52,428 nt of DNA, from the NCBI GenBank assembly GCA_964464405.1, contig CAYXFX010000004.1:1-52428 (forward strand), written 5' to 3'. The position numbers and the translations under genes are program-made. Numbering within the stretch: position 1 is the first letter of the stretch; each line of letters starts with the position of its first letter. Source of the stretch: an uncultured Candidatus Saccharibacteria bacterium (GTDB lineage Bacteria > Patescibacteriota > Minisyncoccia > UBA11713 > 2-01-FULL-45-33). Under the pieces are notes generated by a model. It ran no database searches and had not been told where the DNA came from. It was given only the letters and a program-made list of their open reading frames with translations. Shown here one piece after another: positions 1 to 52,428 of this stretch.

Positions 1-76
1 GTGCCTCCATTTTTGCTAAAATTAGTTCGAGCCTCGTTCAAGAGGCACTCCAGAATCCGCTCTTTGGGGAGCGAAT

Positions 77-757
77 TTAAAGTCCTAATCTTGCTAAAAA
101 TAAAATTACACTGTTGGAAAGAATGTGTACGAGAAATGGAAGAGACGGACTGCCAGACCATAAAAGCAATAAAATGGACAGCGCTCCCGGAAAAAGCATA
201 GAAAGAGCATAGGGGCTGCTGTACGCATGTGCTATTGCAAAGCCGACAGTGCTTAAACAGAAAGCGCCTGTGCGGCCAAAACAAGACAAGGCCAAATAAT
301 ATAATGCGAATCTGTCCGTAAGTTCTTCGATAAATGCGGCGCATACCCAATCAAGAATTTGCGCGGATTCTGCCATTTTTTTCATTTCGAGCCAAATTTC
401 CGGCCGACTATAAAGCAAAAACAAAGAAAGCAATCCAAGCGCACCAACACTGATTAGCAAGCGAAGAATTATTTTTTCAGAAAGAATTTTAAAATTACAG
501 GCGGGCACACCAAATGCGATATTAAAAAAGCCCTGCTTCATAGCGAGCATGAGCAGTACGATTATAGTGACCAAAACGGCAACGGCATCAATTGTTACTC
601 CTAAAGATTGGAATATCCCAAAAAAGGCATTATAAGTGTTTGATTTTTGCAACCGTATAAACCCCAAAAGTATCCAAACAAAAAGAAGTGTTTTTTCAAA
701 CCTGCTAAATTCTTTAAATTTGTTTTCAAGTTCCTGGTCTTTTATCCAGTTCCACAT
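77..757 (-). CDS. CPBP family (CAAX protease/Abi-like) intramembrane metalloprotease
   Basis: Multi-TM 226 aa ORF with EExxxR (FIEELTDR), FxxxH (FAIAH) and HxxxN (HILSN) motifs; SD GAGGTG upstream. Confidence 0.8.
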   Translation of the reverse strand: MWNWIKDQELENKFKEFSRFEKTLLFVWILLGFIRLQKSNTYNAFFGIFQSLGVTIDAVAVLVTIIVLLMLAMKQGFFNIAFGVPACNFKILSEKIILRLLISVGALGLLSLFLLYSRPEIWLEMKKMAESAQILDWVCAAFIEELTDRFALYYLALSCFGRTGAFCLSTVGFAIAHAYSSPYALSMLFPGALSILLLLWSGSPSLPFLVHILSNSVILFLARLGL

Positions 758-808
758 GGAGCACCTCGAATTCTCGATTTAATTTAGCAAATAATAAAAA
801 AAGAGCAA

Positions 809-2104
809 TCAGTCGGGTTGCTCTTCTCTATCAATGAAGCGTTCCTCGGTTTGTTCGAGTTCTTTTTCTTTTGCATCAGCTTTATCAATTTCTATATAAA
901 GTCGGTCTAACATATCCCATGCGGCTAAATATTTTGCAATATATCCGATAGTTTCTTGCACCAAAGTTCCCGCTGGCAATTTAAAATTTTCTCTGTCAAT
1001 TTCTTTGCCGGAAATCGCTTTATATAATCGCAGCGCGTTTTCTGGTCCTCCGTTATAAGAAGCAATTGATGTTAAGCCTCCCAATCTTTGATTTGCCTCA
1101 AAGTCGTCTCTTACGCGCCCTGGAAATCTTGCCAGGTCATGGTCTAGGAGGCAAATCGCGGCTTTAATCGAGTTTACCATGTCCGCCGTACCTTCTTTAT
1201 AATTTTCATTAAGTTTTGCGTCAGGATATTTTTCCACTATTTTCTTATACGTTGGAACTCTCGGCGTATTCATAAACTGCATAAGCCCGCTTGCTTTTGC
1301 GGAGCTTAAAGAAAGTCCGAATGCCCTGCCCGCATTTCTCCAAATATGAGTCAAAAATTTATTGAAAGCGTATTCAGGATCATCAATAAATTCTTTGTCA
1401 TCCGTTTGCTCGATAAAAGCCAAATTAAAAATTAATTTTTCGTTAAATACTTCGCAAAGCGCTTTTGTAGGATACGCACGGGACGTTACTCGAAATGTGC
1501 AAAGTTCTCTTTGCGCTTCTCTTATACGGTCTCTTAGGAATCTTCCGCCTTTTATTTTTCCGTAATCGCTTATGTAAATATTTGAAAACGGAAAGTATAC
1601 TTCACCCCTTCTAGTCGCTGTGATTAAATGGCGGCCGTCAAGAAAAATCAATTCTTCCTCGTTGCGTTCGACAGAAAAATCAAGCCGGATAACTCCGAAA
1701 CCTCTGATTCGCTCAACCTTATAATGCGGAGTTAAAACTGAGAAGATAAAGCTCGGCTCTTCTTTCTTTTGGCTGGCAACTTTTGTTTTTATGCACTTTT
1801 TATTTCGCCATTTAATACATTGCCGGATTTCTTTTTTTCGGGGCGGATCAACTATTACTTCCAAGCGGACAAGTTCGATTTTGTCGCGGAAAGGGGAGTA
1901 TGCCGCAAGCAGAATTTCTCGCGAAGTAATTTTTCCGCTTTCATCAACATAATAGTGCACAGTTTCTTTTTCAAGAATTTCTCGCGCATCTTTGGATTTT
2001 TGCTCAAGAAATTCAGGGGTTATCTCAGCTGCTTTGATTTGACATTGCGAAATAAAAAAAAGGAAAAAGGCCAGAGCCCATAAAGCAATCAAAATTTTTT
2101 TCAT
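809..2104 (-). CDS. Secreted lytic transglycosylase (SLT-like) domain protein
   Basis: Signal peptide; SSAKASGLMQF, ASYNGG and ETIGY motifs match SLT motifs; putative catalytic Glu in AFIEQ. Confidence 0.7.
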   Translation of the reverse strand: MKKILIALWALAFFLFFISQCQIKAAEITPEFLEQKSKDAREILEKETVHYYVDESGKITSREILLAAYSPFRDKIELVRLEVIVDPPRKKEIRQCIKWRNKKCIKTKVASQKKEEPSFIFSVLTPHYKVERIRGFGVIRLDFSVERNEEELIFLDGRHLITATRRGEVYFPFSNIYISDYGKIKGGRFLRDRIREAQRELCTFRVTSRAYPTKALCEVFNEKLIFNLAFIEQTDDKEFIDDPEYAFNKFLTHIWRNAGRAFGLSLSSAKASGLMQFMNTPRVPTYKKIVEKYPDAKLNENYKEGTADMVNSIKAAICLLDHDLARFPGRVRDDFEANQRLGGLTSIASYNGGPENALRLYKAISGKEIDRENFKLPAGTLVQETIGYIAKYLAAWDMLDRLYIEIDKADAKEKELEQTEERFIDREEQPD

Positions 2105-3015
2105 TCGATTCCTCCGATGAAATTAGAAGGGTCAACTGGTATATCATAAATTCTTGTCTCGAAATGAAGATGCGGACCTTGCGATTTGCCGGTATTTCCG
2201 GAAAGGGCGATTAACTCGCCTTGCTTTACAGTTCGAAATTTGTTTACTTTAAATTTTTTTAGATGAAAATACAAACTAAAGACTCCTCGTCCGTGGTCAA
2301 TAATTACGGTATTTCCTGAACCCAATAAACTTTTTGCCATTACAATTATGCCGTTTTCAACTGTAAAAACGGGAGTCCCTATTGGCGCACGGAGATCTAT
2401 GCCTTTATGCGGCTTTAATTTTATTTCCGAATCACCTTCGTATCTTTTACGCCATATTTTCCCGAAGATTTGAGTTACGGTCAGCGTTTCCAACGGCGGA
2501 GAAAAGGCCAAATTTCTTTCAAAAAATATTGTTTCTGTTTTGTGGCTGAATATTTCTTTTAGCTCTTCTTGTTCATACTGCAACCGTTTAAGAATCGCCG
2601 GTTTAGGGTTGCCGATGAACTGGACTCCGCGGGAGACGGGAAAATAGACATTTTCTATCTCAATTTTTTTCAGATACAAAAAATTATTTCCTTTAATAAC
2701 AATTTCTTTTTGTCCGGGTTTGTCTAAAGTGGCTATGGGAAGCAATGCCATTTGCATTCCGTGTTTGAAGCGAAAGCTTTCTGTTTTGCGAATGTCGGCG
2801 AAGTTATCTCTCAACAAGACGTCGTACGGTTCTTTTTGTATGCGTCCTTTAATTTCAATTTTTATATACCCGCCTTGTTTAACTTTTGTTGGTGCATTTA
2901 CAACAATATCCTCACAATGCACTATTCCGATTGAAATAAAAATAAGCAATAAATACATAAGCAATATCCACCAAAAAATGGCACAAATTTTTTTTCCGCG
3001 ATTTTTCATACGCAT
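2101..3015 (-). CDS. M23 family metallo-endopeptidase
   Basis: HKGID (HxxxD), GNTVIIDHG, GPHLHFE (HxH); N-terminal TM/signal. Start probably ATG at 3009 (GAGGT SD). Confidence 0.9.
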   Translation of the reverse strand: MRMKNRGKKICAIFWWILLMYLLLIFISIGIVHCEDIVVNAPTKVKQGGYIKIEIKGRIQKEPYDVLLRDNFADIRKTESFRFKHGMQMALLPIATLDKPGQKEIVIKGNNFLYLKKIEIENVYFPVSRGVQFIGNPKPAILKRLQYEQEELKEIFSHKTETIFFERNLAFSPPLETLTVTQIFGKIWRKRYEGDSEIKLKPHKGIDLRAPIGTPVFTVENGIIVMAKSLLGSGNTVIIDHGRGVFSLYFHLKKFKVNKFRTVKQGELIALSGNTGKSQGPHLHFETRIYDIPVDPSNFIGGIE

Positions 3016-3113
3016 ACCTCTTTTTCAATCTAAAAACAGTTTAGCGCAGAATGTTTTCGAAACAATCTTGACGTTTAAATAAAAAAACGCTCCGTTATAG
3101 AGCGTCTTGAAAT

Positions 3114-5327
3114 CTAATCTGATGGAGCTTCGGCATCTTCAATATTACCCAGATCCTTCATCTCTTTTTCTAATGATTTAGGATCAATAATAGATTGAAG
3201 ATACCCATCGGTTTCTTCGGGAAAGGGAATAGATTCATTGGGGGCATACCAATTTTCCAGCACATATTTTGAAATTGGCCCTGCTATAGACCCTCCTGTT
3301 GCTCGGTCGCCCAAAGATTCCTCGTAACTCTCAGGACCGCCGACCCATCCGCCGAATGTAATATTTGTTGTAAAGCCAATGAACCAAGCGTCCTTGTATC
3401 CTTCTGTCGTTCCTGTTTTTCCAGCGACAGGTTGTGGCAGCGAGTTAAATGATCTTGCTGTTCCAAATTTCACGGTTCCTCTTAAGGCGTCTACCATGAC
3501 TCCCGCCAAAACTTCGCTGATTCCGCATTCAAGCTTTATTTCTTCTTTTTCTTTAATTTCCTGTTGAACCACTCTTTTTCCTTTTTGAACGGTTTTATAA
3601 GAAGTTTTAACCAGAGCATATTTTCCGCAATCTTTTTGTTTTTCCGGCAATCCGTGTTTTGCGATAATTTCGCCGCGGAAATTTGTAATTTTTGAGATCA
3701 TATATGTTTTATAAAGACTCCCTTTATTGGGAAAAACCGAATATGCGCGCACCATTTGGTACAGTGAAATACTCGATGCTCCCAATGCGCTAGGAAGATG
3801 TTCGTCAAATGGGCTTGTAATTCCGAGTCGGCGTACCATCATTGTAACTCGTGGATTTAGCGCGCATTTTCCCACTTGTGCTGTCCAGACAGCCGGGCGG
3901 TTTATAGATTGGGCAATTGCCATGCGCCGCGAATAGTTTGCGGCACGGAATTTTTTTTCGTCAAAATTTCTTGGAGACCATATGGTCCAAGATTTTGTTT
4001 TCGGATTCCAAGTGCTTCTGCATGCCATGGGCGCGTTTGAAACGTTTCGATCCAAAAGTGTTTCGGGTTTTTTCCCGTCTTCCATGTCCTCTTCGAACTT
4101 TGCCGAATATATAAAAGGTTTAATAGATGATCCGTCTTGTCTGTCTCCGAATACATGATTGAATTTTCTGCGTGAATAATCGTTTCCGCCTACCATTGCA
4201 AGAATTGCCCCGGTTCCGTTTTCAATTGTTAAAAATGCGCCTTCAGCATCGATGGCCCGTTCCTTATATTTTGCATGATATGTTTCAAGCGCTTTCTTTA
4301 CTCCTTCTTTTGCGAAAATTTGCATTTCCTTATCGATGGTGAGATGGATGCGTATTCCGTGCCAGGCCTCGTTTTCGCCTTTAGGGTCAAAAACTAGCCC
4401 ATATTTATTTATCTCGCGAGCCGTATAATCCATTAAGTGGCCATCAAAGTTGCAAACTTTTGTGAACTCATCAGAAATTACAATTGGCTCTTTTAAGGCT
4501 TGTTCGTATTCTGCCTTGCTTATAACTTTTTCTTGTAAGGATTTAAACAGCACGACATCACGTGCTTCTTTTGCGCGTGCGGGATTTTCTTTTGTTGGCG
4601 ATCTTGTGGCGGGGGATTTAATCATGCTGGCAAGCACCGCTGCTTCGGAAATAGTTAATTCGGAAGCGGTTTTATTAAAGTAAAATCTTGCCGCCGCTTC
4701 GACGCCGTAACGCTGGTGGTCCATTGCAATTTCACTTAAGTAAAGAGCAAGAATTGCGTCTTTATTTTTGTTGAATTTCCAGAAAAGACCGAAAGCAAGC
4801 ATGACTTCTTTAATTTTTCGTTCATAAGTTTTTTCAAAGCGCTCCTCGGGCGAAAGTAATTGTTTTACGAGTTGCTGGGGGATAGTGGATCCGCCTTCGA
4901 CAATTTTCCCTGCGTTATAATTCTCGGCTTGAGCTCTTATGATTGCTTTCAAATCAAAAACCATGAAATTTCTGCTGTAAAATCTTTTGTCTTCGGCAGC
5001 TAAAATAATGCGCGCCGCGCGCATATTTTTTATATTTTGCGGATAAACAATATCGCGCCATCCGTTTTCCCACGCTTTGCATCCCAAAATTTTGCCATTT
5101 TTGTCTAAAATATAACTTGTTTGGTAGGGATTGTAGTTAAAATACGGGTCGTAACCCGGCAGATTCTGATATATTTGCCAGAGCCAAATTCCGGCATAGG
5201 TCGAGCTACCGAGAAAAAACAGTAAAAATATCCACTTTAACCAATAAAATACGCACTTAAAAATTTTGGTAACGTAAGTCCATGTTTTTTTTATGGCACC
5301 GACAAAGGCCTGCCATGCTTTTTTCAC
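3114..5327 (-). CDS. Class A penicillin-binding protein (PBP1A family, transglycosylase + transpeptidase)
   Basis: AEDKRF, GGSTIPQQLVK, RKIKE transglycosylase motifs; SSIK (SxxK), SIN (SxN), KTGT transpeptidase motifs; N-terminal TM; GTG start with AAGGAG SD. Confidence 0.93.
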   Translation of the reverse strand: MKKAWQAFVGAIKKTWTYVTKIFKCVFYWLKWIFLLFFLGSSTYAGIWLWQIYQNLPGYDPYFNYNPYQTSYILDKNGKILGCKAWENGWRDIVYPQNIKNMRAARIILAAEDKRFYSRNFMVFDLKAIIRAQAENYNAGKIVEGGSTIPQQLVKQLLSPEERFEKTYERKIKEVMLAFGLFWKFNKNKDAILALYLSEIAMDHQRYGVEAAARFYFNKTASELTISEAAVLASMIKSPATRSPTKENPARAKEARDVVLFKSLQEKVISKAEYEQALKEPIVISDEFTKVCNFDGHLMDYTAREINKYGLVFDPKGENEAWHGIRIHLTIDKEMQIFAKEGVKKALETYHAKYKERAIDAEGAFLTIENGTGAILAMVGGNDYSRRKFNHVFGDRQDGSSIKPFIYSAKFEEDMEDGKKPETLLDRNVSNAPMACRSTWNPKTKSWTIWSPRNFDEKKFRAANYSRRMAIAQSINRPAVWTAQVGKCALNPRVTMMVRRLGITSPFDEHLPSALGASSISLYQMVRAYSVFPNKGSLYKTYMISKITNFRGEIIAKHGLPEKQKDCGKYALVKTSYKTVQKGKRVVQQEIKEKEEIKLECGISEVLAGVMVDALRGTVKFGTARSFNSLPQPVAGKTGTTEGYKDAWFIGFTTNITFGGWVGGPESYEESLGDRATGGSIAGPISKYVLENWYAPNESIPFPEETDGYLQSIIDPKSLEKEMKDLGNIEDAEAPSD

Positions 5328-5571
5328 AACATTACTCCTTTTTCAAGCTACTTTTGTTACTGAAATATATACTACGTTGCGCCAGCGATCTTTTCAACCT
5401 TGCAAAAAATTTAATTTATTTCAGTATTATTCAATACTATTTAATGTCGAAAATAAAAGCGATCGCCTTTATTTCTGACATGAAATGTTTGCGGTGCGAA
5501 AATAGGTGGCCTCATACAAAAAAATGACTTTATTTGGTTTTTGTATTAAAATTATTTATATAAATTTTAAA

Positions 5572-5645
5572 GCGGTTGTAGTTTAGTGGCAGAATAATTG
5601 CTTCCCAAGCAATAGGTGTGGGTCCGATTCCCGCCAACCGCACCA
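5572..5645 (+). tRNA. tRNA-Gly(CCC)
   Basis: Cloverleaf: acceptor GCGGTTG/CAACCGC, anticodon stem ATTGC/GCAAT around TTCCCAA, encoded CCA. Confidence 0.95.
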
Positions 5646-5796
5646 CTTCGCCCACGCCGCTTCGCTACGCGGGCTTCGCGGTGTCGTACGCCGCAAAGTG
5701 CTTTGCACGACGTGGCGCAAGCACAAAAAAATCTATAGCTTGCAACATTTTAGAATAAAAAGCGAAGTGGCCCCGCGAAACGCAGTGAAGTGGGGC
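5643..5796. repeat. REP-like palindrome cluster upstream of GIY-YIG gene
   Basis: CCACTTCGC..GCTTCGCGG starting at the tRNA CCA, and inverse GCGAAGTGG-CCCCGCGAAACGCAGTGAAGTGGGG. Confidence 0.7.
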
Positions 5797-5804
5797 AAAA
5801 CAAT

Positions 5805-6044
5805 ATGTATTACTGTTATATCTTACAAAGTCTTAAAGATAAAAGTTTCTACGTCGGATCAACCTTTGATCTTAAAGAAAGATTCGGGCAACATAATAAT
5901 AAAGAGGCTAAATATTCTTCAAGCAAAACCCCGTTTAAAATAATTTGGTATGGTGCATTTGAAAACAAATCCAAGGCTCAAAAATTTGAGAAGTATTTGA
6001 AATCAAGTTCAGGATTCGCATTCAGAAACAAAAGGTTAATTTAA
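5805..6044 (+). CDS. Small stand-alone GIY-YIG nuclease (UPF0213/YhbQ-like), 79 aa
   Basis: YCYILQS..FYVGST..L.ER..QHN and later E..A.KFEKYLK pattern; ATG 5805 preferred over GTG 5790. Confidence 0.88.
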   Translation: MYYCYILQSLKDKSFYVGSTFDLKERFGQHNNKEAKYSSSKTPFKIIWYGAFENKSKAQKFEKYLKSSSGFAFRNKRLI

Positions 6045-6067
6045 TCGCCAGTTGAATTTCAGAAATT

Positions 6068-6235
6068 CTTGCCCATCCATAGCCACGTCTTGCGTGGCGA
6101 AGGAGGGTTGCGGGTTCTTCTCCTTCGCTCTACGAGCTTCGGAAGGACTCAGTAACACTTGCCTTGCCGTAGCCTTGGCGAAGGCAGGTCATCTTGTTGT
6201 CCGCTTGCTTTGCCGTAGCTTTACGCGAAGGCGGG
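6068..6235. repeat. Four REP-like palindromic units downstream of GIY-YIG gene
   Basis: Units fit CCNCCTWCGC-N(2-13)-GCTWYGG at about 6068-6107 (-), 6120-6148 (+), 6157-6189 (-), 6203-6235 (-). Confidence 0.8.
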
Positions 6236-6410
6236 TATAGAGAAATGGATTTTTTTGATTATAAAAATCAATTCTTCTGAAAATTAAACGACTTTTCTTT
6301 TGCAAGCGAGGTTCTAACTTACTTCCGTAAAAACTTGACTTTTTTCTCAAATAGTGTACACTCTTAAACAATCTGTATCTTGAAAAATCAAGTGTTGGGA
6401 GGAAAATACT

Positions 6411-7466
6411 ATGAAAAATGTGGAACTCGTAAAAGGTCGTTGTGCTCTTTGTCGAGGACCGATTGATGAAAAATGGACAGAACATCCTTCCCTCGGCACC
6501 AAATGTAGAGATTGTTCTTACAAAAATCCGGAACCGCAAGTTTTCGGTCCAGAAAATCTGGAAATCTGCGTAAAAAAACAGGTATCTTTTGACCCACTCT
6601 TTGGGGTGTATGATTATTATTTTGAATGGGCTGGCACAAAAGTAAGCATCAATGGGAAGATTGGTATCGTGAGATCGACACAAGCTGATTGCGCTTGGGT
6701 TATCTTCGATGACACAAAGCGGAGTTTCGGTGAACCAATCGACGAACTCGGCTACTGGGACATTTTTCAAATCTACAAAGAAGCAGGAGGAGAAACTGAG
6801 CCACCAACCTTGGATTTGCCGGAACATATTCCGCAAGCGGTTCCATTGATGGAAAAACCGCTTATTCCTCTTGAAATTCAAAAAGATAGACATGACAGAA
6901 TTCAAAATGTTTCTCTACGTGACTCTGAGTTACGTAACTGTTTTTTGGGGACTGATTTGGTTCAGATGTTTCAGGCCTTTTGCAACACATATGTTCGTTT
7001 TAGGTTTGGCCTCGCTCAAAATCTGTGTTGCGAAGGAGGCTTTGTCGGCAGAAATTTCGAGGTCAGAAATTCGATGGGTTGTCTCGGCATCTCGATCGAC
7101 TACAGTTCTTCTTACGATGATATTAACTCTGTGCAAAGTGCGGAGGGACTGAAAACTTTGGCTGTCACACAAGAATTGATCGACATGACCATCGAAAAAG
7201 AAGAAAAAAGAATTAAGAAAGATCGTTCAAAAATTCTTGTGTTAAACCCAAGCTCAGAGCTTATTCTTTCGACATGGGTGACGACACTCGAGACGCTCCT
7301 AAAATATGACTGGCGAAGCCAGAAATATGAAACCATCGAAGACATCTGGCAATGTCACTGCAGAATACAAGATATTCTGCTTAACATCATGCCAGCAGAT
7401 ATACTCCAAGAGGTGCTGGCGTTCGCAAAAAACAACCGTGCTGTTCACTACGGCCAAAGCTTCTAA
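6411..7466 (+). CDS. Hypothetical protein with N-terminal CxxC..CxxC putative zinc ribbon
   Basis: 351 aa ORF, GGAGG SD, CALC and CRDC motifs; no family recognised. Confidence 0.65.
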   Translation: MKNVELVKGRCALCRGPIDEKWTEHPSLGTKCRDCSYKNPEPQVFGPENLEICVKKQVSFDPLFGVYDYYFEWAGTKVSINGKIGIVRSTQADCAWVIFDDTKRSFGEPIDELGYWDIFQIYKEAGGETEPPTLDLPEHIPQAVPLMEKPLIPLEIQKDRHDRIQNVSLRDSELRNCFLGTDLVQMFQAFCNTYVRFRFGLAQNLCCEGGFVGRNFEVRNSMGCLGISIDYSSSYDDINSVQSAEGLKTLAVTQELIDMTIEKEEKRIKKDRSKILVLNPSSELILSTWVTTLETLLKYDWRSQKYETIEDIWQCHCRIQDILLNIMPADILQEVLAFAKNNRAVHYGQSF

Positions 7467-7475
7467 GAAAGATGG

Positions 7476-7515
7476 GCCACTTCTAATCTTTGTATCCGAA
7501 GTGGCTTTTTGTTTT
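7476..7515 (+). terminator. Intrinsic terminator
   Basis: GCCACTTC/GAAGTGGC stem followed by T tract, just after the stop at 7466. Confidence 0.55.
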
Positions 7516-7598
7516 CCTGAATCAATATTACTTTGTTTTATGATAAATCATGTCGGGACATCGTCTATTAAAGTGCACAAATACAGAGCTCAAAGTAA

Positions 7599-8156
7599 TT
7601 ATTTAATTACTGTCACTTCTCCGTTTTCCCATGAATATCCTGGATAATAAATTTTTACTGCGGTATTTTTTTGAATGATATCTAGAATTCGGTTAAGCTC
7701 TTGCGGATCATTTTTATAATGATCTAGGAGCGCGTCTTTTTTGGCTTGCGGAAGAAGTACTATTTTTTTAAAATCTTCCAAAGTAAGCCCGTACAGTTTT
7801 TGGCCGGCCTCTGTTAGGGAAGCGCTGCTATTTTCTTTAATTGCGCCTTGAAGAAGGATTTCGGATTGTTCTTCAAGTCTTGCATTTGCTGTGCGGAGTG
7901 CGATATCCAGCAACTTCGATTCTATAATATTTTCTAAGGCGCGTTTTTTTATATCTGTTCTAGATTCGTTGTTGCCAGATTTTCCGGCATTTTCAAAAGT
8001 TTCTATTGCCGTTAAAACTTTATTAAATTCTGCCATGCTTACAACCTCTCCGTTTATCTTTAGCGCGGGCATTAGATATGATGAAAAAAATATTGCAAAC
8101 AATATTGCCATTCCTACGAAAACTAATAAATATTTTGATTTTAGAAATCTCAGCAT
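7599..8156 (-). CDS. SurA N-terminal-domain-like membrane-anchored chaperone
   Basis: N-terminal TM, KINGEVVSMAEF and ALENIIESKLL pattern typical of SurA/PrsA N-domains. Confidence 0.6.
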   Translation of the reverse strand: MLRFLKSKYLLVFVGMAILFAIFFSSYLMPALKINGEVVSMAEFNKVLTAIETFENAGKSGNNESRTDIKKRALENIIESKLLDIALRTANARLEEQSEILLQGAIKENSSASLTEAGQKLYGLTLEDFKKIVLLPQAKKDALLDHYKNDPQELNRILDIIQKNTAVKIYYPGYSWENGEVTVIK

Positions 8157-8543
8157 TTAAAAATTAAAGAATTTTTTTACACTTTCCCAAATTTCCACTT
8201 TTTTTGTTGTTGTTGCGCTCACCATTTCATTTTTGTCTTCGATAAATACTGCAACTTCTTCACCTTCTTTTTTTAAATTAAATTTTTCGCGGGCTTCTCT
8301 GTCAAGCCCTTCCGGAGTGTTTAGGCTTTCTAGGGTATTTTTCAACAAAAAACTTTCTTTTTTTGTTTCCTGCAATTTTTGTTCGAGGCCCGCGATATTT
8401 TTTTCTAAGAAGATTTTTGCTTTCCACTGCTTCATTGTTCCCCAAAATAATGTTCCCAAAATTGCGAAAATTGCTAATATAATGGGCCAGGAATAGATTA
8501 TATGCTCAATTTTTTTCTTTTCTTGAATTTCTCGGAACGCCAT
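8157..8543 (-). CDS. Septum formation initiator (FtsB/DivIC family)
   Basis: Single TM, coiled coil, LDREAREKFNLKKEGEEV motif. Confidence 0.8.
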   Translation of the reverse strand: MAFREIQEKKKIEHIIYSWPIILAIFAILGTLFWGTMKQWKAKIFLEKNIAGLEQKLQETKKESFLLKNTLESLNTPEGLDREAREKFNLKKEGEEVAVFIEDKNEMVSATTTKKVEIWESVKKFFNF

Positions 8544-8669
8544 AGTATATTTATATCATTATGTTCAGTTCAAAAAAAGTAAAAATTATCTGGAATATAA
8601 TTTCTTTCCTTGTGGTGCTCGCGATGGTCGGTTTTTTGGTAATTCCTTATCTGTAAAAAGAATTTTTTC

Positions 8670-10493
8670 CTACTTCTTAATCATCTTCAAATAAACATCA
8701 TGCGGGATTTCGAAATCGGCGCGCTCTTTTAAGCGCTTTTTGCCTTTTTTTTGCTTTTGCCACAATTTCATTTTTCGCGTTCTGTCTCCTCCGTAGAGAT
8801 GCCCTGTAACATCTTTTGAAAGAGCTTTTAAGGAACGCGCCGAAATGATTCTTCCATCGGCTTTTGCTTGGATTTTTAGAGCAAAAAGCGCGTGAGGTAA
8901 AATTTTATATAATTTCTCAACTGCTTCCTCCGCTTCATGCTCTACGCGTTTCTTTGGAACAATTCGCGCAAAAGCGGGAATTGCTTCTTCATTTACTAAA
9001 ATATCAAGACGCAGCAAATCCGCGGGGCGTGAATCGATAAATTCGTAATTTAAAGAGGCGTAGCCGGAAGAAAAACTTTTTAATTCGTCGAAAAAATTTC
9101 GCATAAGTTCCCGCAAGGGCATTTCTGCGGAAAGTCTGATTCTCGACTCGGAAAATTTATGCGTTTCTCCCAAAATGGCTTCATGTTCTTGTAGAAGTTT
9201 TAAAATATTCGGAAGTTTTTCGGGGGGCATTAAAATTTCCAATTTTAAATACGGCTCCAAAATTTCCAAAATTTCATGCCGTTCCGGAAAGTTAGACGGA
9301 GTATAAATCTCAATTTCTTTTTGCTCTCCTCCTTTTTTAATTTTTATTTTGTATTTTACTGTGGGGGTTGCAACGATTGTTTTTATTCCGTAATCGCGGA
9401 ATATCCGTTCAGAAACGATTTCCAAATGAAGCATTCCTAAAAATCCACAGCGAAATCCGCGCCCCAAAACTCCAGCGGATTCCTCTTCAAACGAAAAAGC
9501 ACTGTCAATTAGCCGGATTTTTTCGAGCGCCTTTTTTAAATCAGGAAATTCATTTTGGTTCATCGGATATACGGAAGAAAAAACGACTGGTTTAATTTCT
9601 TTATATCCAGGAAGGGGAGAGCTGTTAGAATTTTTTATAATTGTATCTCCCACGCGCACTATATTCGCTTCTTTTGCGTTTGTTATAACATATCCAATTT
9701 CTCCGGCGGATAATTTTTCTGTTTCTTTTAACTCTGGTTTAAATATTCCAACTTCGCCTGCAATGAAGTCTTCCTTCGCTTGAAAAAATTTAAGTCTGTC
9801 TCCTTTTTTTATTTCCCCTTCAAAAACGCGCACATGCGCGATTACCCCGCGGTGTATCGAATATTCATAGTCAAAAATTAACGCTCGCGGCTCTTCCGCG
9901 ATATTCAGCGTGCTTTCCGTGTTGTTCCGCGGTGGGGGCATTCTTCGTACAATTTCTTCTAGCAAGTGCCCCACACCTTCTCCTGTTCGTGCTGAAACTA
10001 ATAAAATATCTTCTTCTGCGCAATTTAATATGTTAACGATTTCTTTTTTTGTTTCCGCAATGCGCGCACCAGGAAGGTCAATTTTGTTTATGACTGGAAT
10101 TATTGCCAAATTAAGCTGCCTTGCAAGCTCTACGTTTGAAAGGGTTTGGGCTTCAACTCCTTGAGTTGCGTCTACTAAAAGAACCGCTCCTTCCACAGCC
10201 GCAAGCGCACGCGAGACTTCGTAATTAAAATCAATATGCCCTGGCGTGTCGATCAAATTCAGAATATATTTTGAATTTGAATTTTCAATTTCCAATTGCG
10301 CATGGTATTCCATTCTTACAGGCTGCATTTTTATTGTTATGCCTCTTTCTCGTTCTAACGGATGCATATCTAAAAATTGTTCGCGCATTTTTCGTTGTTC
10401 AATTGTATGAGTCAGCTCAAGCATGCGGTCGGCAAGTGTGGACTTCCCGTGGTCAATATGAGCAATTATGCAAAAATTTCTGATATTTGCCAT
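8670..10493 (-). CDS. lepA: Elongation factor 4 (LepA)
   Basis: IRNFCIIAHIDHGKSTLADR, ERERGITIK, DTPGH, NKID, C-terminal LYGGDRTRKMKLW. Confidence 0.98.
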   Translation of the reverse strand: MANIRNFCIIAHIDHGKSTLADRMLELTHTIEQRKMREQFLDMHPLERERGITIKMQPVRMEYHAQLEIENSNSKYILNLIDTPGHIDFNYEVSRALAAVEGAVLLVDATQGVEAQTLSNVELARQLNLAIIPVINKIDLPGARIAETKKEIVNILNCAEEDILLVSARTGEGVGHLLEEIVRRMPPPRNNTESTLNIAEEPRALIFDYEYSIHRGVIAHVRVFEGEIKKGDRLKFFQAKEDFIAGEVGIFKPELKETEKLSAGEIGYVITNAKEANIVRVGDTIIKNSNSSPLPGYKEIKPVVFSSVYPMNQNEFPDLKKALEKIRLIDSAFSFEEESAGVLGRGFRCGFLGMLHLEIVSERIFRDYGIKTIVATPTVKYKIKIKKGGEQKEIEIYTPSNFPERHEILEILEPYLKLEILMPPEKLPNILKLLQEHEAILGETHKFSESRIRLSAEMPLRELMRNFFDELKSFSSGYASLNYEFIDSRPADLLRLDILVNEEAIPAFARIVPKKRVEHEAEEAVEKLYKILPHALFALKIQAKADGRIISARSLKALSKDVTGHLYGGDRTRKMKLWQKQKKGKKRLKERADFEIPHDVYLKMIKK

Positions 10494-10532
10494 GTTTGAC
10501 TTATTCTAGTATCTGCTCGAAAATAAATCCAT

Positions 10533-11372
10533 ATGTTTTTAGGTTTTATTTTGGCAATATTTGCTGTTTTTTTTACTGAAACCGGCGCTTCTATAGGCAA
10601 ATTCGAAGTTGAAAATAAAAAAGAAAGCCTATATACAATGGGAGTTTTCCATCTTATGTGGGGGACTTTGTTTTTTTTCGCTTACGGTTTATTCGTAAAT
10701 AATGCGTTTATTTTTTCTTACGCGTCTTTGCCGACTTTTGTACTAAGAGCGGTTCTCGAGGTTTTCCAAACGCATATAACAATTCTTGCCATTGTGCGGG
10801 CAGACCGGAGCACATATAGTTTTTTGCGCTCGATGACCGCCCCGCTTCTTTTGGGGGCAGATTTTCTTTTGGGCTATTCGATTTCGCAGGGACAAATTAT
10901 AGGCATAGCAATTATCGCGATATCTCTCATAATTTTATTTATGAATCATGGGATAAATAAAAAGGGCTTTGGCTTTGTTCTTTTTTCCACGATAAACGCG
11001 GTCATTACGATTTCGCTTTATAAATACAATATTACTCATTTTAATTCCGTTGCAGCGGAGCAGGGGATCATAATGTTTATTTTAGTTCTTTATTTCTATT
11101 TTATGGCGAGAACCGTCGCAAAAGAAAATCCGTTCCGGTTTTTAAGAGAGCGTGTATTTTTGGGCCAGTCTCTGGCATTCGGAGCCGGCAGCGTGCTGGG
11201 ATCTTTTGCGTATCTTTTCGCGCCGGCTTCTATTATAAACACTCTTGAGAGGTCGCTTTCGGTGCTTGCTTCAATAATTTCCGGCAAAAAATATTTCCAC
11301 GAAAAACATTTTTTAATTAAACTCGCAGTATTTGCTTTAATTGCAACCGGACTTATATTTTTAATGAGGTAA
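10533..11372 (+). CDS. EamA/DMT-family membrane transporter
   Basis: 279 aa, about 10 TM helices in two repeated halves. Confidence 0.6.
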   Translation: MFLGFILAIFAVFFTETGASIGKFEVENKKESLYTMGVFHLMWGTLFFFAYGLFVNNAFIFSYASLPTFVLRAVLEVFQTHITILAIVRADRSTYSFLRSMTAPLLLGADFLLGYSISQGQIIGIAIIAISLIILFMNHGINKKGFGFVLFSTINAVITISLYKYNITHFNSVAAEQGIIMFILVLYFYFMARTVAKENPFRFLRERVFLGQSLAFGAGSVLGSFAYLFAPASIINTLERSLSVLASIISGKKYFHEKHFLIKLAVFALIATGLIFLMR

Positions 11373-11460
11373 ATGTTATGTGTATAACTAACTACTTGCG
11401 ATGTGTGTGTGATAAAATAATCTAAGGGTCGGTTTTATATTTTTATAAATTTAAAAAGCC

Positions 11461-11484
11461 AACTTTACGCGATCGCGTAAAGTT
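11461..11484. promoter_or_regulatory. Perfect 24-bp palindrome, possible operator
   Basis: AACTTTACGCGATCGCGTAAAGTT equals its own reverse complement; 19 bp upstream of ATG 11504. Confidence 0.4.
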
Positions 11485-11503
11485 AGTCAGGAAAAAATTT
11501 AGT

Positions 11504-12959
11504 ATGAATTATTACAATAGAAGTTATCGCAAAATTTTTGGTATTTTAGTGCCAGCTTTAGTTTTTTTGGGTTTTGTAATTTTTGCCAAAGCGGCTCCAA
11601 CAGTAACGGTGACAGCTCCGAACGGAGGAGAAGTTTTAACGACAAGTAAAATTTATAGGATAACTTGGAATTCGGAAAATGTGGACAAGGTTTCTATCGG
11701 GTATTCTTTCGGTGAGGGAAGTCTTAACTGGATAGCGACAAATAGCGACAAATATTGCAAACACAAATTATTACGATTGGACAGTAAATTTAGGGAATAC
11801 AACTAATACCAAAGCCAAAATTTACGTGCTTGGGTATCAAACCGGCATCGGCTCAGTTTCGGATTACTCAAATGATTTTTTCACTGTCAGTCAGGATCAG
11901 TCTGTAACAACGCAAATAACCACTGTCACTTCCGTCGAATATACCGCAGGATCAAATGGCATTTCAGAAAAATTTGTCTTAATTGGAATTAATTTTTCTG
12001 ATAGCAGTAAACTATATTATACAAATACTTCAACTGGCGTAAGTGGTAATTTAACAAACATTATATATTTTTCTTCCGAAAAAATAACTTTTGCTGGCGA
12101 CTTATATACCGGGAATATGGCAGGAATGTATAAGATAAAAGTTGTAGATGTAAATGGAAAGGGAAGCAATGAAATACTTGTTAATACAGCCCCCGCCATT
12201 TCGACTCAGACAGCATCTACGCCCCTCGTTGATAATAGTCCCGCATCTGCTCCAAGTTTAGAAATTTCAGCGAATCCGAGCACGATTAGCCCTGGTCAAT
12301 CCGCAACGATTTCTTGGTCTACATCTGCCACATTTTGCAATGCGCCTGATTTGTTCCAAGATTCTAATTGGAATAAAAGTGGTTCACAAATAGTTAAAAA
12401 TCTGGAATCCTCCAAAACATTTTCGATGACCTGTTATGCGACCGGTGGTGGTGGAACGGTCACAAAATCTGTTACTGTAAAAGTTGTAGATTTATCTGCC
12501 GACGTGTCCATTACATCAAACAAATCTTCTCTTTCAGATTCCCAAATAAGTTCAATTCTTTCGTTGCTCCAATCTTTCGGCACCGAGCAATCAATAATAA
12601 ATAATGTAGAAAATAGCTTGCGTGGCAAAGTAACTTCAACGACTTCCAAGCCGCCGTTTGCCGGATCTCCTAATTTGCCGGCAGATGTTGATCACGAATC
12701 AACTTATTCCTGCGCGGATCTAAAAAATGACTTAAGATACCGCGCGCGCGATGCAAGCACAAGCGGCGAAGTTTCATTGCTTCAGGATTTTTTACAGGCA
12801 AAAGGATATCTCAAATCCGATCCTACGGGATATTTCGGCCTTCTTACTTTCCAAGCGGTAAAAGATTTACAGAAATTAAATGAAATTTCTCCTACGGGAT
12901 TTGTCGGACCGATTACGCGCGCAAAAATTAAGTCTCTAAGCTGTGTTATCGGTTTATAA
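11504..12959 (+). pseudogene. Frameshifted surface protein (Ser/Thr-rich Ig-like domains + C-terminal peptidoglycan-binding domain)
   Basis: ORFs 11504-11806 and 11826-12959 join into one 481 aa frame if one copy of the 10-bp duplication is removed (WIATNIANTNYYDWTVNLG...KIYVLGYQT); PG-binding GYFGLLTFQAVKDLQ..GFVGPITRAKI. Confidence 0.8.
11732..11751 (+). repeat. 10-bp tandem duplication ATAGCGACAA x2
   Basis: Read directly from sequence; causes the frameshift. Confidence 0.9.
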
Positions 12960-12993
12960 TTTAAAACCTAAATAAACAGTTCATTCTTTTCTC

Positions 12994-13851
12994 ATGCGGC
13001 TATATCAAATTAGCCGCATGATTAATCTAAACTTACAAATTAGGAAAAGAGACGTTTTTTTATCTTTTCTGTTGATAGGTGTTTTGGTAATTGTTGGGTA
13101 TGCGGCGTCAGAGCCCCTTGCTGCTCCTTATCAAGCAAAAACCGAATACGAACAAAGTATTATTAAAGCTGTAGATACTGCTTCGCCGGCCGTAGTTTCG
13201 ATAGCTATTTCAAAAAAAGTTGCGGCGACGGAAGATTGCCCGATCCCTCCGGAATTTAAGGAATTTTTTGATATCATCCCGCAGTGTGCCGTTCCGGGAG
13301 ATGGCTCGACTATCGAAGAAGTTGGCGGGGGTAGCGGTTTTGCGGTTTCTTCGGACGGACTTATTGTTACAAACAAACATGTTGTAAGCGACAAAGAAGC
13401 TGTTTATTCCGTAATACTAAAAGACGGAAGCCGCCACACAGTAGAAAAAATATTAACGGATCCCAATCAAGATATTGCTATTATAAAAATCAAAGCGGCA
13501 AATCTTCCGACAGTGGAGCTTGGAGATTCTGATTCTGTCGTTTTGGGTCAGAGTGCTATAGCGATCGGAAACGCACTTGCTAAATTTGCGAATACAATTT
13601 CGGTGGGCATTGTTTCAGGTACCGGCAGAAGCATAGTCGCGAGCGGCGCTGGAGGAGTTGAGGAAGTGTTTGAAGATGTGCTGCAAACTGATGCGGCAAT
13701 TAATTTAGGAAATTCCGGAGGTCCGCTTTTAAATCTAAAAGGCGAAGTTATCGGCGTGAATACGGCTATTGCGACAAACGCGCAAAATATCGGATTTGCG
13801 ATTCCGATAAATAAAATCAAACAAGGGATAGAATCCGTAAGAAATCAGTAA
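12994..13851 (+). CDS. HtrA/DegP-like trypsin serine protease lacking PDZ domain
   Basis: GSGF, TNKHVV, DIAII, QTDAAINLGNSGGPL; ORF ends directly after the protease domain. Confidence 0.88.
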   Translation: MRLYQISRMINLNLQIRKRDVFLSFLLIGVLVIVGYAASEPLAAPYQAKTEYEQSIIKAVDTASPAVVSIAISKKVAATEDCPIPPEFKEFFDIIPQCAVPGDGSTIEEVGGGSGFAVSSDGLIVTNKHVVSDKEAVYSVILKDGSRHTVEKILTDPNQDIAIIKIKAANLPTVELGDSDSVVLGQSAIAIGNALAKFANTISVGIVSGTGRSIVASGAGGVEEVFEDVLQTDAAINLGNSGGPLLNLKGEVIGVNTAIATNAQNIGFAIPINKIKQGIESVRNQ

Positions 13852-13886
13852 AAAAACTATGGACATCGGATGTCCATAGTTTTTTT
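13850..13886. terminator. Bidirectional terminator (perfect palindrome)
   Basis: A7-CTATGGACAT-CGG-ATGTCCATAG-T7 between convergent genes. Confidence 0.8.
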
Positions 13887-13890
13887 ACTA

Positions 13891-14274
13891 TTATTTGCTC
13901 CAGCATTTTTTTGACCAGATCCACGGACTTGTTCCGTATCTTTTATAAAGCTCGAGAGCCATTGCATAGTTCCCGGTCTCCGTGTAAATATCGTGGCCGA
14001 GCTCTTCGGCGAGACCTTTCCAATAGAGAGCATTGATTTGGAATTTTCCAACGTCATGTTTGTTTACTCCTCCTATAAGCACTTTTCCACTTTCATCAAA
14101 CTGTCTTCCGTGCGATTCGCAAATTGCGATACGATCTAAAATTTCGTTTGCTTTCTTAATTTCAGCGTTTTCTTTAGTTTCAATTTGCACTATTTGGGCT
14201 GGCGCTTGGTGCTCATAGGCAATTTTAGGTACTGAAAGCAATGCGGCTATTGCGGCAAGTAAAATCAAATTCAT
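13891..14274 (-). CDS. Small secreted lysozyme-like/transglycosylase (SLT/Rpf-like) protein
   Basis: Signal peptide; IAICES (catalytic Glu), DVGKFQIN, GTSPW..S..CW. Confidence 0.7.
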   Translation of the reverse strand: MNLILLAAIAALLSVPKIAYEHQAPAQIVQIETKENAEIKKANEILDRIAICESHGRQFDESGKVLIGGVNKHDVGKFQINALYWKGLAEELGHDIYTETGNYAMALELYKRYGTSPWIWSKKCWSK

Positions 14275-14350
14275 AAACTAAAAACCTGTTTAATCTTGCT
14301 AAAAACCTTTATTTTTCAACAGAAAACCGCCATATCAGGCGGTAGCATCC

Positions 14351-14379
14351 ATATTACTCCAAAAAGCCCCAAAAGTCAA
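14351..14379 (-). promoter_or_regulatory. Sigma70-type promoter for the lysozyme-like gene
   Basis: TTGACT-N17-TAATAT on minus strand. Confidence 0.55.
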
Positions 14380-14457
14380 TCCAGCCGAGACCAGGTAATT
14401 CGGCTCGGCTGAATCACAACTCAGCGTAGATTTTTGCGCAATTGCGGTGACGCGGAA

Positions 14458-15303
14458 CTAAAAAACCACTGTTTCTAAAATATTTTCATAGTTAAATCGA
14501 ATTTCATCCGAAGGCGAGAAGTAAAAAACGGTAAACATATAAATAAAATCTGGTTTTGCTAAGACTACGTTTTCATTTTCGTAGAGTCCTGTCGCGTGGT
14601 ACGCCAAACCTTTTTCGCCTCCTACAATTTTTTCTTTAAGCACGCCGTCAGAAAGTTTAAAATTCGAAAAGCCCATTCCGCGAATCCAATTTTCAGCAGT
14701 CATTCCGTCCAAATTATTTTGGTATATTCCTATATTAATAGTAGGCGGAGCTTCTCTTCCAGGCGCTTTTCCTTCCACCAGATTACGATTTTCTTTCGTG
14801 TCTTCCATTAATACAACTTCATATCTGTACCTTTGGCCGGTGCTTAGGTCGCGCTCTGTTGCAAAATAGCCGGTTGGGTATAAAAAACTGATTTTGAGCT
14901 TGGCCGATTTGAACATTTTTGAACCTCTTGCTTCTTTCCCTTCTTTGTCCGTGCGGTAAAGGTAGTCTGTATCTTTGGCGCGCGCTTTAATTTCGTATCC
15001 CGGAGTTATAACTTCCGCGCAGAATTCATTTGTGGCTGCCAAACCGAGGCATGAGTCGGGCCAATCTTTTGCGGAAATGCCCGTAATTTTTACATCGTTG
15101 TTGTGAATTTTTTCTATTTTGGAAATTTCTCCTTTTACGGCAGAAACGGCGCTTGTTGCGTCCGGAGGATATCCAACATCTTTGTCGGAGGAATTTGCGT
15201 TCTCATTTGGATTTTGTATATTTTTTATTAAATCCGGATACAGATAAAACACACCCAACGCCAAGGCGGCCAGTAAAATTACTATTATTAGAAAATATTT
15301 CAT
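14458..15303 (-). CDS. Membrane-anchored hypothetical protein (WPDSCLG..PGY motif domain + possible PsbP-like C-terminal domain)
   Basis: N-terminal TM, 281 aa; domain guesses from pattern only. Confidence 0.6.
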   Translation of the reverse strand: MKYFLIIVILLAALALGVFYLYPDLIKNIQNPNENANSSDKDVGYPPDATSAVSAVKGEISKIEKIHNNDVKITGISAKDWPDSCLGLAATNEFCAEVITPGYEIKARAKDTDYLYRTDKEGKEARGSKMFKSAKLKISFLYPTGYFATERDLSTGQRYRYEVVLMEDTKENRNLVEGKAPGREAPPTINIGIYQNNLDGMTAENWIRGMGFSNFKLSDGVLKEKIVGGEKGLAYHATGLYENENVVLAKPDFIYMFTVFYFSPSDEIRFNYENILETVVF

Positions 15304-15724
15304 AACGCTATTTTATATAAACATTCTTCATGAGGCAATTCTGATATAAATTATTTTAGTTTCGGAAAGGTTTCCGGATCGAAGCCTACACACAACTTTG
15401 CATAACCGCAGGTCAGCGCAGGTTTCGTATCTAATTTAATGGCTGCGGATTTAGAACACCCTCAAACCCCGAAGGAGAACAAGTTTCCTACGGGGCATGC
15501 TTTTGAAATCATTTTGCCAAATCTGATACATAAATCCAAAAAGCAGAACCTCCGCCAACCCGCTACACAGAATGAACATAATATGCTAGCATCAAAGGCA
15601 GTTTAGAAATATTACTTTTACATAGCTACTTGCACGACCATTGTAGCTTTTAGGGAATAAAGATCTTGTTTTCTAAAAGCTGCAATAGGGCAGCGAAAAT
15701 TCAACCCAAAAGGAGGAAACGCCA

Positions 15725-16321
15725 ATGGGTACCGCCTCAATGACGACTGGGCAGTTTCGGGAGTTTGCCGGAGCCGTACTCCGCTCGCTTCCCGACGATC
15801 TTGACCCCACCACCGCGCAGGGATGGATCGAGAACCAGGAAAGCCTGCGCAAGATTCTCCGCGAGGCGCTCACGCCGGACGGCAAACCCGCCGGCAACAC
15901 CTACCCCCTATCCGTGGACTACGGAAGAGGCGTGGAGTGCGCGGTGAAGTCCGGTCGCTACGACTGGGCTAACTCCGATGTCACCTCCAGAAACTTCCCG
16001 ACCGAGCGGAAGGGAACGGTTGAGGTTGCGGTGGAGCTCATCCACTTCAACCGGCACATCTCAACCGGCGAGGTGCACCGCGAACTCGACAGGATGGGAT
16101 ACCGTCCGGCCGAGCTTCACGAGCTTCTCGCCTTTGGCGAGAAGTATCCGGAAGTCCAGCGCGAGTTTCTGATCGTGGCGCTTGGTTCTGTCTGGCAGGA
16201 CCGGGGCGGCGACCTCCGCGTCCCGCGCCTCAGCAGGGACGGTTCGGAGCGCACGCTGTACCTGGGCTGGGTCGAGGACGGCTGGGACGAGATCTACCGG
16301 TTCGCGGCCATCCGCAAGTAG
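15725..16321 (+). CDS. GC-rich hypothetical protein with C-type-lectin/DGR-target-like C-terminus
   Basis: 198 aa, AAGGAGG SD, about 65% GC in a sampled 60-nt line; C-terminus VPRL..DGSERTLYLGW.E.GW.E.YRFAA.RK. Confidence 0.7.
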   Translation: MGTASMTTGQFREFAGAVLRSLPDDLDPTTAQGWIENQESLRKILREALTPDGKPAGNTYPLSVDYGRGVECAVKSGRYDWANSDVTSRNFPTERKGTVEVAVELIHFNRHISTGEVHRELDRMGYRPAELHELLAFGEKYPEVQREFLIVALGSVWQDRGGDLRVPRLSRDGSERTLYLGWVEDGWDEIYRFAAIRK

Positions 16322-16385
16322 CTTCAAATCCTTGGGGCCTTGGTTCCTGAATCCTTTGTGAACCTTTGCTCCTTGGAATCGTTCG

Positions 16386-16420
16386 CCCTCGGCGTGGCAA
16401 CATCGCGCCGAGGGTTTTTT
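16386..16420 (+). terminator. Intrinsic terminator
   Basis: CCCTCGGCG/CGCCGAGGG stem + T tract. Confidence 0.75.
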
Positions 16421-16540
16421 CTTTTGCCAATCAAAATTATATAATGATAGCGGATAGAGTTCTACTCGTCAGCGCGAAGTCTCAAAGAAAAATCCGGCGA
16501 GCGGGCAAAAAATGGAGGGGTTCAAGGGGAGGAAATTTTT

Positions 16541-16614
16541 TGGCTCCGGGACTACGATTCGAACGTAGATTACTCCGTCCAGAGCGGAGCGTCCTACCAT
16601 TAGACGATCCCGGA
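16541..16614 (-). tRNA. tRNA-Gln(CTG)
   Basis: Acceptor TCCGGGA/TCCCGGA, anticodon stem CTCCG/CGGAG around CTCTGGA, GTTCGAAT T-loop, encoded CCA. Confidence 0.95.
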
Positions 16615-16772
16615 ATCTCACTGCGTTATCTTAACAAAAAAAAGCTTAGTTTTCGAGCCTGCGTGGTGTCACGCCTTTTTCACATATAAATCATTCAATA
16701 TTCATGGGAGATCACAGAATTTGCGCGCCGTCAATTTGACGCGAACGATTCATAAATTCTATACTTTTTTTA

Positions 16773-17486
16773 ATGAATGCCAGAGAAAAGATTGCCGGAA
16801 TAAAACAGAAGGCGCTAAAATTAACAGAAGCCCTTTACCGAACGACAGATCTTTTTTCGGATGCCGAGCCCTTAAAATGGTCACTACGGGAAGACGCAAT
16901 CGAAATATTAAATAAAATATCCGGCTTGCAAACAGAAGGAAACTGCGCTAACTATAAAGATCTCGAAATTATCGGGAAAAATATAGAAAAGCTTTTTTTA
17001 AAACTTGAACTTGCTTCTAGCGGAACATTAATTTCGCGAGTGAATTACGAAGTATTGGAGAGGGAATATAAAGTGATTCAATCAGAGATGTCCAATCAAA
17101 TTCAAGAAGAAAATCTATCGGACATGCTTTTATTGGACAATTCTAAAGGACAAAAAACAAAAGTATTGGACATGTCCGATGCGTCCATTGAAACAAATCA
17201 AGTCTTCAAAAGCGTAGAAAATGCTAGCACTGTTATTGCTGAAAGTATTGGGATTGAAAAACAATCTTTTGAATCGCCAAAAACAGTGATAAATGCTTTA
17301 ACACCGAGGAAAGAGGCAATAATTTTTTCGCTGAAAAATAAAGGGTCTAGCAGTATCAGCGACTTGGTTACTAACTTTAACGGTAGTGTGGGAGCAAAGA
17401 CAATTCAGAGGGAGTTAGGTGCATTAGTCTCTGCCGGGTTAATAAAACAGGAGGGTGAAAAGCGCTGGAGAAGGTATTTTGTGTGA
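16773..17486 (+). CDS. Putative regulator: N-terminal four-helix-bundle-like domain + C-terminal winged HTH (DeoR-like)
   Basis: ALKLTEALYRTTDLFSDAEPLKWSLRE resembles 23S-IVP four-helix bundles; C-terminal SISDL..KTIQRELGALVSAGLIKQEGEKRWRRYF wHTH. Confidence 0.6.
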   Translation: MNAREKIAGIKQKALKLTEALYRTTDLFSDAEPLKWSLREDAIEILNKISGLQTEGNCANYKDLEIIGKNIEKLFLKLELASSGTLISRVNYEVLEREYKVIQSEMSNQIQEENLSDMLLLDNSKGQKTKVLDMSDASIETNQVFKSVENASTVIAESIGIEKQSFESPKTVINALTPRKEAIIFSLKNKGSSSISDLVTNFNGSVGAKTIQRELGALVSAGLIKQEGEKRWRRYFV

Positions 17487-17525
17487 GTTTGCTTATGCAA
17501 CTTAGAAGCTTATTCCTGAAGAAGC

Positions 17526-17573
17526 GAGTTATCCACAAATAGATTTTGCTAATAGATTTACGAGCAGTATAAT
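17526..17573 (+). promoter_or_regulatory. DnaA-box-like 9-mer upstream of a putative promoter
   Basis: GAG-TTATCCACA at 17526-17537, TTGCTA-N16-TATAAT at 17546-17573. Confidence 0.5.
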
Positions 17574-17919
17574 AAAGCTACAAAGCAGATGAAAAAATAT
17601 GTGTGAGAATTTAGGTTAATTTGATAGGCCAGTTTTGGTCTATTTATTGGCTCATGACGATTGGTTCTAAATTATCTTTTCTGGAAGCAATCGTCAGAAG
17701 CTAAATTGAAAAGATTTACTTCTGAGACGGAAAGAACATTGACAAATAAATAAACGCACATTTAAGTTTGAAGTTTCCAATAGAAACTTAGGCTGGGTCG
17801 ATTATGAGAACAGCTTTGGTTTCAAGTCGAAAATTTATTATTAGTTTATAAACGGCGTGAGTGTGTTTTTTGTCGAAAAGCATCAAATGCCGTAAATTAA
17901 TTTATTAAAGATAATAATC

Positions 17920-20900
17920 ATGAGTAAAAAGAAATTGACTTCGGTCATGCTGAATGTAAGCACGGCTGTGTTGATCTCCGGTGCTGTTTCATTAGTACCG
18001 ATGGTCGCAAGCGCAGCGCTTACAGAGGCACAGATACAGTCGATTTTGTCGCTCCTTACATCGTTTGGCGCGGATACATCAACTATTAACAATGTTAATA
18101 GTAGTCTCCGTGGACTACCGACATCAGGAACACCGACACCATCGGCTGGAGCATGTACGTTCACCAGAAATCTCACAGTGGGATCGAGAGGTGATGACGT
18201 AACATGCTTGCAATCGTATTTAGGAGTTACGCCTACAACCGGTTACTTTGGTCCGTTGACTAAAGCAGCCGTTGCAAACTGGCAAGCAGCTAACGGGGTA
18301 GCACCGGCAGTCGGATATTTCGGAGCTCTTTCAAGAGCAAAATATTCGGCGTTGGTAGCATCAATTCCTCCTGGCACAACGCCACCAGGAACAACTCCTC
18401 CTTCAACTTTGCCAACAGCGGGAACATTGAAAGTTGAATCGGGAGTACAGCCAGCAGCAACATTATTCCCAATTAATTCAACACGCGTTCCTTTCACGGT
18501 AGTGAAATTTACAGCTCCTTCTAGCGGAGATGTAACTGTAAGTTCATTAGTTGTTGAAAGAACAGGTCTTGCTAATGACACAGCGTTTTCGGGAGTTGTG
18601 CTTTTGGATGAAAGCGGAACACAGATTGGCATTGCCAAAACTTTAAATTCGCTTCATCAAGCATCACTAACCGGCTCGTTTGTTGTTAAAGCCGGGCAAA
18701 CCAGAACCATGTCTTTGGCTGGTAACGCAGAAACTTCATCCAACAGCTTGGCGGGACAAGTTCCTTACCTTAAGTTAGTGTCGGTTACATCAAACGCATC
18801 AGCGGTTGATATGCCGGCATCCGGCATTACCGGAACAGGCCACACTGTTAACGAATCGTTGACAATTGGTACTGTAACAATGCAAAGAGGTTCTCTTGAC
18901 CCAGGAGCAAGCGCGACAAAGAAAGTAGGAACAACCGACTACGCGTTTTCTTCAGTTAAAGTTACTGTAGGATCAGCTGAAAAAGTTTACTTGAAATTTA
19001 TCAAGTGGAATCAAACAGGTTCGGCTGCTTCCGGTGACTTGGCAAACCTCAAAACTTATGTAGACGGAACCGCCTACGACATGCTTTTGAGCACGGACGG
19101 CAAATACTATCTTGCAACTTTTGGAGATAACAACGGAAAAGGCATTTTGATTGACAAAGGATTTTCTAAAGAAGCCACTGTAAAAGGTGACTTGGTAGGA
19201 GGATCCGGAAGAACTGTTGACTTTGATCTAGCAAAAAGAGTTGATGTCGGTTTGGTTGGAGAAAACTATGGTTTCGGAATTACACCTCCTCAAACAGGAG
19301 CTTCAGACCCGACAGACGACTCTGCTAACTTCAGCAGCACGGAAGATCCTTGGTACGATGCCGCGCAGGTTACAATTGACACAGGTTCAATTACAGCTTC
19401 AGCGGCAGCTTCTCTTACGGCGCAAAACATTGCGGTTAACTTGGCAAACCAGCCTTTAGGAGCTTTCGACATCGAAGTAAAAGGTGAGGAAATTTCTGTT
19501 GGACGAATGATTTTCCACATCAACACAACAGGAACCGGACACCCCGGACAAATCACCAACATTACTTTGGTTGATTCAGACGGAGCGGTTGTCGCAGGCC
19601 CCGCAGATGGCTCAAGAGTAGTCGGGGGCGACGGAACAGTAACATTTACCGACACTATAAACTTTAAAGTCGGTAAAAAGACTTACACTTTGAAAGGTAA
19701 GCTTGCAACTAACTTCGTTTCAAACGACACTGTTCAGGCTTCAACGACTCCAAGCTCAAATTGGACAACAGTAACAGGGCTAACGACTTCAAACAGCATT
19801 ACTCCTTCTCCAACTTCAGCCATTACTTCAAGCGTAATGACGGTAAAAGCAGGAGCTTTGGCGGTTTCAGTTTCAAGCGTTCCTATTGCACAAACAATAA
19901 TCGCTGGCGCGCAAAACTTCTTATTTGCAAACTACATCTTGAATGCGACAGCATCCGGAGAAGATGTACGGCTTACAAACATGAGGTTGTCGCTTAACGC
20001 CGGAGGTGCAAGCGCTGCGGCAACGCACGTAACAGGATGTATTCTCTACGATGGAGCAACAGCTGTAACAAGCTCAAAAGATCCATCATCTGCGGCTTCA
20101 ACGACGGCATTTACGTTTAGCAACAACGGCTACACAGTTCCGAAAGGAACCTCAAAGACGTTGGCTTTGAAATGTAACTTATCAACATCTGCTTCAGGTC
20201 AATATCACTGGGGCCTTGACGGAACACAAGCCAATTCAACCAATTGGACAGGAGTGTCCGGCCTAACAAGCGGTCAGACAATTGCTCAAACCGTAACTGA
20301 CAACACGGGTCCAATTATGACTTCAGCATCAGGAGGTTCACTTGCTGTTTCTATTCCCAATAATCCTCCTTATGCGATAGTGGGAGCTGGTCAAACCGGA
20401 GTTGTGCTTGCACGCATTAGATATAGTGCAACCAACGAACCGATTGACTTAAGACAAGTTGCGTTGGTAATGGGCCGCGCGGCCTCAAACACTGTGACTG
20501 ACTTGGTTGGAAGCAAAGTAACATTGTGGACGACCGAGGGAGTACAGATTGCGGAAGCGCAGTTTGACGAAAGCACCGACAGAGCTACTTCGTCTCCGAT
20601 CGCTTCAGGAGCGTTTACGATTCCTCGCGATGGTTATAAAGAATTGGTTGTAAAAGGAGATATCGCAGGCATTTCTGCATCTGGTCCGTTAACTAAATCA
20701 GGTGATTATTTGACGGTTAACTACGATGGAAATAACCGTACTGCTCCGGCAGGTAACTACGGAGTTGGAACGCAATCCAACGTAAACGGTGCTTCAGGAA
20801 TTAACGGTTCAGCGGCAGCTAACTCATCTGGAGTAAGAATAATGAGGGCTTATCCAAATGTTGCGGTAAATACTTCAGGTCTTTCTACCACAATCAATAA

Positions 20901-21513
20901 TGGTGGGGATCAGAAACTATATCGTTACAGCGTAACTGCAAGCAACGGTGATGTTCATCTTTACAAGATGAGATTTGCTATCAGTTCATCGTCTTTGATG
21001 GCAACGACTTCGCTTTACAGCTTGTATGCTTACACTGATTCAGGATTCGCAAACCTTGATACAGCATTTTCTGCAACCGGTTTGATTAACGCAGGACAAT
21101 GTTTCAACGGATCAGTAACCACTTCAGCAGGTCCAAGGCAGGTCGCTGTCTTTCCTGATAAAACAGGATGCAACACTGCCACAACGACTTACGTTGTTCC
21201 AAGCGGCGTAACCAGATACTTCGAGCTTCGCGCAACAGCGGCTAACGTATCCGGAGTTACAACCAGCAAAGACTCAATCTCTGTAAACTTGGAAGGTGAT
21301 TCTGCTTACCCGGTTCCTTCTGGCAACGCTAGCGGTAATATGAATGCGGCAACAATAGCGGACACAGGAGTGCTTACAAGCACAGCGTTCATTTGGTCGC
21401 CTGCTTCAACTTCGACGAACCCTCTATACACTGACGAAGACTTCACAAACGGTTACGGTATAATAGGTTTGCCGGCAGTAGGTACTGCGTCCTTCACGCT
21501 ACAATCGCCATAA
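17920..21513 (+). CDS. Large secreted S-layer-like protein with N-terminal peptidoglycan-binding domain
   Basis: 1197 aa, signal peptide, PG-binding domain (CTFTRNLTVGSRGDDV..GYFGPLTKAAV), Thr/Ser/Gly/Ala-rich beta domains, long 5' intergenic region and strong terminator. Confidence 0.75.
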   Translation: MSKKKLTSVMLNVSTAVLISGAVSLVPMVASAALTEAQIQSILSLLTSFGADTSTINNVNSSLRGLPTSGTPTPSAGACTFTRNLTVGSRGDDVTCLQSYLGVTPTTGYFGPLTKAAVANWQAANGVAPAVGYFGALSRAKYSALVASIPPGTTPPGTTPPSTLPTAGTLKVESGVQPAATLFPINSTRVPFTVVKFTAPSSGDVTVSSLVVERTGLANDTAFSGVVLLDESGTQIGIAKTLNSLHQASLTGSFVVKAGQTRTMSLAGNAETSSNSLAGQVPYLKLVSVTSNASAVDMPASGITGTGHTVNESLTIGTVTMQRGSLDPGASATKKVGTTDYAFSSVKVTVGSAEKVYLKFIKWNQTGSAASGDLANLKTYVDGTAYDMLLSTDGKYYLATFGDNNGKGILIDKGFSKEATVKGDLVGGSGRTVDFDLAKRVDVGLVGENYGFGITPPQTGASDPTDDSANFSSTEDPWYDAAQVTIDTGSITASAAASLTAQNIAVNLANQPLGAFDIEVKGEEISVGRMIFHINTTGTGHPGQITNITLVDSDGAVVAGPADGSRVVGGDGTVTFTDTINFKVGKKTYTLKGKLATNFVSNDTVQASTTPSSNWTTVTGLTTSNSITPSPTSAITSSVMTVKAGALAVSVSSVPIAQTIIAGAQNFLFANYILNATASGEDVRLTNMRLSLNAGGASAAATHVTGCILYDGATAVTSSKDPSSAASTTAFTFSNNGYTVPKGTSKTLALKCNLSTSASGQYHWGLDGTQANSTNWTGVSGLTSGQTIAQTVTDNTGPIMTSASGGSLAVSIPNNPPYAIVGAGQTGVVLARIRYSATNEPIDLRQVALVMGRAASNTVTDLVGSKVTLWTTEGVQIAEAQFDESTDRATSSPIASGAFTIPRDGYKELVVKGDIAGISASGPLTKSGDYLTVNYDGNNRTAPAGNYGVGTQSNVNGASGINGSAAANSSGVRIMRAYPNVAVNTSGLSTTINNGGDQKLYRYSVTASNGDVHLYKMRFAISSSSLMATTSLYSLYAYTDSGFANLDTAFSATGLINAGQCFNGSVTTSAGPRQVAVFPDKTGCNTATTTYVVPSGVTRYFELRATAANVSGVTTSKDSISVNLEGDSAYPVPSGNASGNMNAATIADTGVLTSTAFIWSPASTSTNPLYTDEDFTNGYGIIGLPAVGTASFTLQSP

Positions 21514-21558
21514 TCTAGCCACTTGTGGTACTCGGGTCTTTGGACTCGGTACGGCTAA

Positions 21559-21594
21559 AACCCCGCCCCCTTTTCAGGGGGCGGGGTTGTCTTT
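21559..21594 (+). terminator. Intrinsic terminator
   Basis: AACCCCGCCCCC-TTTTCA-GGGGGCGGGGTT then T-rich tail. Confidence 0.8.
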
Positions 21595-21621
21595 ATGTAA
21601 ATTTTTGTATAAAGTAGTGCT

Positions 21622-22359
21622 ATGAATACAAAATTAACTTTTATAATAATTTTAATTTTGGTGGTTTTGGCAGGCGCCGGCTTTTATATTTATAAAGATT
21701 TTACTTCGATTGATCGAAGTTCGACTTCTATCAATAATAATGAGGAAAGGCCCGAAGGAACGGCTTCCATTTCTCCAGTTACAGAAGTAAAAGAAGATCC
21801 TGCAAACGGAAAAAGTGCCGCGGCTCCCGATTTATCTAAAATTACAATCACAAGCGCTGAAATAGAAAAAATTAAAAAATTAATTGTGATAAATCCTATT
21901 TACTATGAAGCGTGGCTTGAATTGGGAATTTTGCTAAAAAACGCGGGAGACTACGCAAATGCTGCCGAAGCGTGGAAATATGCTGCAATTTTACGCCCGA
22001 CAGAATATGTGCCGCACCATAATTTGGGCGATCTTTATAGATTTTACGTAAAAAATTATCCTGAAGCGGAAAGTCACTGGTTAAGGTCTGTTTCTATTCA
22101 GCCGGATTTTTTGCAAGGATATACCAATTTAAGCGATCTTTACAGATATTCTTATAAAGAAAAGTCATCAGAAGCGCCAAAAATTTTGCTAGATGGCCTT
22201 GCAAAAAATCCAAATAATCTTTTTCTTTTTGGATATCTTGCAAATTACTACGAAGAAATGGGGGACAAAGATAACGCAAGAAAATATTATGGCGATATTT
22301 TAAAAATTGATCCAAAAAACTCAACCGCTTTAGACGCCTTAGCTCGTTTATCAAATTAA
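21622..22359 (+). CDS. Membrane-anchored TPR repeat protein
   Basis: N-terminal TM; TPR patterns (AWLELGILL..AGDYANA; HNLGDLY..AESHW..A; YLANYY..GD...A..YY). Confidence 0.8.
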   Translation: MNTKLTFIIILILVVLAGAGFYIYKDFTSIDRSSTSINNNEERPEGTASISPVTEVKEDPANGKSAAAPDLSKITITSAEIEKIKKLIVINPIYYEAWLELGILLKNAGDYANAAEAWKYAAILRPTEYVPHHNLGDLYRFYVKNYPEAESHWLRSVSIQPDFLQGYTNLSDLYRYSYKEKSSEAPKILLDGLAKNPNNLFLFGYLANYYEEMGDKDNARKYYGDILKIDPKNSTALDALARLSN

Positions 22360-22361
22360 AT

Positions 22362-22868
22362 ATGCTGGGGATTTTAAAAGAACTTCTAAACACGCATTTC
22401 TGGAAATTTTTTATAGTACTTCTTTTAATGGTTGCCGCTGCGCTTTCGATAACCTATTACACGGCATATTACATAAAAAAACCCGAGCGCGATGCCATCC
22501 GCGCAGCCGAAGAAGCGCGCCTCAAAATGGAAGAACTTACGCGCAAATATAACGAAGATACATACGGCGGCAAAACTCCAGAAGAAACACTTGCCTTGTT
22601 TATAGAAGCCCTTAAAAAAGGGGACACAAATTTAGCCGCAAAATATTTTGTGCTGGATAAACAAGAGGAGTGGAGGAAGAATTTGGAGAAAATAAAAAAT
22701 GACGGAAAATTACAAATTATGATAAATGATTTAGAAGGACAAAGAAAAAATTATTCTCTAGGTGAAACCAGAAAAGTTTTTGATATTTTAAATTCTAAAA
22801 AAGAGGTTGTTGCAAGTTTTGATATTGCACGTGGCACGAACGGAATTTGGAAAATTTTGAGCTTATAG
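22362..22868 (+). CDS. Membrane-anchored hypothetical protein (possible NTF2/DUF4878-like)
   Basis: TM, coiled coil, GGKTPEETLALFIEALKKGD..AAKYF, C-terminal GIWKI. Confidence 0.6.
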   Translation: MLGILKELLNTHFWKFFIVLLLMVAAALSITYYTAYYIKKPERDAIRAAEEARLKMEELTRKYNEDTYGGKTPEETLALFIEALKKGDTNLAAKYFVLDKQEEWRKNLEKIKNDGKLQIMINDLEGQRKNYSLGETRKVFDILNSKKEVVASFDIARGTNGIWKILSL

Positions 22869-22904
22869 ACAAAATTCTTCATGATGCGCTAAGGTAAATA
22901 AATC

Positions 22905-25900
22905 ATGAAGAGCATGCAAATAAAATTTTTTATAGCCGTTTCTTTATTGGTGTCGCCGATTTTTTCTTTTGCGTACGATGACAAAACAACTCATCCGGCA
23001 TTAACAGATGAGATAATAGATCTTTTTAACCTCTATTATCCAAATTCAAAATTTTCAAGCGAAGAAAAAGAGTTAATAAAAAAGGGAAGTATCGAAGAAG
23101 ATTTTGCTCCGCGATGGATGACCCATTTTTACGACCCCGTTTATAATCGGGGATTATGGGGGAATCCGTCTGCAAATGTCTGGGCACAAGATTCTGACAC
23201 TCAAGTAACTTTAACCGGATACTACAATCAAACTGGCGTATATAGCGCTTTAACACTTCGACCTTTCGAAGCTCCGAGCGACTATTCTTGGGAACGGGCA
23301 ATTTATGATTACGTTTGGGGAGACAAAAAAAGAGGCATGGAAGCTCTCGGACATGTTCTCCACTTGATTGAAGACTCTTCTGTGCCGGATCACACTCGCA
23401 ATGATGCTCATCCCCCTATTTTGGACTTTGGAAGTCCTTACGAATTTTGGACCAAACGTTTTACGCCCGAAACATTGGATGGCCTTGCCACAGAAATTTA
23501 TTTTACCGGCACTCAAATACCTACTGACTACTCGGGGCTTTATGGGTATTTTAATTCTTTGGCAATGTATTCTAACAATAACTTTTTCAGTAAAGATACT
23601 ATTTTTGACGTCGGATATCATCAACCGTTAGTTGATTTCTATGGAAATGAAATACTAAAAAATGGAAGCGTAGTTAGGTTCGGTTTTAGCGATTCCGGAC
23701 GCGTACATTTGATTCGTGTGCCATTAAATACCTCATGGAGAGCTAGTATCGGTTCCGATGACGTAGTTGAGCCAATATTATCAGATGCGGACGATAAAAT
23801 CCTCACCGATTACTGGACTCGTCTGTCCAAACAAGCTGTTTTGCATGGAGCGGGGGTTGTTAAATTGTTTTTGGAAGAGGCTGAAAAGGAAAGAAAAAGC
23901 AAAGAACTTTGGGCGAAAAATAGATCGCTGGCTGACAAATTGGCTTCTGTCTTTTCTTTTTTCGGCCCCTCGCCAGAACCGGTTTCAAACATTTCAGAAC
24001 TTTCTTCTGATGCTTTCAACTTGGAGTCCCGACCTCCAAGTAACTTAGCAACCGGGTTGCTAAGTGAAGGCGAGTTTGCCAACAGGTCTGCTTCACAAAC
24101 TTCCTCGAATGAAAGCGTTTTGAATACTCCTAACTTCGCAAGTTTATCTGCACCTGCAAATTTAATTAGTTCCGCAAATTCGAATATGAATTCGGGTTTG
24201 CCCACAAATTCTGAAACGCCGAACGGAGGAGACGGTTCGGTTCCTGCCGGTTTCGGCGGGGGAATGCCGATTCCAAACCCTATTAGTAGTACCGTCGAAA
24301 GCTTGGCGCATAGCGCAATAAGCGAATCCGATACAACAGCTCCTGGTGCGCCTGTAGTGCAAAATCCAGTGGACGGTGCAAACTTTACTGTAGCTTCAAT
24401 TAATTTTTCTGGAACCGCAGAAAATGATTCGATAATATCCAATGATTTTAATAATGCGACTACTTCTGTGGATTTACTTGGCAACTGGCTAATTAATTTA
24501 AATAATTTAAACCAGGGCACAACGACAATAAGTTTTTCTGCGCAAGACGCGGCAGGAAACAAATCTTCTTCAACACAAATTTCAATTTTTGTTGATTCCG
24601 AAATTCCCGACTTTAATTTAACAATTCAAGAATGCGAAATTTCTTTAAGCGCCGAAGATTGTGTACTGCTTTTGCCAGACATTAAAATTTCTTGGTCTTC
24701 CTCCGCTTTAGATATTGATCATTTTGAAATTATTTGCAAAAAAAACAATGTACCTTGCGAAAACTTTTTAATCGGAACTTCGACAGCTCTCTATTCTCTT
24801 TCTGAAAATTCAAGCTACATTTTTACCGGTAGGGCTTTTGATAAAAACGGAAATAAAAGTATAGAGATAAATAAATCCGTCACGTATTCTCCGCGCCCAG
24901 TTGTTATTAATGAAATTGCCTGGGCGGGAACAAAATTTCATAATTCTGATGAATGGATAGAGCTTGCAAATATAACGACTAGCGAAATTTCATTGGATGG
25001 ATGGACTCTTTTTGCAAAAAATTCAAATAAACCGTATATACCTCTTTCTGGAAAAATTCCTGCAAAAGGATATTTTCTTTTAGAAAGAACCGATGACGAA
25101 ACAGTAAGCGATATTCCTGCCGACTTAATCTATGGAAATAATGGATCAGCTTGGGCATTAAACGATTCTCCCGCGGATATTTTGGTTTTATCCCACGCAT
25201 CGACAACAATTGATGAGACCATAAGATGCAACACCAGATGGTGCGGAGGGTCAACATCCAATGAACGCCCCTCGGCTGAAAGAATAGCTCCCATGTTGCC
25301 TGGAAGTAATATGGCCAACTGGGCTACGGCGCTCGGCACTGTTAGAAATGGCAAAGACGAAAAGGGGGACCCAATAAAAGGCACACCCAAGGCAAGAAAT
25401 AGCGTCAACTATTTGATTTCTTTAGGCGACAATCTAACGGAAAATAAAATTTTAAAATCGGCAAATAGCCCCTATTTAGTTAACAATTCTTATTTAATAA
25501 TTCCAGAAGGGTTGGAGATGAGTATAGAACCAGGTGTTGTTATAAAAATTGCAAAAAATTCTACGGTGTTGGTAAGAGGAAAATTAAAATCGGAAGGGGC
25601 TCAAAATAACGAAATTGTTTTTACTTCAATAGATGACGACTCTTACGCTGGCGATATGAATGGAAACGGAACTTCCACGTCGCCCATGCCAGGCGATTGG
25701 AGAGGACTGCATTTCTCAAATACAAGTTTAGGTTCCAATGTTTCTTACACAAAATTTATTTATGGAGGAAAATGGAACGGAGGAGAATATGGATACCAAA
25801 GATCTATGGTAAGCGCTGATCACGTTTCTCTGCCGATTTCAAATTCAAATTTTGAAAAATCATTTTCTGCCGGACTTTTCTTAAATTATTCAGATTCGGT

Positions 25901-26774
25901 GGTGGAGAATAGCTCATTTTTAGAAAATAAAACAGGGATCATAATTTATCAAGGGGCTCCCTTGGTGTCAGGAAATATTTTTGAAAGTAATAATGATGGA
26001 ATAAGCCAATTAACAACGCAAAGTGTTGTTAAGGATAATGTATTTAACAATAACACGGGATATGCGGTATTTTCTGCAGATAAAATCGGAACATTTTCGG
26101 GCAACACAGGTGAGGGAAACGGAAAAAATGTAATATCTATTTATGGGAATATAGGCGTCGCAGGCTCAACAACAACTCTTGAAAAAAATGAAATTCCTTA
26201 CGGTTTGCCGGTAAATAGTTACGGACCTTTTATGTTGCCGGCGGGAGCCGGGCTTAAGATTGGGCCTGGGAGTGTTTTTAAAGCGGACAATAAAGGGCAA
26301 ATGGTTATCAACGGTACGCTTCATATAGACGGAACGGAATCTGAACGTATTCGTTTCTCTTCTTTGGCCGAAGGAGGGCCGGGGGAATGGAAGGGCCTTT
26401 TAGTAAATCCAGGAGGACTTGTTTACGGCGGATATTTTAGTTTAAAAAACGGAGGAGGAGATCCTGGATGCGAAAGCACATGCGCTGGGTTTGGAATTAA
26501 AAATGGAAGTATTGAATTATCCAACGGAGTAATCGAAAACAATCTTAGCAGAGGAATGAGAATTGAAAGTTCTTCAACAACATTAATTAACTTCGAATTT
26601 AAAAATCATGCTTCCTCCACCGCATTGCAGGCAATTAATTCAAAAATCACGCTTGACCACGTTTCATTTACAAATAATTTTCTCGCGGTTTCATCCGGCT
26701 CATCAATATTTAACGTCTACGATTTAATTTTTTCCGGAAACATAACGATATCAACGCCGCCGGATCTTTTCTAG
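22905..26774 (+). CDS. Secreted multidomain protein: Zn phospholipase C/P1-nuclease-like domain, Ig-like domain, lamin-tail domain, right-handed beta-helix
   Basis: Signal peptide; TTH, EED, HFYDP, HLIED, PDH, DAH, YE ligand pattern; VINEIAWAGT..DEWIELAN LTD motif; repeated GxxI/N-ladder beta-helix. Confidence 0.72.
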   Translation: MKSMQIKFFIAVSLLVSPIFSFAYDDKTTHPALTDEIIDLFNLYYPNSKFSSEEKELIKKGSIEEDFAPRWMTHFYDPVYNRGLWGNPSANVWAQDSDTQVTLTGYYNQTGVYSALTLRPFEAPSDYSWERAIYDYVWGDKKRGMEALGHVLHLIEDSSVPDHTRNDAHPPILDFGSPYEFWTKRFTPETLDGLATEIYFTGTQIPTDYSGLYGYFNSLAMYSNNNFFSKDTIFDVGYHQPLVDFYGNEILKNGSVVRFGFSDSGRVHLIRVPLNTSWRASIGSDDVVEPILSDADDKILTDYWTRLSKQAVLHGAGVVKLFLEEAEKERKSKELWAKNRSLADKLASVFSFFGPSPEPVSNISELSSDAFNLESRPPSNLATGLLSEGEFANRSASQTSSNESVLNTPNFASLSAPANLISSANSNMNSGLPTNSETPNGGDGSVPAGFGGGMPIPNPISSTVESLAHSAISESDTTAPGAPVVQNPVDGANFTVASINFSGTAENDSIISNDFNNATTSVDLLGNWLINLNNLNQGTTTISFSAQDAAGNKSSSTQISIFVDSEIPDFNLTIQECEISLSAEDCVLLLPDIKISWSSSALDIDHFEIICKKNNVPCENFLIGTSTALYSLSENSSYIFTGRAFDKNGNKSIEINKSVTYSPRPVVINEIAWAGTKFHNSDEWIELANITTSEISLDGWTLFAKNSNKPYIPLSGKIPAKGYFLLERTDDETVSDIPADLIYGNNGSAWALNDSPADILVLSHASTTIDETIRCNTRWCGGSTSNERPSAERIAPMLPGSNMANWATALGTVRNGKDEKGDPIKGTPKARNSVNYLISLGDNLTENKILKSANSPYLVNNSYLIIPEGLEMSIEPGVVIKIAKNSTVLVRGKLKSEGAQNNEIVFTSIDDDSYAGDMNGNGTSTSPMPGDWRGLHFSNTSLGSNVSYTKFIYGGKWNGGEYGYQRSMVSADHVSLPISNSNFEKSFSAGLFLNYSDSVVENSSFLENKTGIIIYQGAPLVSGNIFESNNDGISQLTTQSVVKDNVFNNNTGYAVFSADKIGTFSGNTGEGNGKNVISIYGNIGVAGSTTTLEKNEIPYGLPVNSYGPFMLPAGAGLKIGPGSVFKADNKGQMVINGTLHIDGTESERIRFSSLAEGGPGEWKGLLVNPGGLVYGGYFSLKNGGGDPGCESTCAGFGIKNGSIELSNGVIENNLSRGMRIESSSTTLINFEFKNHASSTALQAINSKITLDHVSFTNNFLAVSSGSSIFNVYDLIFSGNITISTPPDLF

Positions 26775-26791
26775 TCGCCCTTTTATTTTTT
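26765..26791 (+). repeat. 27-bp direct repeat, left copy
   Basis: TCTTTTCTAGTCGCCCTTTTATTTTTT, identical to 27955-27981; contains the stop codon of 22905-26774. Confidence 0.9.
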
Positions 26792-26865
26792 TTGTTTGTC
26801 ACAAATATTTTGTTAACGCATTACCTGTGCTTTACTGGCAATTTAGTAGATTTCCACATCCCCCA

Positions 26866-26894
26866 TTGATTTTTCATTATAAGAGATATATACT
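26866..26894 (+). promoter_or_regulatory. Sigma70-type promoter of the NYN cassette
   Basis: TTGATT-N17-TATACT. Confidence 0.65.
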
Positions 26895-26910
26895 GAAAAT
26901 ATTAACAGCA

Positions 26911-26945
26911 CCACCTCTGTCTTTACGGGCAGAGGTGGTTCTTTT
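26911..26945 (+). terminator. Leader hairpin / intrinsic terminator upstream of NYN-ASCH ORF
   Basis: 11-bp stem CCACCTCTGTC/GGCAGAGGTGG (one G-U), loop TTTACG, followed by TTCTTTT. Confidence 0.65.
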
Positions 26946-27848
26946 GTGTCTATTTGTGCTAAAATTCATTATAAAGTGACTAAAAAAGAAATTGTTGCAG
27001 TATATATTGATGGTAGTAATACGTACAAGAGATTAAAGGGACTGGGAATACCAGATAAGTCACTGCGGTTTGATTTATCATTTTTCGTAAAACATCTTGT
27101 TGGAGAAAGGACCTTGATATCAAAGAGATACTATATCGGCATAGTAAGGAATGTTGATAATTCCGAAAAAGCAGAAAAAATGGCAAAAAGTCAGCAAAAA
27201 TTTTTGGAAAGTCTGCGAACAGAAGGTTTTGATGTGAACCCAGGGAAGATAATGTATGACGGTGGTCGTATCAGGGAGAAGGGTGTTGATGTTAAACTTT
27301 CGGTAGACTTAGTAATAGGCGCAGTAGATAGTATATATGATACTGCGATTGTGGTCAGTTCAGATACAGACTTAATACCAGCAATAAAATATGTTCGCAA
27401 TGTTAAGGGTAAGGTGGTTGAGTATGTTGGTTTTGGAACTAATCCATCGCTTGGGATGATAAAAGAGTCATCGGTATCAAGGGTGTTCTCTCTTACTGAT
27501 TTGGCACAATTTCAAAGCAAAACTATCAAATTTAGAGATTACTTAACAGGCTTGATACTAAAAGGAGAAAAAACCACAACTTGGCGGTTATTTGATGATA
27601 AAAATTTGCTAGTAGGAGACTTATTAAATTTTCAGATATGGGAAACCGGTAAAGATTTTGCAAAAGCTAAAATTATTGAATTAAAAGAAAAAAAATTAAA
27701 AGAAATAGTAGCAAAAGACTATGATGGACACGAGAAATTAAAAGACCAGGAAAGTATGCTCAACCACTTTAGGGAGTTTTACGGAAACAAGGTTAATTTG
27801 GAAACTACGGTTAAGATAGTCAAATTCAATTTAGTTTCAAAACAATAA
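26946..27848 (+). CDS. NYN (LabA/DUF88, PIN-like) ribonuclease fused to C-terminal ASCH domain
   Basis: YIDGSN, EKGVDVKLSVDL, VSSDTDLIP acidic PIN/NYN residues; ILKGEKTTTWR ASCH motif GxKxxTxR. Start may be GTG 26976. Confidence 0.85.
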   Translation: MSICAKIHYKVTKKEIVAVYIDGSNTYKRLKGLGIPDKSLRFDLSFFVKHLVGERTLISKRYYIGIVRNVDNSEKAEKMAKSQQKFLESLRTEGFDVNPGKIMYDGGRIREKGVDVKLSVDLVIGAVDSIYDTAIVVSSDTDLIPAIKYVRNVKGKVVEYVGFGTNPSLGMIKESSVSRVFSLTDLAQFQSKTIKFRDYLTGLILKGEKTTTWRLFDDKNLLVGDLLNFQIWETGKDFAKAKIIELKEKKLKEIVAKDYDGHEKLKDQESMLNHFREFYGNKVNLETTVKIVKFNLVSKQ

Positions 27849-27954
27849 CAATGAGAGACAAACAGTCTTGTGCTTAGGGACTCTTTTTAATCCAGAGCCG
27901 TAAGTTAATTTAAGGTTATACCACCCCACTTGAAATGTCGGGAACCCTGTCTAG

Positions 27955-27981
27955 TCTTTTCTAGTCGCCCTTTTATTTTTT
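27955..27981 (+). repeat. 27-bp direct repeat, right copy
   Basis: Identical to 26765-26791. Confidence 0.9.
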
Positions 27982-27996
27982 CTTTAAATCGCTATA

Positions 27997-28908
27997 ATGA
28001 TTTCTATTATGAAAATTATTGATGCTAGAAAATATACCTATACTTTTTCAATAATTTTAGTTGCTGTGAGTTTGCTGGCGTTTACTTTGTGGGGCCTAAA
28101 GCTCGGAATCGAATTTACGGGCGGCTCTCTTTTGGAAGTCGAATTTAAAGACAACCGTCCTGAAGGAAGCGCGGTAGAAAAAAATTTAAAATCAGCGGGG
28201 CTCGAGGTAGCGACTCCTCAGTCGACCGGAGAGCGAGGAATGATTTTGCGCTTTCCAGACTTGGACGAGTCGAAGCATCAAACGGCTCTTGCGATTTTAA
28301 GAAAATTTGGAGAAGTATCCGAAAAACAATTTACCTCGATTGGCCCTTCGATTGGGGCGGAGCTTAAACGAAATTCTATTTGGGCGATTGCTACTGTAAT
28401 AATAATGATAGTACTTTACATTTCCTGGGCTTTTCGCAAAGTTTCTAGGCCTGTTTCGTCCTGGAAATATGGAATAGCGGCCCTCGTTGCTTTGATTCAT
28501 GATGTTTCAATTCCAGTCGGCTTTTTTTCTTTTCTGGGCTATTTTTATGGAATTACAATTGACACACTCTTTGTTACAGCACTTCTTACAATACTAGGTT
28601 TTTCGGTACACGATACAATTGTGGTTTTTGATCGGATTCGCGAAAACTTAAAGAAGATCGGCTCGCGGGAAAATTTCGAAAATATCGTAGAAATGAGTTT
28701 GCGCCAAACGATTGGCCGTTCGATCAATACATCTCTTACCGTTATGTTTGTGATGCTAATTTTATTTTTCTTTGGCGGAGCTACTACGCAATATTTCTCC
28801 CTCGCAATTTTGGTGGGAGTATTTTTTGGAACCTATTCATCGATTTTTATAGCAAGCTTTATTTTGGTTACTTGGCATAAATTTGCGACCCTCGAAGCGG
28901 GGGGTTGA
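27997..28908 (+). CDS. secF: Protein translocase subunit SecF
   Basis: GIEFTGGS, IGPSIGAEL, HDVSIP, LTILGFSVHDTIVVFDRIRE, RSINTS, GTYSSIFIA. Confidence 0.96.
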   Translation: MISIMKIIDARKYTYTFSIILVAVSLLAFTLWGLKLGIEFTGGSLLEVEFKDNRPEGSAVEKNLKSAGLEVATPQSTGERGMILRFPDLDESKHQTALAILRKFGEVSEKQFTSIGPSIGAELKRNSIWAIATVIIMIVLYISWAFRKVSRPVSSWKYGIAALVALIHDVSIPVGFFSFLGYFYGITIDTLFVTALLTILGFSVHDTIVVFDRIRENLKKIGSRENFENIVEMSLRQTIGRSINTSLTVMFVMLILFFFGGATTQYFSLAILVGVFFGTYSSIFIASFILVTWHKFATLEAGG

Positions 28909-29003
28909 CTTATTTTATAGGGGTGATAGAATTAGATTTAATTGCGGTTTAGCTACGAAATATGCCAAACAGGTTGGGGTTGAATGATTCTACCCGTCAA
29001 GTA

Positions 29004-29053
29004 GAGTTATCCACAGGGCAAAAACTTGCAATATTTTAAAAGCGAGCTAAAAT
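29004..29053 (+). promoter_or_regulatory. DnaA-box-like 9-mer upstream of putative rpoB promoter
   Basis: GAG-TTATCCACA at 29004-29015, TTGCAA-N16-TAAAAT at 29026-29053. Confidence 0.5.
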
Positions 29054-29177
29054 GAACCCCATCGCTTTGGATACGTATTTTTTAGTATTCTGATAGCTTA
29101 AAAAAGACCCTTAATAAGCCTGCTTAAAAGGGTTCGTTTTGCTTATATTTTTAATATTAATAGCTAACTAATTTTAA

Positions 29178-32100
29178 ATGGCTATCGTCAAGAAATATTT
29201 CTCTCGATATAGGGAGCCGTTTGGCAGTATGCCTGATTTGGTCGAAATGCAGACAGCGTCTTACGACTGGTTTTTAAAAAACGGCCTTCGCGAAATTTTC
29301 GATGAATTTACCCCTATATCAGATTATACAACCAAAGAACTTTCTTTGGAATTTCTGGATTACTTTATCGACGAACCTCGGTTTGATGAAAATTATGCAA
29401 GAATAAATAATCTTTCTTTTGAATCGCCTCTTCGTATACGCGCACGGCTTACTAACATAAATACGAAAGAAAAAAAGGAACAGGAAGTTTTTCTGGCAGA
29501 TTTTCCTTTAATGACTCCGAGGGGAACTTTTATCATTAACGGAATTGAAAGAGTCATTGTTTCGCAACTCGCGCGCTCGATGGGGGTTTATTTTAACGCT
29601 TCTATGTCACGAGGCAGAAAGCTTTTTGGCGCAAAAATTATTCCGGTGCGCGGAGTTTGGTTGGAGTTTGAAACCGAGTCTGACGGCGCAATTTATGTAA
29701 GGATCGACAGGAAAAGGAAAATTGCGGCAACCGCGCTTTTGCGAATTTTTGGAATGGAAACCAGCGAAGCAATTTTAAAGGCTTTTGAAAAAGTAGAAAA
29801 CGCATTGCCTTTTATCCAAAGAACTCTTGAAAAAGATTCTTCAAAGAACGCAAACGACGCCTACATCGAAGTTTTTAAACGAATCCGCCAAGGAGAACTC
29901 GCAACTATAGAAAACGCCAGAGAACTGGTGGGTGCAATGTTTACGAGCGAAAGATACGATATTTCAGCGGTGGGACGCTACAAATTGACGCAACGTTTGC
30001 CTTCTCTTGCTGGAAATAAGTTAAAAGAAAGCAGGGTACTTGTTTTAGAAGATTTAATTGCGATTTTGGCGGAGGTTGTAAGGTTAAATAATAATCCTCA
30101 ATCACAGCCAGATGATATTGATAATTTAGGAAACCGAAGAGTAAGATCTGTAGGTGAAATGCTCCAGCAACGCCTAAGGATAGGGCTTACACGAATGAAA
30201 CGCACAATTCAAGACAGAATGTCGACTTTGGATATTGCTACTGTAACTCCGGCCCAACTCGTTAACGCAAGGCCATTTGCCGCGGTTCTTAAAGAATTTT
30301 TTATGACAAACCAGCTTTCACAATTCATGGATCAGACAAATTTACTTGCGGAGCTTGAGCATAAAAGAAGGGTTTCTGCTTTAGGCCCCGGCGGGCTTAC
30401 TCGTGAAAGAGCTGGGTTTGACGTTCGGGACGTTCATCCTTCTTATTATGGAAGGCTTTGTCCGATCATGACGCCGGAAGGCCCAAACATTGGTCTTATA
30501 AATTATTTGGCAGGATATGCGAAAATTAACGATTTCGGCGTTTTAGAAACTCCTTACAGAAAAGTAAAAAATGGGCGGGTAACCGACGAAGTTAAATACA
30601 TGACTTCGCTTGAAGAAGTGCGGCATAAAATCGCACACGCAGGAACGGTTTTGGATGCGGGCGGGCATATTATTGAGAACTTCGTAGAAGGGCGAACCGA
30701 AGGCCAGCCGGCTTTATTTCCCAAGGCGGAAATAGATTTTATAGATATTTCAGCCCAGCAAGCGATGAGTATTTCTACGTCGCTTATTCCATTTTTAGAA
30801 CACGACGACGCAACCCGTGCGATGATGGGTTCAAACATGCAGCGCCAAGCTGTGCCTTGCATTAAGCCGGAGGCTCCCTTGGTATCAACAGGTGTTGAAG
30901 AAAAAGCTGCGCGTGATTCAGGAAGATTGATATTGGCAGGAATGGACGGTGTTGTAAGCGAAGCTGACGCAAGGCATATAGTCATAAAAAAAGAAAAAAA
31001 AGAAGAGCGGCACGATCTTTTAAGTTTTGCGAGGTCCAACAAATCGAGCATTATTCATCAGCGCCCGATTGTTAAAGCCGGAGATAAAGTAAAAAAGGGA
31101 GACGTATTAGTAGACGGCTCCGTTACTGAAGAAGGGCATCTCGCTTTAGGACAAAATTTGCTTGTCGCGTTTTTATCTTGGAGCGGAGCAAATTATGAGG
31201 ACGCGATTATACTTTCAGAAAACGTAGTTAAGAAAAATATTTTTAGCTCGATCCATGTCGAAGAATTTACTGTCGCTGTGCGCGACACAAAACTTGGCCC
31301 TGAAATTACCACTTACGACATTCCAAATGTCGGCGAGGAAAAACTTAAAGATTTAGACGAAGACGGAATTGTCCGCATCGGGGCCGAGGTAAGGGCAGGC
31401 GATATTTTAGTCGGAAAAATTTCTCCGAAAGGGGAATCGGATCTAACTCCGGAAGAAAGGCTTCTGCGCTCGATTTTCGGCGAAAAGGCCAGGGACGTTA
31501 AAGACACTTCTTTAAGAATGGATATCGGCAAAAAAGGAAGAGTAATCGGAGTTAAAATTTTTTCAAGGGAAAAGGGAGATAAATTAGAAACTGGAATTAT
31601 AAAACAAATCCGCGTTGAAATTGCGGAAATGAGAAAGGTATCAGTTGGAGACAAACTTGCGGGAAGGCACGGAAACAAAGGCGTAATTTCTCGGATTTTG
31701 CCTGTAGAAGATATGCCCTATTTGGAAGACGGGACCCCTGTGGATATAATTTTAAATCCTTTGGGTGTTGCGTCGCGTATGAATATTGGGCAAATTTTGG
31801 AAACCCACTTGGGATGGGCCGCTAAAATTTTGGGATATCATGCAGTGACGCCCACGCTTTTGGGAGCTACCGAAATAGAGATAAAAGAAGAGTTAAAAAA
31901 GGCAGGTTTACCGGCAGACGGAAAAGTTGATCTTTTTGATGGAAGGAGCGGAAATGCTTTTGACCAAAAGGTAACAGTCGGCCAAATTTACATGCTAAAG
32001 CTTGAACACATGGTTGAAGACAAGATTCATATGCGCTCGATCGGTCCTTACTCATTAATTACCCAGCAGCCTCTGGGAGGAAAAGCACAGGGAGGAGGAC

Positions 32101-32456
32101 AGCGTTTTGGAGAAATGGAAGTCTGGGCTTTGGAGGGATACGGCGCGGCGCATACTTTGCAGGAAATGCTTACAATAAAATCCGATGACGTAATGGGGCG
32201 CTCCGCTGCGTACGACGCTATTGTAAGAGGCGAGCCGTTTCGTGCGCCGAATATTCCAGCATCTTTTCATGTTTTGATTAACGAGTTAAAAGGTTTATCT
32301 TTGGATGTCGATTTAAAAGGTGTGGTGAGCTTTGTTGAGGAGGAAGAAGAAGCGGCTACGTCTAGAAAAAAAGAAGCAGCAAAAGACAGTTTTGAAGATT
32401 TTATTATCGAAGACGAAGAAGTAGAGAAAAAATCAAAATCATTAAGTAAAAAATAA
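29178..32456 (+). CDS. rpoB: DNA-directed RNA polymerase subunit beta
   Basis: QLSQFMDQ, GPGGLTRERAG, GDKLAGRHGNKG, GGQRFGEME. Confidence 0.99.
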   Translation: MAIVKKYFSRYREPFGSMPDLVEMQTASYDWFLKNGLREIFDEFTPISDYTTKELSLEFLDYFIDEPRFDENYARINNLSFESPLRIRARLTNINTKEKKEQEVFLADFPLMTPRGTFIINGIERVIVSQLARSMGVYFNASMSRGRKLFGAKIIPVRGVWLEFETESDGAIYVRIDRKRKIAATALLRIFGMETSEAILKAFEKVENALPFIQRTLEKDSSKNANDAYIEVFKRIRQGELATIENARELVGAMFTSERYDISAVGRYKLTQRLPSLAGNKLKESRVLVLEDLIAILAEVVRLNNNPQSQPDDIDNLGNRRVRSVGEMLQQRLRIGLTRMKRTIQDRMSTLDIATVTPAQLVNARPFAAVLKEFFMTNQLSQFMDQTNLLAELEHKRRVSALGPGGLTRERAGFDVRDVHPSYYGRLCPIMTPEGPNIGLINYLAGYAKINDFGVLETPYRKVKNGRVTDEVKYMTSLEEVRHKIAHAGTVLDAGGHIIENFVEGRTEGQPALFPKAEIDFIDISAQQAMSISTSLIPFLEHDDATRAMMGSNMQRQAVPCIKPEAPLVSTGVEEKAARDSGRLILAGMDGVVSEADARHIVIKKEKKEERHDLLSFARSNKSSIIHQRPIVKAGDKVKKGDVLVDGSVTEEGHLALGQNLLVAFLSWSGANYEDAIILSENVVKKNIFSSIHVEEFTVAVRDTKLGPEITTYDIPNVGEEKLKDLDEDGIVRIGAEVRAGDILVGKISPKGESDLTPEERLLRSIFGEKARDVKDTSLRMDIGKKGRVIGVKIFSREKGDKLETGIIKQIRVEIAEMRKVSVGDKLAGRHGNKGVISRILPVEDMPYLEDGTPVDIILNPLGVASRMNIGQILETHLGWAAKILGYHAVTPTLLGATEIEIKEELKKAGLPADGKVDLFDGRSGNAFDQKVTVGQIYMLKLEHMVEDKIHMRSIGPYSLITQQPLGGKAQGGGQRFGEMEVWALEGYGAAHTLQEMLTIKSDDVMGRSAAYDAIVRGEPFRAPNIPASFHVLINELKGLSLDVDLKGVVSFVEEEEEAATSRKKEAAKDSFEDFIIEDEEVEKKSKSLSKK

Positions 32457-32462
32457 AAATTT

Positions 32463-35400
32463 ATGGAAACTACAAAAAACACAGAACAAAAAATTACGGA
32501 TTTTAAATCGCTTTCGATAAAACTTGCTTCTCCCGAACGGATTTTGGCGTGGTCTAGAGGTGAAATTACAAAGCCTGAAACTATCAATTACAGAACCCAG
32601 CGGCCGGAAAAAGACGGTTTATTTGATGAGCGTATTTTCGGACCAGAAAAAGATTTTGAGTGTTACTGCGGCAAATATAAACGTGTAAGATATAAGGGCA
32701 TAATTTGTGACAAATGCGGAGTCGAAGTAACGCGTTCAATTGTGCGAAGAGAAAGAATGGGGCACATTGCGCTTGCGGCTCCGGTATCTCATATTTGGTT
32801 TTTGCGGGGAGTTCCTTCCAGAATAGGAATTTTACTTGATATTCCTGTTTCTGACTTGGAAAAAGTAATTTATTTCGGCGGATATATAATTACCAAAATT
32901 GACGAAAAGGCAAAAGCCGATGCCTTAAAAGCGCTTGATCAAGAATTTAAAACAAAATCAAAATCAATTAACGCTTCCGAAAAAGAAGCTTTAAAAACCG
33001 CGTTTGACAAAGCAAAAACCGAAATAAATAATTTGTGCCCCCATTCTATTTTATCAGAAGTCGAATATCACAGGTTAAGTTTAAAATATGCAAATGTTTT
33101 TGAGGCAGGGATAGGGGCAGAGGCGCTTCGTAATATTTGCGCTACTCTCAATTTGCATGATTTAAAAAAACTTGCAGAAAGCGAGCTTGAAGAAGCGGCG
33201 CCGCTCCAGAAGAAAAAAATATCGCGCAGGATTCGATTTATAAGTTCTATGATAAAATCTGGCGTCAGGCCTGAGTGGATGTTTTTAAATATGATTCCCG
33301 TAATTCCTCCAGCATTGCGTCCGATGGTTGCTTTAGAGGGCGGACGGCACGCCACATCCGATGTAAACGATCTTTACCGCCGGGTTATAAATCGCAATAA
33401 CCGCTTAAAAAAATTACTTGAACTTAAAGCTCCGGAAGTGATCGTAAGAAATGAAAAACGCATGCTTCAGGAAGCCGTTGACTCTTTGATTGATAACTCA
33501 ATCAAGCGCTCGCAAGGGCCTGCTGCAACTTCGCAGGCGCAAAAACGGCCGCTTCGGTCCATGGCAGATATGCTGAAAGGAAAACAGGGGCGTTTCAGGC
33601 AGAATCTTTTGGGCAAAAGAGTGGATTATTCAGGGCGTTCTGTTATCGTGGTCGGCCCTGACTTACATTTAAACCAGTGCGGACTTCCTAAGCATATGGC
33701 TTTGGAACTTTTCAGGCCTTTTGTGATACATACATTAATTGAAAAAAATTTAGCTCACACAATCCGCGGTGCTGGCAGACTGATAGATGAACTGATCCCC
33801 GAGGTTTGGGAGTCTTTAGAAGAAGTTATTAAAAATAAATATGTTCTCTTAAACCGTGCGCCCACTCTTCACCGTTTGGGAATTCAGGCATTTCAGCCCA
33901 AGCTTATCGAAGGGAATGCTATTCAACTTCACCCGCTTGTTTGCGAGGCTTTTAATGCCGACTTTGATGGAGACCAGATGGCGGTTCATTTGCCTTTAAC
34001 GGACGAAGCGCAGCAGGAAGCGAGAGATCTAATGGCGTCAAATAAAAATTTATTAAAACCAGGGAACGGCGGCCCTGTCGTGACACCGCGCCAAGACGTT
34101 GTGATGGGCATTGCATATTTAACTCGAATAAAAGAAGGAGCCAAGGGTGAAGGCAAATATTTTTCAAGCCCAAACGAAGCCATTCTTGCTTATGATTTTG
34201 ATTTGGTAAGTTTACAAGCAAAAGTTTTTGTTAAAATAACAAAAACTCCAAAATACCAATCAGTTAAAGGCGAACTTTTGGAAACTACAATTGGCCGACT
34301 TATTTTTAACAGCGTAATACCTCGCGAGTATTCTTTTTTAAACCAGGAAATGAAAAAAAATGATTTGGACCGTTTGGTATCCGACCTAATTCAACGCTTC
34401 GGCATTGATGAAACTCCGCCAATTCTTGATAAAATCAAAAGTATCGGATATCGCTACGCCACCAAATCCGGAATTAGCTGGGGAATGGACGATGTGCAAG
34501 TTCCCAAAGAAAAAAATATATTAATTGACGCTGCCAAGAAAGAGGCGGCTGTTGTTGAAAACCAATACGGCGAAGGTCTTTTAACAGAAAATGAGCGATA
34601 CGAAAAAATTATTGAAATTTGGAGTGCGGTTAAAACTAAAATTGACAAATTAGCTCCTCAAACTCTAGATCCATACGGACCAATTCATTACATGGTAAAT
34701 TCTGGCGCAAGAGGTAGCTGGGCACAGATTAACCAGATCGCAAGCATGAAAGGGCTTGTCGTAAACCCGTCCGGTCGCGTTATTGAGCTTCCTATTTTAT
34801 CTTCTTATAAAGAAGGGTTAAACGTGCTTGAATACTTTATTTCTACGCATGCTGCCAGAAAAGGAACGGCGGACACTGCGCTAAAAACTGCAGTTGCTGG
34901 ATATTTGACACGGCGTTTAGTTGATGTTGTTCAAGACGTAATTATCAGCGAGCCGGATTGCAAAGATGAAGTTGGATTTGAAGTTTATAAAAAGGACTAC
35001 GAAATGATCGGTAAAAATTTCGCAATGAGAATTTTTGGGCGTGTTTTGGCTTCTGATGCCGTAGACTCGGCATCAGGGAAAGTTTTAATTAAAAAAGGAC
35101 ATCTTTTGTCTTTGTCTGATGCCAATTTGATAGCTCAAGCAGATATTCCGACGGTTTCTTTACGCTCACCGATTGCGTGCCGTTCAATCCGGGGAATTTG
35201 CCAGCTTTGCTACGGGTACGATCTTGGCTCAAATACACCGATCAAATTAGGAGAGGCGATTGGGATTGTTGCGGCACAAGCAATCGGAGAGCCGGGAACC
35301 CAGCTTACCATGCGGACTTTCCATGTCGGAGGTATTGCAGGAGCCGCAGATATTACAAGGGGATTGCCGCGAGTCGAAGAAATTTTTGAAATACGAACAC

Positions 35401-36107
35401 CGAAGGAAACTGCTTTTGTGTCAAATGTTTCCGGAGAAGTTGTTGATATTTCAGATGTAGAAGCACCGGGCGGCGGGAGGGACAAATTGATCAGAGTTCA
35501 AAATGAAGACACGAAACAAGTCTCTGATTTTGTGGTTCCATTCAACAAAACAATTTTAGTGAGCCCGGGAGAAAAAATTGCAGCAGGCTCCAGACTCACA
35601 GAAGGATCAGTCGATATGAAAGTTCTGCTTTCTTATGCGGGAGCGCGCGCGGTTCAAAATTATATAATTTTTGAAGTCCAACAGCTCTACACATTCCAAG
35701 GGACAAATATTAACGACAAACATATTGAAGTTATCGTGCGCCAGATGTTTTCACGTGTCCGCATAAAAGATACCGGAAGCACTGGGATGGGCGTTGGCGA
35801 AGTTGTAGAAAAAAGCAGATTCAGAGAAGAAAACTTAGCACAAAGGAAAGTCGGAGGAATGCCCGCGAAAGCCGTTCAGTTAGTGATGGGAATTACGAAT
35901 GTCGCGCTGACTACCGAAAGCTTTCTTTCCGCGGCGTCGTTTATGCAGACGATGCGCGTTTTGACAAATGCCGCAATTGAAGGGAAAGAGGACAGATTAA
36001 GGGGGCTTAAAGAAAACGTAATCATCGGAAGATTAATTCCCGCAGGAACTGGATACAGAAAAGAATATATAAAAAAATTAACTTCTCGCACGGAAGAAGA
36101 AGAATAA
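32463..36107 (+). CDS. rpoC: DNA-directed RNA polymerase subunit beta'
   Basis: CYCGKYK..CDKC zinc finger, NADFDGDQM catalytic motif, SIGEPGTQLTMRTFH-like trigger loop. Confidence 0.99.
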   Translation: METTKNTEQKITDFKSLSIKLASPERILAWSRGEITKPETINYRTQRPEKDGLFDERIFGPEKDFECYCGKYKRVRYKGIICDKCGVEVTRSIVRRERMGHIALAAPVSHIWFLRGVPSRIGILLDIPVSDLEKVIYFGGYIITKIDEKAKADALKALDQEFKTKSKSINASEKEALKTAFDKAKTEINNLCPHSILSEVEYHRLSLKYANVFEAGIGAEALRNICATLNLHDLKKLAESELEEAAPLQKKKISRRIRFISSMIKSGVRPEWMFLNMIPVIPPALRPMVALEGGRHATSDVNDLYRRVINRNNRLKKLLELKAPEVIVRNEKRMLQEAVDSLIDNSIKRSQGPAATSQAQKRPLRSMADMLKGKQGRFRQNLLGKRVDYSGRSVIVVGPDLHLNQCGLPKHMALELFRPFVIHTLIEKNLAHTIRGAGRLIDELIPEVWESLEEVIKNKYVLLNRAPTLHRLGIQAFQPKLIEGNAIQLHPLVCEAFNADFDGDQMAVHLPLTDEAQQEARDLMASNKNLLKPGNGGPVVTPRQDVVMGIAYLTRIKEGAKGEGKYFSSPNEAILAYDFDLVSLQAKVFVKITKTPKYQSVKGELLETTIGRLIFNSVIPREYSFLNQEMKKNDLDRLVSDLIQRFGIDETPPILDKIKSIGYRYATKSGISWGMDDVQVPKEKNILIDAAKKEAAVVENQYGEGLLTENERYEKIIEIWSAVKTKIDKLAPQTLDPYGPIHYMVNSGARGSWAQINQIASMKGLVVNPSGRVIELPILSSYKEGLNVLEYFISTHAARKGTADTALKTAVAGYLTRRLVDVVQDVIISEPDCKDEVGFEVYKKDYEMIGKNFAMRIFGRVLASDAVDSASGKVLIKKGHLLSLSDANLIAQADIPTVSLRSPIACRSIRGICQLCYGYDLGSNTPIKLGEAIGIVAAQAIGEPGTQLTMRTFHVGGIAGAADITRGLPRVEEIFEIRTPKETAFVSNVSGEVVDISDVEAPGGGRDKLIRVQNEDTKQVSDFVVPFNKTILVSPGEKIAAGSRLTEGSVDMKVLLSYAGARAVQNYIIFEVQQLYTFQGTNINDKHIEVIVRQMFSRVRIKDTGSTGMGVGEVVEKSRFREENLAQRKVGGMPAKAVQLVMGITNVALTTESFLSAASFMQTMRVLTNAAIEGKEDRLRGLKENVIIGRLIPAGTGYRKEYIKKLTSRTEEEE

Positions 36108-36126
36108 AATTATAAAACTGATTTAA

Positions 36127-36160
36127 AAAAATGGCAAACTTACCTAAGTTTGCCATTTTT
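36127..36160 (+). terminator. Intrinsic terminator after rpoC
   Basis: AAAAATGGCAAACTTA-CC-TAAGTTTGCCATTTTT perfect inverted repeat. Confidence 0.8.
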
Positions 36161-36214
36161 GAGTTGCCTTGCTACTTTGAAAGTAGAATTAAAGTTGCTT
36201 GACAAGGAGCGAAA

Positions 36215-36676
36215 ATGAAATTTGGAAAAATTTTGGCTATTTTAACTTGGGTGTTGGCGTTTAACGGAATTTCTTTCGCTGGAGGATTGGATCCATTTAA
36301 GATCTATTTAACGGAAGAAAAGTACCCGGAATTTGCAGAGTTGATTAAGGGTGTTGGTCTTACTGAACCCATTGCTTCCAAGGGATTATCAAGTAAACAA
36401 AATAAAGAATATGATTTTGCGGTGCAGGGCCGCGAAGCATGCTTTAATTTAACGGAAGATAAAATGGGTTGCAATGAACCTCTCACCATAATGCATGTCT
36501 TTTTTTCAACTAACGCCAAAAAAAATGCAAAGGGTGAAATTGTACAAGAAGAGGGACAAATTGCGTATGAGTCAAAGGTCATCGGTTTGATTTTTATGGA
36601 GCCTAAAATTGCATGGTTTGCCTCTGAAGACGCCATGAAAGCATATCGGAAATTAGTGATAGGAGAGCCGATTTAG
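36215..36676 (+). CDS. Secreted hypothetical protein
   Basis: Signal peptide, AAGGAG SD, 153 aa. Confidence 0.65.
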   Translation: MKFGKILAILTWVLAFNGISFAGGLDPFKIYLTEEKYPEFAELIKGVGLTEPIASKGLSSKQNKEYDFAVQGREACFNLTEDKMGCNEPLTIMHVFFSTNAKKNAKGEIVQEEGQIAYESKVIGLIFMEPKIAWFASEDAMKAYRKLVIGEPI

Positions 36677-36689
36677 GGGAGGCAGAAAA

Positions 36690-37208
36690 ATGATGGATTT
36701 ACCGCAATGGTTTTACTTGTCGCTTGGCGGAACAGTTCTTTCAATATTTCTTATTTACCTTTCCGGAATTTTCACACGGAAAGCAATTGGCACTTTTTTA
36801 ATGTTTGGATTTACAATACTTGGCAGTTTTGTTTTGTGGCACGGTTTAAATTCTGCCGAGTTGCAGTCTAGATATAACCTTGGCCGTCCTGATCCAAATT
36901 TCACTAAAGGAAGTTATCACATCGTGTGGGGGACTTATGATACTGTAAACAAAAAAGTATATTTATTTTCGAGTGGAAAAGATGAAGATCCGGAACAAGG
37001 TCCGCATTTGTTTGTGGTGGATCCATCTGACAAATTTTTGCAAAAACTTCTTAGAGAATTGCAAAAGAGGCGGCCGTTTATGATGGTTGTCCCCGGCGCA
37101 ATGCGTGGCCGTGATGCAAGGCGAGGGAGCGGAAACATGCAAGATTCCATAGAATTTCATCCAGAGCCCCCGCCCACATCAGCTCCTAAGGCATCGCAAT
37201 CAGGATGA
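36690..37208 (+). CDS. Membrane hypothetical protein (2 TM + soluble domain, Pro-rich tail)
   Basis: GGAGG SD; two N-terminal TMs; ends FHPEPPPTSAPK. Confidence 0.65.
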   Translation: MMDLPQWFYLSLGGTVLSIFLIYLSGIFTRKAIGTFLMFGFTILGSFVLWHGLNSAELQSRYNLGRPDPNFTKGSYHIVWGTYDTVNKKVYLFSSGKDEDPEQGPHLFVVDPSDKFLQKLLRELQKRRPFMMVVPGAMRGRDARRGSGNMQDSIEFHPEPPPTSAPKASQSG

Positions 37209-37218
37209 TTTTTTTAGA

Positions 37219-37255
37219 AATAAAAAATACCGACGGTAACGCCGGTTTTTTTATT
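37219..37255. terminator. Bidirectional terminator between convergent genes
   Basis: A-tract, ACCGAC/GCCGGT stem, T-tract. Confidence 0.55.
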
Positions 37256-37863
37256 TATCCTATAAATCTTGGCTTGTTTCTTACCGCTTCAAATTGGTTT
37301 GAGACGGATTGCTTAATTAAATTACGCGTCTCGTCAATTTGAAACTGCACAATTGTAATTTCATCTCCAACATTTTTTATTATTACTTCACCTTTAAATA
37401 TTACTTCCTTATCTGCGTCCGGAGTTTTCTTTAAAACCACTTCTGCTTTCACGGGAACATTCAGCGAGCCTCCGTGGTTTGAAAAAAAATGGAGATTTAC
37501 TACGTATTTCCCCGGAGGTACACCTTGTGTAACTGCCAGTTCGTAGTTTTCGGGTGAAAACACATCTGCGCCGAGGTCGTCTCTTAAATAAGACCACGTG
37601 GAACTTGTTCTATTGGAATATCCAACTGCGGTACCATCAGGCCCTTTTATCCAAAGATCAATATCTTGAGGTGCGTCATCAGGCCATCTTACTGAGACAA
37701 AAATGTTTCCTCCAATTTGTATAGTTTGGCTTTCTTGTTTTTTCTTTTCTTTTGGCAACAAAGTAAATAGAAATATTATAAATATCAAAAAAACAACTAA
37801 GTTAAATACGACGTCGCCCAAAGGAGTGGAGAAATCGTAGGAGTGTGTATTAGGAATTTTCAT
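37255..37863 (-). CDS. ExbD/MotB-like single-TM protein with YfaP/DUF2135-like soluble domain
   Basis: TM with acidic residue (GDVVFNLVVFL); DIDLWIKGPDG, RDDLG, PENYE, PGKYVVNLHFF; ATG 37863 has GGAG SD and overlaps the upstream gene. Confidence 0.62.
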   Translation of the reverse strand: MKIPNTHSYDFSTPLGDVVFNLVVFLIFIIFLFTLLPKEKKKQESQTIQIGGNIFVSVRWPDDAPQDIDLWIKGPDGTAVGYSNRTSSTWSYLRDDLGADVFSPENYELAVTQGVPPGKYVVNLHFFSNHGGSLNVPVKAEVVLKKTPDADKEVIFKGEVIIKNVGDEITIVQFQIDETRNLIKQSVSNQFEAVRNKPRFIG

Positions 37864-38422
37864 TATTGTGCTCCACATTGAGTTCGCGAACAATCATTCG
37901 CATATAGCCCAATCTGAAAACTGTGTTTAGAAGCATAAGACACGACCATGAAGTTAACATTCCGATGATCGAAGTAAATGCTGCTGTTTTGATTCCACCA
38001 ACAGATTCCTGAATGTATCCAATAATTTTCGCCAAATCAGTTTCGCCTACAATTTTGTGTTCAAAAATTGTAGCAATAAGCATAAATCCGATTAAAGTTC
38101 CTAGAAATCCAAGAATTGGAAGATAACCGTTGATATAGCTCATTAATATTTGCCTGCACTCGAAAGATAATTCAATATCATGCACGGAATTCAGCAATGC
38201 CTCGCGATCTTTTAAAATGAGACGGGTTAACCAGACAATGTTTCCTATGCTGAAAGTTAGGCCTATTATAAAAACCACGATTATAAAAAGCGTAGTTCCA
38301 GTACTATCAAGCGCTAAGAGTGTGTCTAATGTAAGCAAATTTATTTGCCTAAGCTCGGACAAAAGTAAGGCGAATAACCCAAAGAAAAAAAGCCATATTG
38401 TCAAAAAAGCATGTTTTTGCAT
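37850..38422 (-). CDS. MotA/TolQ/ExbB proton-channel family protein
   Basis: YLPILGFLGTLIGF and GGIKTAAFTSIIGML match ExbB/MotA TM signatures; ATG 38422 follows GAGGTGG SD. Confidence 0.75.
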   Translation of the reverse strand: MQKHAFLTIWLFFFGLFALLLSELRQINLLTLDTLLALDSTGTTLFIIVVFIIGLTFSIGNIVWLTRLILKDREALLNSVHDIELSFECRQILMSYINGYLPILGFLGTLIGFMLIATIFEHKIVGETDLAKIIGYIQESVGGIKTAAFTSIIGMLTSWSCLMLLNTVFRLGYMRMIVRELNVEHNNENS

Positions 38423-38536
38423 AAAAACCACCTCTTCTTGTCTGGTTCTATTTAAACATGAACATTTTTTTTTAGCAACTTGTGCATATTATTTGCATTG
38501 ATAATCTGAAAATAGATTGAAATAGGGAAGTGATTT

Positions 38537-39349
38537 ATGAAGAAAGCCGTTTTAACGCTTATTTGTTTTTTAAATTTTTTGATCATTCCGAATGAAATCA
38601 TTGCTTCTCCACTAGGTGATGCTATGCGTATTGCGCGTAGTGCCGCAGTGCGTGTTTTTACGGATTGTGTGTATCTTATTAAATTGAAATCCGGCGCAGA
38701 GTTATATTTAACGCCAATTCCTCGTTTCGGAGGAAACGGTTTTTTTGTAAAAAGCAAAAATTACACCAATGCTGTTTTAACAGCGAGTCATGTAGTTACT
38801 TGTCCCAATTTTTTTGATGAAAATATATTTCCTGATGCTTTTGACAAAGATCAAATTACAACTGTAACTAACGCAGCTAGATTGCGTGTCGAATATAATG
38901 GGTTAAGATATAAGGCAAATCTCGTTAAATTATTGATTTCTGCAGACAATGTGGATAAAGATTTGGCGCTTTTAGATGTGCAATTGCCGTCCGACGTACA
39001 ACACACCAAAGTGAGTATAGATCAGGGAGATGATCTTGATTTAGGTGATGAAGTTTGGGTTTTGGGTTATTTGCAACTATCAAGCGAAGAAAAAGATCCT
39101 CGCTTAAGCTCTTGGCTTATTAGGCATTCTGTAATTTCTGACATAGTTGGAGGAACCATTAAATTAAGAGAGTTTATGTTTCCTGGCGAATCAGGCTCAA
39201 TGATTGCTGTCATAAAAGAAGGGTTGCCATATGCTGTGGCACTTGGAACTTCGGCGCTTTTTATACAATATGACGGCATTATTCCATTGGGAGTTGTCCC
39301 AAAGGGTGTGAGTTGGGCTATGAGAATACCTAAAGATTTTGTTGAGTGA
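38537..39349 (+). CDS. Secreted trypsin-like serine protease
   Basis: Signal peptide; GNGFF, LTASHVV, DLALL, FPGESGS (GxSG). Confidence 0.75.
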   Translation: MKKAVLTLICFLNFLIIPNEIIASPLGDAMRIARSAAVRVFTDCVYLIKLKSGAELYLTPIPRFGGNGFFVKSKNYTNAVLTASHVVTCPNFFDENIFPDAFDKDQITTVTNAARLRVEYNGLRYKANLVKLLISADNVDKDLALLDVQLPSDVQHTKVSIDQGDDLDLGDEVWVLGYLQLSSEEKDPRLSSWLIRHSVISDIVGGTIKLREFMFPGESGSMIAVIKEGLPYAVALGTSALFIQYDGIIPLGVVPKGVSWAMRIPKDFVE

Positions 39350-39356
39350 CTTTTTT

Positions 39357-39384
39357 AACTGCGCAAAGCATAAGCGCAGTTTTT
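39357..39384 (+). terminator. Intrinsic terminator
   Basis: AACTGCGC/GCGCAGTT stem + T tract. Confidence 0.6.
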
Positions 39385-39409
39385 AATTAAATTTGGTATA
39401 ATAATTATA

Positions 39410-41701
39410 TTGTCAAAAAAGAAAAAAAATAAGGAAAAATATGGGAGGCCTCAAAAACCTTCTTGGCATGAAAGTTTAAAGCCTGAAACCAAACACTCAC
39501 TTTGGGCAGTTTTTTCGCTGGCTTTGGGCCTTCTTTTTACTCTTGCCTACTTTGGAAAAGGCGGGCCTGCGGGAGCGGCTGCCCAGCGCGGCCTAAACAT
39601 TATTTTTGGCAAAGGGTTTTTCCTTGTTTCTTTGTCTTTTTTCCTTGCATCTCTTTCGTTTTTGTTTGCTTTAGGAAATCATTTGGTTTTAACGACTGTA
39701 GTCGGCGGGATTTTGTTTTTAATAAGCACTTTGGGTATATCCGATATTATTTTAGGGGAGTTTACTGGCGGCTACATCGGATATTTAGCATCTTATCCAT
39801 TTTTAAAATTATTTGATTTTTGGGCATCTCTTGTAATTTTTGCAGCGCTTCTTCTGGCATCTTTACTTATCATGTTGAATTTTTCTTTGAAACCGAAAAG
39901 GCGGGAAGGCGATTCTGATGAAAATTTAGAAAAAGAAGTTAAAATTTCGCAGCCGGCGCTATCTAATCCTCAGCAAACTTCTCTGCGAACCCAAGAAATT
40001 GCAGCGCAGGAAGGAGAAAAAGAAAAGACGGAAGAAGACGAAGAAGCCCACCCGATTCTTAACATGTTTACACGAACCAAACCAAAATTGCAAAAAGCCG
40101 AATATAAAGCAATTGAGTATAATTTTCCCCCACTCGATATTTTAGAGGATGATAAGGGAACTCCATCTTCGGGCGACATAAAGGCAAATGCAAATATTGT
40201 AAAAAGAACTTTGCAAAATTTCGGAATAGATGTCGAAATGTCGGAAGTCAATGTCGGGCCTTCGGTAACTCAGTATACTTTGAAGCCCGCAGAAGGTATA
40301 AAATTGTCGCGCATCACGGCTTTGCAAAATGATCTTGCTTTGGCGCTTGCTGCGCATCCCTTGCGTATCGAAGCACCGATTCCGGGAAAATCTTTGGTGG
40401 GAATTGAGATACCAAATAGATCCATAGCCCTTGTGGGGCTCAGAAGCCTCCTTGGCATAGAAGATTTTCAAAAAGCCGCGCCTTTATCTATTACCTTAGG
40501 ACGCGATGTTTCAGGACGCGAGGTTTTTGCCGATATTGCAAAAATGCCCCATCTTTTAATCGCTGGAGCAACAGGTTCCGGAAAGTCGATTGCTATACAC
40601 ACGCTAATTATAAGTTTGCTTTATAAAAATTCTCCGGAATTTTTAAGGTTTCTTATGGTAGATCCGAAAAGAGTGGAATTAACAGGATATAACGAAATCC
40701 CGCATTTACTTACACCTGTGATTACTGATGCCAAAAAAACAATCGCTGCACTAAGATGGGCCGTAAGAGAAATGGAAAGAAGATACGAAAAATTATCAGC
40801 GGTTGGCACTCGCGATATTTTTTCATACAACAATGAAATGATAAAATCAAAAAGCCCCGAGGAAATTTTACCGAATATAATAATTATTATTGACGAGCTG
40901 GCTGATCTTATGGCTGCATACCCGCGAGAAATGGAAGCTTCGATCGTGCGTTTGGCGCAAATGTCGCGCGCAGTCGGGATTCATTTAATAGTTTCCACAC
41001 AGAGGCCTTCCGTTGAAGTTATAACGGGATTAATTAAAGCAAATATTACTGCTCGCGTGGCTTTGCAAGTTGCTTCCGGAGTTGATTCAAGAACGATTTT
41101 AGATATGTCTGGCGCCGAAAAGCTGTTAGGGAACGGAGATATGCTTTATTTGGCGGGAGACACGTCCAAACCTCGTAGAATTCAGGGTGCTTTTATTTCC
41201 GAGCGTGAAGTGAAAAGAGTGGTGAATTTCCTTTCCGATCAAGCTACGGAGTTTGCAGGAGCACCGGCAATTGATTTTGATACAAAAAATGTAATAGCTA
41301 CTAACTCGGATTTGCAATTAGATGGTTTTGAAGAAGGGGGGGGCGACGTAGACGATGAATTGTATGAGGAGGCAAAAAAATTAGTAATTGAGGCTCAGAA
41401 AGCGTCGGCTTCCTATTTGCAACGAAGGTTACGAGTAGGATATGCGAGGGCGGCAAGACTTTTAGATGTTTTGGAAAACGAAGGAATAATCGGTCCGGGA
41501 GAGGGAGCTAAACCAAGAGACGTTTTGATAAAGAAAGATGATGTTGAGGAAGCGCTGGTGGAGAATTTCGAAGCCGCAGTCGAGTCTAAAGCGCGCGAAG
41601 AAAAAAAAATTGAAAAAGCAATAGATCGCGTAGAGCGTGCGCCAAGCGACAAAAAAAAGGATGCCGATTCCAACATCCCATATACAAACTTTGATTTTTG
41701 A
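39410..41701 (+). CDS. ftsK: DNA translocase FtsK/SpoIIIE
   Basis: 4 N-terminal TMs, RIEAPIPGK, PHLLIAGATGSGKS, IIIDELADLM, gamma domain SASYLQRRLRVGYARAARLLD; TTG start. Confidence 0.96.
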   Translation: MSKKKKNKEKYGRPQKPSWHESLKPETKHSLWAVFSLALGLLFTLAYFGKGGPAGAAAQRGLNIIFGKGFFLVSLSFFLASLSFLFALGNHLVLTTVVGGILFLISTLGISDIILGEFTGGYIGYLASYPFLKLFDFWASLVIFAALLLASLLIMLNFSLKPKRREGDSDENLEKEVKISQPALSNPQQTSLRTQEIAAQEGEKEKTEEDEEAHPILNMFTRTKPKLQKAEYKAIEYNFPPLDILEDDKGTPSSGDIKANANIVKRTLQNFGIDVEMSEVNVGPSVTQYTLKPAEGIKLSRITALQNDLALALAAHPLRIEAPIPGKSLVGIEIPNRSIALVGLRSLLGIEDFQKAAPLSITLGRDVSGREVFADIAKMPHLLIAGATGSGKSIAIHTLIISLLYKNSPEFLRFLMVDPKRVELTGYNEIPHLLTPVITDAKKTIAALRWAVREMERRYEKLSAVGTRDIFSYNNEMIKSKSPEEILPNIIIIIDELADLMAAYPREMEASIVRLAQMSRAVGIHLIVSTQRPSVEVITGLIKANITARVALQVASGVDSRTILDMSGAEKLLGNGDMLYLAGDTSKPRRIQGAFISEREVKRVVNFLSDQATEFAGAPAIDFDTKNVIATNSDLQLDGFEEGGGDVDDELYEEAKKLVIEAQKASASYLQRRLRVGYARAARLLDVLENEGIIGPGEGAKPRDVLIKKDDVEEALVENFEAAVESKAREEKKIEKAIDRVERAPSDKKKDADSNIPYTNFDF

Positions 41702-41714
41702 TTAGAATAAATTT

Positions 41715-42044
41715 ATGCACATCAGACACTGGATTTTTGCGGGGCTAATTATTTTAGTGTTCGGTTATTTTTTCTTTGAAGCAAGAGGCGTGCTTTTTGG
41801 GCCCGAGCTCGAAATTTTTGAACCAAAAGAAGGCGAATCTTTTAATACAACCTTGATTCATGTGGCAGGGAGAACAATCCCGCAGGCCAATGTTTGGGTT
41901 GCTGGACGAATTATAACAAGCGATGAAAAAGGAATTTTTGAGGAGAATCTCACTTTTCATCCGGGGCTAAACGCTATCGGAGTTTTAGTCAAAGACCATT
42001 TTGGGAACGAAGCAAAAAAAACAGTGCAATTTTATATAAAATAG
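41715..42044 (+). CDS. Small membrane-anchored Ig-like hypothetical protein
   Basis: N-terminal TM then beta-rich domain (P.EG..F.T..I.V.G.T..F...LTFHPGLN.I). Confidence 0.6.
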   Translation: MHIRHWIFAGLIILVFGYFFFEARGVLFGPELEIFEPKEGESFNTTLIHVAGRTIPQANVWVAGRIITSDEKGIFEENLTFHPGLNAIGVLVKDHFGNEAKKTVQFYIK

Positions 42045-42088
42045 TTTGTAACCTAAAGTAAATAAATTAGTTACTTTATTATAACGCC

Positions 42089-42595
42089 ATGTTTCCAAAA
42101 GTTGATGAAATTATAGAATTTGAGCAGATTGATACGAAAGGTTCTTTTCCGACGAAATCTGGCGGGGTTTTATCCGTTCCATTCGCTTTGCCTTTTCACA
42201 TAGTAAAAAGTTTTTTTGAATACGACGAAGAGGAATTAAAAAAAGTTCCGAAAGATATAAGGGGGTTGAGGTATTATTTAGTTGAAAAATTGTCTAAAGG
42301 CCAAAGCGGAGGGAACTCGTACCACCGTGTGCGGCGCGAAGCTGTTTTCGGAATTAAAGGCGCTGTAAAACTTATGTGCGAAGACATTTACGAAAATAAA
42401 AGAGAGTTTAAAATTACTCCAACAAATGGCATTTTGATGCCTCCTTTTATTTTGCAGTCTTACCTTGTGCTAGAAGACGAAAGCGGCCTTGCATCGGTCT
42501 GCAACACTCTTTATCCTTTGCCTCCGGATCCTACGACAAGCGATACATTTCTTGCGGAAGAATTTAGAAAGTTGCAATCAGAAAATAAATTGTAG
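42089..42595 (+). CDS. WxcM/FdtA-like cupin (sugar 3,4-ketoisomerase-like), divergent
   Basis: GGVLSVP, R.YY, GGNSYHR..RE, GILMPP pattern of the FdtA/QdtA cupin. Confidence 0.6.
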   Translation: MFPKVDEIIEFEQIDTKGSFPTKSGGVLSVPFALPFHIVKSFFEYDEEELKKVPKDIRGLRYYLVEKLSKGQSGGNSYHRVRREAVFGIKGAVKLMCEDIYENKREFKITPTNGILMPPFILQSYLVLEDESGLASVCNTLYPLPPDPTTSDTFLAEEFRKLQSENKL

Positions 42596-42629
42596 AAATA
42601 AAAAAATGCGCTTGGAACGCATTTGTAAA

Positions 42630-43517
42630 TCAAAATTCTATTGCGATAGCTGTTGCTTCAGTGTGGGAAATAAAAGTTGAATTTACGTTTAGTATTTCGT
42701 GTTCTCTTTTTTCTTGTAACATACCCGTTAAACCGAATTTGTTATAGGCATCAACTATGTAACGGGCAAGCGCGTTTTCACTTTCGGTTTTTTCACTATC
42801 AATAAGTCCATCTGTAAAAAGTACAATCAACTCAAGATTTTTTACAGGCAGGATTGTTGAAAACCAGCAATCTACAGTCCGCGGATCACCGTTTAATAGG
42901 CCAAACCCACTTAATGATTCTTTATTGTTAACATCTTCTGTGCGTTTCTTTACCCAAAGTTCACAGTACTCATCCCAAGCACTTGCTCTTACTTCTGCTA
43001 ATTTTTCATTTGTTACTTCGGGCAGGCCTTGCATATGTTTTTTCATCACACCTTGGAAGGTTGGTTTGCACCATTTTACATCGTGTTCGTATAGTTGATT
43101 TTTTGTTGCAAAACAGGTGCTGTCTTTATATTTCCAAACCGCACTACTGTCTCCGGTTTGCTCTACCTCAACGTAGATGTCGCCTATTTGCGCGGCTGCG
43201 AAAGTTGCTCCGGGCATTAGCGCAAATGGCAGGTCAAGCTCATTTTTCATCTTTGTAAGCGCCGAATTCGCCATGCTTAATGTTCCCTGGAGTGGAAACG
43301 AGTCGCCGCGACCTTTAAAAGAGTCAATGATTCTTTTAACTGCTAATGTGCCGCTAGTTTCTGTTTTATCAAAACCATACAGCTTTCTTGGGCGTTTTCT
43401 TGAGTAAGGGGTGCTGACTCCGTCGAAAACCGCGAAAACTCTTTGCGAAATGAAAAATCCATCTTCGATTTCTTTGGCCGATCCTTTATCAAATAGCATT
43501 TCTATTTTTTTGTACAT
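42630..43517 (-). CDS. PP2C/SpoIIE-like phosphatase-fold protein
   Basis: IEDG, FAVFDGVS, TGDS, LFTDGL motifs; AGGAGG SD. Confidence 0.65.
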   Translation of the reverse strand: MYKKIEMLFDKGSAKEIEDGFFISQRVFAVFDGVSTPYSRKRPRKLYGFDKTETSGTLAVKRIIDSFKGRGDSFPLQGTLSMANSALTKMKNELDLPFALMPGATFAAAQIGDIYVEVEQTGDSSAVWKYKDSTCFATKNQLYEHDVKWCKPTFQGVMKKHMQGLPEVTNEKLAEVRASAWDEYCELWVKKRTEDVNNKESLSGFGLLNGDPRTVDCWFSTILPVKNLELIVLFTDGLIDSEKTESENALARYIVDAYNKFGLTGMLQEKREHEILNVNSTFISHTEATAIAIEF

Positions 43518-43537
43518 CTACCCTCCTAAATGGGAAT

Positions 43538-44395
43538 TTGTCTTCAATAAACTTAGTATTTATAATTGAATATGTCAATAACGTGCCAAAAACCATACAA
43601 ATAAATAAACCAATTAAACGCGTAATATTTTTAGGAAGAAAGGCGGGGGCGGTGGAAGCCGCGAAATTTTTGCTCCAAAATAATATTGAGATTCCGTTGG
43701 TTGTGTGCCCGGAATCTGGGCATGATGCTGATGCATTTCGAGCGCTGGGCAAGGAGAGTGGAATTGCTATTCTTTCCGACGACAAGATTTTATACAAAAT
43801 GATCCAAGACGGAGACGAGCGGACAAAAAATATTGAACTTGTGGTTTCTTATCTTTATTGGCGGCGCATCAAAATGCCGTTAATAAAATTGGGAGCCGTA
43901 GGATGTGTTAACTTCCATCCGGCGCCGTTACCTGACTACAAATCACGTGCCGGGTACAATACCGCGATTTTAGACGGACAGAAAGAATTCGGAGTCTCCG
44001 CTCATTTTATTGATTCCGAAGAATTTGATTCGGGGCCGATAATAAAAGTCGCGCGTTTTGAAATGCCAGCAACCGGACATGTCCTCGACTTAGTTGATGA
44101 AGCCCAAAAAAAATTGCTTGAACTTTTTAAGGAAGTAATCGAATTATTCCAGAGTGGGATGGAACTTGAGCTGGCTTCTAATAACGGCGGACTTTATTTA
44201 AACGGGGCAGAGCTCGAAAATTTGAAATTAATAGATCCGGAGCGAGATTCAAAAGAAGAAATAAAAAAGAAAATACGCGCTTTTTTCTATCCGCCATACC
44301 ACGGCGCGACGATTGATATCAAGGGGGAAAAATATACCATTTTAGACGAAGAGTCTTTAAGGTTTCTTGCAAAAAAATTAGGCATAATTAGCTAA
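43538..44395 (+). CDS. Formyltransferase (sugar N-formyltransferase / Fmt-like)
   Basis: NFHPAPLPDYKS, HFID..FDSGPII; true start may be GTG 43583. Confidence 0.85.
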   Translation: MSSINLVFIIEYVNNVPKTIQINKPIKRVIFLGRKAGAVEAAKFLLQNNIEIPLVVCPESGHDADAFRALGKESGIAILSDDKILYKMIQDGDERTKNIELVVSYLYWRRIKMPLIKLGAVGCVNFHPAPLPDYKSRAGYNTAILDGQKEFGVSAHFIDSEEFDSGPIIKVARFEMPATGHVLDLVDEAQKKLLELFKEVIELFQSGMELELASNNGGLYLNGAELENLKLIDPERDSKEEIKKKIRAFFYPPYHGATIDIKGEKYTILDEESLRFLAKKLGIIS

Positions 44396-44435
44396 AATAC
44401 TGAAACTACGAGCATAGATCGGGGTTTTATATTTA

Positions 44436-45563
44436 ATGAAATTTTATCCGAGCGCGCGGCCGCACATTGCTGCAAGAGAGAAAAAATACGTGCTGGAAGT
44501 TTTAAACTCCGGTTTTTTAAGTTTGGGAAAAAAACAAGAGTTATTTGAAAAAAAATTTGCGAAATTTACTGGAACAAAATATGCTTGCGCGGTTTCGTCC
44601 GGAACTGCGGGGCTTCATCTAGCGCTAATTGCGGCCGGAATTGGAAGGGGTGACGAGGTTATAACTACGCCATTTTCTTTCGTCGCTTCGGCAAACGCAA
44701 TACTATATGTAGATGCGCGCCCGGTGTTTGTAGATATTGATCCCAAAACTTATAATATCAATCCTTCATTGATTGAGAGCGCAATTACTAAACAAACCAA
44801 GGCCATTTTGGTAGTGCATATTTTGGGCCAACCGGCAGAAATGGATCCGATTTTGCGCATCGCAAAAAAATATAAGTTAAAAATTATTGAAGACGCTTGC
44901 GAATCTCTTGGAGCAACTTACAAAGGCAAAAAAGCCGGAACATTTGGTGAGTCAGCCGTTTTTGCTTTTTATCCGAATAAACAAATGACTACGGGAGAAG
45001 GCGGAGTGATAGTTACAAACGATAAAAATATTTACGAGCTTGTGAGAAGCCTGCGAAATCAGGGCAGATCTGACAATTTGCAATGGCTGGATCATAATAA
45101 ATTGGGGTATAATTATAGAATGGACGAGCTTTCTGCGGCAGTGGGGCTTGCCCAGATGGAAAGAATTGATTTTTTATTGCGCGGCAGGGAGATTGCAAAT
45201 TTGTACCATAAATTTTTAGCGCCACATTCAGAATTAATAATTGCGCCGGAAGTCCATAAAGATAATACGCACACATGGTTTGTCTATACGGCGCGGATAA
45301 AAAACGATAAGATAAACAGGGATAAGGTAATTGAGGATTTAAACAAAATTGGAATCAGCACGAAACCTTACCTTCCTTCAATTCATCTCTTAAGTTTTTA
45401 TAAAAAACAATTTGGTTTTAAAGAAGGCGATTTCCCTGTTTCAGAGACAATAAGCAAGAGCGCGCTTGCACTGCCATTTTATATCGGGCTTAAACAGAAA
45501 GATATAAAGTATATTTCAAATAAAGTTGCTGAAGTCGTAAGAAAACATGCAAAACGAATTTAA
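44436..45563 (+). CDS. DegT/DnrJ/EryC1/StrS PLP-dependent sugar aminotransferase
   Basis: SSGTAGLHLAL, IEDACE, FAFYPNKQMTTGEGG, GYNYRM. Confidence 0.95.
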   Translation: MKFYPSARPHIAAREKKYVLEVLNSGFLSLGKKQELFEKKFAKFTGTKYACAVSSGTAGLHLALIAAGIGRGDEVITTPFSFVASANAILYVDARPVFVDIDPKTYNINPSLIESAITKQTKAILVVHILGQPAEMDPILRIAKKYKLKIIEDACESLGATYKGKKAGTFGESAVFAFYPNKQMTTGEGGVIVTNDKNIYELVRSLRNQGRSDNLQWLDHNKLGYNYRMDELSAAVGLAQMERIDFLLRGREIANLYHKFLAPHSELIIAPEVHKDNTHTWFVYTARIKNDKINRDKVIEDLNKIGISTKPYLPSIHLLSFYKKQFGFKEGDFPVSETISKSALALPFYIGLKQKDIKYISNKVAEVVRKHAKRI

Positions 45564-46587
45564 AGGAAAAAATATTTTAGTTACGGGAGGAACGGGCTCG
45601 ATCGGATCTGAAATCGTATCCCAGCTTTTAAAATTTAATCCGAGAAGCATTCGGATTTTTGCGCGCCACGAAGACAGGCACTACACACTAATGCAGGAAT
45701 TTGGACACGCCGCTTCGCGTCTGCGTTTTGTTGTTGGAGACATCCGCGACAAAGACAGATTGCGCATGGCTATGGACGGGGTGGACATCGTGTTCCATGC
45801 GGCAGCGTTAAAACAAGTAACTATGTGCGAATATAATCCTTTCGAAGTTGTAAAAACCAACATTGTGGGAACCCAAAATGTAATTGAAGTTGCGAGGGAT
45901 TTAAACGTCCCGAAAGTGGTTGGGATTTCAACCGACAAAGTTGCGGAGCCGGAGGGAATTTTGGGAGTCTCGAAACTTATGGCAGAAAAACTTTTTTTGG
46001 CGTCTTATTATTATAAGGGCAATAAAAAAACAAAATTCGCGTGCGTCCGGTTTGGTAATGTGTTGGGAAGCAGGGGAAGCATTCTTCCTTTGATAAAAAA
46101 TCAAATTAGAAAACGCGGAGTCGTCACAATTACAGATCCAAAAATGACGAGATATGTAATGACGATCCCTCAAGCCGCGCGCCTTGTGCTTTCCGCAACG
46201 AAGCTTATGAGAGGGCAGGAAATTTTTGTATTAAAAATGCCCGCGGTTCATATCGGAGATTTTGTAAAAACCGCCGTCGCATTCTATGCTCCATTATTGG
46301 GCAAGGATCCGGAGCAAATAAAAATCAAAGTAATCGGAAGACGTGACGGAGAGAAATTGCACGAAAAGTTGCTGGCGGACTATGAAATTCCAAGAGCGCT
46401 TGAAACCGGAGACATGTATATTTTAACTCCTCATGAAAAAACCATGTGGGATACATATAAAGAAGTTAAATATCCCGCTCGAGCAGTGCACACGAAAACG
46501 GGAAGTTTTTCGTCCGAGCATGCCGAAAAATTGAGCAAAGAAGCAATTTCCAAATTAATAAAAGAGGCGGATATTCGCCAGATTTAA
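45547..46587 (+). CDS. UDP-sugar 4,6-dehydratase (CapD/PseB-like SDR)
   Basis: TGGTGSIG, HAAALKQV, STDK, RFGNVLGSRGS. Confidence 0.92.
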   Translation: MQNEFKGKNILVTGGTGSIGSEIVSQLLKFNPRSIRIFARHEDRHYTLMQEFGHAASRLRFVVGDIRDKDRLRMAMDGVDIVFHAAALKQVTMCEYNPFEVVKTNIVGTQNVIEVARDLNVPKVVGISTDKVAEPEGILGVSKLMAEKLFLASYYYKGNKKTKFACVRFGNVLGSRGSILPLIKNQIRKRGVVTITDPKMTRYVMTIPQAARLVLSATKLMRGQEIFVLKMPAVHIGDFVKTAVAFYAPLLGKDPEQIKIKVIGRRDGEKLHEKLLADYEIPRALETGDMYILTPHEKTMWDTYKEVKYPARAVHTKTGSFSSEHAEKLSKEAISKLIKEADIRQI

Positions 46588-46594
46588 TTTATTT

Positions 46595-48379
46595 ATGGCT
46601 GATGGCAGTGACATAGTGCATTTGGCAGTTTTATTTAAGCGTTCATTTTGGGAATACAAATCCAGAATTTTTTTGCTTACCTCGCTGTCTTTTATCGGAG
46701 GTATTTTGGAAGGAATCGGAATTAACGCAATAATTCCACTTTTTTCGTTTATCAGCAATGAAGGAGGCGGAGGAACAGATTTAATCTCGCGCTCGATCCA
46801 GAGTTTTTTTATGTTTTTTAACATTAGATACACTGTAAAATATTTGCTGATTTTCATAATAGCTCTTTTTATAATTAAAGCGATCGCGGCTTTTTTTACT
46901 GATTATATTTCAATTTATACTAAGTCTCTTTACGAAAAAAAGATTCGCAATGACCTTTTTGAAGCGACTCTTAAAGCCGATTGGCCCTATTTGTCAAAAC
47001 AAAAAGTTGGTTACTTAGAGCAAATTTTAACGACAGATGTTGATACAAGTTCCATTTTTTTTGTTTATGCGTCCAATACCATAGCGGTTGCTGTAAATTT
47101 AGTTGTATATAGTTTGCTTGTAGTTAATATTTCTTGGATAGTAGCGCTGTTTACAATGCTGTTTGGTGTTTTGGCGCTTCTAGCTTTTAAACCATTTTTT
47201 AAAATTAACAGAATAGTTTCCGAAGAGCGAGCGCGCCTTTATAAAATAGTATCCCATTTTGTAAGTGAAAATATTATAGGAATGAAGCTCGTGAAATCCG
47301 CATATGTTCACGAACCGATCTTGGCAAAAGGTAACGAGTATTTCGACAAGGTAAAGAAATTAAACATGCGTGTTGCGATTTCTCGAAATTTAACGACGGT
47401 TACTCTTCAGCCCTTAGGAATGCTTTTTATAATCGCAATTTTCGCCTTTTTTTATAAAACACATTCGTTTAATTTCGGTTCATTTGCCGTAATTGTTTAC
47501 GCGATTAACAAAGTATTCAGTTATTTTCAGCAGACGCAATCTAATCTTCATCTTCTAAATACTTTTATTCCGTACTTAGAAAGCGTAAATAAATACAAAA
47601 ATGAAAGCGATAAATACAAAGAAATAGATAAGGGAATAGGCACATTTAAATTTTCGAAAAAACTTGAGTTTAATAACGTCAGTTTTTCGTATGAAACCGG
47701 AGAGGATGTTTTGAGCAACATTAATTTTACAATTTCAAAAGGAGAAATGGTCGGGCTCATTGGCCCGTCTGGGGCCGGCAAAACTACCATTGTCGATTTA
47801 ATTTTGCGTTTGCTAACACCGAGCAAGGGAGAAATTTTGCTCGACGGGGCGGATATTTCGAATATCAGTTTGGCTGAATGGAGAAAAAATATAAGATATG
47901 TTTCGCAGGATTTATTTTTGTTAAATGACACCATTGAAAATAATATCAGATTTTATAGCGTCGATCTAAATAAAAAAGATATAATACGGGCGGCGAAGCT
48001 TGCTAATATTTACGAGTTTATAGAATCGTTGCCGGAGAAGTTTGATTCAATTGTGGGAGAGCGTGGAATAATGCTTTCGGGAGGACAGCGGCAAAGAGTT
48101 ATTCTCGCAAGAGTGCTAGCCAGGAATCCGCACATTTTAATTTTAGACGAGGCAACGAGCGCTCTTGATAACGAATCGGAGATTTTAATACAAAAATCAA
48201 TAGAAGGATTAAGGGGGGGCGTTACTGTTTTGGCGATCGCGCACCGCTTATCCACGGTAAAAGCTTCGGATAAACTGATTGTCCTGGATAAGGGGAAGGT
48301 AGCTGAAGTTGGCTCGCCGGAAGAACTTTTAAAAAATAAAGATTCCTACTTTTTTAAAGTTTATAATCTAAGAACTTAA
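46595..48379 (+). CDS. ABC transporter permease/ATPase (MsbA/PglK-like glycan flippase)
   Basis: 6 TM + GPSGAGKTT, LSGGQRQR, LILDEATSALD. Confidence 0.92.
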   Translation: MADGSDIVHLAVLFKRSFWEYKSRIFLLTSLSFIGGILEGIGINAIIPLFSFISNEGGGGTDLISRSIQSFFMFFNIRYTVKYLLIFIIALFIIKAIAAFFTDYISIYTKSLYEKKIRNDLFEATLKADWPYLSKQKVGYLEQILTTDVDTSSIFFVYASNTIAVAVNLVVYSLLVVNISWIVALFTMLFGVLALLAFKPFFKINRIVSEERARLYKIVSHFVSENIIGMKLVKSAYVHEPILAKGNEYFDKVKKLNMRVAISRNLTTVTLQPLGMLFIIAIFAFFYKTHSFNFGSFAVIVYAINKVFSYFQQTQSNLHLLNTFIPYLESVNKYKNESDKYKEIDKGIGTFKFSKKLEFNNVSFSYETGEDVLSNINFTISKGEMVGLIGPSGAGKTTIVDLILRLLTPSKGEILLDGADISNISLAEWRKNIRYVSQDLFLLNDTIENNIRFYSVDLNKKDIIRAAKLANIYEFIESLPEKFDSIVGERGIMLSGGQRQRVILARVLARNPHILILDEATSALDNESEILIQKSIEGLRGGVTVLAIAHRLSTVKASDKLIVLDKGKVAEVGSPEELLKNKDSYFFKVYNLRT

Positions 48380-49810
48380 ATGCGCCTTTTTTTTATCAAT
48401 TGGAGCGGCAAAGATCTCGGATTGGTGGATGTGGTAAAAAAAGTTAAACAGCACCACGAGATTATTTACTGGACCTGCGTGAACGCAAAAAAAGAAATAA
48501 ATCCTGCCGAATTCCCCGGAACTATTTTGCACGACCATTTTGACGCTTTGGCCGGAAAGCCAGCAAAAGAGCTGGAAGAAATAAAATTTGATCCGCCCGG
48601 AGAAGAATTGTTGAAACAACTTGCCGAAGCGGAATCTATTTTACTTACCATGATGAATAAACGTTTTGAGGCCTATTCCGTCAGCGAACGGAAGCGCTTA
48701 TATTACGGCTACCTTAAATATTGGAACGGTGTGTTTAAAAAGCTGAAGCCCGATGCCGTTATTTTTACCGTTGCTCCGCACACTGTTTACGATTTTGTAG
48801 TTTTTGCTCTTGCAAAAATTTATAACGTGAATACCGTTATGATGGAGCCCTTGTGGGTAAGCGATCGGATTATAAGCATGAAAGACTATATTGAGGGGCC
48901 TGTAGATTCTTCCGGCGAGGCTCGATTCAATAGCCGAGATGAGGCGTTAAATACTCTAAGCGCCGATTTGAGAGAAGAGTATGAATCTCAAGCTAGGGTA
49001 AAGAAAAATGACACAACAATTTTTGTTAAGAATATTAAAAAACAATATTCGGGCTTCAGAAATTTAAAAATAAAACTCAGATCTTTTTGGACAACGCTCA
49101 CGGTACTGAAAGATTTTTCCGTTTTCATAAAAATTTTTACCTATTTGCCGAGAAGATTACGGCCCAATCAAAAAAAAGAGTATTTAAGTTTAGCAACTCT
49201 GCCGGACTTTAATAAAAATTATATTTATTTGCCGCTACATTATCAGCCCGAGAGAAACAGTTCTCCGCAGGGCGGCTTTTTTGTAGACCAGATTTTGATG
49301 GCGGAAACTTTGTCTGCAGCGCTTCCTAAGGGATGGTTTTTATATATTAAAGAGCATCCTACCCAATGGCTTTTTCGCGGCCCGGATTATTTTAGTTATC
49401 GGTTCCGCGGATATTATCAGGAAATGGCTAAGCTTAAAAATGTTAAGCTTGTGCCGATGTCGGCTGGCTCCCATGAACTTATAAAACACGCAAAAGCGGT
49501 TGCCACAATAACAGGAACTGCTGGCTGGGAGGCCGTCTTAAGAAGAAAGCCGGTTTTGATTTTCGGTTATCCATGGTATATGTATGCTCCCGGCCTTTTC
49601 CGAATTTGGGATACAATTTCTTGCCGTGAGGCTATTACAAAAATTAAAGACGGTTTTTCTTTTTCGGAAGAAGATGTCATTAAATATCTTCAAATGTTGG
49701 ACAAGTCCACTTTCCGCGGCTATATTGATTTTGATGGACGGAAAATTTCCAACTTAACTCCAGAACAAAACAGCATAAATTTAACAGAAGCTATATTAAA
49801 AAAATTATGA
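48380..49810 (+). CDS. Capsular polysaccharide biosynthesis protein (KpsS/KpsC-like, GT-B fold)
   Basis: YLPLHYQPE, KEHP, TITGTAGWEA motifs. Confidence 0.75.
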   Translation: MRLFFINWSGKDLGLVDVVKKVKQHHEIIYWTCVNAKKEINPAEFPGTILHDHFDALAGKPAKELEEIKFDPPGEELLKQLAEAESILLTMMNKRFEAYSVSERKRLYYGYLKYWNGVFKKLKPDAVIFTVAPHTVYDFVVFALAKIYNVNTVMMEPLWVSDRIISMKDYIEGPVDSSGEARFNSRDEALNTLSADLREEYESQARVKKNDTTIFVKNIKKQYSGFRNLKIKLRSFWTTLTVLKDFSVFIKIFTYLPRRLRPNQKKEYLSLATLPDFNKNYIYLPLHYQPERNSSPQGGFFVDQILMAETLSAALPKGWFLYIKEHPTQWLFRGPDYFSYRFRGYYQEMAKLKNVKLVPMSAGSHELIKHAKAVATITGTAGWEAVLRRKPVLIFGYPWYMYAPGLFRIWDTISCREAITKIKDGFSFSEEDVIKYLQMLDKSTFRGYIDFDGRKISNLTPEQNSINLTEAILKKL

Positions 49811-50544
49811 TCGTTATTATTCTTCAAGCAAGAATGGGTTCTACGCGCTTGCCCGGAAAAATTTTAAAAGATCTCTCCGGCAAGCCGATGTTGTGGCATG
49901 TTGTAACACGTTGCTTAGGCTCTAAACTTGCGGAGCGCACAATTGTTGCAACAACCATAAATCCCGAAGACGACATTGTTGAAAGTTTTTGCAAGGAAAA
50001 TAACTTTTTATATCACCGCGGCTCTTCCGAAAATGTTCTTATGCGTTATTACGAAACGGCAAAGAAGTTCGACGCTCAAATTATTGTTCGTGTAACTGGA
50101 GACGACCCATTAACGGATCCAGTAGTTATTGATAAATGTATTGATGCTCTTCAGAAATCAAATGCTGATTATTTAAGCAATATCAATCCGCTTAGAACTT
50201 TTCCGCGCGGTCTAGATGCGGAAGTTTTTAAATTTAGCGCTCTTGAAAAGGCTTACAAAGAAGCGAAGGAAAATTACGAAAGAGAGCACGTCACTCCTTA
50301 TATTTGGGAAAATAAAAAAAATGAATTTAAAATCGGAGCGCCTGTAATTGCAGACGAATCGTATCGCCGCGGGTATCGTTTGGCGGTAGATTATCCGGAA
50401 GATTTTGAACTAATGGAGAAAATTTATTCTAAATTTTATTTCTCTGGGAAACAAGTAGATGTGCCCGAGCTTTTAAAATTTTTAGATTCCAATCCCGATT
50501 GGCTAAAAATTAATGCGAACTGCGCGCAGAAACCTTTGAAGTAA
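49807..50544 (+). CDS. SpsF/PseF-like cytidylyltransferase
   Basis: QARMGSTRLPGK, GSSENVLMRY, RVTGDDPL, REHVTPY, RLAVDYPED. Confidence 0.88.
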   Translation: MIVIILQARMGSTRLPGKILKDLSGKPMLWHVVTRCLGSKLAERTIVATTINPEDDIVESFCKENNFLYHRGSSENVLMRYYETAKKFDAQIIVRVTGDDPLTDPVVIDKCIDALQKSNADYLSNINPLRTFPRGLDAEVFKFSALEKAYKEAKENYEREHVTPYIWENKKNEFKIGAPVIADESYRRGYRLAVDYPEDFELMEKIYSKFYFSGKQVDVPELLKFLDSNPDWLKINANCAQKPLK

Positions 50545-50562
50545 AAAATAGTTATCTGGTTT

Positions 50563-51150
50563 ATGAAGGTATTATTGTTAGGAAGTGATAATGCGGAATG
50601 CGAAAAGCTGAAACAGCATATTGCTTCATGCGGAGATGAGGTTGTATTTAGAAGCGAAAGATTATCGCCCGAAGAAGTACGCAGTATAAATCCGGTAGTT
50701 ATAGTCAGTTATAACTACCGTTTTATTTTAAAAGAAAATATTTTTGATCAGCCGCCTTTGGGAACAATCAATCTGCATATAAGCTATTTGCCTTGGAACA
50801 GAGGAGCCGATCCGAATTTTTGGAGCATTTTTGAAGGAACACCCAAGGGCGTAACAATACATTATATTGATGCAGGAATTGATACCGGAGATATCATAGG
50901 GCAAGAGCTGGTGGAATTTTCCGAAAATGATACTTTGCGATCTTCATATGCTAAGTTGCATTATTCAATTCAAGAGTTGTTTAAAAAACTTTGGCCTAAA
51001 ATAAAAACGCGCCAAATTGTTCCGATAAAGCAGAAAGGAAAGGGCACTTTTCATCTATCTAGAGATAAGGAAAAATTTTCAGCGCTTTTTGCCAAGAAGG
51101 GCCACGATACCCCCATTAAAGAAATTATAAATTCTAGCTCGAGCGGCTAG
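50563..51150 (+). CDS. Second formyltransferase
   Basis: INLHISYLPWNRGADPN, GVTIHYIDAGIDTGDII. Confidence 0.9.
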   Translation: MKVLLLGSDNAECEKLKQHIASCGDEVVFRSERLSPEEVRSINPVVIVSYNYRFILKENIFDQPPLGTINLHISYLPWNRGADPNFWSIFEGTPKGVTIHYIDAGIDTGDIIGQELVEFSENDTLRSSYAKLHYSIQELFKKLWPKIKTRQIVPIKQKGKGTFHLSRDKEKFSALFAKKGHDTPIKEIINSSSSG

Positions 51151-51800
51151 AATTTTTCTTTTACAATATAAGCGGTTGGAGTATTGGCGCCGGGGACGGA
51201 TTTTAATTTAGGATTTTGGTCTTTAAAAAATTCAGAAACTGCGTCCGATTCTCCGTGACCTCTTAATCCGTATTCGTCGAATACAACAATTCCGCCGGGA
51301 GTTACTAGAGGATAAAAATTTCGCAATATTGCCAGTGTTCCTTCGTAGTTATCCACATCTAAATAAAGCATCGCGATTCTAAATCCTAGGTTTTGCTCCG
51401 CGTAAGTTTTTGTAGTGCGCACGACATCTCCTTCAACGAGCTCCACGTTATCTATTCCAAGCTCCGCAAGGTTTTTTAAAATAATTTCTTTGTCGGACAA
51501 AGTTTCATCATGCATGTCCAGAACTTTTTGATCTTCTTTTTTTGAAAAAGTTATATCACGGGAAGATCCAAAAAAATCAAAGCCGACAATTTTTCTTCCG
51601 GAATTCGGAATAACCAGCTTGCTTAGCTTGGCTAGCGTATAAATTCCGCTTCCTTTATATACTCCGCATTCAACAATATCCCCCGGTATTTTTTTAATCA
51701 ATTTAAGCAACTCATATCTCGAAATGATTTTCTGCAAGCGGTCTACGCCGGTATGCGCCAAAAAATCGTCATATAAATTGAGATTGTCCTGTTCTTTCAT
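51147..51800 (-). CDS. TylF/MycF/NovP-family O-methyltransferase-like protein
   Basis: PGDIVECGVYKG, GFDFF, LDVDNYE, PGGIVVFDEY. Confidence 0.85.
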   Translation of the reverse strand: MKEQDNLNLYDDFLAHTGVDRLQKIISRYELLKLIKKIPGDIVECGVYKGSGIYTLAKLSKLVIPNSGRKIVGFDFFGSSRDITFSKKEDQKVLDMHDETLSDKEIILKNLAELGIDNVELVEGDVVRTTKTYAEQNLGFRIAMLYLDVDNYEGTLAILRNFYPLVTPGGIVVFDEYGLRGHGESDAVSEFFKDQNPKLKSVPGANTPTAYIVKEKF

Positions 51801-51848
51801 TTGAGCTTAGTTTATTGAAAAAACGTTATTTTTGCAACCATCGCTAGT

Positions 51849-51890
51849 AAAAAGAAAAGGGGCTGTCCACGATGTTTTGTGGACAACCCC
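51849..51890 (-). terminator. Intrinsic terminator for the GC-rich terminal gene
   Basis: GGGGTTGTCCAC/GTGGACAGCCCC stem + TTTTCTTTT on minus strand. Confidence 0.7.
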
Positions 51891-51900
51891 AATTTTTGCG

Positions 51901-51931
51901 CCTGCCCGCCGAAGCTTTACGCGTAGGTGGG
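51901..51931 (-). repeat. Lone REP-like unit of the GIY-YIG-associated family
   Basis: GCCGAAGCTTTACGCGTAGGTGGG (51908-51931) vs GCCGTAGCTTTACGCGAAGGCGGG (6212-6235): 21/24 identical. Confidence 0.8.
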
Positions 51932-52426
51932 GACGAACCCCGACGCGGAGCCATAGCCCTCGTTGGTGCTGTCGACACAGTAGGCGACGAACTTGACCTC
52001 GCCGCCGCTGAAGCGGAAGACCGGCGCGTCCGAGAACTCGCCAACGGCATCGGGAGCGTATTCGTCACCGGGGCAGTCGATGTGCAACTGCTCGCATTGA
52101 ACGAGCCGCTCGGGATGCGACAGGATCATGCACCCTGCGATGAAGGACCCCAAGCCGAACTCGTGGGGAGCGTAGACCACGCGCACCCTTCGCACGGACC
52201 GACCGCGATGGGTCAGGCCAAACTGCGCTGGAATGAGTAAAAAGTCGTCCTTCTGCTTTTCGCCGATCATCTGAAGCGCGACGGCCGTCCGCTTCGAGAT
52301 CCGCAGGTACTTCGGGCCGAGTGCGCCCTTGCGGTAGTTGTGGAAGGTGCGGGTCTTGCCGATCAGGTCGAGGACCTTCTCGACAGCCTCGTTGTACGAG
52401 GACGCAACCTTCTCCCACCGCGGAAC
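51917..52426 (-). CDS. GC-rich hypothetical protein (5' truncated by window) with DGR-target-like C-terminus
   Basis: Frame is open to the window edge (VPRWEKVASSYNEAVEKVLDL...); ends DAPVFRFSGGEVKF..CVD..NEGYGSASGFVP. Confidence 0.7.
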   Translation of the reverse strand, partial: VPRWEKVASSYNEAVEKVLDLIGKTRTFHNYRKGALGPKYLRISKRTAVALQMIGEKQKDDFLLIPAQFGLTHRGRSVRRVRVVYAPHEFGLGSFIAGCMILSHPERLVQCEQLHIDCPGDEYAPDAVGEFSDAPVFRFSGGEVKFVAYCVDSTNEGYGSASGFVPTYA

Positions 52427-52428
52427 GG

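Follow-up and report, generated by a model that had tools for sequence, protein, structure and literature searches.

Rickettsia palindromic elements (RPEs) are short dispersed palindromic repeats of 100-150 nt that lie in frame in genes and are translated, and their presence varies between orthologous genes. REP/BIME elements are GC-rich imperfect hairpins of ~30 nt, which are extragenic and occur with RAYT (REP-associated tyrosine transposase) genes, while the Neisseria Correia repeats and the enterobacterial ERIC and other MITE-type repeats are 100-150 nt long, with terminal inverted repeats and target duplications. A hairpin of a different kind is found in the Bordetella phage BPP-1 DGR, where the IMH is accompanied by a downstream hairpin/cruciform and where hairpins downstream of the VR are reported to aid homing (PMC5006420).

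The window, which is the whole stretch of 52,428 nucleotides analysed here, is the complete contig C4 of a 795-kb, 16-contig genome of ~40% GC, and the gene that runs off its end closes in a hairpin unit that can be set beside each of these systems. Like RPEs, the units of this family are dispersed, lie in ORFs (35 of 41 sampled) and vary in presence; unlike RPEs, they are ~30 nt long, come from a different phylum and number 1-6 copies per genome, and the window copy is in a stop-bearing frame, truncating and replacing the gene end with no read-through. With REP/BIME elements the unit shares its form, a ~30-nt GC-rich imperfect hairpin, and RAYT-like genes are present in the genome and in 17 of 21 relatives, but the units are mostly intragenic and few, and the RAYT-like genes are flanked by different hairpins. 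As with Correia, ERIC and MITE-type repeats, a small non-autonomous repeat at a gene 3′ end changes C-terminal codons, the stop or the 3′ UTR; unlike in those repeats, no target duplication or terminal repeat is seen at the window unit. Finally, the unit abuts an IMH-equivalent constant segment, where a homing-enhancing hairpin would be expected from the BPP-1 system (PMC5006420). In contrast to that hairpin, the window unit is not conserved in its gene family, is lacking in relatives that bear a TR and has cost the IMH-like segment 9 nt, and the gene itself has no cognate TR or RT. The event is a further example of an already known kind, and its interest lies in being a clean, comparatively documented case in which a tiny dispersed hairpin repeat rewrites a gene end, with four new residues and a new stop. 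No description of such repeats in Patescibacteria was found in the literature searched, and nothing relevant on REPs in this group was found in that library.

The gene and its DGR family

The last 510 nt of the window, at 63% GC, make up an open frame on the minus strand, which reaches past the contig end (Table 1). The gene begins on contig C9, whose end carries its start codon and encodes MTTHIVADDT, the same N-terminal sequence as in the homologue at locus L002. The last ~200 nt of C9 also hold the conserved 5′ leader hairpin of the cassette, ATGAGGTAAGC...GCTTACCTCAT, with two hairpin units in its loop by comparison with loci L001 and L004. A second GC-rich gene (63%) in AT-rich DNA lies at 15689-16318 on the plus strand of the window, and its sequence is unrelated to that of the gene at 51917.

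Table 1. Features of the window discussed in the text (positions in nucleotides from the first letter of the window).
Feature	Position	Strand	Remark
DGR variable-protein (target) gene, 3′ part, 169 codons	51917..52426	-	5′ end cut by contig end
Variable-region (VR) equivalent	51932..52055	-	homologous to the TR/VR repeats of relatives
Retained IMH-like constant 3′ VR segment, GGCTCCGCGTCGGGGTTCGTC	51932..51952	-	last 9 nt (TCGCAGTAG) missing
Hairpin unit, imperfect, GC-rich, 31-32 nt	51900..51931	+	complement gives codons P-T-Y-A and the TAA stop
Codons supplied by the unit	P 51929-51931; T 51926-51928; Y 51923-51925; A 51920-51922; stop 51917-51919		
Terminator-type hairpin, GGGGTTGTCCAC-loop-GTGGACAGCCCC and T run	51849..51890	-	12-bp stem, 8 GC pairs; kept downstream of the unit
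Sister unit with the same rare TTTAC loop	6205..6237	+	downstream of the GIY-YIG gene at 5790-6044
Further family member	6160-6190		near the unit at 6205..6237

Searches of the 169-aa protein against Pfam, NCBIfam and PDB sequences returned no match, and an AlphaFold2 model of the fragment (pLDDT 69.8, pTM 0.72) gave no Foldseek match in the PDB at E<1, so that the C-type-lectin (or Ig) fold expected to carry the VR is at most putative here. Its homologues comprise 1525 representatives at E<=0.001, and 27 + 63 (~90) homologous loci, nearly all from Patescibacteria and with identities of up to 88%, were available for comparison. These genes are 55-65% GC within flanks of ~40% GC, and in the protein alignment a hypervariable block is followed by a constant GSASGF[VL][SP]Q and the stop. 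At L002, a 131-nt repeat lies 465 nt downstream, where all 16 of its 16 mismatches to the gene end fall at adenines of the downstream copy, and bAvd (6e-15) and RVT_1 (4.6e-23) genes follow this TR. The VR/TR pairs of L008, L011, L013 and L015 show the same adenine mismatch pattern. Adenine-only mismatches between TR and VR, together with bAvd and RVT_1 genes in relatives, therefore identify a DGR variable-protein family, so that the "DGR-like target" of the initial annotation is confirmed for the gene family.

Against the L002 TR, the VR of the window has 39 mismatches, 22 of them on TR adenines, which make up 33 of the 124 positions. In five VR/TR pairs the homology extends through ...CG[C/A]AGT, so that in the window the final 9 nt of this IMH-like segment have given way to the unit; 21 of ~30 nt are left, and the segment is not intact. 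At this 3′ edge the VR reads ...CG C AGT A(G/A) and the TR ...CG A AGT C in all five pairs (L002, L008, L011, L013 and L015), a fixed C/A and A/C difference that looks like the distinction between IMH and IMH* and not like mutagenesis.

The hairpin unit at the gene end

On the plus strand, positions 51901-51931 read CCTGCCCGCCGAAGCTTTACGCGTAGGTGGG, and the unit has the form CCTGCCCGCCGAAGC-TTTAC-GCGTAGGTGGG. On the minus strand the frame of the gene ends ...GGC TCC GCG TCG GGG TTC GTC and then, from the first base of the unit onward, CCC ACC TAC GCG TAA AGCTTCGGCGGGCAGG. Direct reading of these codons bears out the claim that the palindrome supplies the terminal residues (PTYA) and the stop of the GC-rich gene, and the reported 21/24 identity with 6212-6235, in the same orientation and here spanning 51908-51931, is correct to the base. 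One of the three frames of the unit on each strand carries a stop in the loop, and the window copy is read in such a frame. The palindrome is imperfect, with 6+2 pairing around a 3x3 internal loop, and RNA folding gives -8.7 kcal/mol on the strand of the gene (z -0.4) and -13.1 kcal/mol on the plus strand (z -2.0). A compensatory A-T/T-A change between the two window units, in the GWA/GWA internal loop, was considered and rejected, GAA/GAA (an A.A mismatch) being the commonest form in relatives.

The window unit matches the family consensus at 27 of 31 positions, unit 1 of L088 at 27 of 32 and unit b of L003 at 25 of 31; several sister units resemble it to much the same degree, with 24-27 matches of 31-32. 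Combining the copies at 51908 and 6212 into a degenerate 20-mer gives a pattern that finds these two sites only, with 0.02 expected, in what is a circular test. An Rfam search gave a chance-level match only.

The junction is well supported. Logan contigs from four groundwater runs in two studies span 51300-52091 with 0-1 differences and cross the junction without any; since four assemblies run through AT-rich DNA, terminator, unit and GC-rich gene alike, the arrangement is not an assembly chimera. In other Logan contigs the match is limited to 51900-51931 with both flanks divergent, which sets the boundaries of the unit and places it in other contexts. The Logan contigs stop near 52090-52135, where many related sequences of other organisms stack, and this pile-up explains why contig C4 ends within the gene.

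The 3′ ends of homologous loci

MAFFT wrongly placed the unit against the spacer, and the junctions were therefore judged by eye and from pairwise alignments. Most of the ~90 loci and of 150 representatives have the canonical ...GSASGF[VL][SP]Q end, with LPQ, VPQ and VSQ dominant among the C-terminal tails of the latter. In nucleotides, the canonical 3′ end is ...GGGTTCGTC TCG CAG TAG, followed by a CTTGA-rich spacer of ~62-65 nt and then by CGCCGCAAAAATGGGGTTGTTCAC-loop-GTGGACAACCCC and a T run, a hairpin homologous to the terminator of the window and present in most loci. Of this arrangement the window still has GGGTTCGTC and the terminator GCAAAAATTGGGGTTGTCCAC...GTGGACAGCCCC TTTTCTTTTT, and the ~71 nt between them, namely the last 9 nt of the native ORF and the spacer, are swapped for the 32-nt unit. 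As this native sequence is missing, a deletion was also involved and the change is not a simple insertion. Homologues without the unit end differently from the window gene, mostly in the canonical motif, and thus do not share the 3′ sequence that the unit provides here; the refuting observation named in the initial annotation is not seen.

Sister units have entered the same gene end elsewhere. In L088 the protein ends ...GFLPSLR, with a unit in the orientation and frame of the window copy, the native CGCAGTGA directly after it and a second unit before the terminator. The L091 protein ends ...GFLPAEAR, with the native GTCTCGCAGTAG and the spacer still there, and in L092 the unit is read through, adding 10 aa; the insertions in L088, L091 and L092 are independent. 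The closest relative, L003 (87-88% aa identity), carries a sister unit with the rare GCGTAAAGC loop and the same right-hand junction (CGCA..AAAATGGGG beginning at the border). GC-rich hairpins also occur in the spacer (L003a, L005a, L014 and L024), before the terminator (L003b, L088 unit 2, L087 and L099) and inside the terminator loop (L003, L009 and L026), while spacer deletions without units are seen in L026, L070 and L006. A strong hairpin hotspot in the DGR 3′ region is not claimed, as a uniform scan gave a modest excess of 1.37/kb vs 0.82/kb in the flanks. At L016:3484-3560 and L120:270-340 the ORF end holds a local inverted duplication, CCCCAGTAGTAGAAC-GCTTCGC-GTTCACTACGGGG, between CAGTAG repeats, which by its sequence appears to be a snap-back footprint and not a fixed unit.

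Status of the DGR in this genome

Neither a TR for the window VR, for which ...GGCTCCGCGTCGGGGTTCGTCTCGAAGTC would be the matching sequence, nor a paralog of the gene was found in the genome, and no other IMH-like motif was found there. No RT or Avd gene flanks the window gene, which has a TylF methyltransferase downstream, and the end of C9 holds nothing of the kind. The only DGR of the genome is intact (C1:89,735-91,733; VR 89735-89861, TR 90227-90353, 16/16 mismatches at TR adenines), with bAvd on the minus strand and an RT, and its target belongs to a family other than that of the window gene. The TR of this C1 DGR gives no alignment with the window VR and is unrelated to it. Contigs from four runs of 2017-2020 give a clean assembly of the VR with 0-1 differences; contigs hide rare variants. 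As no matching TR is present in the genome and the VR does not vary across the four metagenomes, we take the gene to be, most likely, an orphan DGR target that is "frozen"; counter to this, a TR could sit in unassembled DNA of the 16-contig MAG.

Two observations may bear on the past of the gene. At 51963, a T of the window is replaced by C in run X1 (2017), a coding-strand AAC>AGC change at a VR position equivalent to a TR adenine; this single SNP is a weak hint of past adenine mutagenesis and counts somewhat against a frozen target. At C1:47,930-48,130 lies the C-terminal remnant of a second DGR-type RT, with 36% identity to residues 274-354 of the L002 RT, possibly a partner of the orphan target that has since decayed.

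The initial annotation had placed the unit where a DGR cis hairpin or IMH would be. The position is right, in that the unit lies precisely at the 3′ border of the IMH-like segment homologous to the TR. A role as the cis hairpin is unsupported: the conserved downstream terminator (51859-51890) is kept separately, TR-bearing relatives have no unit there, and a cognate TR is lacking. In the locus set, 1 of 15 TR-bearing and 12 of 25 TR-less loci have units in the 3′ region (Fisher p=0.013, relatedness ignored), a difference that is suggestive at most because the loci share ancestry and because the length of the contigs partly limits which loci can be called TR-less. Our reading is that the cis region is decaying in an orphan frozen target, and not that it holds a functional hairpin.

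Origin of the gene end

Probably, a low-copy dispersed mini-element has come to lie as a passive passenger at the end of a frozen orphan DGR target that has lost its native end and spacer. From the present structure, the other native end in relatives, the independent insertions of sister units there and the recurrent spacer deletions, we infer the following route. Units would usually be tolerated inside coding DNA, and this one would most likely have entered at the end of the ORF, where L088 has a unit, or directly ahead of the terminator, where L003 and L088 have one, or at both places. The stretch between may then have gone by a deletion or through recombination of two like-oriented units such as the pair seen in L088. 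In the gene as it stands, the native last three codons (S/P-Q-stop) and the CTTGA-rich spacer have been lost, and ...GSASGFV runs directly into the unit, which is read as P-T-Y-A up to the TAA in its loop. The consequences are a trivially altered C-terminal tail and an IMH-like segment short of its last 9 nt, with the cassette terminator kept, and the unit would have settled there once the DGR cis region had come under weaker constraint. The similar distance of the unit to several sisters leaves the exact route, and orthology with the L003 and L088 copies, unproven, and a deletion that stopped exactly at the unit edge is somewhat coincidental, which counts against this explanation.

On a rival reading, a single event, independent of the L003 and L088 copies, inserted the unit and removed the ORF end and spacer together, for instance by template switching or gene conversion from a unit-bearing locus, or by enzyme-mediated insertion with adjacent deletion. 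Both borders of the replaced segment are natural ends of the unit, the events at L016 and L120 are of a snap-back, template-switch type at exactly this ORF end, and the sister unit with the rare TTTAC loop in the window makes an intragenomic donor possible. We nevertheless regard such a one-step replacement as unlikely: the clean insertions in L088 and L091 keep the native sequence and spacer deletions arise separately (L026 and L070), so that two ordinary steps suffice, and no donor of higher identity was found.

A functional co-option, in which the unit hairpin replaces the DGR cis hairpin by the IMH and the VR is still diversified by an unassembled TR, is improbable. The same holds for its variant, in which insertion at the IMH is a selected way of turning hypermutation off. 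The place of the unit at the VR/IMH boundary, the A>G SNP at the AAC codon and the homing role of hairpins described for the Bordetella phage DGR would fit it, as would at least five independent hairpin insertions in the last ~12 nt of the gene family, where a TR accompanies none of the six loci concerned. Against it, presumably active TR-bearing relatives do without a unit there, the family keeps its own conserved hairpin separately, and the unit hairpin is weak on the strand of the gene; the search for a cognate TR, Avd or RT was negative at both contig ends and in the rest of a genome whose rated completeness is 100%, and the VR is near-uniform across the runs. The same insertions, none of them next to a TR, are the basis of a broader and very doubtful idea, that the IMH boundary of Patescibacteria DGR VRs repeatedly captures hairpin mini-elements, or that selection favours them there. 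Retrohoming DNA transactions (nicks, priming and template switches) might favour entry there, or an insertion might disable homing and so "freeze" a useful variant; if true, insertion at the IMH boundary would be a natural off-switch for targeted hypermutation.

An artefact, meaning a k-mer mis-join of a foreign GC-rich contig or a coincidental similarity to 6212-6235, might be suspected from the GC step of 40% to 63% exactly at the unit, the stop of contig C4 510 nt beyond it and the identical 18-mer with which contig C16 starts, but it is already contradicted, and almost certainly wrong, as four independent assemblies from two studies cross the junction without differences, the terminator downstream of the unit and the gene form one conserved cassette, the GC-rich gene family sits in AT-rich hosts everywhere, and a looser family pattern has 62 matches vs 3 in a reversed control.

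The passive-passenger explanation is thus the one we retain, and the locus looks like the passive remodelling of a gene that lost its mutator. It would illustrate how a DGR target cassette decays after loss of the mutator, with hairpin insertions and deletions building up in the cis region by the VR boundary. The biological consequence for the window gene is probably negligible.

The unit family and its labels

The looser pattern, GCCGWAGCN{2,6}GCGWAGG, gives support independent of the 20-mer, with the reversed pattern as control. Of 41 related genomes, 29 have matches to it, with 1-6 copies in each, those in the window genome being at 6166, 6212 and 51908, and the extended family consensus, read on the plus strand, is CYTGYCCGCCGWAGC-loop-GCGWAGGCGGG. 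The family is therefore dispersed, as the initial annotation had it, and its presence differs between homologous loci, the clean insertions in L091 and L088 falling at the same gene end. The labels attached to it fare less well. Among 40 units sampled in relatives, not one lies within ~1.2 kb of a GIY-YIG gene, the nearest case in a cross-check of PF01541 positions being 1.4 kb away, and adjacency to such a gene is confined to the two units at 6.1-6.2 kb of the window. Since the units sampled in relatives are mostly inside ORFs and in no case next to a GIY-YIG gene, the name "GIY-YIG REP" does not fit. "REP" in its extragenic sense does not apply either: among the 41 units sampled in relatives, 35 lie within long ORFs, one ends an ORF and five are intergenic, and copies are few. 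In sum, a repeat-derived gene end and a dispersed family are supported, while "GIY-YIG", "REP" and a DGR cis function are unsupported. For annotation, the case is a warning that unusual C-terminal tails among the proteins of this large, unannotated family are repeat-derived, and that the "GIY-YIG REP" label should not spread.

Flanks of the 41 units in relatives yielded no insertion-site consensus, and a "CC^GCA" target site, suggested by L088, L003 and the window, is not claimed on that account. The units are dispersed, lie in ORFs and vary in presence among homologous DGR-target loci, as RPEs do, with a window hairpin of weak stability. Given their intragenic setting, low copy number and distance from GIY-YIG genes, and given that the RAYT-like genes are flanked by other hairpins, the family behaves like RPE-type in-frame mini-elements and not like extragenic REPs or a GIY-YIG satellite.

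RAYT-like PF01797 (Y1) genes are present at 1-8 each in 17 of 21 relatives as well as in the window genome, and their flanks hold unrelated hairpins; no link to the unit family was found there. The window genome has two such Y1-transposase genes, at C1:107772-108023(-) and C6:32311-32532(-), of 220-230 aa and with the HUH motif, each with its own hairpin on both sides (TGATAGAAGTTCGACTTCTATCA; CTTAGCAACCCGGTTGCTAAG) in a REPtron-like layout. Just downstream of the second, a GAPDH gene at C6 ~32,100-32,200 contains an in-frame unit, CCGCCGAATCTTTAGCAAAGGCGG, translated as ...KSAESLAKAEE.... Further along the same contig, at C6:48,700-49,061, another GC-rich gene crosses the contig end and is followed by units of the same general type (CCTGCCTTCGCAGGCCGTAGCCTGCTTCGGCAAGG).
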